Of a stretch of 64,000 bases of DNA, positions 1 to 64,000 are shown in pieces. A program made the translations under genes and the position numbers. Origin of the DNA: Octopus sinensis (lineage: Eukaryota); assembly GCF_006345805.1 (NCBI RefSeq), contig NC_043019.1:26039360-26103359 (forward strand), read 5' to 3'. The notes beneath the pieces were generated by a model that did no database searches, was not told where the DNA came from, and was given only the letters and a program-made list of their open reading frames with translations. The number at the start of each line of letters is the position of its first letter. Position 1 is the stretch's first letter.

Positions 1-95
1 GCTCTTAAATGTGGTTTTGGTCGTTTTGACTGCTTCTTCTAGCGAGTAAAAACTGCCTGTTGAAGGCAGTTTTCTCTTGTTTTAAATGTACACTA

Positions 96-177
96 TTATG
101 TATATATATACACACATATATATATATATACATATATACATATATATACATATACACATATATATATACATATACAC

Positions 178-244
<67 letters not shown>

Positions 245-264
245 TATATATACATATATATATA

Positions 265-296
<32 letters not shown>

Positions 297-335
297 ATAT
301 ATATATATATGCATATTTATGTGTGTGTGTGTGGT
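96..335. repeat. (AT)n/(ATAC)n microsatellite; similar long tracts at about 5690-5918, 23800-23990, 34260-34970, 40690-40920, 41640-41740 and 51535-51800
   Basis: Direct reading; these account for the low-complexity ORFs. Confidence 0.98.
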
Positions 336-588
336 TTATTCTCCTGCAAGTGAAAAGTTGTAAGTGAAACAGTTTAACAAATTGTCGCAAATCATTTATT
401 AAGTAAACAGTGTGTATTCCTAACGTCTAACACCATCTTGTGTTCTATATTTTAAAGGCAGGATCCAGGTCAGCTGTATGAGTCTAAATAAGCTTCAGTT
501 GAGCTATTTGTCAATGTAATCAACAAGTCCCTTCCACCAAGGCCTTGTACCTAAAGTAGAAAGGATTATTGTTGTTGTTGTTGTTGTT

Positions 589-830
589 GAGGCGACAAAC
601 TGGTAAAATCATTAGCATGCTGGGTGAAATGCTTCGTGGCATTTCATCCGTCTTAACATTCTGAGTTCAAATTCCACCAAGGTCAACTTTGCCTTTCATC
701 CTTTCAGGGTTTATAAATTAAGTACCAGTTGAGTACTGGGGTCGATGTAATCAACTTATCCCCTCCCCAAAAGTTTCAGGCTTTGTGCCTTTAGTAGAAA
801 GGATGATTATTATTATTATTATTACTATTG
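589..830 (+). mobile_element. tRNA-derived SINE family B
   Basis: ggcagaatc(g/a)ttagca..gagttcaaattcc..ggtcaactttgcctttcatcc..(ATT)n. Further + copies at about 3490, 8375, 12884, 13090, 17727, 23205, 27935, 28180 and 39420; - copies at about 37290, 45660 and 46860. Confidence 0.88.
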
Positions 831-1460
831 AGTGAGAGAGCAGTTCATGCCATCAAAGTGACACTGGGGTAAAATATACGAAGCCCAATATACCCATCAT
901 GACTACCCGTCTGATAAGGGTACACCAGGCACATGCATCACAACCATATGTGCGCAACATGGTGATCTTATATCAAGATAAACAGCACATGACCTTGCAG
1001 GTGGGGCCCAAAGGTCCCTGACATTTATTTCTTCCCTTACATTCCATGAACCAAGCCATTCCTAATGGTGCCGTCTTCTCAAGAAGTTCTATTTGGGGCT
1101 CAGTTCATATTTCTATATTTTAGCTGTTACAGTCCCCAAGGTACCAACTACTTCAAGCCCCTTCATGCCCCACATTTTCTAAATTTCTCTCTCTTAAGTT
1201 TTCATACTTTTCAGTCAATTCCTTTCCACAACCCCAAATCTTATCCTCCACACCAACCAGGCACCACAATGGCACCAGTTAAGTCACCGATACTCTGATC
1301 ATGTTTAGCTTGTGCAGTTTACTAGTAGCAAGTCCTTGTGCTGAGTTTTTCTCTTTGCCATGTTCACCCTCTTTATAACAAACCACCCAAGATTGCCCTC
1401 AATTTTATGGTCCAGAAATCCCATTTTAAAGTGATCTGAATCAAAATTTACAATGAAAAT

Positions 1461-2036
1461 CATCATCATCGTTTAACGTCCGCTTTCCATGCTAGCATGG
1501 GTTGGACAGTTCAACTGGGGTCTGGGAAGCCCGAAGGCTGCACCACTCCAGTTAGATCTGGCAGTGTTTCTACAGCTGGATGCCCTTCCTAATGCCAACT
1601 ACTCCGTGAGTGTAGTGGGTGCTTTTTATGTGCCACCGACACAGGTGCCAGACGAGGCTGGCGAACAGCCACGCTCAGATGGTGTTTTTTATGTGCCACC
1701 GACACAGGTGCCAGACGAGGCTGGCAAACGGCCACGCTCGGATGGTGTTTTTTATGTGCCACCGACACAGGTGCCAGACGAGGCTGGCAAACGGCCACGC
1801 TCGGATGGTGTTTTTTTTTATGTGCCACTGACACAGGTGCCAGACGAGGCTGGCGAACGGCCACGCTCAGATGGTGTTTTTTATATGTGCCACGGACACA
1901 GGTGCCAGACGAGGCTGGCGAACGGCCACACTCGGATGGTGTTTTTTATGTGCCACCGACACAGGTGCCAGGCGAGGCTGGCAAACGGCCATGCTCGGAT
2001 GGTGTTTTTTGCCACGGGCACAGGTGCCAGACGAGA
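1461..2036 (-). mobile_element. Family C (RTE 3' UTR-derived) element with about 7 internal 62-65 bp tandem units
   Basis: Begins (CAT)n-gtttaacgtccgctttccatgc on +; unit atgtgccaccgacacaggtgccagacgaggctggc..ggatggtgttttt. Confidence 0.85.
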
Positions 2037-3940
2037 AATGTAATGTTAATTTATGTTCCAAACTCAAGTTTAGTAATGACTAAGTTATTTTACTACATTT
2101 TTTCGTTATTTTAAAATTTAATTGAAAGAAAAGAATGAGTTTCAACAGAAATATAACAAAGGGGTTATGTTCTCTCCAAACTCTCACAGAATGCCAATGT
2201 TATAATGGATGAAAGAGACTTTGGTGGATGGGAGTGGTCCACCAAGAGCAATAATGGCTGTCTCACTACCTTGTGCTTGCTTAATCAACATATTTTAGGG
2301 GGGGGGGAAGTAATGACTGTTTCTTAAGAGATTACAATGTCATATGAAATGCAGTGAATTTTGAATAACGTAAATGGAAAAAAGAAAAACAACAAAAAGA
2401 GACAAATCATGAAGATGTAACTGTTGTGGATTGCATAGAAAGAATTATGTGAAAAGACTAATGAGTGACCTATATATATAAGCAACAAGCATGTGACAGA
2501 GAGGCAAAGCATAATGGCCTCTTTTCTTAGCTACCTCATAAATGCTTGGCAGAACTATGAGGGAGAAATTACAACCGTGTTTCGTGGTCTGCTACCACAA
2601 CAGCTCCTTTATAGGATCCAGTTAGCTCAAGACATCATCAGGAGAAACCACATCCGGTTTCGGCCCCTACTCCTCTACCGTTTTGACGTGGCAGGGCCCC
2701 CCCACCCTTTCAGAGGTGTCTTCAGCTCTGGGGCTGGGTGCATGTCTTCTTTCTTCTTCGTTCTTCTGTTCCCTGGCCTCTTCGATGTATCGTCAGCGAG
2801 TGTCAGCGGGTGACTGACTGTCTTGTCAAATGTTTTTCCCTTTAAATACCTGCCGCTAGGCTCTTGCGATGTTTATTACGACTCTTTACATTCTGGGTTC
2901 AAATACAGTTGCAGTCAACTTTGCCTTTCGTCCCACCTGCGTCAATGAAATAAAGTCCCAGTCAAACACTGGGGTCAATGTAATTGACTACCCCCACCTA
3001 TCCCTGTCCTAAAATCACTGGCCTTAGGCAACAAACTGGCAGAGTCATTAGCACATTGGACAAAATGCTTATTGTCATTTCATCCGGCTTTACATTCTGA
3101 CTTCAAATTCCGCAATGGTTGACTTTGCCTGTTGGGGATTCATCATCATCGTCATCGTCGTTTAACGTCTGCTTTCCATGCTAGCATGGGTTGGACGGTT
3201 CAACTGGGGTCTGGCTACGGATATGTTTGGATGGTTCTCTTATGTGCCTCAGGCACTGGTATCACAGCTACAAATTCCATTGATGTTGATCGATTGCGAT
3301 TTTGATTTTCCCTTGCCTCAACAGGTCTTCACAAGTGGAGTTTTGTGTCTCAAGAAGGAAAGGAATATGAAAATAAATAAGTACCAGTTGGACACTGGGG
3401 TAAACGTAATTGACTGCCCCCCCCCCCCACACACACACACCCTCTCCCAAAATTTTAAGCCTTGTGCCTTTATTGGAAAGGATTCAGCACGTTGGCAGAA
3501 CCATTAGGAAGCCGGGCAAAATGCTTCCAGGCATTTCATCCATCCTTACATTCTGAGTTCAAATTCTGCTGAGGTCGACTTCGTCTCTCATCCTATCGGG
3601 ATCAATAAATTAAATACCGATCAAACACTAGGGCCGATGTAATTGATTAGTCCTCTCCCCCAAAATTATTACTGCACATTAACCCCTTAAAAATTAATAG
3701 GAATGTTACGATCAGTTTAAAAAATTTTTTTTTTTTTAAACCCAAGAAAACTCGTGATTGGCCTCATTGGAAATCTTTAAATGATTTTCCCAAATTCCTG
3801 ATATAAATTTTCTAAGAAATTAAATTCACAAAAAAAGCAGCTGACGAAAATTAACAAGTGAGAAACAGTGAACAGTGTAGTGTTTGTGAGATATGAGCAG
3901 GTATTAATAGCAGTGTTAGGAGAGGTGGAAAGTTAGTCAC

Positions 3941-4058
3941 CTTGCAATGTCTTAACATCATCAAAGTCTACGAGTTGCAGGAGTAGGTTACCTTTATCCT
4001 CTTCAGCTTCAGCCAACCGATTCTTCAGTTCTTCGACTTCGTTGGAACCTTGGTTGCC
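3941..4058 (-). CDS. GOLGB1: Giantin-like golgin exon (GNQGSNEVEELKNRLAEAEEDKGNLLLQLVDFDDVKTLQ); gene continues beyond window start
   Basis: Acceptor gttacag|GGC, donor G|gtgact; 118 nt, phase 0-1. RLAEAEEDKGNLLL resembles giantin RVVELENEKGALLL (from recall). Confidence 0.8.
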
Positions 4059-4266
4059 CTGTAACACCAACAAAATAATTGACTCACTTTGATTTTGATT
4101 TCTTCTTGGGGATGGTGAGGAGGAAGTTGATAAAAATAAATACCAGTTGAATATTGGGGTGTGTGTCATTGACTATCCCCTTCTCCCAAAATTTCAAACC
4201 TTGTGTCTATAATAGAACAGATTACTACAACTACTACTACTGCTACTACTATTACTACTAATAGTA

Positions 4267-4351
4267 ATACTCTGATGAGCGTAAAGTTATATAATTGGAT
4301 TGTTACCTAACACTCCATTGTATTTTTTATGCGAAACCAAATGGTTAATAT
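4267..4351 (+). ncRNA. Type I hammerhead ribozyme motif (copy 1 of a 247-bp dimer)
   Basis: AUACU-CUGAUGA-GCGUAAAG(..)UUUUAUGC-GAAACC-AAAU-GGU-U-AAUAU. 8-bp stem II, 3-bp stem III, stem I 4/5 pairs. Confidence 0.7.
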
Positions 4352-4448
4352 ACCCACTCTACTGATAGATATACGAGTGCATCTTTTTCTTGACTTATGG
4401 TCTCATAGATGACTCATATATATATATATATGACCTGAATGCAATATA

Positions 4449-4507
<59 letters not shown>

Positions 4508-4513
4508 ATAGTA

Positions 4514-4598
4514 ATACTCTGGTGAGCATAAAGTTATATAATTGGATTGTTACCTAACACTCCATTGTATTCTTTATGCGAAACCAAATGGTTAATAT
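4514..4598 (+). ncRNA. Type I hammerhead ribozyme motif (copy 2; core mutated to CUGGUGA)
   Basis: Perfect 8-bp stem II GCAUAAAG/CUUUAUGC, GAAACC...GGUU; the A6->G core change is probably inactivating. Confidence 0.6.
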
Positions 4599-4696
4599 AC
4601 CCACTCTACTGATAGATATACGAGTGCATCTTTTCCCTGACTTATGGTCTCATAGATGACTCATATATATATATATATGACCTGAACGCAATATAT

Positions 4697-5480
4697 AAAT
4701 GAGCAGATGAGAATAATATGCAGTTTCAATGCCACAAAATTCCAAGCACTTCACTATCAGCCCACAAACAAACTACAACTGAAGTACACGGGACCAGCAG
4801 GCAATGTAATCCCAGGGTTAGGGCCGGTGTATGACCTGGGAATCCACATGAGCAATGATGCAACTTTTCATGTGCGCATTGCTCAGATGGCAACCCTGTG
4901 CAGGTGGGTGGCAGGTTGGATCCTTAGATCCTTCAGGACCAGGAACAGAGACACAATGCTTCTGCTTTGGAAAACCTTTGTCCTCAGTCGTGTGGACTAC
5001 TGCTCCCAACTGGGGTCCCCACAGAGCGTAAAGCTAATTGCAGAACTAGAGGCGATCCAACACCACTATACAAGGAAGATAGACTCAGTAAAACACATGG
5101 GCTACTACAAGAAGTTGAAGGAGCTTCGATTCTATTCCCTGGAGAGGAGACGTGAGAGATATACATTGCTATACATATGGAAAATAACAGAGAGTCTAGC
5201 TCCACATTTCAGAATTGAAATCTACAACAATCCCCAAACTGCACAGTACCAAAGGTTCCATCTTCTCCATCAGGGATATGAACCCAATATTGTAATAGCT
5301 TGGGACTCAAGGGACCACAACTTTTTAATGCTCTACCAGAGGACAATTTTTTATCTGCAATACGATGAACCCACATTGATGCAGGAGGCACAAAGAAGAG
5401 CGACAACATCCAACTTGCTACTTCACCAGAAACAATACTGCAGTAAAGGTGGAGAACCAGCATGGCCTCAGCCACTGGCT
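4697..5480 (+). mobile_element. 5'-truncated CR1/L2-group LINE fragment (RT C-terminal region), frameshifted
   Basis: ORF 4707..5483: FNATKFQALHY, DLGIHMSND, LLWKTFVLSRVDYCSQ, LEAIQ, YSLERRRERY. Upstream frame reads (W)ADENNMQF. Confidence 0.9.
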
Positions 5481-5558
5481 TAAACCCAACCGCGTGTGTA
5501 TCATTGGCGATTTTTTTTTTCCTCCGTCTTCCCTTCCTTGGATCTTTCCTTTTTCTAT

Positions 5559-5593
5559 GTTTCTAACAAAGAGCTCTGCTCAAAACATTAAAT
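5559..5593 (+). ncRNA. Relic ultra-minimal hammerhead-like motif
   Basis: GUUU-CUAACAA-A-GAGC-UCU-GCUC-AAAACAU-U-AAAU. Same layout as the 20631 motif, with G->A changes in the core. Confidence 0.35.
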
Positions 5594-6497
5594 GCTCCTT
5601 CTTTCTTTCCTTTCTTGAGCTATACTATACTTGTTCCACATCCTCGCGTGGTTGTGTTTTCTCTTTGTGTTTTCATGTTTGGACTAACTATATATATATA
5701 TGTATTTATATAAATATGTATATACACACTATATAAATACATACACAGACAAGCATAAATATATATACACACACATATATATATATACATACACTTAAAT
5801 ATATGTATACACATACATATATATGCATACATACATACATACATACATACATACATACTACATACATACATACATACATACATACATACATACATACATA
5901 CATACATACATACATACATTGCTCAAATATTTGATCACTATAAACAAATCATCTGTGCCAATTGTTTAGTAAGAAATTACATGGCCCTCATTTGTTCTCT
6001 ATATATTAGTGAAGTAAAAATTATGTAGCAACATCAAATGGTGGTGCTGCAGCATGGTCACAGCTTGTGAGCTGAAACTAGTTTCCATTCGATTTAATCC
6101 ATATATACACATGCATACACACACAATGTGCATCTTCCATACAAGTGTCCACCTCCAAGTCACCAGCTAACAATATTTTCTTACATGTCCCACTTACAGC
6201 TACCCACACCACCCAATAGCCACACCCAGTCTCCAATTAATGATTCTTGTTCCCACCAAGCTAAAAGGACTATGTAGTGATTTGACAGGCTAGAAATAGC
6301 ACACTACTGCCTTAAACAAGAAAGGAACACATTATATTGTGTAGCCATAAATATACATAAACAGACAGGATGGTCGTGGTTGGAATACTTTTGATCACTG
6401 TCTGCTCAACAAGGATTGAACTGGGGCTAAACATAAGACTACCTCCCTTCTACAACTACCAAGCCAAAACTTTTATTTGAAACAAGTAATTCCTTAC

Positions 6498-7670
6498 CTT
6501 TTTTAATTCCTCGATTTCTTTCTCCAGAGATTTGATTTTGGCAGTGAACTGGGCCTTAATTTTTAACATTCTAGAATCAGAGATCTTTGTAGGAGATGCA
6601 TCGGAAGATTTATGCTTTTCCCGAGGCTTGATGTTCTGTACCTCTGCTTCCTCTGGTTTCAAAAGCCCTTCCTGTTTCTGGTGCTGGTAGTAGTGCAACT
6701 GAGTTTTAACATCTTCCAGTTCTGTTCTTTGGTGCCGGAATTGTTCCTCGAGTTGTTTTCTCTGAGCCATTTCTACTTCTAGCCGTCGTGAGAGTTCTGT
6801 CAGCTTCTCTGGTGAACCAACTGCAGGCGTTAAACCACTTGCACTTGCATGGACAGCATCTTTTAAAGAAACGGAATTCTTCAAGTCATTTACTTCAGTG
6901 CAAACCTGTTGATAGCGTTCTTGGAGTGCATTGTAATGAAGTGCAGCCTGAGAGTAAGCAGATTCGTACTGCTTCAACGATGCTTGGAGAGTGTGAAGCT
7001 GTAGATTCATCTCTCCTTTTTCTTCTTCATTTTTTTCAACAAGCGCTTTCAAGCGACTTTCCATTTTTTGTTTCTCGGATTTCCATTGTGTCTCATAATC
7101 TGAAAAAGTCTGTTGCATGAGGAGGTTTTGCTCAGTACTAACAGCAAGTTTTTCTTTTAAATTCTTCACACTGTCCATAACGCTGTGCAGTTGCTGGTCT
7201 TTATTGGCCAAGTCGTTTGTCTGGATCTCAATCACCTGAATTTTCCCCTGGAGGACCTCATTGATATCTTTTATTTTCTGTTCCATCATTTTCAACATTT
7301 GATCCTGTATATTTCCTCCTCCCTCTCTCGACATGATGTTTTCTATATCACGTTCATGTCTGGCCAGCAGTTCACGGAGGTCGTTGTCACGTGTAGCCAA
7401 GTCCTTCTCTCTGTCGAGAATGAGGCATCTCAGTTGTGAAATCTCTCCTTCACGGTCATTAAGGGTTTCCTCAAAGTACCTCTGGGTTTCTGATAGCCGA
7501 AGACTGAACCGCTCAGATTCAACTTTTAGGTTATGCTCAGCCTTCTCCAGATTCTCTATCAACAGGGACATTTTCTCTTCTTCAGATTCAACTTTATTAG
7601 TCAACTTTGAAATCAGAGCAGTCTGAGATGTTATGTTCTGGTCTTTTTCAACAATGGATGTCTGTAAAAC
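6498..7670 (-). CDS. GOLGB1: Giantin-like golgin large exon (391 aa coiled coil, VLQTSIVEKDQ...KIKSLEKEIEELKK)
   Basis: Acceptor tttctacag|GTT, donor AAG|gtaagg; 1173 nt, phase 0-0; contains ORF 6456..7604; E/K/Q/L-rich. Confidence 0.9.
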
Positions 7671-8022
7671 CTGTAGAAAAATAGAATAAAATTATTCATA
7701 CATACATAGATGTTACAAATGTTTCGATAGCATGGTGACTTATTTGCAATTGGTGTATTACACAATCCAAAACCACCAAACTATTAACCACAATAGGCAA
7801 GATCCAAACCATTTGATATATATATATATACATATATATATATTCTTCTATTGCTCTTAGCCATGCGGGTGATGTCATGGTGGAGCACCATATATATTGT
7901 AAGATGCAAATAAGATAATTTTTATTTAGAAAGCAGCACTGCCATTAGAACAGCAGAAATATTGAGTAAATTACCCTTACAAAGCAGAAAAATTTATCAT
8001 CAAACTGCCATACATGTAGTTT

Positions 8023-8054
<32 letters not shown>

Positions 8055-9116
8055 GTTGCTATTATGCAAAAGTGTTGTAAGTCCAAAATGTTGCTTTTTC
8101 AGAAAACAAAAAAATAATTTCACCATTCCATAGCAAAGCCGCTGTACTACACTCTGACTATTTTTGATATCTTGGCATCTGAAACAGCTGGAGATACAAT
8201 AGTTTGACCAAAAGAACTGGCTATTGCAAGCAAAAATAGATAATGGAAAAAAGAACGCATTTGGCCGAATTTGGACATACGACATTTGAACATAATAGCA
8301 ACAATAAATAAATATATATATATACATATACACATAATTATTTTTATAAAAGAATTGTATATTGTAAGGTGATGGAAAACTGGCAGAACCATTAGGATGG
8401 CAGACAAAATGTTTAATGCCATTTCAACCGTCTTTATATTCATTACTCAAATTCTGCCAAGGTCAACTTTGTCTGTCATCCTTTCAGGGTTGATAAAATA
8501 AGTACCAGCTGAGCAATGGGGTCACTCCCACAATATTTCAGGTCTTGTGCCTATAGCAGAAAGGATTATTATTATATTATTATTATTATTATTATTATTA
8601 TTGTGATTTATATCATCTTGTCATGACAGTACTGACAGTTCGCTTTAATTTATTAATGTTGTTCGTTAAAATTGTTTTTATAACCACTCATATAGGCGCA
8701 GGAGTGGATGTGTGGTAAGTAGCTTGCTTACCAACCACGTGGTTCCGGGTTCATTCCCACTGCGTGGCACCTTGGGCAAGTGTCTTCTACTATAGCCTCG
8801 GGTCGTCCAAAGCCTTGTGAGTGGATTTGGTAGACGGAAATTGAAAGAAGCCCATCGTATATATATATATATATTATGTATGTATGTATGTATGTATGTA
8901 TGTATGTATGTTCGACTAAAAGCGGTGCTCCAGCATGGCCGTAGTCAAATGACTGAAACAAGTAAAAGAGAAAAAAAAGAGACTCAAAGTTATCTTCCTT
9001 GTGCATGAGCGTTTGAATGGTGTGTGTGCATGCATGTGTATTTGACTGTGGGCAGTTAGGGGCAGTTAGGTGTGTGTGTGTGTTTAACCAGTGTACTTCT
9101 GTGTGTATGTGTGTAT

Positions 9117-9341
9117 GGGTACTAGAAAAAAATCTCCCCGAGGACAGAATCCCACTGAGGACAAAATTTTCCCCCCAGACAAAATACCCTGGGAGTCAAT
9201 ATTCCCCAGGGTAATGTTCTTTCTTTACAATAAAAATATTTTAGGAAAATAAAATTTTATTAAAAAAATTCATAATATTTATTAGTTGATATTTTTGATT
9301 AAAATTTGTCCAAGGGGATCTTGTCCTCAGATTTTGTCTTG

Positions 9342-9347
<6 letters not shown>
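9117..9347. mobile_element. Degenerate MITE with repeated subterminal ggacaaaat/aggacag motifs
   Basis: Imperfect inverted ends gggtactagaaaaaaatc..gaggacagaatccc / gggatcttgtcctcagattttgtcttgatactc. Confidence 0.5.
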
Positions 9348-9382
<35 letters not shown>

Positions 9383-9713
9383 TGTGTGTGTGTGTGTGCG
9401 CATGCACGGGCATACATATGTTTGTGAATATCTTTCCCTGATATAAACTAGTCTATCTGTGTCTTTCACCAATATATCTCTGTAAATATTAGAAAAGAAA
9501 CTGATCAACCACAAGTGCCCTTCATATATCACAAGTCCCTTATGATGTTTGTTCTGCACCAAGGTATTCAAAGACACCCCTACTCACTCACTCTCACAAC
9601 CAAGAAACACAGTAAACCAATAATTAGCATATTAGAAACCTATAACCACTGGTGCCATTGTTTACAAATTGTCACATAAAATAAATACAATTCTAAAAGT
9701 CGACAATACTCAC

Positions 9714-9872
9714 CCCAATCACTTTATCTCTGCCTTTAATGACTTCATTCTTCTCTCCGATAAATTCCTGCAAGTCTTTGATTTTGCTGTCTAATTCAAT
9801 GATTGAGTTGTTGAGGTCAACAATTTTCTTGTCTTTGGACAAAATCTGGACATAAATCTGATCCAGGGTTTC
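9714..9872 (-). CDS. GOLGB1: Giantin-like golgin exon (53 aa, ETLDQIYVQILSKDKKIVDLNNSIIELDSKIKDLQEFIGEKNEVIKGRDKVIG)
   Basis: Not in the ORF track. Acceptor tgttttag|GAA, donor GGG|gtgagt; 159 nt, phase 0-0, open frame, heptad pattern. Confidence 0.8.
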
Positions 9873-9897
9873 CTAAAACACAAACAAGGACAATATA

Positions 9898-10106
9898 TAT
9901 TTCTTTTACTACCCACAAGGGGCTAAACACAGAGGGGACAAACAAGGACAGACAAAGGGATTAAGTCGATTACATCGACCCCAGTGCGTAACTGGTACTT
10001 AATTTATCGACCCCGAAAGGATGAAAGGCAAAGTCGACCTCGGCGGGATTTGAACCCGGAACGCAACGACAGACGAAATACGGCTACGAATTTCGCCCGG
10101 CGTGCT
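9898..10106 (-). mobile_element. Young 5'-truncated SINE family B with 12-bp TSD
   Basis: TSD AAGGACAATATA at 9886-9897 and 10107-10118; CpGs intact. Confidence 0.9.
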
Positions 10107-10689
10107 AAGGACAATATAAGTGTGTGTGTGTTTGCGTGTGCGTTTGTGTGTATGTGTGTGTGTGAGTGTGTGCACGCACACGTGTGCATGTATGTGTATG
10201 TGTGCTTATCTTTCACTGATACAAATTAGTGCACCTGTCCATACGTGCATGTGTGTTTGTGTGTTTGCGTGCATGTGTATGTGTGTTTGTGTGTGTGTGT
10301 ATATATCTGTATGTATATGTATGCATGTGTATGTGTGTTCGTGTATGTATATGTGTATGTGTATGCATGTGTGTGTGTGCACGCACACATGTGCATGCAT
10401 GTGTATGTGTGCTTATCTTTCACTGATACAAACTAGTGCACCTGTGCATACATGCATGTGTGTTTATGTGTGTGTGTGTGTGTGTGTGTGTGCATGTGTG
10501 TGTATACATGTGTATGTGTGTTTATGTATGTGTACATGTGTATGTGTGTTGTGTGTGTGTGTGTGTATATATCTGTGTATATGTATGCATGTGTATGTGT
10601 GTTCGTGTGTGTGTGTATGTATATGTGCGTGTATATGTATGCATGTGTATGTTTGTGTGTGTGCCTGTGTTCATGTTTCAATGCATATG

Positions 10690-10960
10690 GACATGGCCCA
10701 ACATCATTTTATATCTATTTTCCATACTTACAAGGGTCCTTCATCATCTCTTTCATGAAGTTCAGCTCCCTGAGATCAACCTTCACCACTTCTTTCTAAG
10801 TCCACTTCCTCTGTCCGCCTTTTCTACAAGTTCTTTCCTCTTCGCATGCCTGATTCAACACCTTTATCCAACTGCCATCCTCTCTATACACACCACATAT
10901 ATCTATACCAACAAACTCACCCCCCGCCATACACACAACAGTCAATTCCTCATACATCCA
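10690..10960 (-). mobile_element. Degenerate RTE LINE C-terminal fragment
   Basis: Minus: EVVKVDLRELNFMKEMMKD, typical of the RTE ORF end. Confidence 0.55.
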
Positions 10961-11131
10961 ATTTTTCTTTCAGCTTATTTCTGTTCCACCATTCATTCCC
11001 ACTAACCCTACATACCCGGTGGAGTATCCTCTCCTTATTTCTTTCCAGCTTTCACACATCCTTTCTAATCAATACCCATGTTTCTCTACCAAGTAACTTC
11101 ACCCTCAACACACATTTTGCTCTTTGCTTAA

Positions 11132-11336
11132 CCCTTAGCATTCAGATTACTCTGTCCAATGTAATGCTTATTTATTCACATTGTCTTTAATTAATCATGC
11201 ATTACCTCATAGCTTCAAGATTTTGATGATACAAATTAGGACATGTAAGATAGGTGTGAGAGGCTGGACCTGGACAGTTTGGACAAAAAAAAACAGACTA
11301 TTTGGGCTGGGTATGGCCGGATTGAATGCTAAAGGG
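11132..11336. mobile_element. piggyBac-type MITE
   Basis: TTAA-CCCTTAGCATTCA..TGAATGCTAAAGGG-TTAA. Confidence 0.85.
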
Positions 11337-11925
11337 TTAAAAAGAATCTTCCTTTGTCCCCTTTGTAACAACTTACTGATCTTCGTTCTACCCCATTCTT
11401 ATTCAAGCTGCTATGCTTTCCAACCACCCAAGTCATCTAGGTAACAGAAACTGTCAAAGTTTTTCTAGAAAACCTTTAAAAGAAGTCCTTTCAGGAATGC
11501 TTTTACTGCTAACTACTCCTGATGTATCTGCTACTAATAAAAATTTTCTCTCTCAGCTAACCTGTGACCTCACTACGCCCTCTCTTTATATTTGGTACAC
11601 AGTATAGAATTTTCCCCCACACCTTTTCTATGAATCAATCATAACCACCTCGCAATAAAGTTCTCCATTCTTTCTTGCTAATTAAGACTTTTACCTGTGA
11701 ATGGTTTACTTTTGGGTCCTTTTGATATGAGATTCCACTATCATTTTTGAAAGTTTTCCTCAAATTCTTTGATTTCATTAGAAAAGCTCAGTCATCGATT
11801 TATTAGAATTCCTACAGACATCCAGTCTGGAAATGTTCCACTATAGCCCAGAGAATTATAATAAACAAGATATGCCAGAGAACCAAACCAAAACTCTAAG
11901 AGAAATGTTATGTAAGAATTGTTAC

Positions 11926-12210
11926 CTGAGATTTAGCAGAAGGGTTCTCAGACTCATTAATATCCCTGATTATTTTATCACGATCAACAAGCTGACTGTT
12001 CAATGTATTTATTATTTCTTTAAGCTGATTGATTGTTTGATCCCTGTCCACCAAGGTTTTATCTTTAGCCAACATCTCCTCATCATGATTCACCAACTGT
12101 TCCTCTTTCTCGGCCAAGATACGGTCCTTCTCAACGAGTTTACGACGTAACAATTTGATTTTACCCCGACTGACTTGCTCTGCCGGATTTTCATCTCCAC
12201 ACTCACTGCC
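11926..12210 (-). CDS. GOLGB1: Giantin-like golgin exon (95 aa, GSECGDENPAEQ...LRRKLVEKDRILAEKEEQL...SAKSQ)
   Basis: Acceptor aacag|GGC, donor CAG|gtaac; 285 nt, phase 0-0; in frame with ORF 11908..12153; acidic/basic coiled coil. Confidence 0.8.
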
Positions 12211-13882
12211 CTGTTAGAATCAAAAACATAAATACTGTTCAAATACTAGAGCTGATAAAATACCAGTTGACTACTGGGGTTCATGAGTAAGTCCCGTCAA
12301 CAACTGGGGTTGATTATTAGAAACCTTATGCTTATATTTTGAAGGCTTGTAACCTAGTAGATAGGGTGTTACACTCATGATTCTAAGATTATGGTTTCAA
12401 TTCCCAGACTGGACGGTATGGTGTGTTCTTCAATAAAACACTTCATTTCTATTGCCCCAGTGCACTCAGCTGCAAATAGGTTCCAACATAAGCTGAGAAG
12501 TAAACTGGGAAGTGTTTCTGACTGATTTTTATAATAAAAGATAACGAGTTAGGAATTACCTCCTGGCATAACAGCACAAAAATCCTTTTGGTTTAATATT
12601 TTGTCTGCTTTCCACAGACTTTATATAAAACCAATGTTGATAACATCATCATCATCATCATCAACCACTGGACATCACTGTCTCAACTCCCAAGGCATAT
12701 CCCAGTATCCACAGCATATTAGTGACCAAGATCACAACATTCACCTTGAATGGGATGCCAGTCCATTGCAGGGGCAACTTCTGGGGCTGATAATTTGAGA
12801 TGATTTTATACTTATTTTAGAAATCAATAAGATTAATTTAGTTTCTCAACAATTAACGTAGCATTATTTAAAGATTGCAAAGAGGCAGAAACGTTAGCAC
12901 GCCAGACAAGATGCATAGCAGCATTTCATGTGTCTTTACGTTATGAATTCAAGTTCCGCTGAGGTCGACTTTGCCCTTCATATTTTCAGATTCAATAAAA
13001 TAACACTGGGGTCAATGTAACAGACAGTTACCCAGCCCCAAAAATTTCAGGCCTTGTGCCTATAGTAGAAATAATTAATGTAGTATTTAAGGGCTGCAAA
13101 CTGGCAGAATCATTAGCACGCTGGACAATATGCTTGGTGGAACTTCTTCCAGTTTTACAATCTGAGTTCAAATTCCACTGAGGTTGACTTTGTCTTTTAT
13201 CCTTTTAGGGTCAATAAAATAAGTACCAGTTATATATTGGGGAAAATGTAATCAACTACCTCGCTTACCCCAATATTTCAAGCCTTGTGCCTATGGTAGA
13301 AAGAATTAATGTAATGATTTCGAGATGAGGTTAACAGAATGAAAATATAGGAACATTTTGAAAGCAGAACTCTATCAAGGGCCACCCAAACAGCTTTGCT
13401 ATATTTCATATGAGGCTAAATATAACTACATACCTGATCATTTAAATATTTAAAATATTTTATCAGATTGACCAAAGCCTTGTGAGTGAATTTGGTAGAT
13501 GGAAACTGAAAGAAGTCTGTTCTATCATCATCATCATCATCATCATTGAATGTCCGTCTTCCATGCATGCATGGGTAGGAGGTCTGACAGGAGCTGGCCA
13601 GGTAGAAAAACTACCCCAGGCTACTGTGTCTGTTTTGGCAGGGTTTTCATGGCTGGATGCTCTTCCTAACACCAGCCACCCTGCAGAGTAGACTCGGTGC
13701 CTTTTACATGGCACATGTACAGGCAAGGTTAGTTTTGACATGGTTTTGACAGCTGGATGCCCTTCCAAATGCCAACCACTTTAAAATGTGGACTGGGTAC
13801 TTTTTATGTGGCAGCAGCATTGGCAGGGTCACCAAGTAACTTGCAAGACAAGGAATATAAACACACATATATATATCTATAT

Positions 13883-14078
13883 CAGGGGTGTATATTCCGG
13901 GTGTGCTAGGTGTGCACTGCACACCCATCAAAAATGGCAAATTCATTATAAATATTTACCTTATTCATTAATTTAATCCTAAATCTTAATGGAAAACATT
14001 TGTTATATACCCCTGCTTGAAATTTGGTGGCACTGAGTGTGGCAGCACACCCAGGACAACAACAACCAAACGCCACTG
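13883..14078. mobile_element. Short MITE-like element
   Basis: CAGGGGTGTATA..TATACCCCTG inverted pair plus a distal CGCCACTG end. Confidence 0.4.
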
Positions 14079-14130
<52 letters not shown>

Positions 14131-14812
14131 ATGTTTGCTCTCTCCCCACCAATGCTTCACATCTGGTGTTGGTGTGTTTACATCCCTGTCACTTTGCGCT
14201 TTGGCAAAAGAGATAAACAGAATAAGTCCCAGGCTTAAAAATAAAAGGAAGTGCTGGGGTTGATTCTGTTGACTGAAATATCCTTCAAGGATGTGCCTCA
14301 GAAGGGGTCCAGAAGTTCTAATGACTGGAACAGGTAAACAAGTAAAAAGATAAAAGATAAAAAGGGTGGGTGTGTGTGTCTATGTGTGTGAGTGAGTGTG
14401 TGCGTTTATGTGTATGAGCGTGTGTGAGTATGTGTGTGTGAGTGTCTGTATGAGAGTGTGTGTGTGAGTGTGTGTGTATGTGTTGTGCCTATGCTTGCCC
14501 TCACCACCACTTAACAACCAGCGTTGGTGTGTTTATGTCCACATAACTTAGCTGCTCAGCAAAAAAAGACCAACAGAATAAATACCACCCCAACCACTAC
14601 CACCACCATCACCATCACCCCACTGCCAAGAAAAATTTTTTTAATGTCTTTGAATTCAAAAAGAAAAAAATGATAAAGACGAACTGGGACCAATTCATTC
14701 AACTAAAAAATTCACGAAAGCAGTGCTCCAGAATGGCCACAATCTAATGTCTGAACTAAGTGAAAGATAAAAGATAATAACACTAAACACAACACTAATC
14801 ACAACAACATAC

Positions 14813-14929
14813 CCGGTCTGACGAACTGTCCGGGAGGGCAGCTTTCCTAGCTTCTTCCAACTGGTTGGTCAGTTTGGTTGTTTTGGCTTTTGATTGCAGT
14901 TTGGTCTTCGTCAGAGTAGCTTTAGTCTC
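14813..14929 (-). CDS. GOLGB1: Giantin-like golgin exon (39 aa, ETKATLTKTKLQSKAKTTKLTNQLEEARKAALPDSSSDR)
   Basis: Not in the ORF track; read by hand. Acceptor ttgtag|GAG, donor CGG|gtatgt; 117 nt, phase 0-0, no stops. KTKLQSKAKTTKL resembles giantin KLKLHAKAKLTSL (from recall). Confidence 0.75.
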
Positions 14930-15080
14930 CTACAACGACAACGACAATAACAATGGGTTACATTAAACAAAAAACAAATAGCAAAATGCATAAAATTAAA
15001 TTAAATTAAATGACTGAATCGGATTGTTAAATTTTGGAAGAAATATTAGTGAATCAGTCATGATACTACCGTGAGTGATG

Positions 15081-15636
15081 TACAAGGGTGAGTCAAAAAG
15101 TAATGCCATTTTGTTTAGGACTGGTATAATTACCAGCAGAGGAACATGTATTATACATCAAAATGAAGCTGGTCCTCTGTGGATCACATCCCTACTTCTC
15201 ACTGTTTCTCTCAATAGCAATGTTCCACCTTCGAATGAGAGCATGTATCCCTGCCCCATAAAATTCTGTTGACTGTTCTTTGAGCCACTTCTTCACTACG
15301 GTTTTCACTTCCTCATCACTGGAATAATGTTTGTCTCTCAAACCCTCTTTCATGGGGCCGAAGAGATGACAGTCCAGTGACGATGATAGTCCAGTGACGA
15401 GGAAGTGAAAACTAGTGAAGTGGCTCAAAGAACAGTCAACAGTATTTTAAGGGACAGGGATACATGCTCTCATCTGAAGGTGGAACATTGCTATTGAGAG
15501 AAACAATGATTATGTTAAGAAGTAGGGATGTGATCTACAGAGGACCAGCTTCATTTTGATGTATGATACATGTCCCTGTGTTGGTAATTATACCTGTCCT
15601 AAACAAAATGGCGTTACTTTTTGACTCACTCTCATA
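15081..15636. mobile_element. Palindromic mariner-derived MITE made of two inverted transposase 3' ends
   Basis: TA-caagggtgagtcaaaaagtaa..ttactttttgactcactctca-TA. Minus ORF 15192..15428 reads HLFGPMKEGLR..SDEEVKT..WLKEQSTEFY.AGIHALIRRWNIAIERN; the same C-terminus is present on + in the right arm. Confidence 0.9.
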
Positions 15637-16229
15637 GAATAATGAGTGATGTAGAATAATGAGTCACCATCGTCAAATTCATCATTTAACGTCCGTCTTC
15701 TATGCATGCATGGGTATGATGGATGACAGGAGCCAGACAAGTAGAAAAACTACTCTAGGCTACTGTGTCTGTTTTGGCAGGGATTTTTGTGCAAAGTGGA
15801 ACTCAGTGCATTTTACGTGGTACTAACACAGGTGAGGTTAATTTTGGCATGATTTTTACGGCTGGATGCCCTTCCAGATACCAACCACATTACAGTATGG
15901 ACTGGGTGCTTTTAACATGGCACCAGCACAGGCAGGGTAACTAAGTAATTTGCAAGACAAGGAATTATGAGAGGGGCAGGGCATTTGAGGAGAGGAACTT
16001 GTGTCAGAGGATGAAAGGAGTGTGAAAGGAAGGGAGAGGCTATACCTATAGCCTTTTATAAGATGCAGTCTTCAAAGAAGAGACACTATTGCTTGCAAAG
16101 AAGAGGGGGGGCTATAGCCTTTATAAAAGATATAGTTGGAATTTACAAAAAAAAACAAAACAAAAGACGAAGACAGGGAGTGTAGACAACAAACAGCTGT
16201 ATTAGTCTAACGCCCAGGAAGTGAGAAAG

Positions 16230-16267
16230 TCTTTTATGTTTTGAGCCTATGCTCTTCAACAGAAAGG
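16230..16267 (-). ncRNA. Decayed copy of the CUGUUGA hammerhead-like motif
   Basis: Minus: CCUUU-CUGUUGA-A-GAGC-AUAG-GCUC-AAAACAU-A-AAAGA. Perfect stem II; CGAAACG changed to CAAAACA (CpG decay). Flanks are homologous to 20560-20720. Confidence 0.45.
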
Positions 16268-16421
16268 AACACAGAAATAAGCAGAGAGAGAAAATGAAAA
16301 AAAGGTTTAGTGGCTAGCGATCCACTCATGGTGACAGAGGTGGTCAGACAGGAGAGCTAGGAAGATATAGTTTGAAAAGAAGAAAGGCAGTGTCTATAAC
16401 ATACAAATAGAAGCCATTTAC

Positions 16422-16544
16422 CTGTAATTCTGATTGTGTCTTTTCGATGATGTTGTCCTTCTCAACTATCATCAGCCTCAGCTGTTTAACAAGTTTCTCA
16501 TTCTCTTCACACTGCATCTGAAGGTCATTGCTGGAACCTGCCAT
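16422..16544 (-). CDS. GOLGB1: Giantin-like golgin, first identifiable coding exon (41 aa, MAGSSNDLQMQCEENEKLVKQLRLMIVEKDNIIEKTQSELQ)
   Basis: Acceptor tttcaag directly followed by ATG at 16544; donor CAG|gtaaat; 123 nt, phase 0; heptad coiled coil. Resembles the N-terminal LVVELKDIIRQKD segment of vertebrate giantin (from recall). Confidence 0.7.
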
Positions 16545-17004
16545 CTTGAAACAGAAGAAGGAATCAGAGTTCAGAGAGTTTGTCTCATAACAACGATAGT
16601 TGACAACAACAACAACAACGAAGATGATGACGACAACACCATCCTTATCAGCATTTCTACCAAGATTTCCACCATCACTATAAACATTATTATTTCTTTC
16701 TAGAAGGATTTATCCGGGAGGAAAATACAATCCCTGTGAACTTTGAAGACAACCACATTTTCCAGCATAAATGTTGACATAGTACAGAGTGTAAAGCAAG
16801 AAATTAAACATTCAAACATTGGCACTATCTTTCCAAATCTGCAGCATTTCATATGGAATTTTTGGCTCTTCCAAAGTTGTCTTGGTGCATAAGTTGACCT
16901 ATCTTTTTTTTTTTTTTTTTGGTTGTAAAATTTGGCCTTGAAAGTATCCTAGACTAATCACTTTGGTGTAACTGATATTGAGTTTGGACAGCTGCAAACA
17001 CTAC

Positions 17005-17540
17005 ACCACCATCATCATCATCATCATCATTATCATTTAATGTTTGCCGTCCATGCTAGCACAAGTGGGATGGCTTGACAAGAGCCAGCCAGGCAGAAGC
17101 CTACGCCAGACTTCTGTAACCGTTTTGGCAGGTTTTTACAGCTGGATGCCCTTCCTAACACCAACCACTTAGCAGAGTAGACTTAGTGCTTTTTACAAGG
17201 CACAAGCACAGCCGAGATCAGTTTTGGCAAGATTTTTACAGCTGGATGCCCTTCCTAACACCAACCACTTAGCAGAGTGGACTTAGTGCTTTTTACGAGG
17301 CACAAGCACAGCTGAGGTCAGTTTTGGCAAGATTTTTACAGCTGGACGCCCTTCCTAACACCAACCACTTAGCAGAGTGGACTTAGTGCTTTTTACGAGG
17401 CACAAGCACAGCTGAGGTCAGTTTTGGCAAGATTTTTACAGCTGGATGCCCTTCCAAATGCCAACCACTTTACAGTGTGGACTGGGTGCTTTTAAGTGGC
17501 ATCTGCACTAACAGGGTCACCAAGTACTTGCAAGACAAAA
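17005..17540 (-). mobile_element. Family C variant with about 99-bp internal tandem units (3-4 copies)
   Basis: The unit tttttacagctggatgcccttcctaacaccaaccacttagcagagt..cagttttggcaaga is repeated. Confidence 0.8.
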
Positions 17541-18030
17541 GGAAAAATGTCACCATAATCCTTAATGCTACCAACATCATCAGAGTCATCATCACCATTG
17601 TTGTCATCATGTGCCTGTGCACACACACACACATACACTTATGGTAGCAATCATCTCTTTTTCTCTTAAATACACTGACTTACATATGACCACACAGGAC
17701 ATTATCCACATCAATATTTTCAGTTTGAAGGTGGTGAGCTGGAAGAATCATTAGCCGGGCAGGTAAAATGCTTAGCAGTATTTCACCTGTCTATACATTC
17801 TGAGTTCAAATTTTGCTGCGGTCAACTTTGCTTTCATCCTTTCAGGGTTGATAAATTGAGTACCAGTTGAGCACCTGGGTTTATATAATCGACTTATCAA
17901 CCTCCCTAAACTTGCTGGCTTTGTGCCAAAATTTGAAACCAATATTTTCAGTTTGAAAGAACCTGTACATATAGGTTGTTGTAATGAAAGTTCTGCCTAA
18001 TTTGTGGAATTAAAATTTTGGAGATTTTAA

Positions 18031-18247
18031 CCCTTTTGTTACTGTATTTATTTTCAGATACTCTGTGTTTCTTTCAATTAATTTTAAATATAACAAAGAA
18101 TTTAATAGAATAACTTAGTTATCATTAAGCTAGTGTTAAGAACATAAATTGAGACTAAGGTTTGGTGGAGGATTTTAATTCAGAACTTTTAAAAACATTT
18201 GTACTACAGAGCCAGAGGTAGTTTCAGCCAGGTTGGTATCGAAAGGG
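18031..18247. mobile_element. piggyBac-type MITE
   Basis: TTAA-CCCTTT..AAAGGG-TTAA. Inverted partial relatives at about 2045-2168 and about 26330-26455. Confidence 0.85.
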
Positions 18248-18502
18248 TTAAGTTCCATTTCTGTCAAATGCTTAGTGATGCTCCTTCCCCACTCCCACCC
18301 GACAATACGCCTGCTTCTACCGCCAGGATATAAGAACATTATTCAAACAGATCCCTAATTTGATCTGATTAAGGAACACATTCATCATGTCATGCACCAG
18401 AAGTTTCAGAGAGGGGTCGACACAAGTGCAGCTGTCAAGTGTCACTCACAAAAAAGTAGTATATATACAAAGACACATATATAGTGATATGTTGGTACTT
18501 AC

Positions 18503-18595
18503 TTTGGTTAAAGTTTATCACAGTCAAAGTATTTTGGTAAAAATCTAAAATACAATATATATCTTACAAATAGAGCAGCTCCATTTGGCTTTCAC
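18503..18595 (-). other. Candidate non-coding 5' UTR exon of the golgin gene
   Basis: Strong donor AAA|gtaagta at 18502 and acceptor ctatttcag|GTG at 18596 (alternative acceptor at 18545); no long open frame. Confidence 0.25.
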
Positions 18596-18709
18596 CTGAA
18601 ATAGATTTAAAAAAGAAATTCTGAGAAAACGATTTTTTTTTTTTTGTAAGTACATGAAAAGTTATACCAAAAGTAGGAAGGTGTTGATTAAATCTTAATT
18701 AGTCCATCA

Positions 18710-19040
18710 TCTCTATATATATAAAACTGAGAATGTCTGTCTGTCTGTCTGTGTGTTTCCCTAAAACTTGAGAACTACAAAACCAATTTCATTCAAATTT
18801 TACACGTGCCTTACTTAAAGTCCGGGGAGTGTCATTGGAAAAAAAATTTTAACTTTTTCCCTAGGGCGACCCCACAGCAATATCATATCTTCTCCACTAT
18901 TTTAGTATTACGTGTTAAAAGTGAAACAAAAACATCTCTCTATTGTAATGTAGACACTTTCACTTTAATACTGAAACTATTAAAGTTAAAGTGTTATATA
19001 ACAGGGATGAACCATTAACAGTGGTCATCCATTTTGCTAG
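18710..19040 (+). mobile_element. Degenerate non-autonomous Helitron
   Basis: Same 5' end tctctatatatataaaactg plus (TGTC)n as 59378; 3' end uncertain. Confidence 0.55.
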
Positions 19041-19126
19041 AAGAAGATCCACTATGGTCTTATATGCTTTGCCCTGTTTATAATTATACCACATTTATAT
19101 ATATATATATACACCACACACATATA

Positions 19127-19182
<56 letters not shown>

Positions 19183-19183
<1 letters not shown>

Positions 19184-19566
19184 GAGTGGCTGAGTGGTAA
19201 GTAGCTTGCAACCAACCACATGGTCCGGGTTCAGTCCCACTGCGTGGTATCTTGGGCAAGTGTCTTCTGCTATAGCCCCGGGCCGACCAATGCCTTGTGA
19301 GTGGATTTGGTAGACAGAAACTGAAAGAAGTCTGTCGTATATATATATATATGTATGTGTGTGTGAGTGTCTTGTTTGTCCCCCTAGCATTGCTTGACAA
19401 CCGATGCTGATGTGTTTATGTCCCCGCACTTAGCGGTTCGCCAAAAAGAGACCGATAGAATAAGTACTGGGCTTACAAAGAATAAGTCCCGGTCGATTTG
19501 CTTGACTAAAAGTGGTGCTCCAGCATGGCCGCATCAAATGACTGAAACAAGTAAAAGAGTAAAAGA
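19183..19566 (+). mobile_element. SINE family A
   Basis: Near-complete match to 26734-27121. Confidence 0.9.
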
Positions 19567-19707
19567 AAAAAGAGTATATATACACACACACACATATGAT
19601 GGACAGTCTCTTCTAACTACCAAATTCACACCAGGGTATCAAACATATTCTTCCTTCTAGTCCAAGAGGACTTCCTCTTCCAACTAACAGATAAATATGA
19701 ATAAGAC

Positions 19708-19812
19708 CTTTTACTGTAACTACTATAGGCCTAGGCTGATTAATTGCTTGCAACTACCAAATTCACTTGCAAGCAATTAATCAGCCTAGGGCTATAGTAG
19801 TTACAGTAAAAG
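19708..19812. repeat. Near-perfect inverted repeat: 46-bp arms (45/46), 13-nt loop
   Basis: cttttactgt..ttgcaa | ctaccaaattcac | ttgcaa..acagtaaaag. Confidence 0.97.
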
Positions 19813-20256
19813 ACACTTGGCCCAGATGCAGCACAATATGCAATGTTTCCTTCCTGTTTTAAGACAACAGTGATAGGGTGGGAGTTTATTTGAGAGAGAT
19901 TTAGCTACTATCTTTAGCAAGTTGGCTCATACTTACAGCAGTTGGTTATGTGAGATGCAGTACTGACAGTGTAGGCAAGTCACCTCTGCTCCACTATCAT
20001 ACCGTTTGTGTTTGCACAATGCACGTGACTGAGTTGTAAGGGTACCTAAGAAGACAGTGCTGTAGTGGACATTCTCTGTAATGATTACTTCTGTCTAGAG
20101 TTCAGCCAGTCATATTGCTCGGCTATTGTAAGCTATGATGGGTTTGGTGGCTGTGTAAACCCTGTTGTAAAGACATGGCATCCGGTTTTTCATGTTAGCA
20201 TGGGTGGGAGGGGAACCGTTTTACCTATCACTTATTGCTTGTGTGTGTGTGATATA

Positions 20257-20296
<40 letters not shown>

Positions 20297-20630
20297 GGCT
20301 TAAAATGATACAAAATGTGAAAGCCAAAGAGGTGAGGGAACAGCGAACATGATGTCTTTGTTTGATATACATACATAGATAGACAAACAGAGAGACAGGT
20401 AGGCAGACAGCCAGACAGACAGGTAGACAGATGGATAGATAGATAGATAAATAGATAGATAGACATACATGTATATATACATATACATACATATATGCAG
20501 ATATATATATATATATGCATATATATATATATAACGGGAAGCTTTATGAAAATAAACAAAAGACGAAGGCAGGTGGAGTACAAACAAACAATTGTATTAG
20601 TATGGCACTCAGGAATATAAATAAAACAAG

Positions 20631-20668
20631 TCTTTTACGTTTCGAGACTACGCTCTTCAACAGAAAGA
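20631..20668 (-). ncRNA. Ultra-minimal hammerhead-like motif with CUGUUGA core
   Basis: Minus: UCUUU-CUGUUGA-AGAGCGUAGUCUC-GAAACGU-A-AAAGA. 5-bp stem I; stem III reduced to the ACGU palindrome. Confidence 0.55.
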
Positions 20669-20956
20669 TACACAGAAAAGAAACACGGAGAGAAACAAGG
20701 AGAGGAAAAAAATGCGTGCAGAAGCTAGCGATTCAACATGGCCATGTGTGTGCATGCATGTGACAGTGAGGAAATGTTCTACGGCCGAAGTCAAATAACA
20801 ACAATGAAACTCATCATAACAGCATGCACAATTTGTTCCCAGACCAGACTGTAGCATCCCAATCATTTGTTTGGTTACCACCATATTCCACCTCTTCAGA
20901 AAAACCAATAAAGCCGCAATCTCACAGGTCTACAGCTTCCTCTTTATAGCCTATAG

Positions 20957-21157
20957 CAGTGGTTTTCAACCAGGGTTCCGCCAGCACAGTCCAGGGGTTC
21001 CGCAAGAAGTTACAAAACTGCTAAAATCGGCAGTAATTTTTAATTCTCCTGTGCAGATATGTGTGCATAAGACTATTAAATTATTGCACAGGGGTTCCTC
21101 GAGCCAGTGGAATGTCTCCTTGGGGTTCCGCTCCAGCAAAATGTTTGAAAAGCACTG
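20957..21157. mobile_element. hAT (Charlie-like) MITE
   Basis: TIRs CAGTGGTTTTCAA/TTGAAAAGCACTG; perfect 8-bp TSD GCCTATAG. Confidence 0.92.
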
Positions 21158-22171
21158 GCCTATAGACACCAACCGACAGGCAGGATATCAAACATATTCT
21201 TCTCTCTAGTCCAAGAGGACTTCCTCTTCCCCCTAACAGATAAATATGAAAAGGACCTTTTATTTTGTGTGTCAGATAAGACTGGACTGTACTTAGTACT
21301 CATGGCCCTTATAAGTTCTTTCAAACTGAAGAATTTAATGTGGATAATGCCTGCCCTGGACAAATGTAGGTCAATGTTTGCAAGACAAAAAAGGAAAGGA
21401 TTCCAGGCTGAATATTTCAAACCAGATCCTGATGAACTCTACTGAAGGTACAAAAGGATCATATGATTAAATTAGGTGGCAGTGTGACGGGTCTATTCCC
21501 CAACCCACTAGAAGCACCAAAGGGCCGGGTGGTTGTGTTATACAAGGCAGTGTGTTACACCTACCAGCCAGAATTTTACTAAAGGTACCCAAGATGGCAG
21601 TGTCTTGTTGTGTGTTAGGCCAACCAAGGCAAACGCAATATCTGCATATTTTACACTTAAGTGTAATTAACACTGACTTAATTTTCTAGGTTAATTAAAA
21701 TGTAATTACAGTTAGCAAAACACATTTGCTTTGTTTCCTTCAGTCAACCCAGATTAAAACCAGGTAAAACACTCAACGGAAGGAAAAGCCAGTAGCACCA
21801 GTAGAGAGCTCTTTCAAATGCAGCTGCTGTATGCATGACTGCCACTCCCATGTGGCCCTACACAGCAACAGCAGACACTGAACCACCATCAGCAGCCGAC
21901 ACAATTTCTTCGGGCGTAGATCCATGGTCTCTTGAAACCGACAGATGCTTACTACTAATAAAAATAAGTAACCACTTCTAGTTTATGGTTGGGTGGTGAT
22001 GGTTAGTAAACTGCAACTAGTGATTAATCTAGAAACTTTTGTCTACTCAGACAGGAACCACGATGTGGTTGAGTGAAAGGTGTTATGTGGGGTAACTAGC
22101 TGCAGGATACATTACACTGGGTACCCCAGGGAATGGTTGGTGTTATGTAGAGTAAATAGCCACAAGACGTA

Positions 22172-22413
22172 TTATACTAACACACGTGGACATGCCTACA
22201 AAGTCAGAAAACAACACAGCTCCCATGACTTTCGGAAACATTTTTTCACGCTCAGAGTTGCTGAAGCATGGAACAAACTGCCTGCGTCAGTTGTTGACTG
22301 CCATGACACTGCATCCTTTAAGGCCCTCATGCTTTCCGAAATCCGCCGAAACTACACCTGATTATACATACACTTTAGATGAGTTATAGTGCACCTGAGC
22401 ACTGTACACAATG

Positions 22414-22447
<34 letters not shown>
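22172..22447 (+). mobile_element. CR1-type LINE 3' end
   Basis: TRGHAYKVRKQ..FRKHFFTLRVAEAWNKLPASVV..ASFK*, then a short 3' UTR and (ATT)n tail. Confidence 0.9.
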
Positions 22448-22449
<2 letters not shown>

Positions 22450-23923
22450 TGTTCAGCAACCCAAGTTAACTTAGATATATAATAAATAACAGTGACTTAT
22501 GTAGGGTAACTAACCACAATATACATTATACCAATGGCTACCTGACAACATTCACACATGATAATTAAGAGGTACAACTAGATATAGGAAAAAAGTATTA
22601 TTCTGTTTGTCCTGGATGAACCTCGTCAAAAAAAAAGAAAAAATAGGTAACCACTCCCATTTTTCAAATGAATGATTAAGGCTAATACAAGAAATTCCTC
22701 GACTTCGACTTCATGGCTGAGTATGCAGGTAACAGTTTCAGGTAAAGGTTTCAGGTAACAGTCTCCAGCAACACAAAACATTTACTCACCTGCCTTCCAT
22801 GACCCTCCCTCAAAATTATCAGTACTTTCACTTCCTTGATATCACTAATGAGCTTACAGTTTTCTGAACCCTAAAACTAGGGGAGTTTTAAGGGCCAATT
22901 GTAGCTTTGATTTGCTGGTATGAAGCAGATAGACGCTGTCTCAAATTCCTGTGTGTCTCACTATTTCGTGTCAGTCATTAGAATGGAGCACTGCCTTGAT
23001 GAATTCTAGTCAATCATATTAACCCCCATTTACTTAGTTTTATAAGTTTGGTACTTACTTTATCAATCTTTTTTGCCAAACTGCTATGTTGCAGAACATG
23101 GCCACAGAGCACTGTTTTTCAAACAAAGGATAGACTTAGAAACCAACAGAAAAACACACAGACATAAAGCCTGTTGAATATCTATATCCCACCTGTAAGG
23201 TGGAGGGCCAGCAGGATCATTAGCACCCAGGGTAAAATGCTGCAAAGCATTTCATTCAGCTTTATGTTTTGAGTTCAAATTCTGCTAAGGTTAACTTTGC
23301 CTTTCATTTTTTCGGGGTCGACTTTGCATTTTATCCTTGTGCCTTCACAAAAGAAAAAAGATTATGAATTTTATAACTTAGGGAGGAAAATTTTTCCTTT
23401 TTGGTTAAGAAGCTCAATGACAGGTATAGACATGTTTCATTCTTACTTGAGCTCATCAACATAATATGAACTTTGCTAACATTGGTGGCTTTAATCAATC
23501 AACAGAAGATCTCTGTGAGCAGAAGAAAGAATTACGTAGTAACCTAGATTAGAAACCGGAGCCATTCCATCTCTATGACTTAGTGACTAGTTGATGTCAC
23601 CTATGTAGGTTATATTTAATTAGTAAAATGAGAATACAAATGTCAAGCTATGTTAAACGAGTATTTCAGGTAGGTGTAATAAAATGCTCTGCAGAAAACA
23701 GCTGTGACCATGGAGGTGAGATAATCTATACACACACACACACATACCCATTCCATCTTGGGAAACTTATCTATTTTAAATATGGGTATATATGTATATA
23801 TATATCATCATCATTATATATATATATAATGTAATGTATGTATGCATATATATATATATATATGTATAATGTGTATATATATATATATATATATATAATG
23901 TGTGTGTATATATATATATATAT

Positions 23924-23989
<66 letters not shown>

Positions 23990-23990
<1 letters not shown>

Positions 23991-24200
23991 CTAGTATTAT
24001 AACCCGATTTCATTCGGGTCTATTTGGGCCACATTTTAAAGATGAAGAATTTTGCTTTTGAGGCCACGGTTTTCAATTGAGCAAACTCAAAGTTGCCATG
24101 CAAACTCCCCAGCACTTTTAACATAGGTGTGCAAATTTTCAGGTCAATTCAACCACATTTACTAACACTTGTGCCTGCACAACTGCTTGTGAGACAACAT
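23990..24200 (-). mobile_element. Helitron-like terminus in a (GATA)n tract
   Basis: Minus: CCCGA-ATGAAA-TCGGG hairpin 8 nt before CTAG|T. Confidence 0.55.
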
Positions 24201-24539
24201 CCGCCCTTTCCACAAATAAATAATAGATAGATACATATATAATGTATGTATATATGTATGTAGGTATGTATGTATGCATATATATATATATATGTGTATA
24301 TACATATATAATTCAAAGAGAGTTAGAGGTCGCGAATCCAACCAAGGGATAATATCTATCCAATATACTGCTGGTAGAAACTGCTCTTCTCTCTCTATTC
24401 TTGAAATTACTGGTACTTTACACATGTATGTATATTCTCAGGGTTGTTTAAAATAAATAAATAGATACAATATAATGTCTAACAGCTGATGAATACTACT
24501 TCTGGATTCCTTTCATTTTCTTCTTGCCATAATATATAT

Positions 24540-24588
<49 letters not shown>

Positions 24589-24888
24589 TACATACATACA
24601 TACATATATATACAACATGATAATGATTTTTTTTTAAGTGGAACACCAGCTATCGAGACAACTCCCTGTCATTATATAAATATGAATAAAAACAAATCTA
24701 AAATCGAAATTTGTTTTAACAAAGTTAAAAGTAGGTTATATCGGTAAACTTCCACGTTTTAGAAAGAAGGAGAGGAGGGGGAGATGTATTACAAGAGGTG
24801 TTGGAGGTGGAGGTGGGACAAAATGTTGAAGTTTCAACATGCTTTAGAAGAGTCATGTGACAGGCCTATTATCAAAAACATTCATAAT

Positions 24889-25004
24889 GAAGGTACTAGG
24901 AATGATGGTACTAGAAAAGTGGGTACTAAGAATGATGGTACTAGAAAAGTGGGTACTAGGAATGATGTTACTAGAAAAGAAGGTACAACCATAAACGGTA
25001 CAAC
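24889..25004. repeat. 15-bp subunit / 30-bp higher-order tandem repeat (GGTACTAG..)
   Basis: ggtactaggaatgat alternates with ggtactagaaaagtg; decays into ggtacaac. Confidence 0.85.
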
Positions 25005-26733
25005 AACTAAACTTGAGTTACAGTTTATCACTTGATTTTCATGGAATCCATTCGTATTATATTTTCATTTTTGTTTCTTCAAAATTGGTCTGCAACTAGA
25101 ATCTTCAAAGTAAGAATATTTTCAAATTATTCAAAAAATAAAAAATCCTTATATAATACTTCCAAATGTTGTTAACAGACCAGAATGTCACATCAGGCAT
25201 TTCTGTATTTTCTTTGAGTGCAGAAAGACTCAAGAACTGATAAAAGTCTTCATGTCCCAAATTTCATATTTGAACATAAAAAAGCTTTGAAACAAATTTA
25301 CAAAGAGGTGCTGAAGAATTCTTGGCTTTAAAGGTATTGCGAAAGGCCTGGTTGGAGGCCCAACCTTCTGAGTATTTTTTGCAGGGCTTTTAAAAACTGA
25401 AGGACTGCTGCAATAAGCAGGGAGGACCATAATTAACTGATCCTCCTATATTTTCTTTTGCCCAAAGCCAGAAACTTTCAGCACACCTTAATCAAATTCA
25501 CAATTATTTTCGAAGCGGAAAACTCATTAAACCTGAAATATAAATCTAACATATAAAATTAGTCACTTTTAAACTTCTTCCTGTTGTCTCACAAGAAAAA
25601 ATCTTGGTTTCAAAGAATTATGACATTTCCACAAAAATAAACTATAAAAGTGAATCTGTTTAGCATCATTCACCAACCGGCAAACTTCAGAGCAGAACAG
25701 CAAGCAATGAAATGTTTTTGTTGTTCAGTTCATACAACTGACTAAACCAAGCAATCAGTCATTTAGAGTAGTGATCCCCAATATTTTTTTGTTCACCACA
25801 GAGTGGTTTCATGCAAAACTATTTTTCCACAGCACAGACCAAAGGGCCACACGCATAATAAAGCACAATAAAGTGCATAATATATAATTTAATTATTACA
25901 TATATAATAGTAGCTTGCTAACGAACCACATGGTTCCAGGTTCAGTCCCACTGTGTGGCACCTTGGGCAAGTGTCTTCTACTATAGCCTCAGGCCGACCA
26001 AAGCCTTGTGAGTGGATTTGGTAGATGGAAACTGAAAGAAGCTCGTCATGTATATATATATATATATATACATACATACACACACACATATATACATATG
26101 TATATATGGTATGTGTGTAGATGTTTGTCCCCCCAACAACGCATAATAACTGATGCCAGTGTGTTTACATCCCCGTAACTTAGCGGTTCAGCAAAAGGGA
26201 CCAATAAAATAAGTACTAAGCTTACAGAAAATAAGTCCTATGGTCGATTTGCACAACTAAAGGCAGTGCCCCAGCATGGCTGTAGTCAAATGACTGAAAC
26301 AAATAAAAGAATAAAAGAATAAAAAAGAATAACATTTGGAATATAAATTGACAGAATTTTGGTGGCAGAAGGTTTTTAATTTTGGTCACTTTAAAATGGA
26401 ATTTGTTTCAAAGAACTAGGCGTGGCCACAGGTGGGTTGGTTTCAGAAGGGTTCTTTTGCATTTATGACCAAATGCCTGGCAGATAAGTCTTGAACTATT
26501 TTCTCTTCTGTTATAAGCCAAACCTGAGCTAATGGTAAAGTTTAATCCCTGTGTAGATGACAGGAAGGTCAGAGTCCTGAGTATAACAAAACAAAAAGAA
26601 ATAAGGATGCCACCATGAAAAACAGCTGCTTGTTTTTGAATGAAAATAATTTATTGAGAACGGTCTTGTCGAATGAATTTGAACCATCAATGTTTTAGAT
26701 TGAATATCCCTATATGTAATAATTAAATTATAC

Positions 26734-27121
26734 AGGAGTGGCTGTGTGGTAAGTAGCTTGCTAACCAACCACATGGTTCCGGGTTCAGTCCCACTGTGTG
26801 GCATCTTGGGCAAGTGTCTTCTACTATAGCCCCGGGCCGACCAATGCCTTGTGAGTGGATTTGGTAGACGGAAACTGAAAGAAGCCTGTCGTATATGTGT
26901 GTATGTGTTTGTGTGTGTGTGTTTGTCCCCCTAGCATTGCTTGACAACCGATGCTGGTGTGTTTACGTCCCCGTCACTTAGCAGTTCGGCAAAAGAGACC
27001 GATAGAATAAGTAAGTACTGGGCTTACAAAGAATAAGTCCCGGGGTTGATTTGCTCGACTAAAGGCGGTGCTCCAGCATGGCCGCAGTCAAATGACTGAA
27101 ACAAGTAAAAGAGTAAAGAGT
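26734..27121 (+). mobile_element. tRNA-derived SINE family A, full length
   Basis: A/B-box-like head (ggagtggctgtgtggtaag..ggttcagtcccac), internal microsatellite, tail ending aagtaaaagag. Further + copies at about 8694, 19183, 25905, 39950, 50606 and 57881. Confidence 0.9.
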
Positions 27122-28777
27122 ACTACTACTGCACTCCAAGTCAAAAATTATACAAAAACTGAGCTGACCCAAACAATGAACTATACAAAGCATGTGTCAT
27201 TACAAAAAGCATGAATATGCTCTTACTGGGAGGCTCCTCCACTCACTTTAGTAAATTGCTTTATAAACTTGACTCATTTCTCATTACTAAGTGACCCGCC
27301 TTTCAACAAGACACAACAGCAGAGTTGATTCACCCTGCTGCAGTCAAAACTGTGCAGTCCTTGGAATATTACAGAACGCATCTTCCACAACCTTGCACGT
27401 TTTCTCCATTGATCATTTGCATTTCTGCACAAAGGCATTTTATTGATTAGGTTCGTCGACTGATTGTACAACACAGTACATTAGAACATTACCATTAGCT
27501 GATAAGATCGATTCTTCACCAGTACAATGTGACTTTCTAGATTTGGCAGTCAGTACCGAAGTTTTTTTGGGGTGTTTTTTTTTTTTTTTGAAGACTCATG
27601 TAACCCTTCAATTTAATTTTATTGATGCAGATAAAAACAAACTCAACAATGTTGGCTGTTTGTAAAATTGGCCTCAAAGTGCCAGAAAATAAAATAAATC
27701 GTCTTGTCAGCAAGATTTTTTTTGGTCTTTTTTGGCAAGTACTTTTCCAATCTTAAAAGTTTCAAAGATTCTTTTGAAAGAAATTGGTAGTAAATCAGAC
27801 ACATTGGTAATAGCATCTTTGTAGATGATGTAAAAAAAAAACTGTTCAATGCTATAGTGCCGACATTTTTTCTTTGGTTCTGCCATAAAAACTATATTAT
27901 AATGGATATATTATTATTATTATTATCATTATTAAGAAGGCAGTGATTTGGCAGAATCGTTAGCACACCAGGTAAAATGCTTAGCGGCAGTTTGTCCGTC
28001 TTTATGTTCTGAGTTCAAATTCTGCCGAGATCCGCTTTGCCTTTCGTCCTTTCAGGGTTGGTAAAATAGATACCAGTTGAGTTCTGGGGTTGATGTAATC
28101 AACTTGCTCCCCTCACCAAAAATTTTAGGCCTTGTGCTTATCGTACAAAGAATTATTATCATTATTATTGAAATGACAAGCAGGCAAAATCATTAGCACA
28201 CTTGATGAAATGCTTAGCAGTATTTTGCCCATTGCTACGTTCTGAGTTCAAATTCCACCATGGTCATCCTTTCAAGGTCGATAAATTAAGTACCAGGGAA
28301 ACACTGGGGGTCCATGTAATCAGCGGTAGTGGCAGTGGTGGCGTCTCCTAAGTCAAGGAGATAAAATAAGTGCCAGTTGAGCACCAGACTTGATGTATTT
28401 AATTAGAACCCCTTCCCCAAAATTTCAGGCCCTGCACCTATAGTAAAAAGGTTTACTCTTACTATTTGCTTTGTTTTACACTGTTTATTAAATAAGATTA
28501 TGTCACTATTGTGCAGAATGCAGTTTTACAAACAACTACTAATTGCATTCATTGCCCCTTTGCTCCCTTCACCATCTCTTACCTTTCATCATCTCCCCTC
28601 ATCAACCCTTGGTTTTCCAATCCTCCCCTGCAACTCCCTACTTTCACAAATGCCCCTCTTGATTCTTCCCTGTCCTCAAGGTGTGGTGGCACCCACTTTA
28701 GAAATCACTGTTGTAAAAGAGACAACTCAGTTAATTAGCAGAACTTGTGGTATTTCATTTAGATATATTAATTAGAT

Positions 28778-29060
28778 GAGACTCGTCATTTTAGCTGGGA
28801 CTCGTCATTTTAGCTGAGGCTCCTCATTTTAGCTGGGACTCGTCATTTTAGCTGGGACTCGTCATTTCAGCTGGGACTCGTCATTTTAGCTGGGACACAT
28901 CATTTTAGCTGAGACTCATCATTTTAGCTGGGACTCGTCATTTTAGCTGGGACTCGTCATTTTTAGCTGGGACTCGTCATTTTAGCTGAGACTCGTCATT
29001 TTAGCTGGGACTCGTCATTTTAGCTGGGACTCGTCATTTTTAGCTGGGACTCATCATTTT
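28778..29060. repeat. Minisatellite, 19-bp unit GGGACTCGTCATTTTAGCT x15
   Basis: Counted directly; no spacers. Confidence 0.97.
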
Positions 29061-31569
29061 TTGGACCATTTTTACATTTTAGGATGAAATTTTTCCAGAA
29101 AATTTTGTTTTTAAAAATCTGCTGCTCAAATACGAGCAAATTTACATAGTAAATACACCTTTTCCTCGACTTACTGACAGGTCGTAAGTCAATCTGCATT
29201 GCCAGATGCTGCCATAGTTATACAGACAGCTACCCAACGTCTGAAAATCGATTTTTTATCTATTTATCTAAGTCCTTATTTTTTGTGGTGATAAAGTGCA
29301 GATGGTTGTAAGTTGCATGGGTCCTAAGTCAAGGAGAAGGTGTAACGCATTTGATTTGTTTATGGAATTGAGAAATTTGGTGGGAGAATATGATACCCAA
29401 TGTGTTTCATTACATTTTGTTTTGATGTTTGATTTCCATGCTTGCAGAAGGCTTGACAAAGAAACAGACATTTTCAACAGCCATTTTCCCTTCCTGTTAC
29501 CAACCCTCACCTTTTGTTTCTAAGCTTGATCTCTCAAACAACTGCCCAGGCATACTTTTGTTGAGAACTGCAGAGTAATGAAACTGTTTGTATAAAAGGC
29601 CATGTTTTGTTTACAACTGTGTGTACATGTCAAGACAAAAGATAATATATACACAGTGACACACACACACACACACCCACACACATTAAATCACAAATTA
29701 AAAGCAGCCCTAGTAATGCAAATGCTATCGGTCACACATACATAGAGTGTGTTTTGTTTATATGCCAAATTTGCTGCAGGATAGTGTCTGGGAAAAGTTC
29801 CCCAAACAATGCCAAGTGTTATAGAACACCTGAATACCATAGGCCAGGCAAGACAACTTGCCTTGGAATCACTGAGAATGGCAGATATCAATATTTTGCT
29901 ATTATTGTGGTTTATCAATATCATGTACCCAGATGGGCCCCTTCTATTTTCTCAGTACCAAATTTCACTTAGCTCATATGTCATTGGTCACCTTACATTA
30001 ACCGACAGCATCCATACAGTGAGACAAAACCCCTAAGAATTTATGCATCACGTTTTTAAAATACAAGGATTTAAAATCATTAAAAAATCCCTTTTTTGCC
30101 AAATTGCAGGGTTTTTTTGTTTTGTTTTGTTTTTTTTGTTATGGCAGATTTTTCATCGTTTAGGGTAAATTGTGGTAATTCCAGAATGCAAACATGTGGC
30201 CTTGTATTGTCATTAAAAGTTTGATGAGTTATTATAGAGGAGACACTTGGCCACCCTAAAGCCACTGGTTGTAATAGTTTTACTCTCATTAACTCGAATA
30301 ACTTCTATAACCTGGTTATACTATTCTGATACCCACCCCCTAAGTTGCCCCTCTCAAGTACAGCTTCTTTAAGAACTTATACTTATGCATTTGTGCATAT
30401 ATTTATTTCTAAATACTTGTCATTGACTTGTTCTGGGTTTACATAACTTTGGGACCATTGGCTGCCTCCATGTGTACACACACGTACACACAGGTGTATG
30501 TAGGTGTGTGTGTGCGCGTTTGTGTATGTGTGTGTATATATATATACCTTTAAAGGTATATATGATTAACTACATAATCTAATGTGTCCTCTATTTATAA
30601 CAATTGGATGTAATCTAAGAATTTGGCTGCTATTGCTAGCAGATCAGATGATCAGGTAGAGGTTCCTTCGTTAGCTCAGGTGACTGTGGGTTTTCATATC
30701 TGACATACCTTAATACACAAGCCTTGTGTACTCATCGCAAACTTTCGTGCCATGTGTCTGCTCAAACACAATTGATCAATATAGTTCAATAACTTGAATA
30801 AGTAGTAATGGTGGAAAGGAGGTGGAATGATTAAGAGTGGTGGTGAGAGGACTGAATACTGACTCAATGTTATTGATCATTAAACAGGTGGTGTGGCAGA
30901 GTGGATAAGAAACAAGATAAGTGATAGGGGAGTGGTCCCATGTAGCCCACTCCTCAAAAAAAACGGTTCCCCAAGCCTAGTTTACTCTGTACAACACTTC
31001 TATCTGCTCCCTTCCCTTTTCTATATATCAAGCACAACCATTTCCCTCACAGTTGCAGGATCCTATATTCTTTCTTATTAACTAAAATCTTAATCATTAA
31101 TCTTTAATCTGTCCTATTAAAACTTTAAGTATTTGTTAAGATTATTTTGAGGCCACCCAATTCTTGGTTTCATTTTCATGTTTGGAAATTGCCTAAATCT
31201 TTTGACAGATTCGTCCAGAAGAACCAGGTCGTTAGCATGCCAAATTTACCATTGTCACCTAGTCTTTCCTTCCTCTGTTATGGTCTGGAAGTTCAATAAT
31301 AAACAGCAACAAAGTGAGAACTGAGCCTTGATGGATTTCTATTTACACCCCAAATTCCCTTCTGAACTTGTTACTGACTCTAAAACCATGCACTGGGATC
31401 TGTCATTTATTGACAGCAATCCACAGCATACTTAGATTATTGGGCCCTAAGACCAATGAGGCCCCCGGGCAAATCAATGCACTAGGTCCTATAGTATCTA
31501 ATTATAAACAGCAAACCTCAGCATACCAATATCATAACTGGGCCCTTTGACCCAAGAAGCCCCAGGGCA

Positions 31570-32030
31570 ACCACCAAGTGTGCCTGTACTCATGCCTTAA
31601 GGTGGCACTGGCTGACTCCCACCTTACTGACTGCACTCATCAATATGTATCTTAATGTTGTAAGCAGAGGTTTACTCCTAGCTAAAATTATTTCTTCTGA
31701 AGTCATCTCACAGGAAGATAACATTGTTATACCTCCTTCTGACACGAAGCCAAACTGCATCTCATCTAAGTTAATTCTGTTCACAATCAATAGTACTGTA
31801 GCTCTTTTAACTACTATAACCTGGTTATACTATTCTGATACCCACCCCCTAAAGTTGCCCCTCTCAAGTACAGTTTCTTTATACTTATGCATTTGTGCAT
31901 ATATTTATTTCTAAATACTTGTCATTGACTTGTTCTGGGTTTACATAACTTTGGGACCATTGGCTGCCCCATAAAACTTAAAGCAATTGAAAATTTATTG
32001 CACTCTTCCACTCCCCAAAATACCTATCCA
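31570..32030 (-). mobile_element. Degenerate RTE LINE RT fragment
   Basis: Minus: LERGNFRG ... INLDEMQFGFV; stops and frameshifts. Confidence 0.75.
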
Positions 32031-32056
32031 TGTGTACACACACACACAAGTGTGTG

Positions 32057-32126
<70 letters not shown>

Positions 32127-32135
32127 ATGTGTGTA

Positions 32136-32179
<44 letters not shown>

Positions 32180-32182
<3 letters not shown>

Positions 32183-32506
32183 GAGCACTCTGTCCTCTGT
32201 CAGTTACAACAATGAGGGTCCCAGCTGATACGATCAAAGGAACAGCTTACTCGTTAAATTAATGTCAAGTGGCTTAGCATTTCACAGACACATGTACCCT
32301 TAACATAGTTCTCAGAGAGATTCAGCATGACACAGAATGTGACAAGCTTGGCCCTTTTTGAAATACAGGTACTACTCATTTTTGCCAGCTGAGTGGACTA
32401 GAGCAACGTGAAATAAAATGTCTTGCTCAAGGACACAAAGCATTGCCGGGAATTGAACTCACAACTTTACGATCATGAGCAGAATGCCCTAACCACTAAG
32501 CCACAC
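32180..32506 (-). mobile_element. SINE family D (reverse)
   Basis: Reverse complement of 33932-34258. Confidence 0.85.
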
Positions 32507-33520
32507 TTATATATACACATGCACAAATGTCTATACAGATGTATATAAAAAAAGTGTATATTCAAAAGGTAATTTTTTATATATATCTGCACAGACTTTC
32601 TCACTGGTGATGCCTTTCCCAATAAATATATACATATATATATATGACAGGCTTCTTTCAGTTTCCGTCTACCAAATCCACTCACAAAGCTTTGGTTAGC
32701 CTGAGGCTACAGTAGAAGACACTTGCCGAAAGTCCCACGCAGTGGGACCGAATCCGGAACCATGTGGTTGGTAAGCAAGCTACTTACCTCACAGCCACTC
32801 CTGTGCCTTATATATAATATATATATATATATTATATATATATATATGTATGTATGTATGTATTAAGTATGTATGCATGTATTTGATATAGCAATATATG
32901 TATACATCATCATCATCATTTAACATTCACCTTCCATGCTGGCATGGGTGGGACAGTTACACAAGAGTCGGCCAGGCAGAAGCCTGCAGCAGACTTCTGT
33001 GACTGTTTTGGCAGGATTTTTACAGCTAGATGCCCTTCCTAACACCAACTATGCAGCAGAGTGGACTTGGTGCTTTTTACGTGGCACGAGCACAGGGGAG
33101 GTCAGTTTTGGCAAGGTTTTTACAGCTGGATGCCCCTCTGAACACCAGCCACTTTACAGTGTGGACTGCCTGCTTTTTAGTGACATCTGCACTGACAGGG
33201 TCACCAAGTACATGCAAGACAAAAAAAATACATATAAAAAATACATATAGAAATATACATATATACATGTGTGTGTGTGTGTAAGCCATTTCGGATAGAA
33301 AAAGTCAAAGGCTCAAAAGTTACCTGTAGGACATGAATCTACATCTCTTGTATGTATCTCTTGCCTTCAACACTTTCTATCCAAAGGATTTTTAACCTGG
33401 TGTTTACATGCTATTATTCACACCATTATGTGCTTCAAGATCCACTGTTTCAAAATATAATCATAAATATATATATATATATAGGTTCAGCAAAAATTTA
33501 GATTCGAAGAAAACCTCTAT

Positions 33521-33611
33521 AATTAGCTGATGAGTACTCAGCATCTTAAATCTGTTGTAATACTTATTACATTTAATAAAATGATGTAGTGTGAAACAAT
33601 TGTACCAAATT
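33521..33611 (+). ncRNA. Minimal type I hammerhead ribozyme motif, partly degenerate
   Basis: G-CUGAUGA-GUACU(..)AGUGU-GAAAC-AAUU-GU-A-C. Palindromic AAUU loop, GUA triplet; stem I weak. Confidence 0.55.
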
Positions 33612-33931
33612 ACCGGAGTCATTCTTGTTGCTTATTTTGATTATATATATATATATATATATATATATAGCATGGCTAGAGTTTTAGGATTGAAAGATGT
33701 AAAAGAATAGAGGGAGAGAGAGGGGCAGGCAGAGAGAGAGAGTCAGACACGACAGGATAGTTGGCACAACATACTTGAAATAGTATCAGTGGGGGGTGGC
33801 AGGTGATGAGGGTAGAGGAGAAGCGAGGTATGAATGAGAGAAGATAAAAGACGTAACAAACAGTAAGATAGACATCTTCATGCATATGCGCATTCACACA
33901 CACTCACACACAAATATATATATATATGGGT

Positions 33932-34255
33932 GAAGGCGCGTGGCTTAGTAGTTAGGGCATTCGGCTCATGATCGTAAGGTTGTGAGTTCGATTCCCGGCG
34001 ACGCGTTGTGTCCTTGAGCAAGACACTTTATTTCACGTTGCTCCAGTTCACTCAGCTGGCAAAAATGAGTTGTACTTGTATTTCAAAGGGTCAGCCTTGT
34101 CACTCTCTGTGTCACGCTGATTATCCCCGAGAACTACGTTAAGGGTACACGTGTCTGTGGAATGCTCAGCCATTTGCACGTTAATTCCACGAGCAAGCTG
34201 TTCCGTTGATCGTATCAGCTGGGACCCTCGTCGTCGTAACCGGCGGAGTCTTTCT

Positions 34256-34258
<3 letters not shown>
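33932..34258 (+). mobile_element. tRNA-derived SINE family D, full length
   Basis: ggcgcgtggcttagtagttaggg..gagttcgattccc (A and B boxes), then the gtgtccttgagcaagacac core; inverted copy at 32180-32506. Confidence 0.88.
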
Positions 34259-34298
<40 letters not shown>

Positions 34299-34314
34299 AT
34301 ATATATTATATAAT

Positions 34315-34366
<52 letters not shown>

Positions 34367-34556
34367 TCATTTTTTATTTTATTTTATCTAGTTTCAGCTC
34401 ACGAGCTGTGGCCATGCTGGGGCACCGCCATTTCGTGTTTGCTACATGATTTTACCTCACGAATGCTTTTCAACAATTGCCATTTGGTGCATGAGAGAGT
34501 TCGATGCAGCCACCCTCATCTGCACCTCCTGCCGTGAAGTTGGTTCATCCGGGATA

Positions 34557-34595
<39 letters not shown>

Positions 34596-34674
34596 CAACT
34601 ATAAATAAGGGTATCTGAGAGACACAACCATGCCGAAATAGCAGTTAAAGCCCTGACTCTAAGAACCAAATATA

Positions 34675-34722
<48 letters not shown>

Positions 34723-34738
34723 TATGTGTGTATGTATA

Positions 34739-34798
<60 letters not shown>

Positions 34799-34808
34799 TG
34801 TGTGTATG

Positions 34809-34856
<48 letters not shown>

Positions 34857-34894
34857 CACATATATGTGTGTATGTATATATATATATACATATA

Positions 34895-34929
<35 letters not shown>

Positions 34930-35329
34930 TACATGCATACATACACATACATGCATACATACACAGCCACATGTTTAAGTGTATTAAATATACACTTAAA
35001 ATAATATACAAAAACATATATCTCATCCAATCCCATATTATCTCTCTCTCACTACCCCCCCACACTCTCTCTCTCTCAGTGTGTGAAGGATATGCTTTCA
35101 AGGTGTGCTACAAATACACATCTACCTTGTTTATCTCCTTGCAAACCTCTTCCTTTACACCTTCATGCCTTGTTGCTATATATAGCACGCTGCCATTAAA
35201 ACAACATATGTCAAGTTTAACTAAAACTACCCCTGAAGAACACGCCCAACTTTCAGTGCAACATACATTGATAAGGTGCATCCATACGAGTGTGTGTGTG
35301 TGTGTGTGTGTGTATAGGGGAACTCTCAT

Positions 35330-36480
35330 ATGCTGATGACCTCATTCTTATGGCTGATATAGAAGTAGAATTGAGAAGAGAAGTTCCAGGTGTGGAAACA
35401 AAACCAGGAAGCAAAGAGCATCGAAGTTAGATGAGTGGAGATAGAAGTTGTAGTAAGCCAGATAACAAACAGGACTTTACACCCTTCAGGAAAATGACCC
35501 TGTTCAATATGGTGTACCCTGTGCCAGCTACACTCTGAGCACCCAAGAATTACAGTGGAATTATTGCAAGCTTAGGATCTTTTCGGTTTGAACGGCAGTT
35601 TTTAACATAATTTCTAGGTAACTAAAAAAATTTAAACTTCGTATACTGGTAGAATGTGTTTATAAAACATCTTTTTCTCTTGGCTTTATTGAGAAAATTC
35701 TATAGTTTGTAAGATATTTGTTGTTTTTTTCTTCAATTTCTGCAGTTTCAACCAATCAATGACGTCTATTGAGGTGAAAACATTCTGTGCCAAATGAATA
35801 TGTCCCTCGTTTAAGAAATAGATTGGGTTTATTTATATTTCTGAAGAAAAAAGATACCCTTCTACCCACCCCTAACCCTAACTAACCCTAACCCTAAAAC
35901 AGATTGAAATGCAATAAATTGATACTAGGGTCATAATTATGGGTGACAATTTCATATGACACCACTAGAAAAAAACTGCCGTTCAAACCGAAAAGATCCC
36001 AAGCTTAACAGAGAAAACAGACTTTGTATGTGACACAAGAGCAATAAACACTAAGAAAACATGGAAAATAGGTTTTCTCAAATGCCCAGGAGAATCCCTA
36101 GAGGTAGTTGATAGATTCTGTTACCCAGGTGACCTAATTAGCAGTGGAGGAGGTTGTTCTCAGAATATAGCTGCCAGAGTATGAACAGCTGGAGAATGCT
36201 CAAAGACTTATTACCTCTGTTGGCAACAAAAGGTTTCTATTTCAGAGAGAAAGGCAAACTCTCTAAGGTTTGTATACAAACTCTATTGTGGTATTGAGAC
36301 TTGGTAAGTCTCCTGAATGTGGAGAACTTCCAAAGGCTACAAAGAAATGAAGCTAGCATGCTCTGCTGGATGTGCAACATAAGTGTGCATGTACAATAAA
36401 GTGCAAAAGGAATCAGATGTAGTGTATAAAAGAGAAGACTGTGCTGGTGTGGTCATGTTTTACAAATGGATGATGTGCTG
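35330..36480 (+). mobile_element. Degenerate RTE LINE RT fragment, interrupted by a MITE
   Basis: YADDL motif (tatgctgatgacctc) at about 35330, PSGKxPCSI, and FCYPGDLISSGGGCS on the far side of the insertion. Confidence 0.8.
35575..35999. mobile_element. GG-terminal MITE (Merlin-like) inserted in an RTE fragment
   Basis: Perfect 29-bp TIR GGATCTTTTCGGTTTGAACGGCAGTTTTT; perfect 8-bp TSD CAAGCTTA; internal CCCTAA repeats. Confidence 0.9.
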
Positions 36481-36608
36481 ATCACTTACTGTGGGTGGGA
36501 CCCCTGGCTTTACATCCATTTTCCATGCTGGCATAGCTTGGACAGTTTGACAGACTAGAAGACAGTGCTAAGTTCTTCTGTCAGCTTTGCCATGGTTTAT
36601 ATATATAT

Positions 36609-37014
36609 CAGGGACGTGCCACCTGGGTAGGCAATGTAGGCAGTGCCTACCCTGAATAAAATAGATTGATAGTAACATTTTCCTCTCATGACAAAATATG
36701 CACCTAATTCAATAAATTATGACGGTTACTCTGATTACTCTGCATAAAATACAAAATATATATATTTTTTTTTGTAGATTAGGTAGGCATAATTCGCCCC
36801 TGCCTTTCAATCTCAGTATTAAAGCAATGCATAGAACTGCTGTAGTACACGTGCTGCATACATTCCTACAACACCGTTTTCTTTATGTGCTATAAAGGCA
36901 GAAGTTATTCTGCCTCCAGCTCTGTCCCACACTTGTGTTTCGCTTATTTTTTTGTTTTACTACATAAACATTACCAAATGCCTACCCTGAGTAATTACTG
37001 ATGGCACATGCCTG
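36609..37014. mobile_element. MITE in an (AT)n tract
   Basis: Imperfect TIRs CAGGGACGTGCCA/TGGCACATGCCTG; repeated subterminal tgcctaccctga. Confidence 0.55.
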
Positions 37015-37226
37015 ATATATATATATATTATATAATATATATATATTATATATATATATATCTATATATATATATAAAGTGTATGTTAAATGATGATGAT
37101 GATGATGATATATGTAATAAATCAAAAAAGCAGAGAAAAAAACAAGAAAAACAACGCAAGGGATGGTAGTACATGCAAAGTATTAATAAGATGCTTAGGG
37201 AAGGAAATAATTACATAAATATATAT

Positions 37227-37277
<51 letters not shown>

Positions 37278-38055
37278 CACACATATATATATTTCTCTTT
37301 ATTGCCCACAAGGGGCTAAACATAGAGGGGACAAACAAGGATAGACAAGGGATTAAGTCAATTACATCGACCTCGGCGGAATTTGAACTCAGAACGTAAC
37401 GACAGACGAAATACCGCTAAGCATTTCGCCCGGCACGCTAACGAGTCTGCCAACGCCGCCTTTCTGCCACACCACACATATATGTGTGTGTATGGGTGTG
37501 CATATATACATATCTACATACATATTGGCCACTACGTTTGTACGTTTTGGCATTAGGGAAGGCATCCAGCTGTAGAAACCATGCTAAATCAGACTGGAGT
37601 CTGGTGCAGCCTTCCATCTTGCCAGCCCTGGTCAAACCATTCAACCCATGCCAGCATGGACAACGGACATTAAATGATGGTGAAGATGATGATGATGATG
37701 ATGACGATGATGTGCGTGTATGTGTGAGTATGTTGTAGTCGCTGTTTATCCTTTTATAATCTAATTCCATAACTGGAGTCAATATAAATCAACCAAATGA
37801 GCAAATTTGGCTTGGCAGCATGTCCCATGCTTTCACAAATTGTTGCAGGTGCCTGGGAAGTCATGGGTAGACATAGACAACCTCCCACCTTACCCACTCC
37901 CGAACCTTTTATAATCCACACTCGCTTACAAGCAGGAATTTCAAGCTACTAGACTAGTTTACCAGTACCTTGCACAGACTAGTATTAATAAACTTGTATT
38001 ATTTATACTAATGTACAGGTATTCATATTTCATTTAATTATTTATTTAAATTTAA

Positions 38056-38267
38056 ACCTTTGGCATTTAAACCAACAATATCCAACAGAAATATTCTTCC
38101 TGCTTTATGCTCAAACAGGCCAGAGCCAGCAGCTCGCTCCTACCCTATAATGTCATTTGTAAAATAAACAATCACATTGTTGAAATCTCAAAGCTATGAG
38201 ATAATGCATGATTAATTCAAAACAATGTGAATAAATAATTTGGCAGATTAATCTGAATGTTAAAGGG
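38056..38267. mobile_element. piggyBac-type MITE (opposite orientation to 11132)
   Basis: TTAA-ACCTTTGGCATT..AATGTTAAAGGG-TTAA. Confidence 0.75.
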
Positions 38268-38639
38268 TTAATATTTTGTTTCATTACTCAACTAACACTC
38301 TACTTGCATTTTAAAAAAAGGGAAGGACACATAACATGATGTAGACCTGGATGTGCAAAATAAATGGAAATGATCTAGGCTAGGAAGTCTTTGATCCTAG
38401 ATCAGCTTGGTCATGACTAACCTAGGGCTGAACAACAATAATAATGCACCCTTTTTTGAAGAAGTGACCTTCCTCTCTTAGTTCTAAGAAAATTGTGGTA
38501 TCTGGCAGACTAACTAAGAAGAGGGATCCTCCTTGCCCTGTTTCTCATTCAAAATATTATTACTATTATCATGAAGGAGGAGGAGGAGGAGGAGGAAGAG
38601 GAGCAGAAGAAGAAGAAGAAGTGTCCTGATGCCCTATTA

Positions 38640-39022
38640 GGCAGTGGCTCTTGTGGCTTCTGATCTTAATTGATTGGAAATGTTATCATGTACATTGTTT
38701 TGTCTTGGTATAAAAGATGGGCTACAGCAAACATTCTGCTCAATACCACAGATTTGCTTGGCAGTTGCTTGACCTTAACCAGTTGAGCATGTCCCTTAGT
38801 GGCTGACGATATGTGCATCTCTGATCACAAGCAGAAGTAGTGAGGGAGCATCATAGCCATGTGTTGAGAAGAAATATTTTGGGGTTTGGGTAATTCACTT
38901 TTGGAAACATGGGTGTTTCATTCAACATCTTTAAACAACCCTTATTCAGGGACCTTTTGAGTGGGATGGGCTACTCAACCTGAAGAAAATTCTAACTGGG
39001 CCCCACCTGCAAGGTCATGCAT
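38640..39022 (+). repeat. Dispersed repeat; inverted continuation of the same family at 829-1010
   Basis: Shared tgggccccacctgcaaggtcatg motif in opposite orientations. Confidence 0.5.
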
Positions 39023-40110
39023 TGTTTAGTAGAGTAGAAGAGAAAATTGGTGTGGATTTTACTTGCATATGTTCACTTTTGAGTTCAAATCCAGTTCAGA
39101 GTCAATATTACCCTTTATGCCTTCCAGAGTTGATTAAATCAACCCTTGAACCCCAATATTTTGACTGGTTCTTATTTCACTGATCCCAGAAGAAGGTAAG
39201 GCAAAGTTGACCTCGACAAGATTTGAACGTAGAACATAAAGGGATGTAACTAAACACTGCAAAATATTTAGTTTGTCCCCTGCACCACAAGTTCATGTCA
39301 TCTACAGAACTTTACCGATTGCTTTCCATTATTCTGCATATAAGAAAATAAAAACTAGTCCGGTCCTTGGTTTTATTTAATCAACCACATCTCTCTTCCA
39401 ATGTGTAACTTTGTGGTATTTCATCTGTGTTTACGTTCTGAGTTCAAATTCCACCAAGGTTGACTTTGCCTTTCATCTTTTCAGGGTCAATAAATTAAGT
39501 ACCAGTTGAACACTGGGGTTGATCTAATTGACTGGCCCCTCCCCCAAAATTTCAGGCCTTGTACCTAGAGTAGAAAAAAATGTGTAACTTTGTGTCTATA
39601 AAGAAATCAGTAATTATTGTGACTGTCTTTTGCTAAAGTTGTAAACAATAGTTGCTACTATGACAACTAGTCATCTGACAAACACAGTCTGGTTACAAAT
39701 ACAATAGTCTCACACATGTTATAGACAGTAACGACTTGAAAAACTTAAAGTAACTCATACATAGGTAACTCCCATCTAAAAGTGAGGGAGAGGGAGATAA
39801 CTCCAGTAATATCAAATGACTGAAACCTTTGAACAATACTGACTACAAAGATTAGAGTGAATTTGGTCATTTTAAAGTCGGCTGGTAAAAGAAAAGCTCA
39901 TGGTTTGGTATTATCAAACCCCTTCAATGAAATATATTCTGGTTACTTGGATCTATGTGGAGCTTCTCAACCACATGGTTCCAGGTTCAGTCCCACTGCA
40001 TGGCAGCTTGGGCAATTGTCTTTGGCTATAGCTCCAGGACAATCAAAGCCTTGTGAGTGGATATAGTATTTGGAAACTGAAAGAAGCATATCATATATAT
40101 ATATATATAT

Positions 40111-40145
<35 letters not shown>

Positions 40146-40793
40146 GCATGTATGTATATCATCATCATCATCATTTAGCATCCGCTTTCCATGCTAGCAT
40201 GGGTTGGACGGTTCAACTGGGGACTGTGAAGCCGGAAGGCTGCATCAGGCCCAGTCTGATCTGGCAGTGTTTCTACCGCTGGATGCCCTTCCTAACGCCA
40301 ACCACTCCGTGAGTGTAGTGGGTGCTTTTTACGTGCCACCCGCACAGGTGCCAGACGGAGCTGGCAAACGGCCACGAACGGATGGTGCTTTTACGTGCCT
40401 TTATATATATATATATAGATAAATAGATATAGACATATATAAGGTGAGGTGTCTTTGTGTTTATACTATGTTTGTCCCCCACCATTGCTTGACAACCGAT
40501 ACTGGTTTGTTTACATCCCTGTAACTTAGAGACTTGGCAAAAGAGACTGATTAAATAAATACTAGGCTTCAAAAAAAATAATTACTGGGGTCGATTTGTT
40601 CGACTAAAACCCTTCAATGTGGTGCCCTAGCATGGCCGCAGTCAAATGATTGATAAACAAGTAAAAGTTGAAAGAAGAATAGACAAACAGTTAGACATTC
40701 AGACAGACAGACAGACAGACAGACAGAGAGATAGGTAGGTAGAGAGAGAGAGAAGGGGTAGATAATTAGATACATACATAAATACGTACATAC

Positions 40794-40853
<60 letters not shown>

Positions 40854-41384
40854 GTAGGTAGGTAGGTGGGTGGGTGGGTGGCTGGGTGGATGGATGGATG
40901 GATAAATAAATAAATAAATAGAGGACAGCAGTGAGGCTTTTTATGGCTAGGAACGACATGGATGAACGGGGGAATACCTCTCGTACCCCCCAATGTAACG
41001 TCCAACAAATAAACAAACAGCGGGGTCTCCCTCCCAACTTGTATGTCTATTTAGTAAATAAAAGATTTCCCACCAGGTATTTTCCTCTCAGCTATATTTA
41101 TTGATAATCTGTCTGGCTTAACAACTTGCCGTAAACTGGTTATTTCGTCCGTCCATCTGCTAGCTTCCATATGACAGAGTGACATGGAGGGGGAGTCCGA
41201 TATTTCGGTCATATGTTTTTCGTTTCCATTGTTATTCTGCTTCGTTTTAATTATTATAGTGTAATACGCAGCGACTATAAGAAAATGGGGTTTATTTTAT
41301 AAAGGAAAAAATCTATACGTATAACAGTATTAACAACAACAATTATAACACGCCAACAAGGCATCCTCTATACAGTCGTTCGAC

Positions 41385-42099
41385 AGGCTAGAAATAGCAG
41401 CCAGATTGCTGTTCAATTACACCCTACTGTCTCAAAAAACGGAATGATATATTGATATAATATAGTTCTAGGTGCACTAAAAGACGAGTTGGTCATGGCT
41501 GGAATATATTTTGATCGTGGATCTGTTCCATTATTTGCAACAAGGGCACCAAAAGAAAATATACTAAAGGGTATAAAATTTATAACAAATGTACTAGGTC
41601 AAGTGATGAAAAGAAAAATTACATATCCAGTAATTGTAATGTAATACATACATACATACATACATACATACATACATACATACATACATACATACATGCA
41701 TGCATGCATGATGCATGCATGCATGCATGCATGCATGCAAGTACAATATATGATAATAATATGATGAACGGAAAGGGAGATATCCATGTCGGGTAGCTCA
41801 TAGTACCCTAAATAGACAGATTCCGACAACTGCACTCAACACAAAAGTGCACTCTACACTACTGTCAATATCTGAACGAAAACTGAAAATTGAGCTTGTC
41901 TAACCAAGGCAACACCCTAGTTTCTCTCTTAAAGGACTAAAGTTTCTTCATTTGAAAACGGAATTCGTAAATGTCAACTTAATAAAGTGTCGGATTTACA
42001 GAGAAGTTCAAACGAAGAACTGTAAAGTTCTTGTGAAGTCCATTCGTTGCTGTTGTTGCTGTTAGCGACGCAAAACATGACGGCAATCTTCCAGCTGTT

Positions 42100-42139
<40 letters not shown>

Positions 42140-45100
42140 CCACCCACATTTTAATAAATGACAAACCATGATAATAATGAAGGTGATTATGGCTTCTGTG
42201 ATATCAGTAAAGGTTTATAAATAAACAACTAGAATTGTTGTTGTCGTGGAGACTAGTGGTGATCGTCGAATGGACAGCTCCAGATAGGTCAGACATCCGT
42301 CAAGTCGAGGGCCATATTGCATATTCTGCCATGCGATCGTTTAATTTAATGTGGTGTAGTACTACAGTCTGTTGTAATTGCTTAGCCTCAAATTAGCCCC
42401 AGTCGACCGTCTTGTCATTTCTAAGTTGTTGTTTTTTTTTTAAGATTTGCTTTATCCGAAACTACATTATTTTGGGCAGGCACGGTCTCTTATTTTTATG
42501 CCTAAGTATGATCTGAGGGAGATTTTACTGCTATTGCTAGCAGCTCGAGCGACGACCATGGAGATGATGGAACATTTGGTTCCTAATCCAAAGAAAGACA
42601 GACCTTAACCCAGAGGAACGATAGCATCACCTTTCAATGGGTTACAGCACCAAAACAATCCTGATATTGAAGTAAACATGAGACTGGCAGACAGATGGGA
42701 CGAACCATATCTACTCTTCTATAAATAAATACATAAATAATAAATAAAAGATACTGCGCATGACTATAGAGGGAGCGTGCGTATATCTACCCGGATTTAT
42801 CTGTTGGGTACCCCACCTCAATATAAGTACGGTACCATAATGTAATGACTTCTTCCGCAATCTATGTACTGGCACTTTATGTAGTCCAGTCTTAAGAGTA
42901 CCGGGTACCAAGTGAGAAAGACATCTTTTAGATAGTTCGTATGACATTAGGAAATTTAGTGATGATGATGGTGACAATGATGGATATCATCATGATGAAG
43001 ACTTCTTACATAGTAGGTACAAGGTCTGGAATTAAGAAGAATATAGAGGGAGCAGGGGGTCAGCCGATTACATCGACCCAATACCCCCGTCCCCCAGCTG
43101 TTGATTTGCACTGTATTTTACCGAGTCCGCAGGGAGAAGAAATGGCAGGATTTGAACTCAGAATGTAAAGAGCCATAACTAAATACCGACGCCTTAACAA
43201 GCTTCATTTTTTCGTGGGTGGGAGAGCCATTTGTGTAGAGCCGGGTGTACATTGGATTGAATCAATGTCAACATACATACATACATAGGCCTAAAAATTA
43301 AACCATTAGTACACGTTTATAAAAAGCAAAGTCTTCTTGACTTCCGCTGGATTTGAAAACAAAACACATCTGTGAAGCATTAAGATGCCTTACTGCCAAC
43401 TTACACACACACAGACTTGGAGGTAATGAAATCCCTATCACCGAAGGGGCTTCCTCTACAGCAGCGGTCCATAACCAGTGTCCGTATGACCCTTGCAGGT
43501 CCATATAAGATTTTGTTGATAAAATTTATGTACAATAAATTGGTTAAACTTCTGCAATGCACGAAAATTCTTTAGCAATATTTAATTAAAAAAATATAAA
43601 AGGAGTTTTTAAAACATTGAATGGTTATGGGGTTCTCCTTCGATTAAGAATCAAAGGGGTCCATTGGCAAAAAAAAAAATGACTGAGAACATCTGCTCTA
43701 CACTATTGTAGTCCGATGTGCTACAAACAGCAACTAAATCCCCGACCACTCACTGTTGTCTGAAATGGAAAAATCGAAGGACGACACATTTAGATAATGT
43801 AATCCGAGATACACTACAACAGGCAGGATAGCCACAGTTGGAGCCCCTCTGATCGTTGACAGATTTGCTAGGTCATGACGGACTTGGGGTTAAACAACAA
43901 CAATAGCTGTAGTAATAATAACAATAATGTGGGTGATAATGTTTGGTTTGGTGTACCTGCACTTACCTGTGGATATCTTTCACAAGTGAGTGAAATCCGG
44001 TGCACACCCAATACTGGACACCAATAATATACAGCTATGTCGTCAAATCGATATATACATACTGTAATATAATATTATAAACATTATCACGCTTGTTCTT
44101 GTTGTTTGGTTTAATTCGGGCAACAATTCCGATTAATTAAATAGATGAATAAATGACAAAAACTACAAAGATCTGAGGGAGATCCTACCTAGACGCAAAA
44201 CCTACAAGAAATAGCAGACAACCTCCCTCAAATCATACAAACCATACACCCAAAGTCTTCAAATAAAAAAAAAAGATAAACAAAAAAAGACACGTTGTTG
44301 AAATGGTAAAAAAAACTCTCAGGAGATCTAAATAGCAGCAGAAGAAACCCCACTCAGGCAAGTGTTTCTTTCGGCCCTTAACTTCTTACACTTTAAAGGG
44401 GCCGGGACGTAATCCAAGTTATGATTCGTGGACGCCTTTCTGCTGACACTTTTCAGTTCTGGACCATCCTAAACTAGATAGAATGGTCACAGCTGGAATA
44501 TCTTTGACCATAGGTTTATTCGATCAGCATTTACCTAGGGCTAAAAATTAACATATTTTTATCAGTGTAGTTAGTCTTCAGTGAACTTTGTCTCCTAATT
44601 AGAAACCGGTTGTTTCTTGGAGAACTACGACGAAAAAGATTTTAAAAAGACCATATACACACGCACGCACAATATAAACATCTATATATATTGTGGTAAG
44701 TTTAGAAATGGACCCCTGTCAGTTTTAAGGGAATTTCAAACTGTACTTGTCCGTTCGTAACTCACTTCTTCCATCCTTCCTTTACGGGTGCGAAAAAATA
44801 ACATTTCACTAACTGCTTCACGGGTCATGGCCAAACCTCACCGAGACAATAACGAAGCTTTTGTCTGGTCATTCGACTTATAAGAAAGAAATTGTAGCTA
44901 AATCGCCTACAAATCCATTCAACCAGCTTTAAAAAGAAATAAAAGGGCACATCCGATGGCGTAGAACCTTGATACACTATACCTGAAAAATAATAGATGG
45001 ACTACTCATAGGTTTGCTCGACAAGGAATGAACGGGAGTTAAACGATGATAACAAAGTAGGACAGCACATTGGATAATGGAGTCCTAGATGCAATACAAT

Positions 45101-46489
45101 TTGTCCGAATAACAGACAGGACCGAAAAGGCTGGAATATCTTTGATCATAAATTTCATAAATGTGTTGAGGCTAGCCTGAAGCTGAACAACAACAACGAA
45201 GGCAGAACACTTGGTAATGTAGTCCTAGTTACAACGCACTGTAAATAACAGGTGAAACAGTCACGGCGGAAAGATCTTTGGTCACAGTTTTAATAGATGG
45301 AACAAGGCCAGGCCCGTCGCAAGACTTTGGTGCCTGGGTATGCTTCAGAATATTCTGAATGGGCACTAATTTGTAATAATGTGGAGTTTCGAAATAAGTG
45401 AATCACTGTAAATTTGAGAGTGCCCCATTGAAAAGTGAGTGGGGGCAGTGCCGTCCAGTGCATCCCCTTAGCCACAGGCATGATCGAGGTTGACTTGGAG
45501 TCAAACCACCACTGTACGTCAATGTTTCCTATTTGGGAACCAGGTGCCACTCCTTGAAGCAGTGAAGCTCGGTGAGCTCACCCCACTGAGGCCATGTCTT
45601 CTGTCCCATAATTGTCCATCGGGGAATAATCCCAGTTAAACTTTAACGAAACAATTTTGGCACAAGGCCAGCAATTTTGGGGAAGTAGTAAATCGATTTA
45701 TATTGACCTCGGTGCATAACTGGTACTTTTTTTTATCGATCCGAAAGGATGAACGGCAAAGTCGACCTCGGTGGAATTTGAACTCAGAGAGTGGAGACGG
45801 ATGATATGCGGCTAAGCATCTTACCCGCGTGCTAACGATTCTACCTGTTCGCCGTCTTAAACTTTTACAAAACAGATTGACGAGAAAGTGTTAAGGCCAG
45901 GGCAGCCTGCCTCACATAGGAAGCTCATTTCTGTGTCAAGCTGAGGTGAGAATTTTGGCGATCATTCATTGATTAACCTTGACATCGAGCTTGGTATTCA
46001 CTCGACGGTTGTCAGCAGTGATCATGGGACAGGCTAGTGATTAAAGTGTCAGGTAGGTTTAAGGTAGGATGGGCGTGTGTTGGAGAATTTAGGAAGTACT
46101 GAGCTTTAACAAAACATACTGTAGGTGTAGATTGAAACCGTGATGTATCAATAATAAAAGAGGGAGAGAAAAAATACAGTCTGTTCGGTTCTATTGACTA
46201 AGTGTGTCGCTACTTGATCATGCGACTACCTAAAACTACGAGTCAAATTCTCCTCGAATTAAACCCCCACCATTTTAGAAAAGGACACGTTGGGTTATGC
46301 GGTCTTGGTTCCCCTGCGCATAAGGTAAAAAAAAACAAAACAGAATGGTCACGGTTGGAATGTCTCTAGTGATCGGGGATAACTCGGGGTTAAAAAACAA
46401 TGACCAAAGACCATTCTTATGGGGGTTTTTTCAACAAACGAACGAGTGGTTCAATCGTGAGCACCTAACATACATACATACACACACAC

Positions 46490-46564
<75 letters not shown>

Positions 46565-47490
46565 ATATAGGGCTGAGTCAAAAGAGGGTGCTTTGACATT
46601 CATGCTTTTACTACACGAATCGCTATGTACGCACATACGGTAATAATACCCATCCACCCAACAAGTATAAACACAGATCATTATGGGTATGTAGGACAAT
46701 CTATTTTAAACGTCCAATAAATAAAATAATAATCGTTTCGTATTTTAAGCAGCAGCAGGTCATAGATTATATCAGAGCGAGAGAGAGCGGAGAATTCATA
46801 TGTTGTGACGCTAATGCCTTTCCGTAAGTGCTTTAAAGGCACGGGGGGGGGGGTATATGGCTTCGACCGGGAATATTGCTATACCACAAGTAAAATATCT
46901 TCAAGGTATATTAAACTGGCCCCTGGTACTTTATCAGCTCTAGATAGATAAAACGCATATTTAACCGCAGCAGGATTTGAACTCGGAGAATAAAGGGTCG
47001 GACGGAAGTAAATAACGCAGGTATTTTGACCGACGCTCTAACGATTCTGCCAACTGATCAGTAATCGATTATATCGATTTCTTAAGCAAGCACAGGGGCG
47101 TCGAATTCAGCGGCACTAAGTCGACACTAACACTGGAGTTGTGTGTTTATTTATATCTTATCGATCCCAGAGGGAGGAAAGATAAAGTCTACCGTGACCA
47201 GATTTGAACTCAGGATGTAAAAAGATGTAAACCTGCATAAAATGAAGAAAAAAAAACTATCCTGTTGTTATTTAACCACCGGTCAAACATGACTGCAGAC
47301 CTACACGATTAAAAAAACAATCAAAACCATGATCACTCTGTCCTTTCTTTCATTTTGGAGATTTTTCTTTTACTCAGGCGTAGTGTGTGTATCTAAGACT
47401 ACATTATCTAAATATACACGCCTCTGATCTTTTTTAAAGTAATGGAGGATGATTTGAGAGCGATTTTGCTGCTATGTCTAGCCACCCGAA
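41385..47490. repeat. Cluster of short repeat family F copies (ctagaaatagcagccaaatc..ggggctaaacaacaac)
   Basis: Partial copies at about 41385, 42500 (rc), 43730, 44205, 44455, 44905, 45055, 46250 and 47260 (rc); also at 6280, 38320 and 58960. Confidence 0.7.
43462..43695. mobile_element. hAT MITE, older
   Basis: Ends CAGCGGTCC../..GAGAACATCTG; 8-bp TSD ctctacag/ctctacac (7/8). Confidence 0.75.
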
Positions 47491-48379
47491 CGACCACAAA
47501 TGTAACGATGGCGATAATTATAATGCTGATGACGATGATGATGATGATGAACAACTAAGGCCCCTTGACCACACATTATTTACATGAGACACGGGTTAAA
47601 TAGATAAATAAATAACTAAATAAATTAAGGCAAATCAAAACTTCTCACCTTTTTTTGTATGTGTGTGCCTGTTGTTGTGTTTTCCTTAATTAATTGTAAT
47701 GATATCCTTCAAACGCAACGACAAAACAAGGAACAAACTATAACGATCCAGGTAATAATAACAACAACAATAATAATAATGTATTTGCCGTATGTCCATC
47801 GAGATGACAGTGGACAGCTGTTTCAGGCCACAACGACACATTGGCAAAACTAACCAGTTTGCTGGTGGTGGTCATGGTGGTGGTTGTGGTGGTGGTGATG
47901 TTCATAGCCGCATTTATAAAATACAATCATAGCTAATCATTATTATTATTATAATTATTATTATTAAAACCGTTTCTTTCTCTCATTTATGTTTTTTACG
48001 TATATATACATGTATTGTCTCTTTTTTCTTTTTGTTTCTTTTGTATTGTTGGTGTTAATCATTTAATGAAACACACGTTGATTAAGTGTGTGATTTAGTG
48101 TTGTTGTTGTTGTTATTGTGGTGTTGGTGGTGGATTTTGGTTTGCTGATGTGGCGGCCTTTCATAATTAAAGCCTCTAACACTGCCATGTTTGGGACGAT
48201 GTGGATGTATGTACGTACGTCTACGCATATATTGTATCTATGTGCGTACGTGTATAAAGCGTGTGTGTGTGTATCTGTTGTGTAACATCTATGTATGTAA
48301 ATGTGTGTGTGTTGTATGTCTATGTATGCTGTCACGTGACAATCTAATTCCAGGTAGCCTGTCCTCATCTCACCTTCAT

Positions 48380-48925
48380 AGCTTTCTCTCTCTTTCTCTT
48401 CCACCCTCAACTCTTTTTGCTCCGTCTCCCTCCCTCTATATAATTCTGTCTCTCTCTTTTTCCCTTTCTCTCTCTATATTTCTCTCTTTCAGTCTCTGCC
48501 TTACTTTATTCTCTTTCACATTCAAGTCTCTTTGCTTCCTTCTCCTTCTAAATAGCTCTCTCTCTCTCTCTCTCTCTCTTTTTCTCTCCCTCTCTTAACA
48601 ATTCACTTACTCACTCTCTTTCTCTCCCTCTATCACTCTTTCTTGCTCGTCTACTCCCTCTTTTTCACCAACCCGGTTCTGGCATGTCTGCTCAAATTTT
48701 ACCTAACACAATTCCCCTCTCTCTCTCTTTGCTTACTAACTTTTTATTAGCGAAAAAAGAAAGAGAAACAAAAACAGAGAGAGGGGGAGAAAAGAGGAAG
48801 GGGAGAGAGTTTTAGGAACAAAAAAAGAAAACAGAGAGTATATAGGAGATTGAGAGAGGGGGAGAGTAATAAGGCAGGTAAGGGAGAGTAAAAGTGAGAG
48901 ATAAAAGAGAATTAGAGAGGGAGGG
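48380..48925. repeat. CT-rich tract followed by a GA-rich tract
   Basis: Polypyrimidine about 48380-48735, polypurine about 48752-48925. Confidence 0.85.
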
Positions 48926-49656
48926 AGTACCAACGCTCGTTAATCGACACATTTCTCTCTAAATGTAACCATTATATTTATCACTCAGTATTGGATTTCT
49001 CGTGGTTGGGGGTTGACTATAATTTCGTCCCACCTTTGATGGAAATAGGCCCCAAACCAAATGTATTCTATCCAAAATCATCTGTTGATACCAAGTAATG
49101 TGCGTTTCGGTCACCCCATCCGTTGCCTTGTTTCTTCAATTAAGTGGGTGAAATACTTACCTGCGCTTGTGTAGCAGACTTTACCTGAATTTTTCGTTAG
49201 GGTTCGTCTCAATAAACCTCATTTTTATGGCGGGGGGGTGGTTAAAAATATAAATAGATGACGAATTTATAATCGCTGTGGTTTAGTTAGATATCAGACC
49301 TGTTTTAAGAGAACTGTATGGTCAAAAACGTTCTGGCAGTGACTAAACTCAACTCGTCCCCACCTCACATTTCAGACGTAGTTGATGCGTCTTCCCACTT
49401 TTTTTCTTTAAAGACAAATGGATGTTTTCTGGAAGACATTTGGACTGCTGTTTCTAGCATGTGGGGCGACCACATTAAGGATTTCTTCGTTGGTTTTGGC
49501 TTATGAATAACATTAAGTTAAACGTTTAACAAATGGCCATATGTTACTTTCAAAGTGCAAAGCATTATATATGTATATATATATACATATATATATATAT
49601 ATAATGTATATATATATGTGTGTGTATATGTATGTATGTAAATACACACACACGTG

Positions 49657-49725
<69 letters not shown>

Positions 49726-49925
49726 TGTGTGTGTATACTGACTTTATTTTTGTCTTTTTCAAAAAATTTAGGGAGAATGTGAGAGCCCACATTTCAGCAG
49801 TTTTCAAGTATCTTTAGGGAAAAGAAAAGACACGGGGATAGAGGGTGACGAGGTAGAAAAAAAAAGATATTTTTAGGAAATAATTATCACAGAATCGTAA
49901 TTCCCATTGTATAAAATACTCAAAA

Positions 49926-50148
49926 GGTACTACTTAAGATTGGTCCCGGTGCGCGCACTCACGTACTCGCGCATCCACACTAGCTAGTCGTGACTAGTGG
50001 ATCCTTACTTTGTGGTTTTGTTTTATTTATTTTGTGTTTTATTTACTTTGCTAGGTAGTCGTTGTAGGATCGACTAGTCACGACTAGCTAGCGCGGGTGC
50101 GTGAGTACGCGAGTGCGCGCACCGGGACCACTATTCTTAAGTAGTACC
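49926..50148. mobile_element. CpG-rich fold-back MITE with about 80-bp TIRs
   Basis: GGTACTACTTAAGA..GGTCCCGGTGCGCGCACTC..CTAGCTAGTCGTGACTAGT..GATCCT is inverted around an AT-rich core; TSD not clean. Confidence 0.85.
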
Positions 50149-51073
50149 TACAGAAAGATAGGAAAACAAAAATGAGGGTGGTGGGAAAACCTCCCTAACT
50201 TCTTGCCTTTTTCTGTCCCCTTAAGGTAATGAAAACTATTCCTTAACTCCGCCCAAATCCCTACTTTAACTCCTAGACACTCATTTTTTAAGACAGTAAA
50301 CCATAAAACTCTACCTAATACCTACCTCGACTGTTTAATACTATATGTAGATATGATAGACACACGTAGAGAGGTTCATATGAATATACTACACACACAC
50401 ACACACAAGGTGTTGGTGTATGTATATATGCATATATTTATATATTATTTATTTATACTATGTCATTGTAGGAAAAAAATTTATAATATTCTTCAGACAT
50501 ATTGACTCAAATATATATTTTTTAACCTTTTAAAACAAGCCTTCTGTAGTTTTTTCACTTTTTACTCTTTTCTATATATATATATATATAGCATATATAT
50601 AACATGACTCTGTGGTAAGTAGCTTGCTTCTCAACCATATGGTTCCGGGTTCAGTCTCAATGTGCGGCACCTTGGACAAATGTCTTCTACTATAGCCCTG
50701 GGCCAACCAAAGCCTGTGAGTGGATTTGGTAGATGGAAAATGAGAGAAGCCTGTTGTGTATATATGTGAGTATATATTGTGTGTGTGTGTCTGTATTTGT
50801 CCCATCCACCACCATCACTTGACAACCAATGTTGTTGTGTTTATGTCCCCTAACTTGGTAGTTCAGCAAAAGGGACTGACAGAATAAGTCCTGGGATCGA
50901 TTTCTTTCACTAAAAGCAGTGCTCCAGCATGACCACCATCAAATGACTAAAACAAGTACAAGAATAAAAGAAAGAATATATATATGTTATGATTGAGAAA
51001 GTGAATTGCAATGACCTTTTTGTGTGCACAGTTTCTGACAAACCATACCTTTCTTTTGCTGGGCTCAAATCTC

Positions 51074-51460
51074 GGATCTTTACCCTTTCAACGGCAGATC
51101 GAGAAATTAATTTTGTAACTAAACACTTTCAAACTTCAGACATTGCTCGAATATCTCATATAAAACATCTTTTATTCTTAGTGTTGTTGAGAAAAGTTTG
51201 TATTTTCAAAGTTATTTCATGTTAAAGTTGTCGTATTTCGGTAATTTCACCAATCAATGATGTGTATTCAGCTGAATAAAATTACTGCTGTTGTTTGTCA
51301 ACAACAACTTTCGGCGGTGTATATTTCGTTTGTCACTGTTATTTATGACATATTTCATCTCATTTTCTTTTATATGGATAAACGAGTGTATCTGAAGCAT
51401 GTTTACTTCATGGCACCACCACAATCGTTCATGCATTTCTACTGGAAATTTCAAAGATCC
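51074..51460. mobile_element. GG-terminal MITE related to 35575-35999
   Basis: Termini GGATCTTT/AAAGATCC; perfect 8-bp TSD CAAATCTC; shared internal motifs (aacggcag, aaacttc, ataaaacatcttt, ttgagaaaa). Confidence 0.85.
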
Positions 51461-51592
51461 CAAATCTCATTTGCGAATCCAAGAAAAACGAACCTCCACC
51501 AACTATTCTGCCTATATGTCTCACTTTTCAATGCCATATATATATATTATATATATATATACATACATACATACATACATATATATATATAT

Positions 51593-51623
<31 letters not shown>

Positions 51624-51688
51624 CATATATATATATATACATATAATATATATATACATATATATATATACATATATATATATATATC

Positions 51689-51790
<102 letters not shown>

Positions 51791-52182
51791 GTATATATAA
51801 TCTGAATTGTACAGTCATGTACACTTCATGGCCGATCTTACCGATTGGTTTTGTGGCCGTGATGGATATATAATACTGTACACTTCGGATAATATACCCG
51901 CTCTATTGACAGATATATGAATCCATCTTTTTCCTGACTTATGGACTTTTAAACAACTTAAGCTATATATATGGTGGTTGTCTACTCCTTATGCAGAGTC
52001 TGCCCACTTCCTGTACCTACACCTTAGAACCATCACGGTGTCTGCTGTAGCTTTTTAAATCAGACAACGTTTTGAAAAGACACCCACATAGATTGTATAT
52101 TCGATTTGGACCATGAAGAGCTGCAGATAAGTCCTGATCTTCGTGGATCTTAAAATGTCTTTTGAGGCCTCCGTTAGGTCTG

Positions 52183-52213
<31 letters not shown>

Positions 52214-52216
<3 letters not shown>

Positions 52217-52690
52217 TCATCATCATCATCATTTAACGTCCGCTTTCCATGCTAGCATGGGTTGGACAGTTCAACTGGGGTCTGGGGAGCCCGAAGGCTG
52301 CACCAGGCCAGTCAGATCTGGCAGTGTTTCTACAGCTGGATGCCCTTCCTAACGCCAACCACTCCGAGAGTGTAGTGGGTGATTTTATGTGCCACCGACA
52401 CAGGTGCCAGACGAGGCTGGCAGACGGCCACGCTCAGATGGTGTTTTTATGTGCCACCGACACAGGTGCCAGATGAGGCTGGCGAACGGCCACGATCGGA
52501 TGGTGTTTGTTACGTGCCCACAGCACGGAGGCCAGTCGATGCGGTACTGGCTACGGCCACGTTCGGATGGTTATCTTGTGTGCCACCGGCACTGGTACCA
52601 CAAGGATACAAATTCCATTGATGTTCATCTATTTTGACTTGTTTTGATTTGATTTTGATTTGATTTGATTTTGATTTTCACTTGCCTCGT
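52214..52690 (-). mobile_element. Family C element, young
   Basis: Close match to 1461-2036 with fewer internal units; CpGs retained. Confidence 0.85.
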
Positions 52691-52693
52691 ATG

Positions 52694-52754
<61 letters not shown>

Positions 52755-52962
52755 GTATGTATATATATATATATATATTTTATAAAGGGCTTAGTAAAAT
52801 AAATACTTTGCCACATACTGAACTCATTAGAAATAGCAGCCAAAAAAATTTTTTTAGCCATTTCTAATACTTAAAGAAAATTTCTCTCAGATAGTATTTA
52901 CTCAAAATAACCCACGAAGGTATGGGGGTAAAAACATTAAAAAATCACAAGTGCAAAGATTA

Positions 52963-53024
52963 TTTGAGAACGTACGTTTCTAGATCAGCCAAATACAATT
53001 CGACATTTCTTTCGTCAGCTCAAA
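52963..53024 (-). ncRNA. Minimal type I hammerhead ribozyme motif, satellite copy 1
   Basis: Minus strand: UUUGAG-CUGACGA-AAGA(..)UCUA-GAAAC-GUAC-GU-U-CUCAAA. 6-bp stem I, intact core, palindromic stem III loop, GUU triplet; predicted cut at 52969/52968. Confidence 0.8.
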
Positions 53025-53525
53025 ATTTCTTAATTCGGATTTGTAAACACTGAAAGTAGGAGCATACCCTTTTGGCGACTTTTCACCTCCGAAGATCCGT
53101 TCAGACTAACAGTGCCAACAAATTCAAAATATGCAAGCGAAGAATTTCTGCCCTCCCTTTCCACCCACGTGGGCTAAACTAGTAAACACCATGTTTTATC
53201 GGTGAAAACCGAAGCATTAAACAGAGAGAAATGAATTATAATTAAAACAATTGAGGGTAAAATTAATTAATCATTAATCAATTTCACCAAGTATTCAGTA
53301 TGTAAAGGGACCATTTAAGGCGAATTCAAAATATTACATTTTATAAAGGGCTTAGTAAAATAAATTACTTTGCCACATACTGAACTCATTAGAAATAGCA
53401 GCCAAAAAAAATTTTTTTAGCCATTTCTAATACTTAAAGAAAATTTCTCTCAGATAGTATTTACTCAAAATAACCCACGAAGGTATGGGGGTAAAAACAT
53501 TAAAAAATCACAAGTGCAAAGATTA

Positions 53526-53587
53526 TTTGAGAACGTACGTTTCTAGATCAGCCAAATACAATTCGACATTTCTTTCGTCAGCTCAAA
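53526..53587 (-). ncRNA. Minimal type I hammerhead ribozyme motif, satellite copy 2
   Basis: Identical to copy 1. Confidence 0.8.
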
Positions 53588-54087
53588 ATTTCTTAATTCG
53601 GATTTGTAAACACTGAAAGTAAGAGCATACCCTTTTGGCGACTTTTCACCTCCGAAGATCCGTTCAGACTAACAGTGCCAACAAATTCAAAATATGCAAG
53701 CGAAGAATTTCTGCCCTCCCTTTCCACCCACGTGGGCTAAACTAGTAAACACCATGTTTTATCGGTGAAAACCGAAGCATTAAACAGAGAGAAATGAATT
53801 ATAATTTCAACAATTGAGGGTAAAATTAATTAATCATTAATCAATTTCACCAAGTATTCAGTATGTAAAGGGACCATTTAAGGCGAATTCAAAATATTAC
53901 ATTTTATAAAGGGCTTAGTAAAATAAATTACTTTGCCACATACTGAACTCATTAGAAATAGCAGCCAAAAAAATTTTTTTAGCCATTTCTAATACTTAAA
54001 GAAAATTTCTCTCAGATAGTATTTACTCAAAATAACCCACGAAGGTATGGGGGTAAAAACATTAAAAAATCACAAGTGCAAAGATTA

Positions 54088-54149
54088 TTTGAGAACGTAC
54101 GTTTCTAGATCAGCCAAATACAATTCGACATTTCTTTCGTCAGCTCAAA
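54088..54149 (-). ncRNA. Minimal type I hammerhead ribozyme motif, satellite copy 3
   Basis: Identical to copy 1. Confidence 0.8.
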
Positions 54150-54649
54150 ATTTCTTAATTCGGATTTGTAAACACTGAAAGTAAGAGCATACCCTTTTGG
54201 CGACTTTTCACCTCCGAAGATCCGTTCAGACTAACAGTGCCAACAAATTCAAAATATGCAAGCGAAGAATTTCTGCCCTCCCTTTCCACCCACGTGGGCT
54301 AAACTAGTAAACACCATGTTTTATCGGTGAAAACCGAAGCATTAAACAGAGAGAAATGAATTATAATTTCAACAATTGAGGGTAAAATTAATTAATCATT
54401 AATCAATTTCACCAAGTATTCAGTATGTAAAGGGACCATTTAAGGCGAATTCAAAATATTACATTTTATAAAGGGCTTAGTAAAATAAATTACTTTGCCA
54501 CATACTGAACTCATTAGAAATAGCAGCCAAAAAAATTTTTTTAGCCATTTCTAATACTTAAAGAAAATTTCTCTCAGATAGTATTTACTCAAAATAACCC
54601 ACGAAGGTATGGGGGTAAAAACATTAAAAAATCACAAGTGCAAAGATTA

Positions 54650-54711
54650 TTTGAGAACGTACGTTTCTAGATCAGCCAAATACAATTCGACATTTCTTTC
54701 GTCAGCTCAAA
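54650..54711 (-). ncRNA. Minimal type I hammerhead ribozyme motif, satellite copy 4
   Basis: Identical to copy 1. Confidence 0.8.
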
Positions 54712-54943
54712 ATTTCTTAATTCGGATTTGTAAACACTGAAAGTAGGAGCATACCCTTTTGGCGACTTTTCACCTCCGAAGATCCGTTCAGACTAACAGT
54801 GCCAACAAATTCAAAATATGCAAGCGAAGAATTTCTGCCCTCCCTTTCCACCCACGTGGGCTAAACTAGTAAACACCATGTTTTATCGGTGAAAACGAAG
54901 CATTAAACAGAGAGAAATGAATTATAATTTCAACATATATATA

Positions 54944-54986
<43 letters not shown>

Positions 54987-55530
54987 ATTCTTTTATTCTT
55001 TCACTTCTTTCAGTCATTTGACTGCAGCCATGCTGGAGCACTGCCTTTAATTGAGCAAATCGACCCCGGGACTTATTCTTTGTAAGCCTAGTACTTATTC
55101 TATCGGTCTCTTTTGCTGAACCACTAAGTTGTGAGAACATAAACACACCGACACCAGTTGTCGAGCAGTGGTGGGGGACAAGAATAGACACAAAGACACA
55201 CACACATAGATATATGCATATATATATGATTCTAATCGCAATGGCTGAAGACTAGCATCACACTTGAAACTTAAAGTACCAAGAATTTTAATCAAACTGT
55301 TGATGCATACACACACACATACATACATACACACACATACACATACATATATACATACACATACACACACACGCAACAGGCTTGTTTCAGCTTCTGTCTA
55401 CCAAATACACTCACAAGGCCTTGGTCAGCCCAAGGCTATAGTTAAAGACACTTGCCTAAGGTGCCGCACAGTGGGATTGAACCCAGAACCATGTGGTTGG
55501 TAAGCAAGCTTTTTACCACACAGCCACACC
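54987..55530 (-). mobile_element. SINE family A (reverse), expanded internal microsatellite
   Basis: Reverse complement of tail (54987-55200) and head (55375-55530). Confidence 0.85.
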
Positions 55531-56166
55531 TGATAGCTAGCTATGTAGATAGATAGACAGATAGATACAGAGACAGAGACAGACAGATTCTATCTATCTG
55601 CCTATGTCCTGTCCGTCTCCATTTTCTCTTTATGTCTACAGATAGTCTTTGAAAGGTGAGAATCTTAGTAAAAGGTTTATTTATGATTTATTAAAACGAG
55701 GTTAAGTTTAAGACTTATGACCTGTGTCACTATCCTCTCTTGAATAAAAAAGAAAAGAAATTAATAATTGAATACATATATATGGCATTATTTTGTGTTC
55801 CCCGTCGTCCTCTTTTGTTTGCACATTGCTATCACACATGTGTTCTCATGTGTCTGGTTGTGTGTATGCGTATGAGAGAGAGAAGGAGAGAGAGTGTGTG
55901 TGTGCATGCATGTGTGTGTGTGTGTGTGCATGCATGTGTGTGTGTGCGTGCATGTGTGTGTGTGTTTGTGCTGGTTCGTTTACATGCTCGTTGCTTAGCA
56001 CATCAGCAAATAGAATAATTACTGGAGTGGAGTCAATTTGTATGGCTAAAACCCCTCGAGATAGCATAGCGGCCCTAAGATTGAAACAATTAATACAATG
56101 AAAGTATAGTCACTGCTATTGATTGTTGTTGTTTTTTTGTTTTTTTTTAGATAAAGCTTTAGAATG

Positions 56167-56350
56167 TGGAGGCGCTATGGCCCAGTGGTTAGGGCAGCGA
56201 ACTCACGGTCGGAGGATCGTGGTTTCAATTCCCAGACCGGAAGTTGTGTGTGTTTATTGATCAAAAACACCTAAAAAGAGCTCCAGGAGGCTCGGTGGTG
56301 GTGACCCCTGTTGTACTCTTTCACCACAACTTTCCTGTTCTCTTGTCACT
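56167..56350 (+). mobile_element. tRNA-derived SINE, further family
   Basis: ggaggcgctatggcccagtggttaggg..ggtttcaattccc head without a CCA/acceptor-stem end. Confidence 0.7.
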
Positions 56351-57880
56351 TATTTAATTCCACACACACACACACACAAGTAGTTAAATATATAAACAGC
56401 TGTAGGCAAGATTCAAGTTTGTCACTTAGACATAATCAAGTGCACCAGTAATTACTGATATAAATGTGAATTCATAATCTGGGTAGAGAAACTGAAGGTT
56501 TTGAAATAACTATCAACGAAGATTCTCTTCCTCACTGATTCTGGAAAAAAAGTTCTCATCTGTGACAGTCCCTAATTTTCCTTTACTTTCCTGGACATCT
56601 ATACAAAGCCTGTTATATTTGCACTTTGTGAAAATATTTAATGGAGTGTTCCACCAGTATTCCTTGCATTGATATTTATACATTCAATCTTGCATGCATG
56701 AAGTGGATTCGATCCACCATAGCCAAATTTAAATTAACACTGCTGCAGAACTTTTCCCACAGTGGAACAATGGTTTTTCTCTGACAGCGGTTTTACATTT
56801 TCCAGATGCCTTTAGCTAGGCCAAAATAATGTCTTCACCACTTGACCCTTTGTAATTTCTTCTACTTCACCAAAAGCTAGAATAGAGATAACAAGACCTC
56901 CAACTAAATCTATTGTTCTCAATGATATATCTATCCTTCTGGATCTTTATATAAGCAAGCATACCCCAAGCAAAAATCAGTTAGTCATCTTGGTGACAAA
57001 CTCATGAGTTGAGAAAGAGCTAACATCAGTTAGTGAACCGACCACTAGAATCATGGAGCCAAGCAAACAAAACAGCCAGAGGGAAAAAGAAAGACAATGT
57101 CCCACACTCTCTCACTCTCACTAGCTCCAATTCAGTTCTCTTACAACATCATTCTATCTCTCTCTGTAATTACTACTAAACAATGAAGAGGACACAAACA
57201 CAAACTTTACTTCGCATGCTTTTGGATCAATCATAACCTGCAAGGTATTTGTAACGTAACGGTAAATAAATACTTTCTTAAAACTTTATACATTGTTCAT
57301 CTTACACATCCTACAGTATGCAATTATAACAACAAATTATAATCGTTGCATCTGCTGACTCCAACTTTTCATCATAATAATGTGTACCTAATCAATCTCT
57401 GCTGTTACACATTCAATAACTGGAGCATTCTTTATATTTAGCTGAGAGATGTCTTTCCTGTGGATGGAGCTGTATACCATTTTAACATCACCATTATGCT
57501 GCAATGATGCCATTTTGGGGACATTTGCTAATCACATGTGTAATATTTTCTACACAAACATGATGTAATCAGCATTTATTTGCCTACATCTGGGTGAGAT
57601 TTAAAATCTTCACTGTCTCTGTCGTTCACCAATTATTAAGAAGTATAATTTTCAAAATGTGACATGATGCTACAGTCACAAGTCCAACAGACACAACATT
57701 TCATGTTGATATTAGAATCATCTGAGTGGTGAGCTGGCAGAATCATTAGCACATCAGGAGAAATACTTAGCACTAACTAATCTGTCTTTACTATCTGAGT
57801 TCAAATCCCACTGAAGGGATTAAAATCCTTCATGGCCACACAAAGAATGAAAACAATAAACTAGGATAAAAACAATAAAT

Positions 57881-58250
57881 AGGCGCAGGAGCAGCTGTGT
57901 GGTAAGTAGCTTGCTTCCCAATCATATGGTTCTGGGTTCAGTCCCACTGCGTGGCACTTTGGGCACGTGTCTTCTACTATAGCCTTGGGCTGATCAAAGC
58001 CATGTGAGTGGATTTGGTAGACGGAAATTGAAAGAAGCCTGTCGTATGTGTGTGTGTGTGTTTGTCTCTCCACCATTGCTTGACAACCAGTGTTGGTGTA
58101 TTTACATCCCCATAATTTAGTAGTTCAGCAAAAGAGACCGATAGAATAAGTACCAGAGTATGTCTTGGGGCTGGATGTTTTTTGACTAAAGACGGTGCTC
58201 CAGCATGGCCACAGTCAAATGACTGAAACATGTGAAAGAGTAAAAGAAAA
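57881..58250 (+). mobile_element. SINE family A
   Basis: Head, (GT)n and tail as at 26734. Confidence 0.88.
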
Positions 58251-58365
58251 ACACGAAAACAATAAAGTATCTTTTTTTCTTCTATGTTACTCTAACCATT
58301 CTGCCATCTGGCACCACAACACAGAATAATTACGACCTTGAAAACTGAATTAAAGGCTTCATTCC

Positions 58366-58450
58366 ATAGTAGTAGTAGTAGTAGTAGTAGTACCAGCAGC
58401 AGCAGCCAGTAGCACTAGTAGTGGTGGTTGTGATGGTGGTGGTGTTGGTA

Positions 58451-58487
<37 letters not shown>

Positions 58488-58640
58488 CAGCAGCAGCAGC
58501 AGCCAGTAGCAGTAGTAGTGGTGGTTGTGATGGTGGTGGTGTTGGTAGTGGTGGTAGTAGTAGTAGTAGCAGCAGCAGCAGCCAGTAGCAGTAGTAGTGG
58601 TGGTTGTGATGGTGGTGTTGGTAGTAGTAGTAGTAGTCAT
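58366..58640. repeat. Compound GTA/GCA/GTG trinucleotide tract with an 85-100 bp higher-order unit x3
   Basis: The cagcagcagccagtagc..gtggtggttgtgatggtggt block recurs three times. Confidence 0.85.
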
Positions 58641-59377
58641 TGATTAAAATATTTCATGGCTACAGTAGTAGCGGTGGCGGTGGTGGTGGTGAGGAGGAGG
58701 AGGAGGAGATCACCACAATGCCTAGAACAACAATCCTCCAATTCTGACACAGGATTTTGAAAGAATGATTTCTTACAAAGCCAGAAGGTTGACAATACCA
58801 ACCTTGTTTACAATGACCACACATACATAACCATTGTCTGCCGCCTGAGAACATCTCTTTTACATCCTTTATGTGTTCCCCTGCAGTCATTCCCATGTTT
58901 CAGCTAATAGGAAGTCTATACAACCTTCACTATTACAGCAAAAACAATTTAACTGGCAACGAGTCAACCTACTAGAAATAGCAGTCAGATTTTCCTCAAA
59001 TCACACTGTACTGTATTAAAAGAGGACGTGTCTCAAAAATGAAATAGAATGGTAACAAATGGGATGTTTTTGACCATAGATCTGCTCAGTCAGACCTATC
59101 TTGGGACTAAACAAGACCTACCCACAATCATAACTAGTAACACATGAAGGGACTAAGTGGTTGTTTGTTTTGCTTAAAATAGCAACCAAAATTCCTTTAA
59201 ATCATATTCTATCTTAAAAATGGAAGAACACATTATATGATGTGACCATAAATACATTGTGTGAATAAAAAGAAGGGAAGACAGGGTCTGGAACACTTTT
59301 CATCAGAGGACCAGAGCTGGCCTAATGTTACACAATATTTTGCTACAAATACATAGTATGGATGGTGTGTGTATATA

Positions 59378-59890
59378 TCTCTATATATAAAACTGTAGTT
59401 GTGTGAGTGTCTGTCCCCTTTGATTTAGATTCCTAACTACTCCCACATTTTGCGGTGCAGTTTAACCAAATTCGGGTATCTTATAGTCGTGATTCATATC
59501 GAGCCCGTCTGAGTATTAGCGCGCGTCTATGATGAGTCTACGATTTTAAAAATAATTTAACATCATTTTTTATTCCATTTTAATGCATAATTTTTCGTGT
59601 GTCGATGGCGGCAGAGTTGGCATCCATGGTCACACCTGCACCTGTTTGCTTCTCCCCCTTCTTCCCTCCCTCGTGAAGCTGTGGGGAAGGGAGTGTAAGG
59701 AAATCAACGTCGTAAAGCGTTGTCAAGGAGACCAGCGTTCTTTTAGAACAACGACTTCATGGCTTGAAGACACCAAAACAGAAATGGCTAAGAAAGCCCG
59801 AATTGGCATCTATAAGGGAAGTAACTCTCTAAAAATGCTTATATAGTTATTTCCCTTACAAACCCGAGCAACGCCGGGCGATACTGCTAG
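59378..59890 (+). mobile_element. Non-autonomous Helitron, apparently full length
   Basis: A|TC start (tctctatatataaaactg); CCCGAGCAACGCCGGG hairpin 8 nt before the terminal CTAG|T; no TSD. Confidence 0.85.
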
Positions 59891-59901
59891 TATATATATA
59901 T

Positions 59902-60310
59902 ATCATCATCATCATCATCGTCATTGTCGTTTAATGTCTGCTTTCCATGCTGGCATGGGTTGGATGGTTTGACTGAGGGCTGGCGAGCCAGGAGGCTGCA
60001 CCAGGCTCCAATCTGATCTGGCAAAGTTTCTACAGCTGGATGCCGTTCCTAACGTCAATCACTCCGAGAGTGTAGTGGCTGCTTTTACATGCCACTGGCA
60101 CAAGGGCAAGTCAGGTGGTACTGGCATTGGCCATGCTTAAAGTGTGCTTTTTACATGCCACCGACACAGGAGCCAGTCCAACAGCACTGGCAATGACTAC
60201 GCTTGGATGGTGTGCTTTTTACATGTCACCGGCATAGGAACCATTCGGCAGCCATGGCTACGATTACGCTCAAATGGTGCTTTTAATGTTCCACTGGCAT
60301 GGGTGCCAAT
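59902..60310 (-). mobile_element. Family C element (inverted relative to 60340-60885)
   Basis: (CAT)n start and ctacagctggatgcc motif. Further family C copies at about 3143, 13520, 15680, 32905, 37545 (+) and 40157. Confidence 0.8.
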
Positions 60311-60339
60311 CAGATATATATATATTTATTTATATAAGA

Positions 60340-60885
60340 CAGAGGGCGAGGTGGTGAAACATGATCTTTGAACTTTGGGCTTCAGAGGCAATGACTAGTG
60401 ACTGAGACCTTTGGCAATATGCTGCACTTGAGAAGACCTGTCAAGCCAAGTGAAATTGTAGTCGTGGTTGACGCTGGTGTCATATAACTGGCACCCATGC
60501 TGGTGGCACCTAAAAAGCACCATTCGAGTGTTGGGCTTCATGGAGGCAAAGTGACTGATGCCAGTGGCACGTGAAAAGCTCCTTTTGGGTGTTGGGCCTC
60601 ACAGAGGCAATGACAAATGACCTTTGGCATTATGTTGTGCTTGAAAAGAAGACCCACCAAACCAAGTAAAATCACAGTCGTGGCAGATACTGGTGTCACG
60701 CAAATAGCACCTGTGCCAGTGGCACGTAAAAGCATCTATTACACTCTCGGAGTGGTAGACGTTGGGAAGGGCAGCCAACCACAGAAACCTAGCCAAAACA
60801 GACAATTGGAGCCTGGTGCAGCTCTCCAGTCAAATTGTCCAACCCATGCCAGATGGAAAATGGTCGTTAAATGTTGATGATGAAA
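60340..60885 (+). mobile_element. RTE ORF end plus long 3' UTR ending in (GAT)n (family C element in sense orientation)
   Basis: EVVKHDL-TLG..EAMTSD..LWQYAALEKT, followed by the UTR with the gttgggaagggcagcc motif and a gatgatg tail; internal partial duplication. Confidence 0.75.
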
Positions 60886-60971
60886 CAGATATGGTTTGTG
60901 AGTGAGTGAATATCATGATGTCTGTCTTTCTCACCCTATATACCCATGGGGACCATTTTCATACTACTCTC

Positions 60972-61384
60972 TTTTTTACTCTTTTACTTGTTTCAGTCAT
61001 TTGACTGCAGCCATGCTGGATCACCGCCTTTAGTCAAGCAACTCGTCCCCAGGACTTATTCTTCGTAAGCCCAGTACTTATTCTATCAGTCTCTTTTGCC
61101 GAACCGCTAAGTGACGGAGACGTAAACACACCAGCATCGGTTGTCAAGCAATGCTAGGGGGACAAACACAGACACACAAACATATATATATATATATAAT
61201 ATATATATATACATATATACGACGGGCTTCTTTCAGTTTCCATCTACCAAATCCACTCACAAGGCTTTGGTCAGCCCGAGGCTATTGTAGAAGACACTTG
61301 CCCAAGGTGCCACGCAGTGGGACTGAACCCGGAACCAAGTGGTTGGTAAGCAAGCTACTTACCACACAGCCACTCCTGCGCCTA
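60972..61384 (-). mobile_element. SINE family A (reverse), followed by a forward tail-only copy (61385-61590)
   Basis: Full reverse-complement match; same arrangement at 62706-63300. Confidence 0.9.
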
Positions 61385-61746
61385 TATGTGTGTGTGTATC
61401 TGTCCCACCACCATCGCTTGACAACCAATGCTGGTGCGTTTATGTCCCCATCACTTACCAGTTCAGCAAAAGAATCCGATAGAATAAGTACTAGGCTTAC
61501 AAATAATAAGTCCTGTGGTCGATTTGTTCGACTAATGGTGGTGCTCCAGCATGGCTGCAGTCAAATGACTGAAACAAGTAAAAGAATAATACCCAAAATA
61601 TTTTTATACAATTCCTAATAATACTTAATTACAAAAATTTAAAAGGATTTTTCCTATGAACATCGAATGGCTTAGGGGGTCCAACAGATTAGAAAATGAA
61701 CTAAAAGGGTTTGATAAACAAAAAATAGTTGAGAACTGCTGAGGGA

Positions 61747-62268
61747 GAGACTAGAAAGGGTATGGCCTGGTCAGCCTGTAATGACATGCATAAGATCTGG
61801 TCATCAAATCTAAGTAGAGACTTCAAACTTGAAATATTCAAAGCCACAGTCGAACCAATTCTACTATATGGCTCAGAAACCTGGACGTTATCAAAGAAGC
61901 TTGAGAGGCGGTTGGATGGAACCTACACTCGCCTCCTTATGAGAGCTCAAAATCTCTCGTGGAAGCGCCATCCAACCAAAATGCAAATATATGGGAAACT
62001 ACCACCTGTGTCATCTCCTGTGAAGGTAGGAGAGTCCAGTTTGCTGGACATTGTTGTAGAGCTGAAAAAGAAGTCATTTCTACTCTTCTCCTCTGGAAGC
62101 CATCTACTCGCAATACCAGAGGGCGCACACTCTCCTACCCTGATGTAATCTCCAGGGATACAGGCATCCAGCAACAGGACCTCCGTAATGCTATGATGGA
62201 CCGTGAAGTCTGGCGTAACATAGTAAATTCCATGGTCTCGACCACGGTCGAACAATGATGATGAATGA
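61747..62268 (+). mobile_element. 5'-truncated RTE-clade LINE 3' end
   Basis: KIWSS..FKATVEPILLYGSETWTL..RLDGTYTRLL, then a frameshift to RVQFAGHCCR..DREVWRNIV; (TGA)n tail. Confidence 0.92.
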
Positions 62269-64000
62269 AAAGCTTCCATCTTGGATGACGTCCATGTGAT
62301 ATATAAAGAAGTAAGCCAAGTTAGTCTGGCCAAACCTCCACACCACTGACCACAGCCAGAAATGTCTAGTATCAAGTTGTATTGACATAAAGTGAAAAAA
62401 AAAAAAAAATCATTCAACAAGTTTGAACCAATCAAAACCTTCGTCACAGACACTGCTTGCCAAAGGCTCACACCACCACCCTCCTTTCTTTTCCTCTCAC
62501 TTATACACTTCCTTTTATGGTATTGTTAAAAAAAAAAATTGCTATTCTCTTCAAACAGATACAAAAATATTTAAAACATATGCAACAAAAAGCTTGGCTG
62601 TCAGGTAAGAAGTTTGCTTATCAACCACACAGTTCCAGGTTCAGTCCCACTGCATGGCATCTTGGACAAGTGTCTTCTACTTTAGCTTCGGGTCAACTAA
62701 AGTCTTGAAGCTGTGGCCAAGCTGGGGCACCACCTTGAAGAAATTTTAGTCAAATGAATCTGCATCAGTACTTTTTTTTTAAAGCCTGGGATTTATTCTA
62801 TCAGTCTCTTTTACCAAACCACTAAGTTACAGGGATGTAAACACACCAACACTGTTTGTCAAGCAGTGAAGGGAGGACAATCACATACACACATAAATAT
62901 AACAAGCTTCTTTTGGTTTCCATCTACTAAATCCACTCACAAAGCTTGGGTCAGCTCCAGGCTATAGTAGAAAACACTTGCCTAAGGTACCTCGCAGTAG
63001 GACAGATCCTGGAACCATGTGGTTGGGAAGCAAGCTTCTTACCACACAGCCACACCTGCACCTATATATAATGTGTGTGTGTGTGTGCATGTTCATTCCC
63101 TATCACTGCTTGTCAACCAGTGTTGGTTTGTTTTCACCCCCCATAACTTAGCAGTTCAGCAAAAGAGAACGAGAGAACAAGTATAAGACGTTAAAAAAAA
63201 GTCAGTAGTACGGCCAATTCATTTGACTAAAACCCTTCAAGGCAGTGCCCCAGCATGGCCACAGTCCAATGAGTGAAACAAGCAAAAGATTAAAAAATAA
63301 AACTGTAAATATTGGAGGGGTGACAGGGACATTTTTTTTGTTTTTCTGTTTGAAATTTTTTTATTTCCCCCACCCCACCCGACCCACCCACACACCAATT
63401 TCAAAAATAGACAGACATTATTAACAATTTCATAATAATAATTTCTTTTTCTTTTTTATTTCAATTTTATTTTATTCGTGGCATTATTTAATACAATGTT
63501 TATGGATGACATAAAAATGGTTCCTTGGTTCCATGGTCCCTGACTCCAACGATAACATTTTTGTTTCTTTGTTTTTCTTCTGCCTCCTCCTCCTCCTCCT
63601 CCTTCATTACTATCATTATTATTATTATTAATATTATTATTATTATTATTATTACAGGGTGTGGGGTTGAGGAGACAAACCAAGGTAAACAATAAATATA
63701 GGAGAAAGAGAGGGAGCACAATGGGGAAAAAGATGGTTGATTATACGGAGGGGTACAAGCCGTGGTGTAGCATGGGTAGGGCCACAGGGGTGATTGCTCT
63801 GGGCACAAAACTTTTAAAAAAAAACAGTTAAAGTAGTAATAATAAATAAAAGATAGTGTACCCTTCCTGCCATAGTAGCCTTGACCCCACAAAGTGGTGG
63901 CAGCCCAAGTTACAGCAATGGGCAGAAGGGAGGTCTTGGAAAGGTTGAGAAAAACCTTGAGTTTGTTTGGTTAAGGAAAAATATTGTAAATAAATATAAA

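What the first reader, a model, noticed from the sequence alone, without database searches (positions are those of the whole stretch)
52778..54934. 562-bp tandem satellite carrying one minimal hammerhead ribozyme per unit (candidate octopus retrozyme / self-cleaving satellite)
Seen: 3.8 near-identical 562-563 bp units. On the minus strand each reads UUUGAG-CUGACGA-AAGA-[AAU GUCGAAU UGU AUUUGGC UGA]-UCUA-GAAAC-GUAC-GU-U-CUCAAA. That gives a perfect 6-bp stem I, an intact CUGANGA...GAAA core, an extendable stem II, and a 2-bp stem III capped by a palindrome (ACGUACGU), with a GUU cleavage triplet. Predicted cuts at 52969/68, 53532/31, 54094/93 and 54656/55 would release monomers of 563, 562 and 562 nt. 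The unit also has a long hairpin (attagaaatggctaaaaaaa/tttttttggctgctatttctaat). Known: tandem repeats with one type I HHR per monomer are the layout of newt satellite 2, Schistosoma Sm-alpha, cricket pDo500, animal non-LTR retrozymes (which make circular RNAs) and Penelope pseudo-LTRs; palindromic stem III loops allow dimeric cleavage. Inference: a recently amplified, non-coding, self-cleaving RNA replicon mobilised in trans, with a monomer longer than most described retrozymes. Caveat: the pair closing stem II is A-A in all copies and GUU is a weaker triplet.
Basis: partly seen in the sequence, partly recalled or inferred. Interest (0 to 1): 0.92.

Follow-up and report, generated by a model that had tools for sequence, protein, structure and literature searches.

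The report
Tandem repeat carrying a hammerhead ribozyme motif
A young, non-coding 562-bp tandem repeat inserted in a (TA)n microsatellite carries one hammerhead-ribozyme-like motif per unit on its minus strand, which makes it a probable new example of the already known animal "retrozyme" class and not a new kind of element.

Summary
There are 3.84 head-to-tail units of 562/563 bp at about 52778-54934. The full units differ at only 4 positions.

The motif has the complete hammerhead core, a perfect 6-bp helix I and a 2-bp helix III inside the palindrome ACGUACGU. A relaxed descriptor finds it nowhere else in the window and never in 30 Mb of composition-matched random sequence.

Rfam Hammerhead_1 aligns to it end to end, but only at 21.1 bits (curated cut-off 34). 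It appears only when 101 nt are searched, and helix II is skipped. The 10.1/11.1 position is A·A and the cleavage triplet is GUU.

Independent support: the minus-strand monomer RNA folds far better than shuffles (z about -6.5), and the plus strand does not (z about -2.5). Helix I closes the monomer ends. The array sits exactly inside a (TA)n tract, a target reported for Penelope-like elements. The unit is non-coding and 33% GC.

No other copy, transcript or relative could be retrieved, so cleavage, circles, mobilisation and covariation are untested. The host species could not be identified. A 562-bp unit is within the published range (51-972 bp). Verdict: probable non-LTR retrozyme-type array, a new member of a known kind.

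The parts
52777..54934 (-). Tandem array of 3.84 units of 562/563 bp. It is 33% GC and non-coding. In RNA sense (minus strand) it starts inside a unit at GUUGAAAUUAUAAUUC (54934) and ends at ...CCCUUUAUAAAAU (about 52778).
54643..54718 (-). Hammerhead-like motif, copy 1. The 62-nt motif is at 54650-54711. Helix I is UUUGAG/CUCAAA plus a 3x3 internal loop plus AAGA/UCUU. The core is CUGACGA...GAAA. Helix II is A-A, 3 bp, a 3x3 loop and 7 bp (two G-U). Helix III is AC/GU with loop GUAC. The predicted cut is after GUU, between 54656 and 54655.
54081..54156 (-). Hammerhead-like motif, copy 2, identical to copy 1. The 62-nt motif is at 54088-54149. Predicted cut 54094/54093.
53519..53594 (-). Hammerhead-like motif, copy 3, identical to copy 1. 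The 62-nt motif is at 53526-53587. Predicted cut 53532/53531.
52956..53031 (-). Hammerhead-like motif, copy 4, identical to copy 1. The 62-nt motif is at 52963-53024. Predicted cut 52969/52968.
54513..54555 (-). Long hairpin of the unit: 19 bp with a 3-nt bulge and two G-U pairs. It is repeated at 53951-53993, 53388-53431 and 52826-52868.
54381..54413 (-). A/U-rich 15-bp hairpin of the unit (GGUGAAAUUGAUUAAUGAUUAAUUAAUUUUACC). It is repeated at 53819-53851 and 53256-53288.
52690..52778 (.). Left flanking (TA)n/(TATG)n microsatellite that abuts the array.
54935..54988 (.). Right flanking (AT)n microsatellite that abuts the array. A dispersed SINE-like repeat follows it.

Best explanation
The array is a non-LTR retrozyme-type element. 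This is a non-coding, non-autonomous retroelement whose minus-strand transcript carries one type I hammerhead ribozyme per unit.

The proposed cycle is inferred from the published class; none of it is shown here:
1. A multimeric minus-strand RNA is made. The promoter is unknown.
2. Helix III is only 2 bp, so neighbouring hammerheads pair through the palindrome ACGUACGU. This gives a double hammerhead with an 8-bp helix III.
3. The RNA cuts itself after GUU and releases monomers of 562/563 nt.
4. Helix I (6 bp plus a 4-bp extension) holds the two ends together, and a host tRNA ligase closes the circle.
5. The compact, about 65% paired RNA is copied more than once around by the reverse transcriptase and endonuclease of a Penelope-like element encoded elsewhere.
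6. The copy is inserted into a (TA)n tract, which gives a short array with arbitrary phase at its ends.

The sequence itself shows the repeat, the motif, the strand-specific RNA structure, the absence of coding capacity and the (TA)n flanks.
For: 1. All invariant hammerhead positions are present in the right order and spacing: C3 U4 G5 A6 N7 G8 A9, G12 A13 A14, A15.1-U16.1 and H17=U. Helix I is a perfect 6-bp Watson-Crick stem.
2. The descriptor match is absent from the rest of the window and from 30 Mb of composition-matched random sequence.
3. Rfam Hammerhead_1 aligns over its full length (positions 1-45 of 45) at exactly these coordinates. Helix III matches the family consensus GAAACGcgCGU. 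E = 0.0033 for the 101-nt search against all 4227 families.
4. The minus-strand monomer RNA has an MFE of -155.3 kcal/mol against -116.4 +/- 6.3 for shuffles (z = -6.2). My own control gave z = -6.8.
5. The plus strand reaches only z = -2.85 and -2.3. The folds contain 28 G-U pairs on the minus strand and 6 on the plus strand.
6. Among 14 non-repetitive background tiles the mean z is -0.9 (sd 2.1). Only one tile reaches -6, and it does so on both strands, as a DNA inverted repeat would. The asymmetry of the unit points to a structure that exists at the RNA level on the hammerhead strand.
7. Helices I and II are part of the global MFE of both the linear and the circular monomer, and helix I joins the predicted 5' and 3' ends.
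8. Two motif copies cofold into a domain-swapped double hammerhead at -33.4 kcal/mol, against 2 x -12.8 for separate copies. The ACGUACGU self-duplex is -9.8 kcal/mol.
9. The class features of PMC7229834 are met: tandem units, one type I hammerhead each, low GC (33%), no LTR and no ORF.
10. The unit length lies inside the published 51-972 bp range, and 75% of reported families have at most 7 units.
11. The array is bounded on both sides by (TA)n. PMC8557442 names (TA)n as a preferred target of EN+ Penelope-like elements.
12. A mismatch at the base of helix II has a precedent in an active ribozyme. Axolotl HHR_Amex2 has U-U there and cleaves better as a dimer.
Against: 1. The Rfam score is 21.1 bits, below the curated 34. 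The hit disappears when 562 nt or more are searched. Scaled to the whole window its E-value would be about 2.
2. The G10.1-C11.1 pair, described as highly conserved even in minimal Penelope-type hammerheads (PMC4209133), is A-A here.
3. The part of helix II next to the core is only 3 bp before a 3x3 internal loop.
4. GUU is, from general hammerhead enzymology, a poorer cleavage triplet than GUC or GUA.
5. All four copies are identical, so there is no covariation and no test of selective conservation. None of the roughly 8 differences between units falls in the motif, but only about 1 would be expected there.
6. No second locus, related sequence or transcript could be found.
7. No Penelope-like ORF was seen in the window (read by eye only).
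8. The raw folding energy of the unit is ordinary for this repeat-rich window: 33 of 107 tiles fold at least as well. Only the shuffle-normalised, strand-asymmetric signal is unusual.
Confidence: 0.7

Rival explanations
1. The array is a relic retrozyme. It descends from a hammerhead-bearing retroelement, but the present copies no longer cleave because of A-A at 10.1/11.1, the GUU triplet and the weak base of helix II. The four units arose by local unequal exchange or replication slippage in a microsatellite-rich region, not by recent retrotransposition.
For: The deviations from the consensus sit at positions that matter for activity. The Rfam score is sub-threshold. No second copy exists in 64 kb. 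The region is dense in microsatellites, which favour slippage and unequal exchange.
Against: Every strictly invariant core base is intact, and helix I is perfect. In a decaying relic the 13 core positions would be as exposed to mutation as the rest. The units are more than 99% identical, so the array is young. The RNA structure signal is still strong and strand-specific. A helix II base mismatch is tolerated in axolotl HHR_Amex2.
Confidence: 0.17
2. This is an ordinary minisatellite or satellite whose unit matches a loose hammerhead pattern by chance. It has no ribozyme ancestry or function.
For: The hammerhead core is short. The curated Rfam threshold is not met, and the hit depends on the filter setting. 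There is no comparative or expression evidence. In a genome of several Gb, a few tens of matches at this score are expected by chance, by scaling the E-value.
Against: Fewer than about 1e-4 matches are expected per unit. There is no match elsewhere in the window even with much looser rules. Chance does not explain the palindromic helix III typical of dimer-acting animal hammerheads, or helix I closing the whole monomer fold. It also leaves unexplained the G-U-rich structure specific to the same strand and the placement inside (TA)n.
Confidence: 0.08
3. The array is a fragment of an autonomous Penelope-like element, namely tandem pseudo-LTRs, and not a separate non-autonomous element.
For: Penelope-like pseudo-LTRs carry minimal type I hammerheads with a large helix II and a palindromic helix III (PMC4209133). 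These elements insert as partial tandems in microsatellites. A 2026 preprint derives animal retrozymes from pseudo-LTRs.
Against: Hammerhead copies are 562 bp apart with no ORF longer than 52 aa between them, whereas an RT-endonuclease ORF of about 3 kb separates pseudo-LTRs. No reverse transcriptase or GIY-YIG frame adjoins the array or was seen in the window (by eye). [quoted passage not shown]
Confidence: 0.05

Closest known systems
Animal non-LTR retrozymes (Cervera and de la Pena 2020, PMC7229834: coral, mussel, axolotl; newt satellite 2 as the historical prototype)
   Same: Head-to-tail tandem units with one type I hammerhead each. Low GC, no ORF, no LTR, primer-binding site or polypurine tract. 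A highly self-paired monomer RNA. A short helix III with a palindromic loop that implies action as a dimer. A short array, as in most reported families (at most 7 units).
   Different: The unit is 562 bp against 170-400 nt in the 2020 survey, although it lies within the 51-972 bp of the 2026 vertebrate survey. Helix II is 31 nt long with an internal loop, where a 4-bp stem with a loop is usual. Position 10.1/11.1 is A-A. The triplet is GUU. No expression or circular RNA data exist. The score is below Rfam's threshold.
Axolotl HHR_Amex2 retrozyme hammerhead (PMC7229834)
   Same: A 2-bp helix III capped by a tetraloop. A non-Watson-Crick pair at the base of helix II (U-U there, A-A here). Poor activity is expected as a monomer and better activity as a dimer.
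   Different: The axolotl unit is 350 bp, is present in tens of thousands of copies and has demonstrated cleavage and circles. Nothing is demonstrated here.
Minimal hammerheads of Penelope-like element pseudo-LTRs (Cervera and de la Pena 2014, PMC4209133)
   Same: [quoted passage not shown]
   Different: [quoted passage not shown] They have a shorter helix I (4-5 bp) and flank an RT/GIY-YIG ORF. None of this holds here.
Schistosoma Sm-alpha SINE-like hammerhead repeats
   Same: A type I hammerhead in an abundant non-coding repeat of an invertebrate.
   Different: From general knowledge, Sm-alpha is a dispersed, tRNA-derived, Pol III-type element. Here no tRNA-like sequence and no B box were found, and the copies are strictly tandem.

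Membership tests
Hammerhead ribozyme (type I) | Conserved core CUGANGA ... GAAA, with A15.1-U16.1 and a non-G nucleotide at position 17 | tested here: met
   CUGACGA, GAAA, A15.1-U16.1 and U17 are present in all four copies.
Hammerhead ribozyme (type I) | Three helices around the core, with helix I open (type I topology) | tested here: met
   Helix I has 6 Watson-Crick bp plus a 4-bp extension. Helix II has 3 + 7 bp. Helix III has 2 bp with loop GUAC. Helices I and II appear in the MFE folds.
Hammerhead ribozyme (type I) | Watson-Crick pair at 10.1/11.1, usually G-C | tested here: not met
   The position is A-A in all copies. PMC4209133 calls G10.1-C11.1 highly conserved. A U-U exception that is still active exists in axolotl.
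Hammerhead ribozyme (type I) | Score at or above the Rfam RF00163 gathering threshold (34 bits) | tested here: not met
   The score is 21.1 bits with E = 0.0033, over the full model length, and only in a 101-nt search. There is no hit at 562 nt, 2.5 kb or 64 kb.
Hammerhead ribozyme (type I) | Compensatory changes in the helices across related copies | not testable with these tools
   The four copies are identical. There is no other copy in the window or in the searchable collections.
Hammerhead ribozyme (type I) | Site-specific self-cleavage | not testable with these tools
   This needs in vitro transcription.
Animal non-LTR retrozyme | Head-to-tail tandem units, each with one type I hammerhead, and no LTR or ORF | tested here: met
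Animal non-LTR retrozyme | Low GC content (below 45-50%) | tested here: met
   The unit is 33% GC.
Animal non-LTR retrozyme | Unit length within the reported range | tested here: met
   The unit is 562/563 bp. This is outside the 170-400 nt of PMC7229834 but inside the 51-972 bp of the 2026 preprint.
Animal non-LTR retrozyme | Highly self-paired monomer RNA of hammerhead polarity | tested here: met
   z = -6.2 and -6.8 on the minus strand against -2.85 and -2.3 on the plus strand. About 65% of bases are paired.
Animal non-LTR retrozyme | Expressed as linear and circular monomer RNA | not testable with these tools
   No transcriptome data could be reached.
Animal non-LTR retrozyme | Multiple genomic loci, and coexistence with Penelope-like elements in the same genome | not testable with these tools
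   Only 64 kb of this genome are available. It holds no second copy, and no Penelope-like ORF was seen (by eye).
Penelope-like element pseudo-LTR | Hammerhead-bearing repeats flank an RT / GIY-YIG ORF | tested here: not met
   The spacing between hammerheads is 562 bp and the longest frame is 52 aa.
SINE-type hammerhead repeat (Sm-alpha-like) | tRNA-derived Pol III promoter (A and B boxes) and dispersed copies | tested here: not met
   No tRNA was found. No B box was found within 2 mismatches, and there is a single A-box-like match of low information. The copies are tandem.

The most novel reading that the evidence does not exclude
This may be an active circular-RNA retroelement of about 562 nt in a lineage where none is described in the searchable literature. 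Its hammerhead would tolerate an A-A pair at 10.1/11.1. It would use internal loops in an elongated helix II (AAU/UGA, four positions from the core) and in helix I (UAA/AAU, six pairs from the core) as the tertiary contact that normally links loops 1 and 2. That would be a variant hammerhead architecture missed by the standard covariance model.
Probability: 0.3. Interest if true: 0.55.

Novelty: new member of a known kind. Interest (0 to 1): 0.4.

Why it matters
If it is active, it adds a family to the catalogue of ribozyme-bearing circular-RNA retroelements of animals. It would also show that curated hammerhead models at default thresholds miss copies with a long, interrupted helix II and a mismatched 10.1/11.1 pair, which matters for genome annotation. 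Finally, it would give a natural test case for how much deviation at the base of helix II a dimer-acting hammerhead tolerates. It does not open a new class. Tandem repeats with one type I hammerhead per unit have been known since newt satellite 2 and were surveyed broadly in 2014, 2020 and 2026.

Tried and rejected
- Tandem Repeats Finder did not report the array because its longest period is 500. The repeat finder did report it.
- Rfam gave no hammerhead hit at the gathering threshold on the window, at E <= 10 on 2.5 kb, or on one 562-nt period. Only the 101-nt search gave the sub-threshold hit.
- I looked for further copies of the unit in the window by sensitive blastn and found none.
- I tried to reach related contigs through spurious gene calls by searching the concatenated ORF translations of the unit against the 5.8-billion protein set. 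There were no hits.
- Pattern scans found nothing: two of metagenome contigs and one of viral contigs.
- Full-text searches found nothing relevant. I searched for the motif strings, for hammerhead plus octopus, and for retrozyme plus cephalopod terms.
- I tried to identify the organism through the coiled-coil exon at 6456-7604. The best relatives are 56% identical, unnamed, and come from ENA/Logan records without organism names.
- I rejected raw folding energy as evidence. 33 of 107 background tiles fold at least as well, so only shuffle-normalised z-scores and strand asymmetry were used.
- The MFE of a full dimer does not form the inter-unit helix III. This is uninformative, because an 8-bp long-range helix competes with local pairings in such predictions.
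- A tRNA or Pol III promoter origin was rejected.
Full report
**Observation**

The repeat finder gives four in-register copies with start-to-start spacing of 563, 562 and 562 bp. Tandem Repeats Finder missed it only because its longest period is 500. The array runs from about 52777/52778 to 54934, which is 2157 bp or 3.84 units.

When the units are phased at the predicted cleavage sites, the three full units (562, 562 and 563 nt) differ at four positions, one of them an extra T in a T-run. The two truncated end units add a few more differences.

A 62-nt string is identical in four copies on the minus strand, at 54711-54650, 54149-54088, 53587-53526 and 53024-52963:

UUUGAG CUGACGA AAGAAAUGUCGAAUUGUAUUUGGCUGAUCUA GAAAC GUAC GU U CUCAAA

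The long hairpin is present in every unit and forms in the predicted fold.

**Is the motif more than chance?**

I wrote a deliberately loose hammerhead descriptor. It requires:
- helix I next to CUGANGA;
- a helix II of at least 3 pairs, with a closing mismatch allowed and 8-60 nt in all;
- GAAA;
- a helix III of at least 2 pairs;
- a non-G nucleotide at position 17.

The descriptor finds only the four array copies in both strands of the window, even when helix I is relaxed to 4 pairs with G-U allowed.

| Helix I rule | Hits in 30 Mb of second-order Markov sequence |
|---|---|
| 6 Watson-Crick pairs | 0 |
| 5 pairs, G-U allowed | 1 |
| 4 pairs, G-U allowed | 4 |

The Markov model was trained on the window. 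The expectation for one 562-bp unit is therefore below about 1e-4.

**Rfam gives a mixed answer**

| Sequence searched | Threshold | Hammerhead hit |
|---|---|---|
| 64 kb (whole window) | gathering score | none |
| 2.5 kb | E <= 10 | none |
| 562 nt (one period) | E <= 10 | none |
| 101 nt | E <= 10 | RF00163, 21.1 bits, E = 0.0033 |

In the 101-nt search the filters are laxest. There RF00163 Hammerhead_1 aligns over its whole length (positions 1-45 of 45) to exactly 54650-54711 on the minus strand. The family cut-off is 34 bits.

The alignment takes helix I, both core boxes and helix III. The family consensus GAAACGcgCGU corresponds to GAAACGUACGU here. The 31-nt helix II is skipped as an insertion.

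So the curated membership threshold is not met. The long interrupted helix II probably explains both the low score and the loss at the filter stage.

**Anatomy of the motif**

- **Helix I** is a perfect 6-bp stem. It continues after a 3x3 internal loop (AAU/UAA) into 4 more pairs (AAGA/UCUU).
- **Helix II** begins with an A-A opposition at 10.1/11.1. Then come 3 pairs (AGA/UCU), a 3x3 internal loop (AAU/UGA) and a 7-bp stem with two G-U pairs and a 3-nt loop.
- **Helix III** is only A-U and C-G around GUAC. The eight bases ACGUACGU are self-complementary.

Two motif copies cofold into a domain-swapped double hammerhead at -33.4 kcal/mol, against 2 x -12.8 for separate copies. The palindrome alone gives -9.8 kcal/mol. 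This is the arrangement described for newt, axolotl and Penelope-type hammerheads, which cleave poorly alone and better as dimers (PMC4209133, PMC7229834).

The internal loops lie six pairs out on helix I and four positions out on helix II. That is where loops 1 and 2 of canonical type I hammerheads make their tertiary contact. This is my inference and is untested.

**Independent evidence from the rest of the unit**

| RNA | MFE (kcal/mol) | Shuffles (mean +/- sd) | z | z, my re-run |
|---|---|---|---|---|
| Minus-strand monomer | -155.3 | -116.4 +/- 6.3 | -6.2 | -6.8 |
| Plus strand | -108.5 | -91.8 +/- 5.9 | -2.85 | -2.3 |

The minus-strand fold has 28 G-U pairs and the plus-strand fold has 6.

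I checked this against the genomic background. Raw energies are not unusual in this microsatellite-rich window, since 33 of 107 tiles fold at least as well. I therefore did not use raw energy as evidence.

Among 14 non-repetitive tiles the shuffle z-scores average -0.9 (sd 2.1). The only tile that reaches -6 does so on both strands, as a DNA inverted repeat does. A strong structure confined to one strand, and to the same strand as the ribozyme motif, is what an element selected as RNA should show.

In both the linear and the circular MFE, helix I pairs the first six bases after the predicted cut with the bases just upstream of the core. It thereby closes the whole monomer, and helix II also forms.

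The unit is 33% GC. Its longest stop-to-stop frame is 52 aa, and these frames have no protein relatives. No tRNA-like sequence or B box is present.

**Context**

The array is embedded exactly in a (TA)n tract. The left flank is 52690-52778 and the right flank is 54935-54988. Dispersed repeats lie beyond both flanks.

EN+ Penelope-like elements have a reported insertion bias for microsatellites, with (TA)n named as a preferred target (PMC8557442). [quoted passage not shown]

In RNA sense, the 3' end of the array falls in an A/U-rich stretch (UUUAUAAAAU) next to the (AU)n flank. That is compatible with priming on the target by microhomology, but this is weak inference. Target-site duplications cannot be read in a microsatellite.

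No Penelope-like ORF was seen in the window.

**What could not be done**

- No other copy of the unit exists in the window.
- None was found in metagenome or viral contig collections.
- The four hammerhead copies are identical, so covariation and selective conservation cannot be assessed. None of the roughly 8 differences between units falls in the motif, but only about one would be expected there.
- No transcript data are reachable.
- The organism could not be identified. The only clear coding exon (6456-7604, minus strand) has unnamed relatives at 56% identity or less.
- The literature I could search contains no report of hammerheads or retrozymes in cephalopods. The 2020 survey does state that such repeats occur 'from molluscs to arthropods'.

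**Interpretation**

The best explanation is a non-LTR retrozyme-type array (about 0.7). It is a young, short, non-coding tandem insertion whose minus-strand RNA carries a dimer-acting type I hammerhead. It presumably cycles through self-cleaved, ligase-closed circular RNA and is copied and inserted by a Penelope-like enzyme supplied in trans. Only the sequence features are shown here. Transcription, cleavage, circularisation and mobilisation are inferred from the published class.

The main rival (about 0.17) is that this is a relic whose ribozyme no longer works, because of the A-A pair, the GUU triplet and the weak start of helix II, and whose four units arose by local duplication. A chance motif (about 0.08) is unlikely given the descriptor statistics and the independent strand-specific structure. 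A fragment of an autonomous Penelope-like element (about 0.05) is excluded as such by the 562-bp spacing without an ORF.

**Novelty and score**

The layout, the palindromic helix III, the low GC, the short array and even a mismatch at the base of helix II all have published precedents.

This is a new member of a known kind. It has a moderately unusual helix II, and it gives a useful warning that default covariance-model searches miss it. Interest is 0.4.

Noticed in passing
window 6456-7604 (-), with likely further exons at 11911-12213 (-) and 16347-16709 (-): There is a long coiled-coil coding exon of 382 aa. Its relatives are unnamed proteins at 39-56% identity (E down to 4e-104), and two of them carry PF28422. 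A frame at 16347-16709 contains a plausible start (MAGSSNDLQ...). The retrozyme-like array lies about 36 kb upstream of this minus-strand gene, so it is probably intergenic.
   Followed up: partly
window 52378-52518 (and 1477-2111, 3166-3504, 32924-33247): A tandem repeat of about 62 bp (2.3 copies at 52378-52518) lies just left of the array. It belongs to a dispersed family, since the same repeat translates as 'VFYVPPTQVPDEAGKRPRSDG' units at 1477-2111. It looks like the internal minisatellite of a SINE-like or other mobile element.
   Followed up: no
window 15085-15632: A large nested inverted repeat has arms 15085-15199/15518-15632 (93% complementary) and 15199-15291/15417-15509 (94%). It gives the most stable fold in the window, about -300 kcal/mol on both strands. 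It may be two inverted copies of a repeat or a foldback element.
   Followed up: partly
window 19671-20232: This 562-nt tile has a folding z-score of about -6 to -7 on both strands. That is the symmetrical signature of a DNA-level inverted repeat. It was used only as a contrast to the strand-asymmetric array.
   Followed up: no
window 4686-5480 (+) and 61729-62255 (+): These frames resemble the C-terminal parts of non-LTR retrotransposon reverse transcriptases (for example '...ILLYGSETWTLSKKLERRL...'). The 4707-5483 frame had no Pfam hit. They are not Penelope-like by eye.
   Followed up: partly
window 54989-55200, 61151-61618, 19055-19657, 26532-26930 and others: Many copies of a dispersed SINE-like repeat are present; their spurious translations share 'LPNPLTR.WSARGY.RRHLPK.PRSGTEPG' and 'LQHGCSQMTE.S.RI'. 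One copy directly follows the right (AT)n flank of the array, so the microsatellite that received the array may be the tail of that element.
   Followed up: no
window 54302-54313 (-), unit position 355: There is an exact match to the loose Pol III A-box pattern TRGCNNANNNGG (TAGCCCACGTGG) on the hammerhead strand. No B box accompanies it. About 0.1 such matches are expected per unit by chance, so it is probably meaningless.
   Followed up: yes
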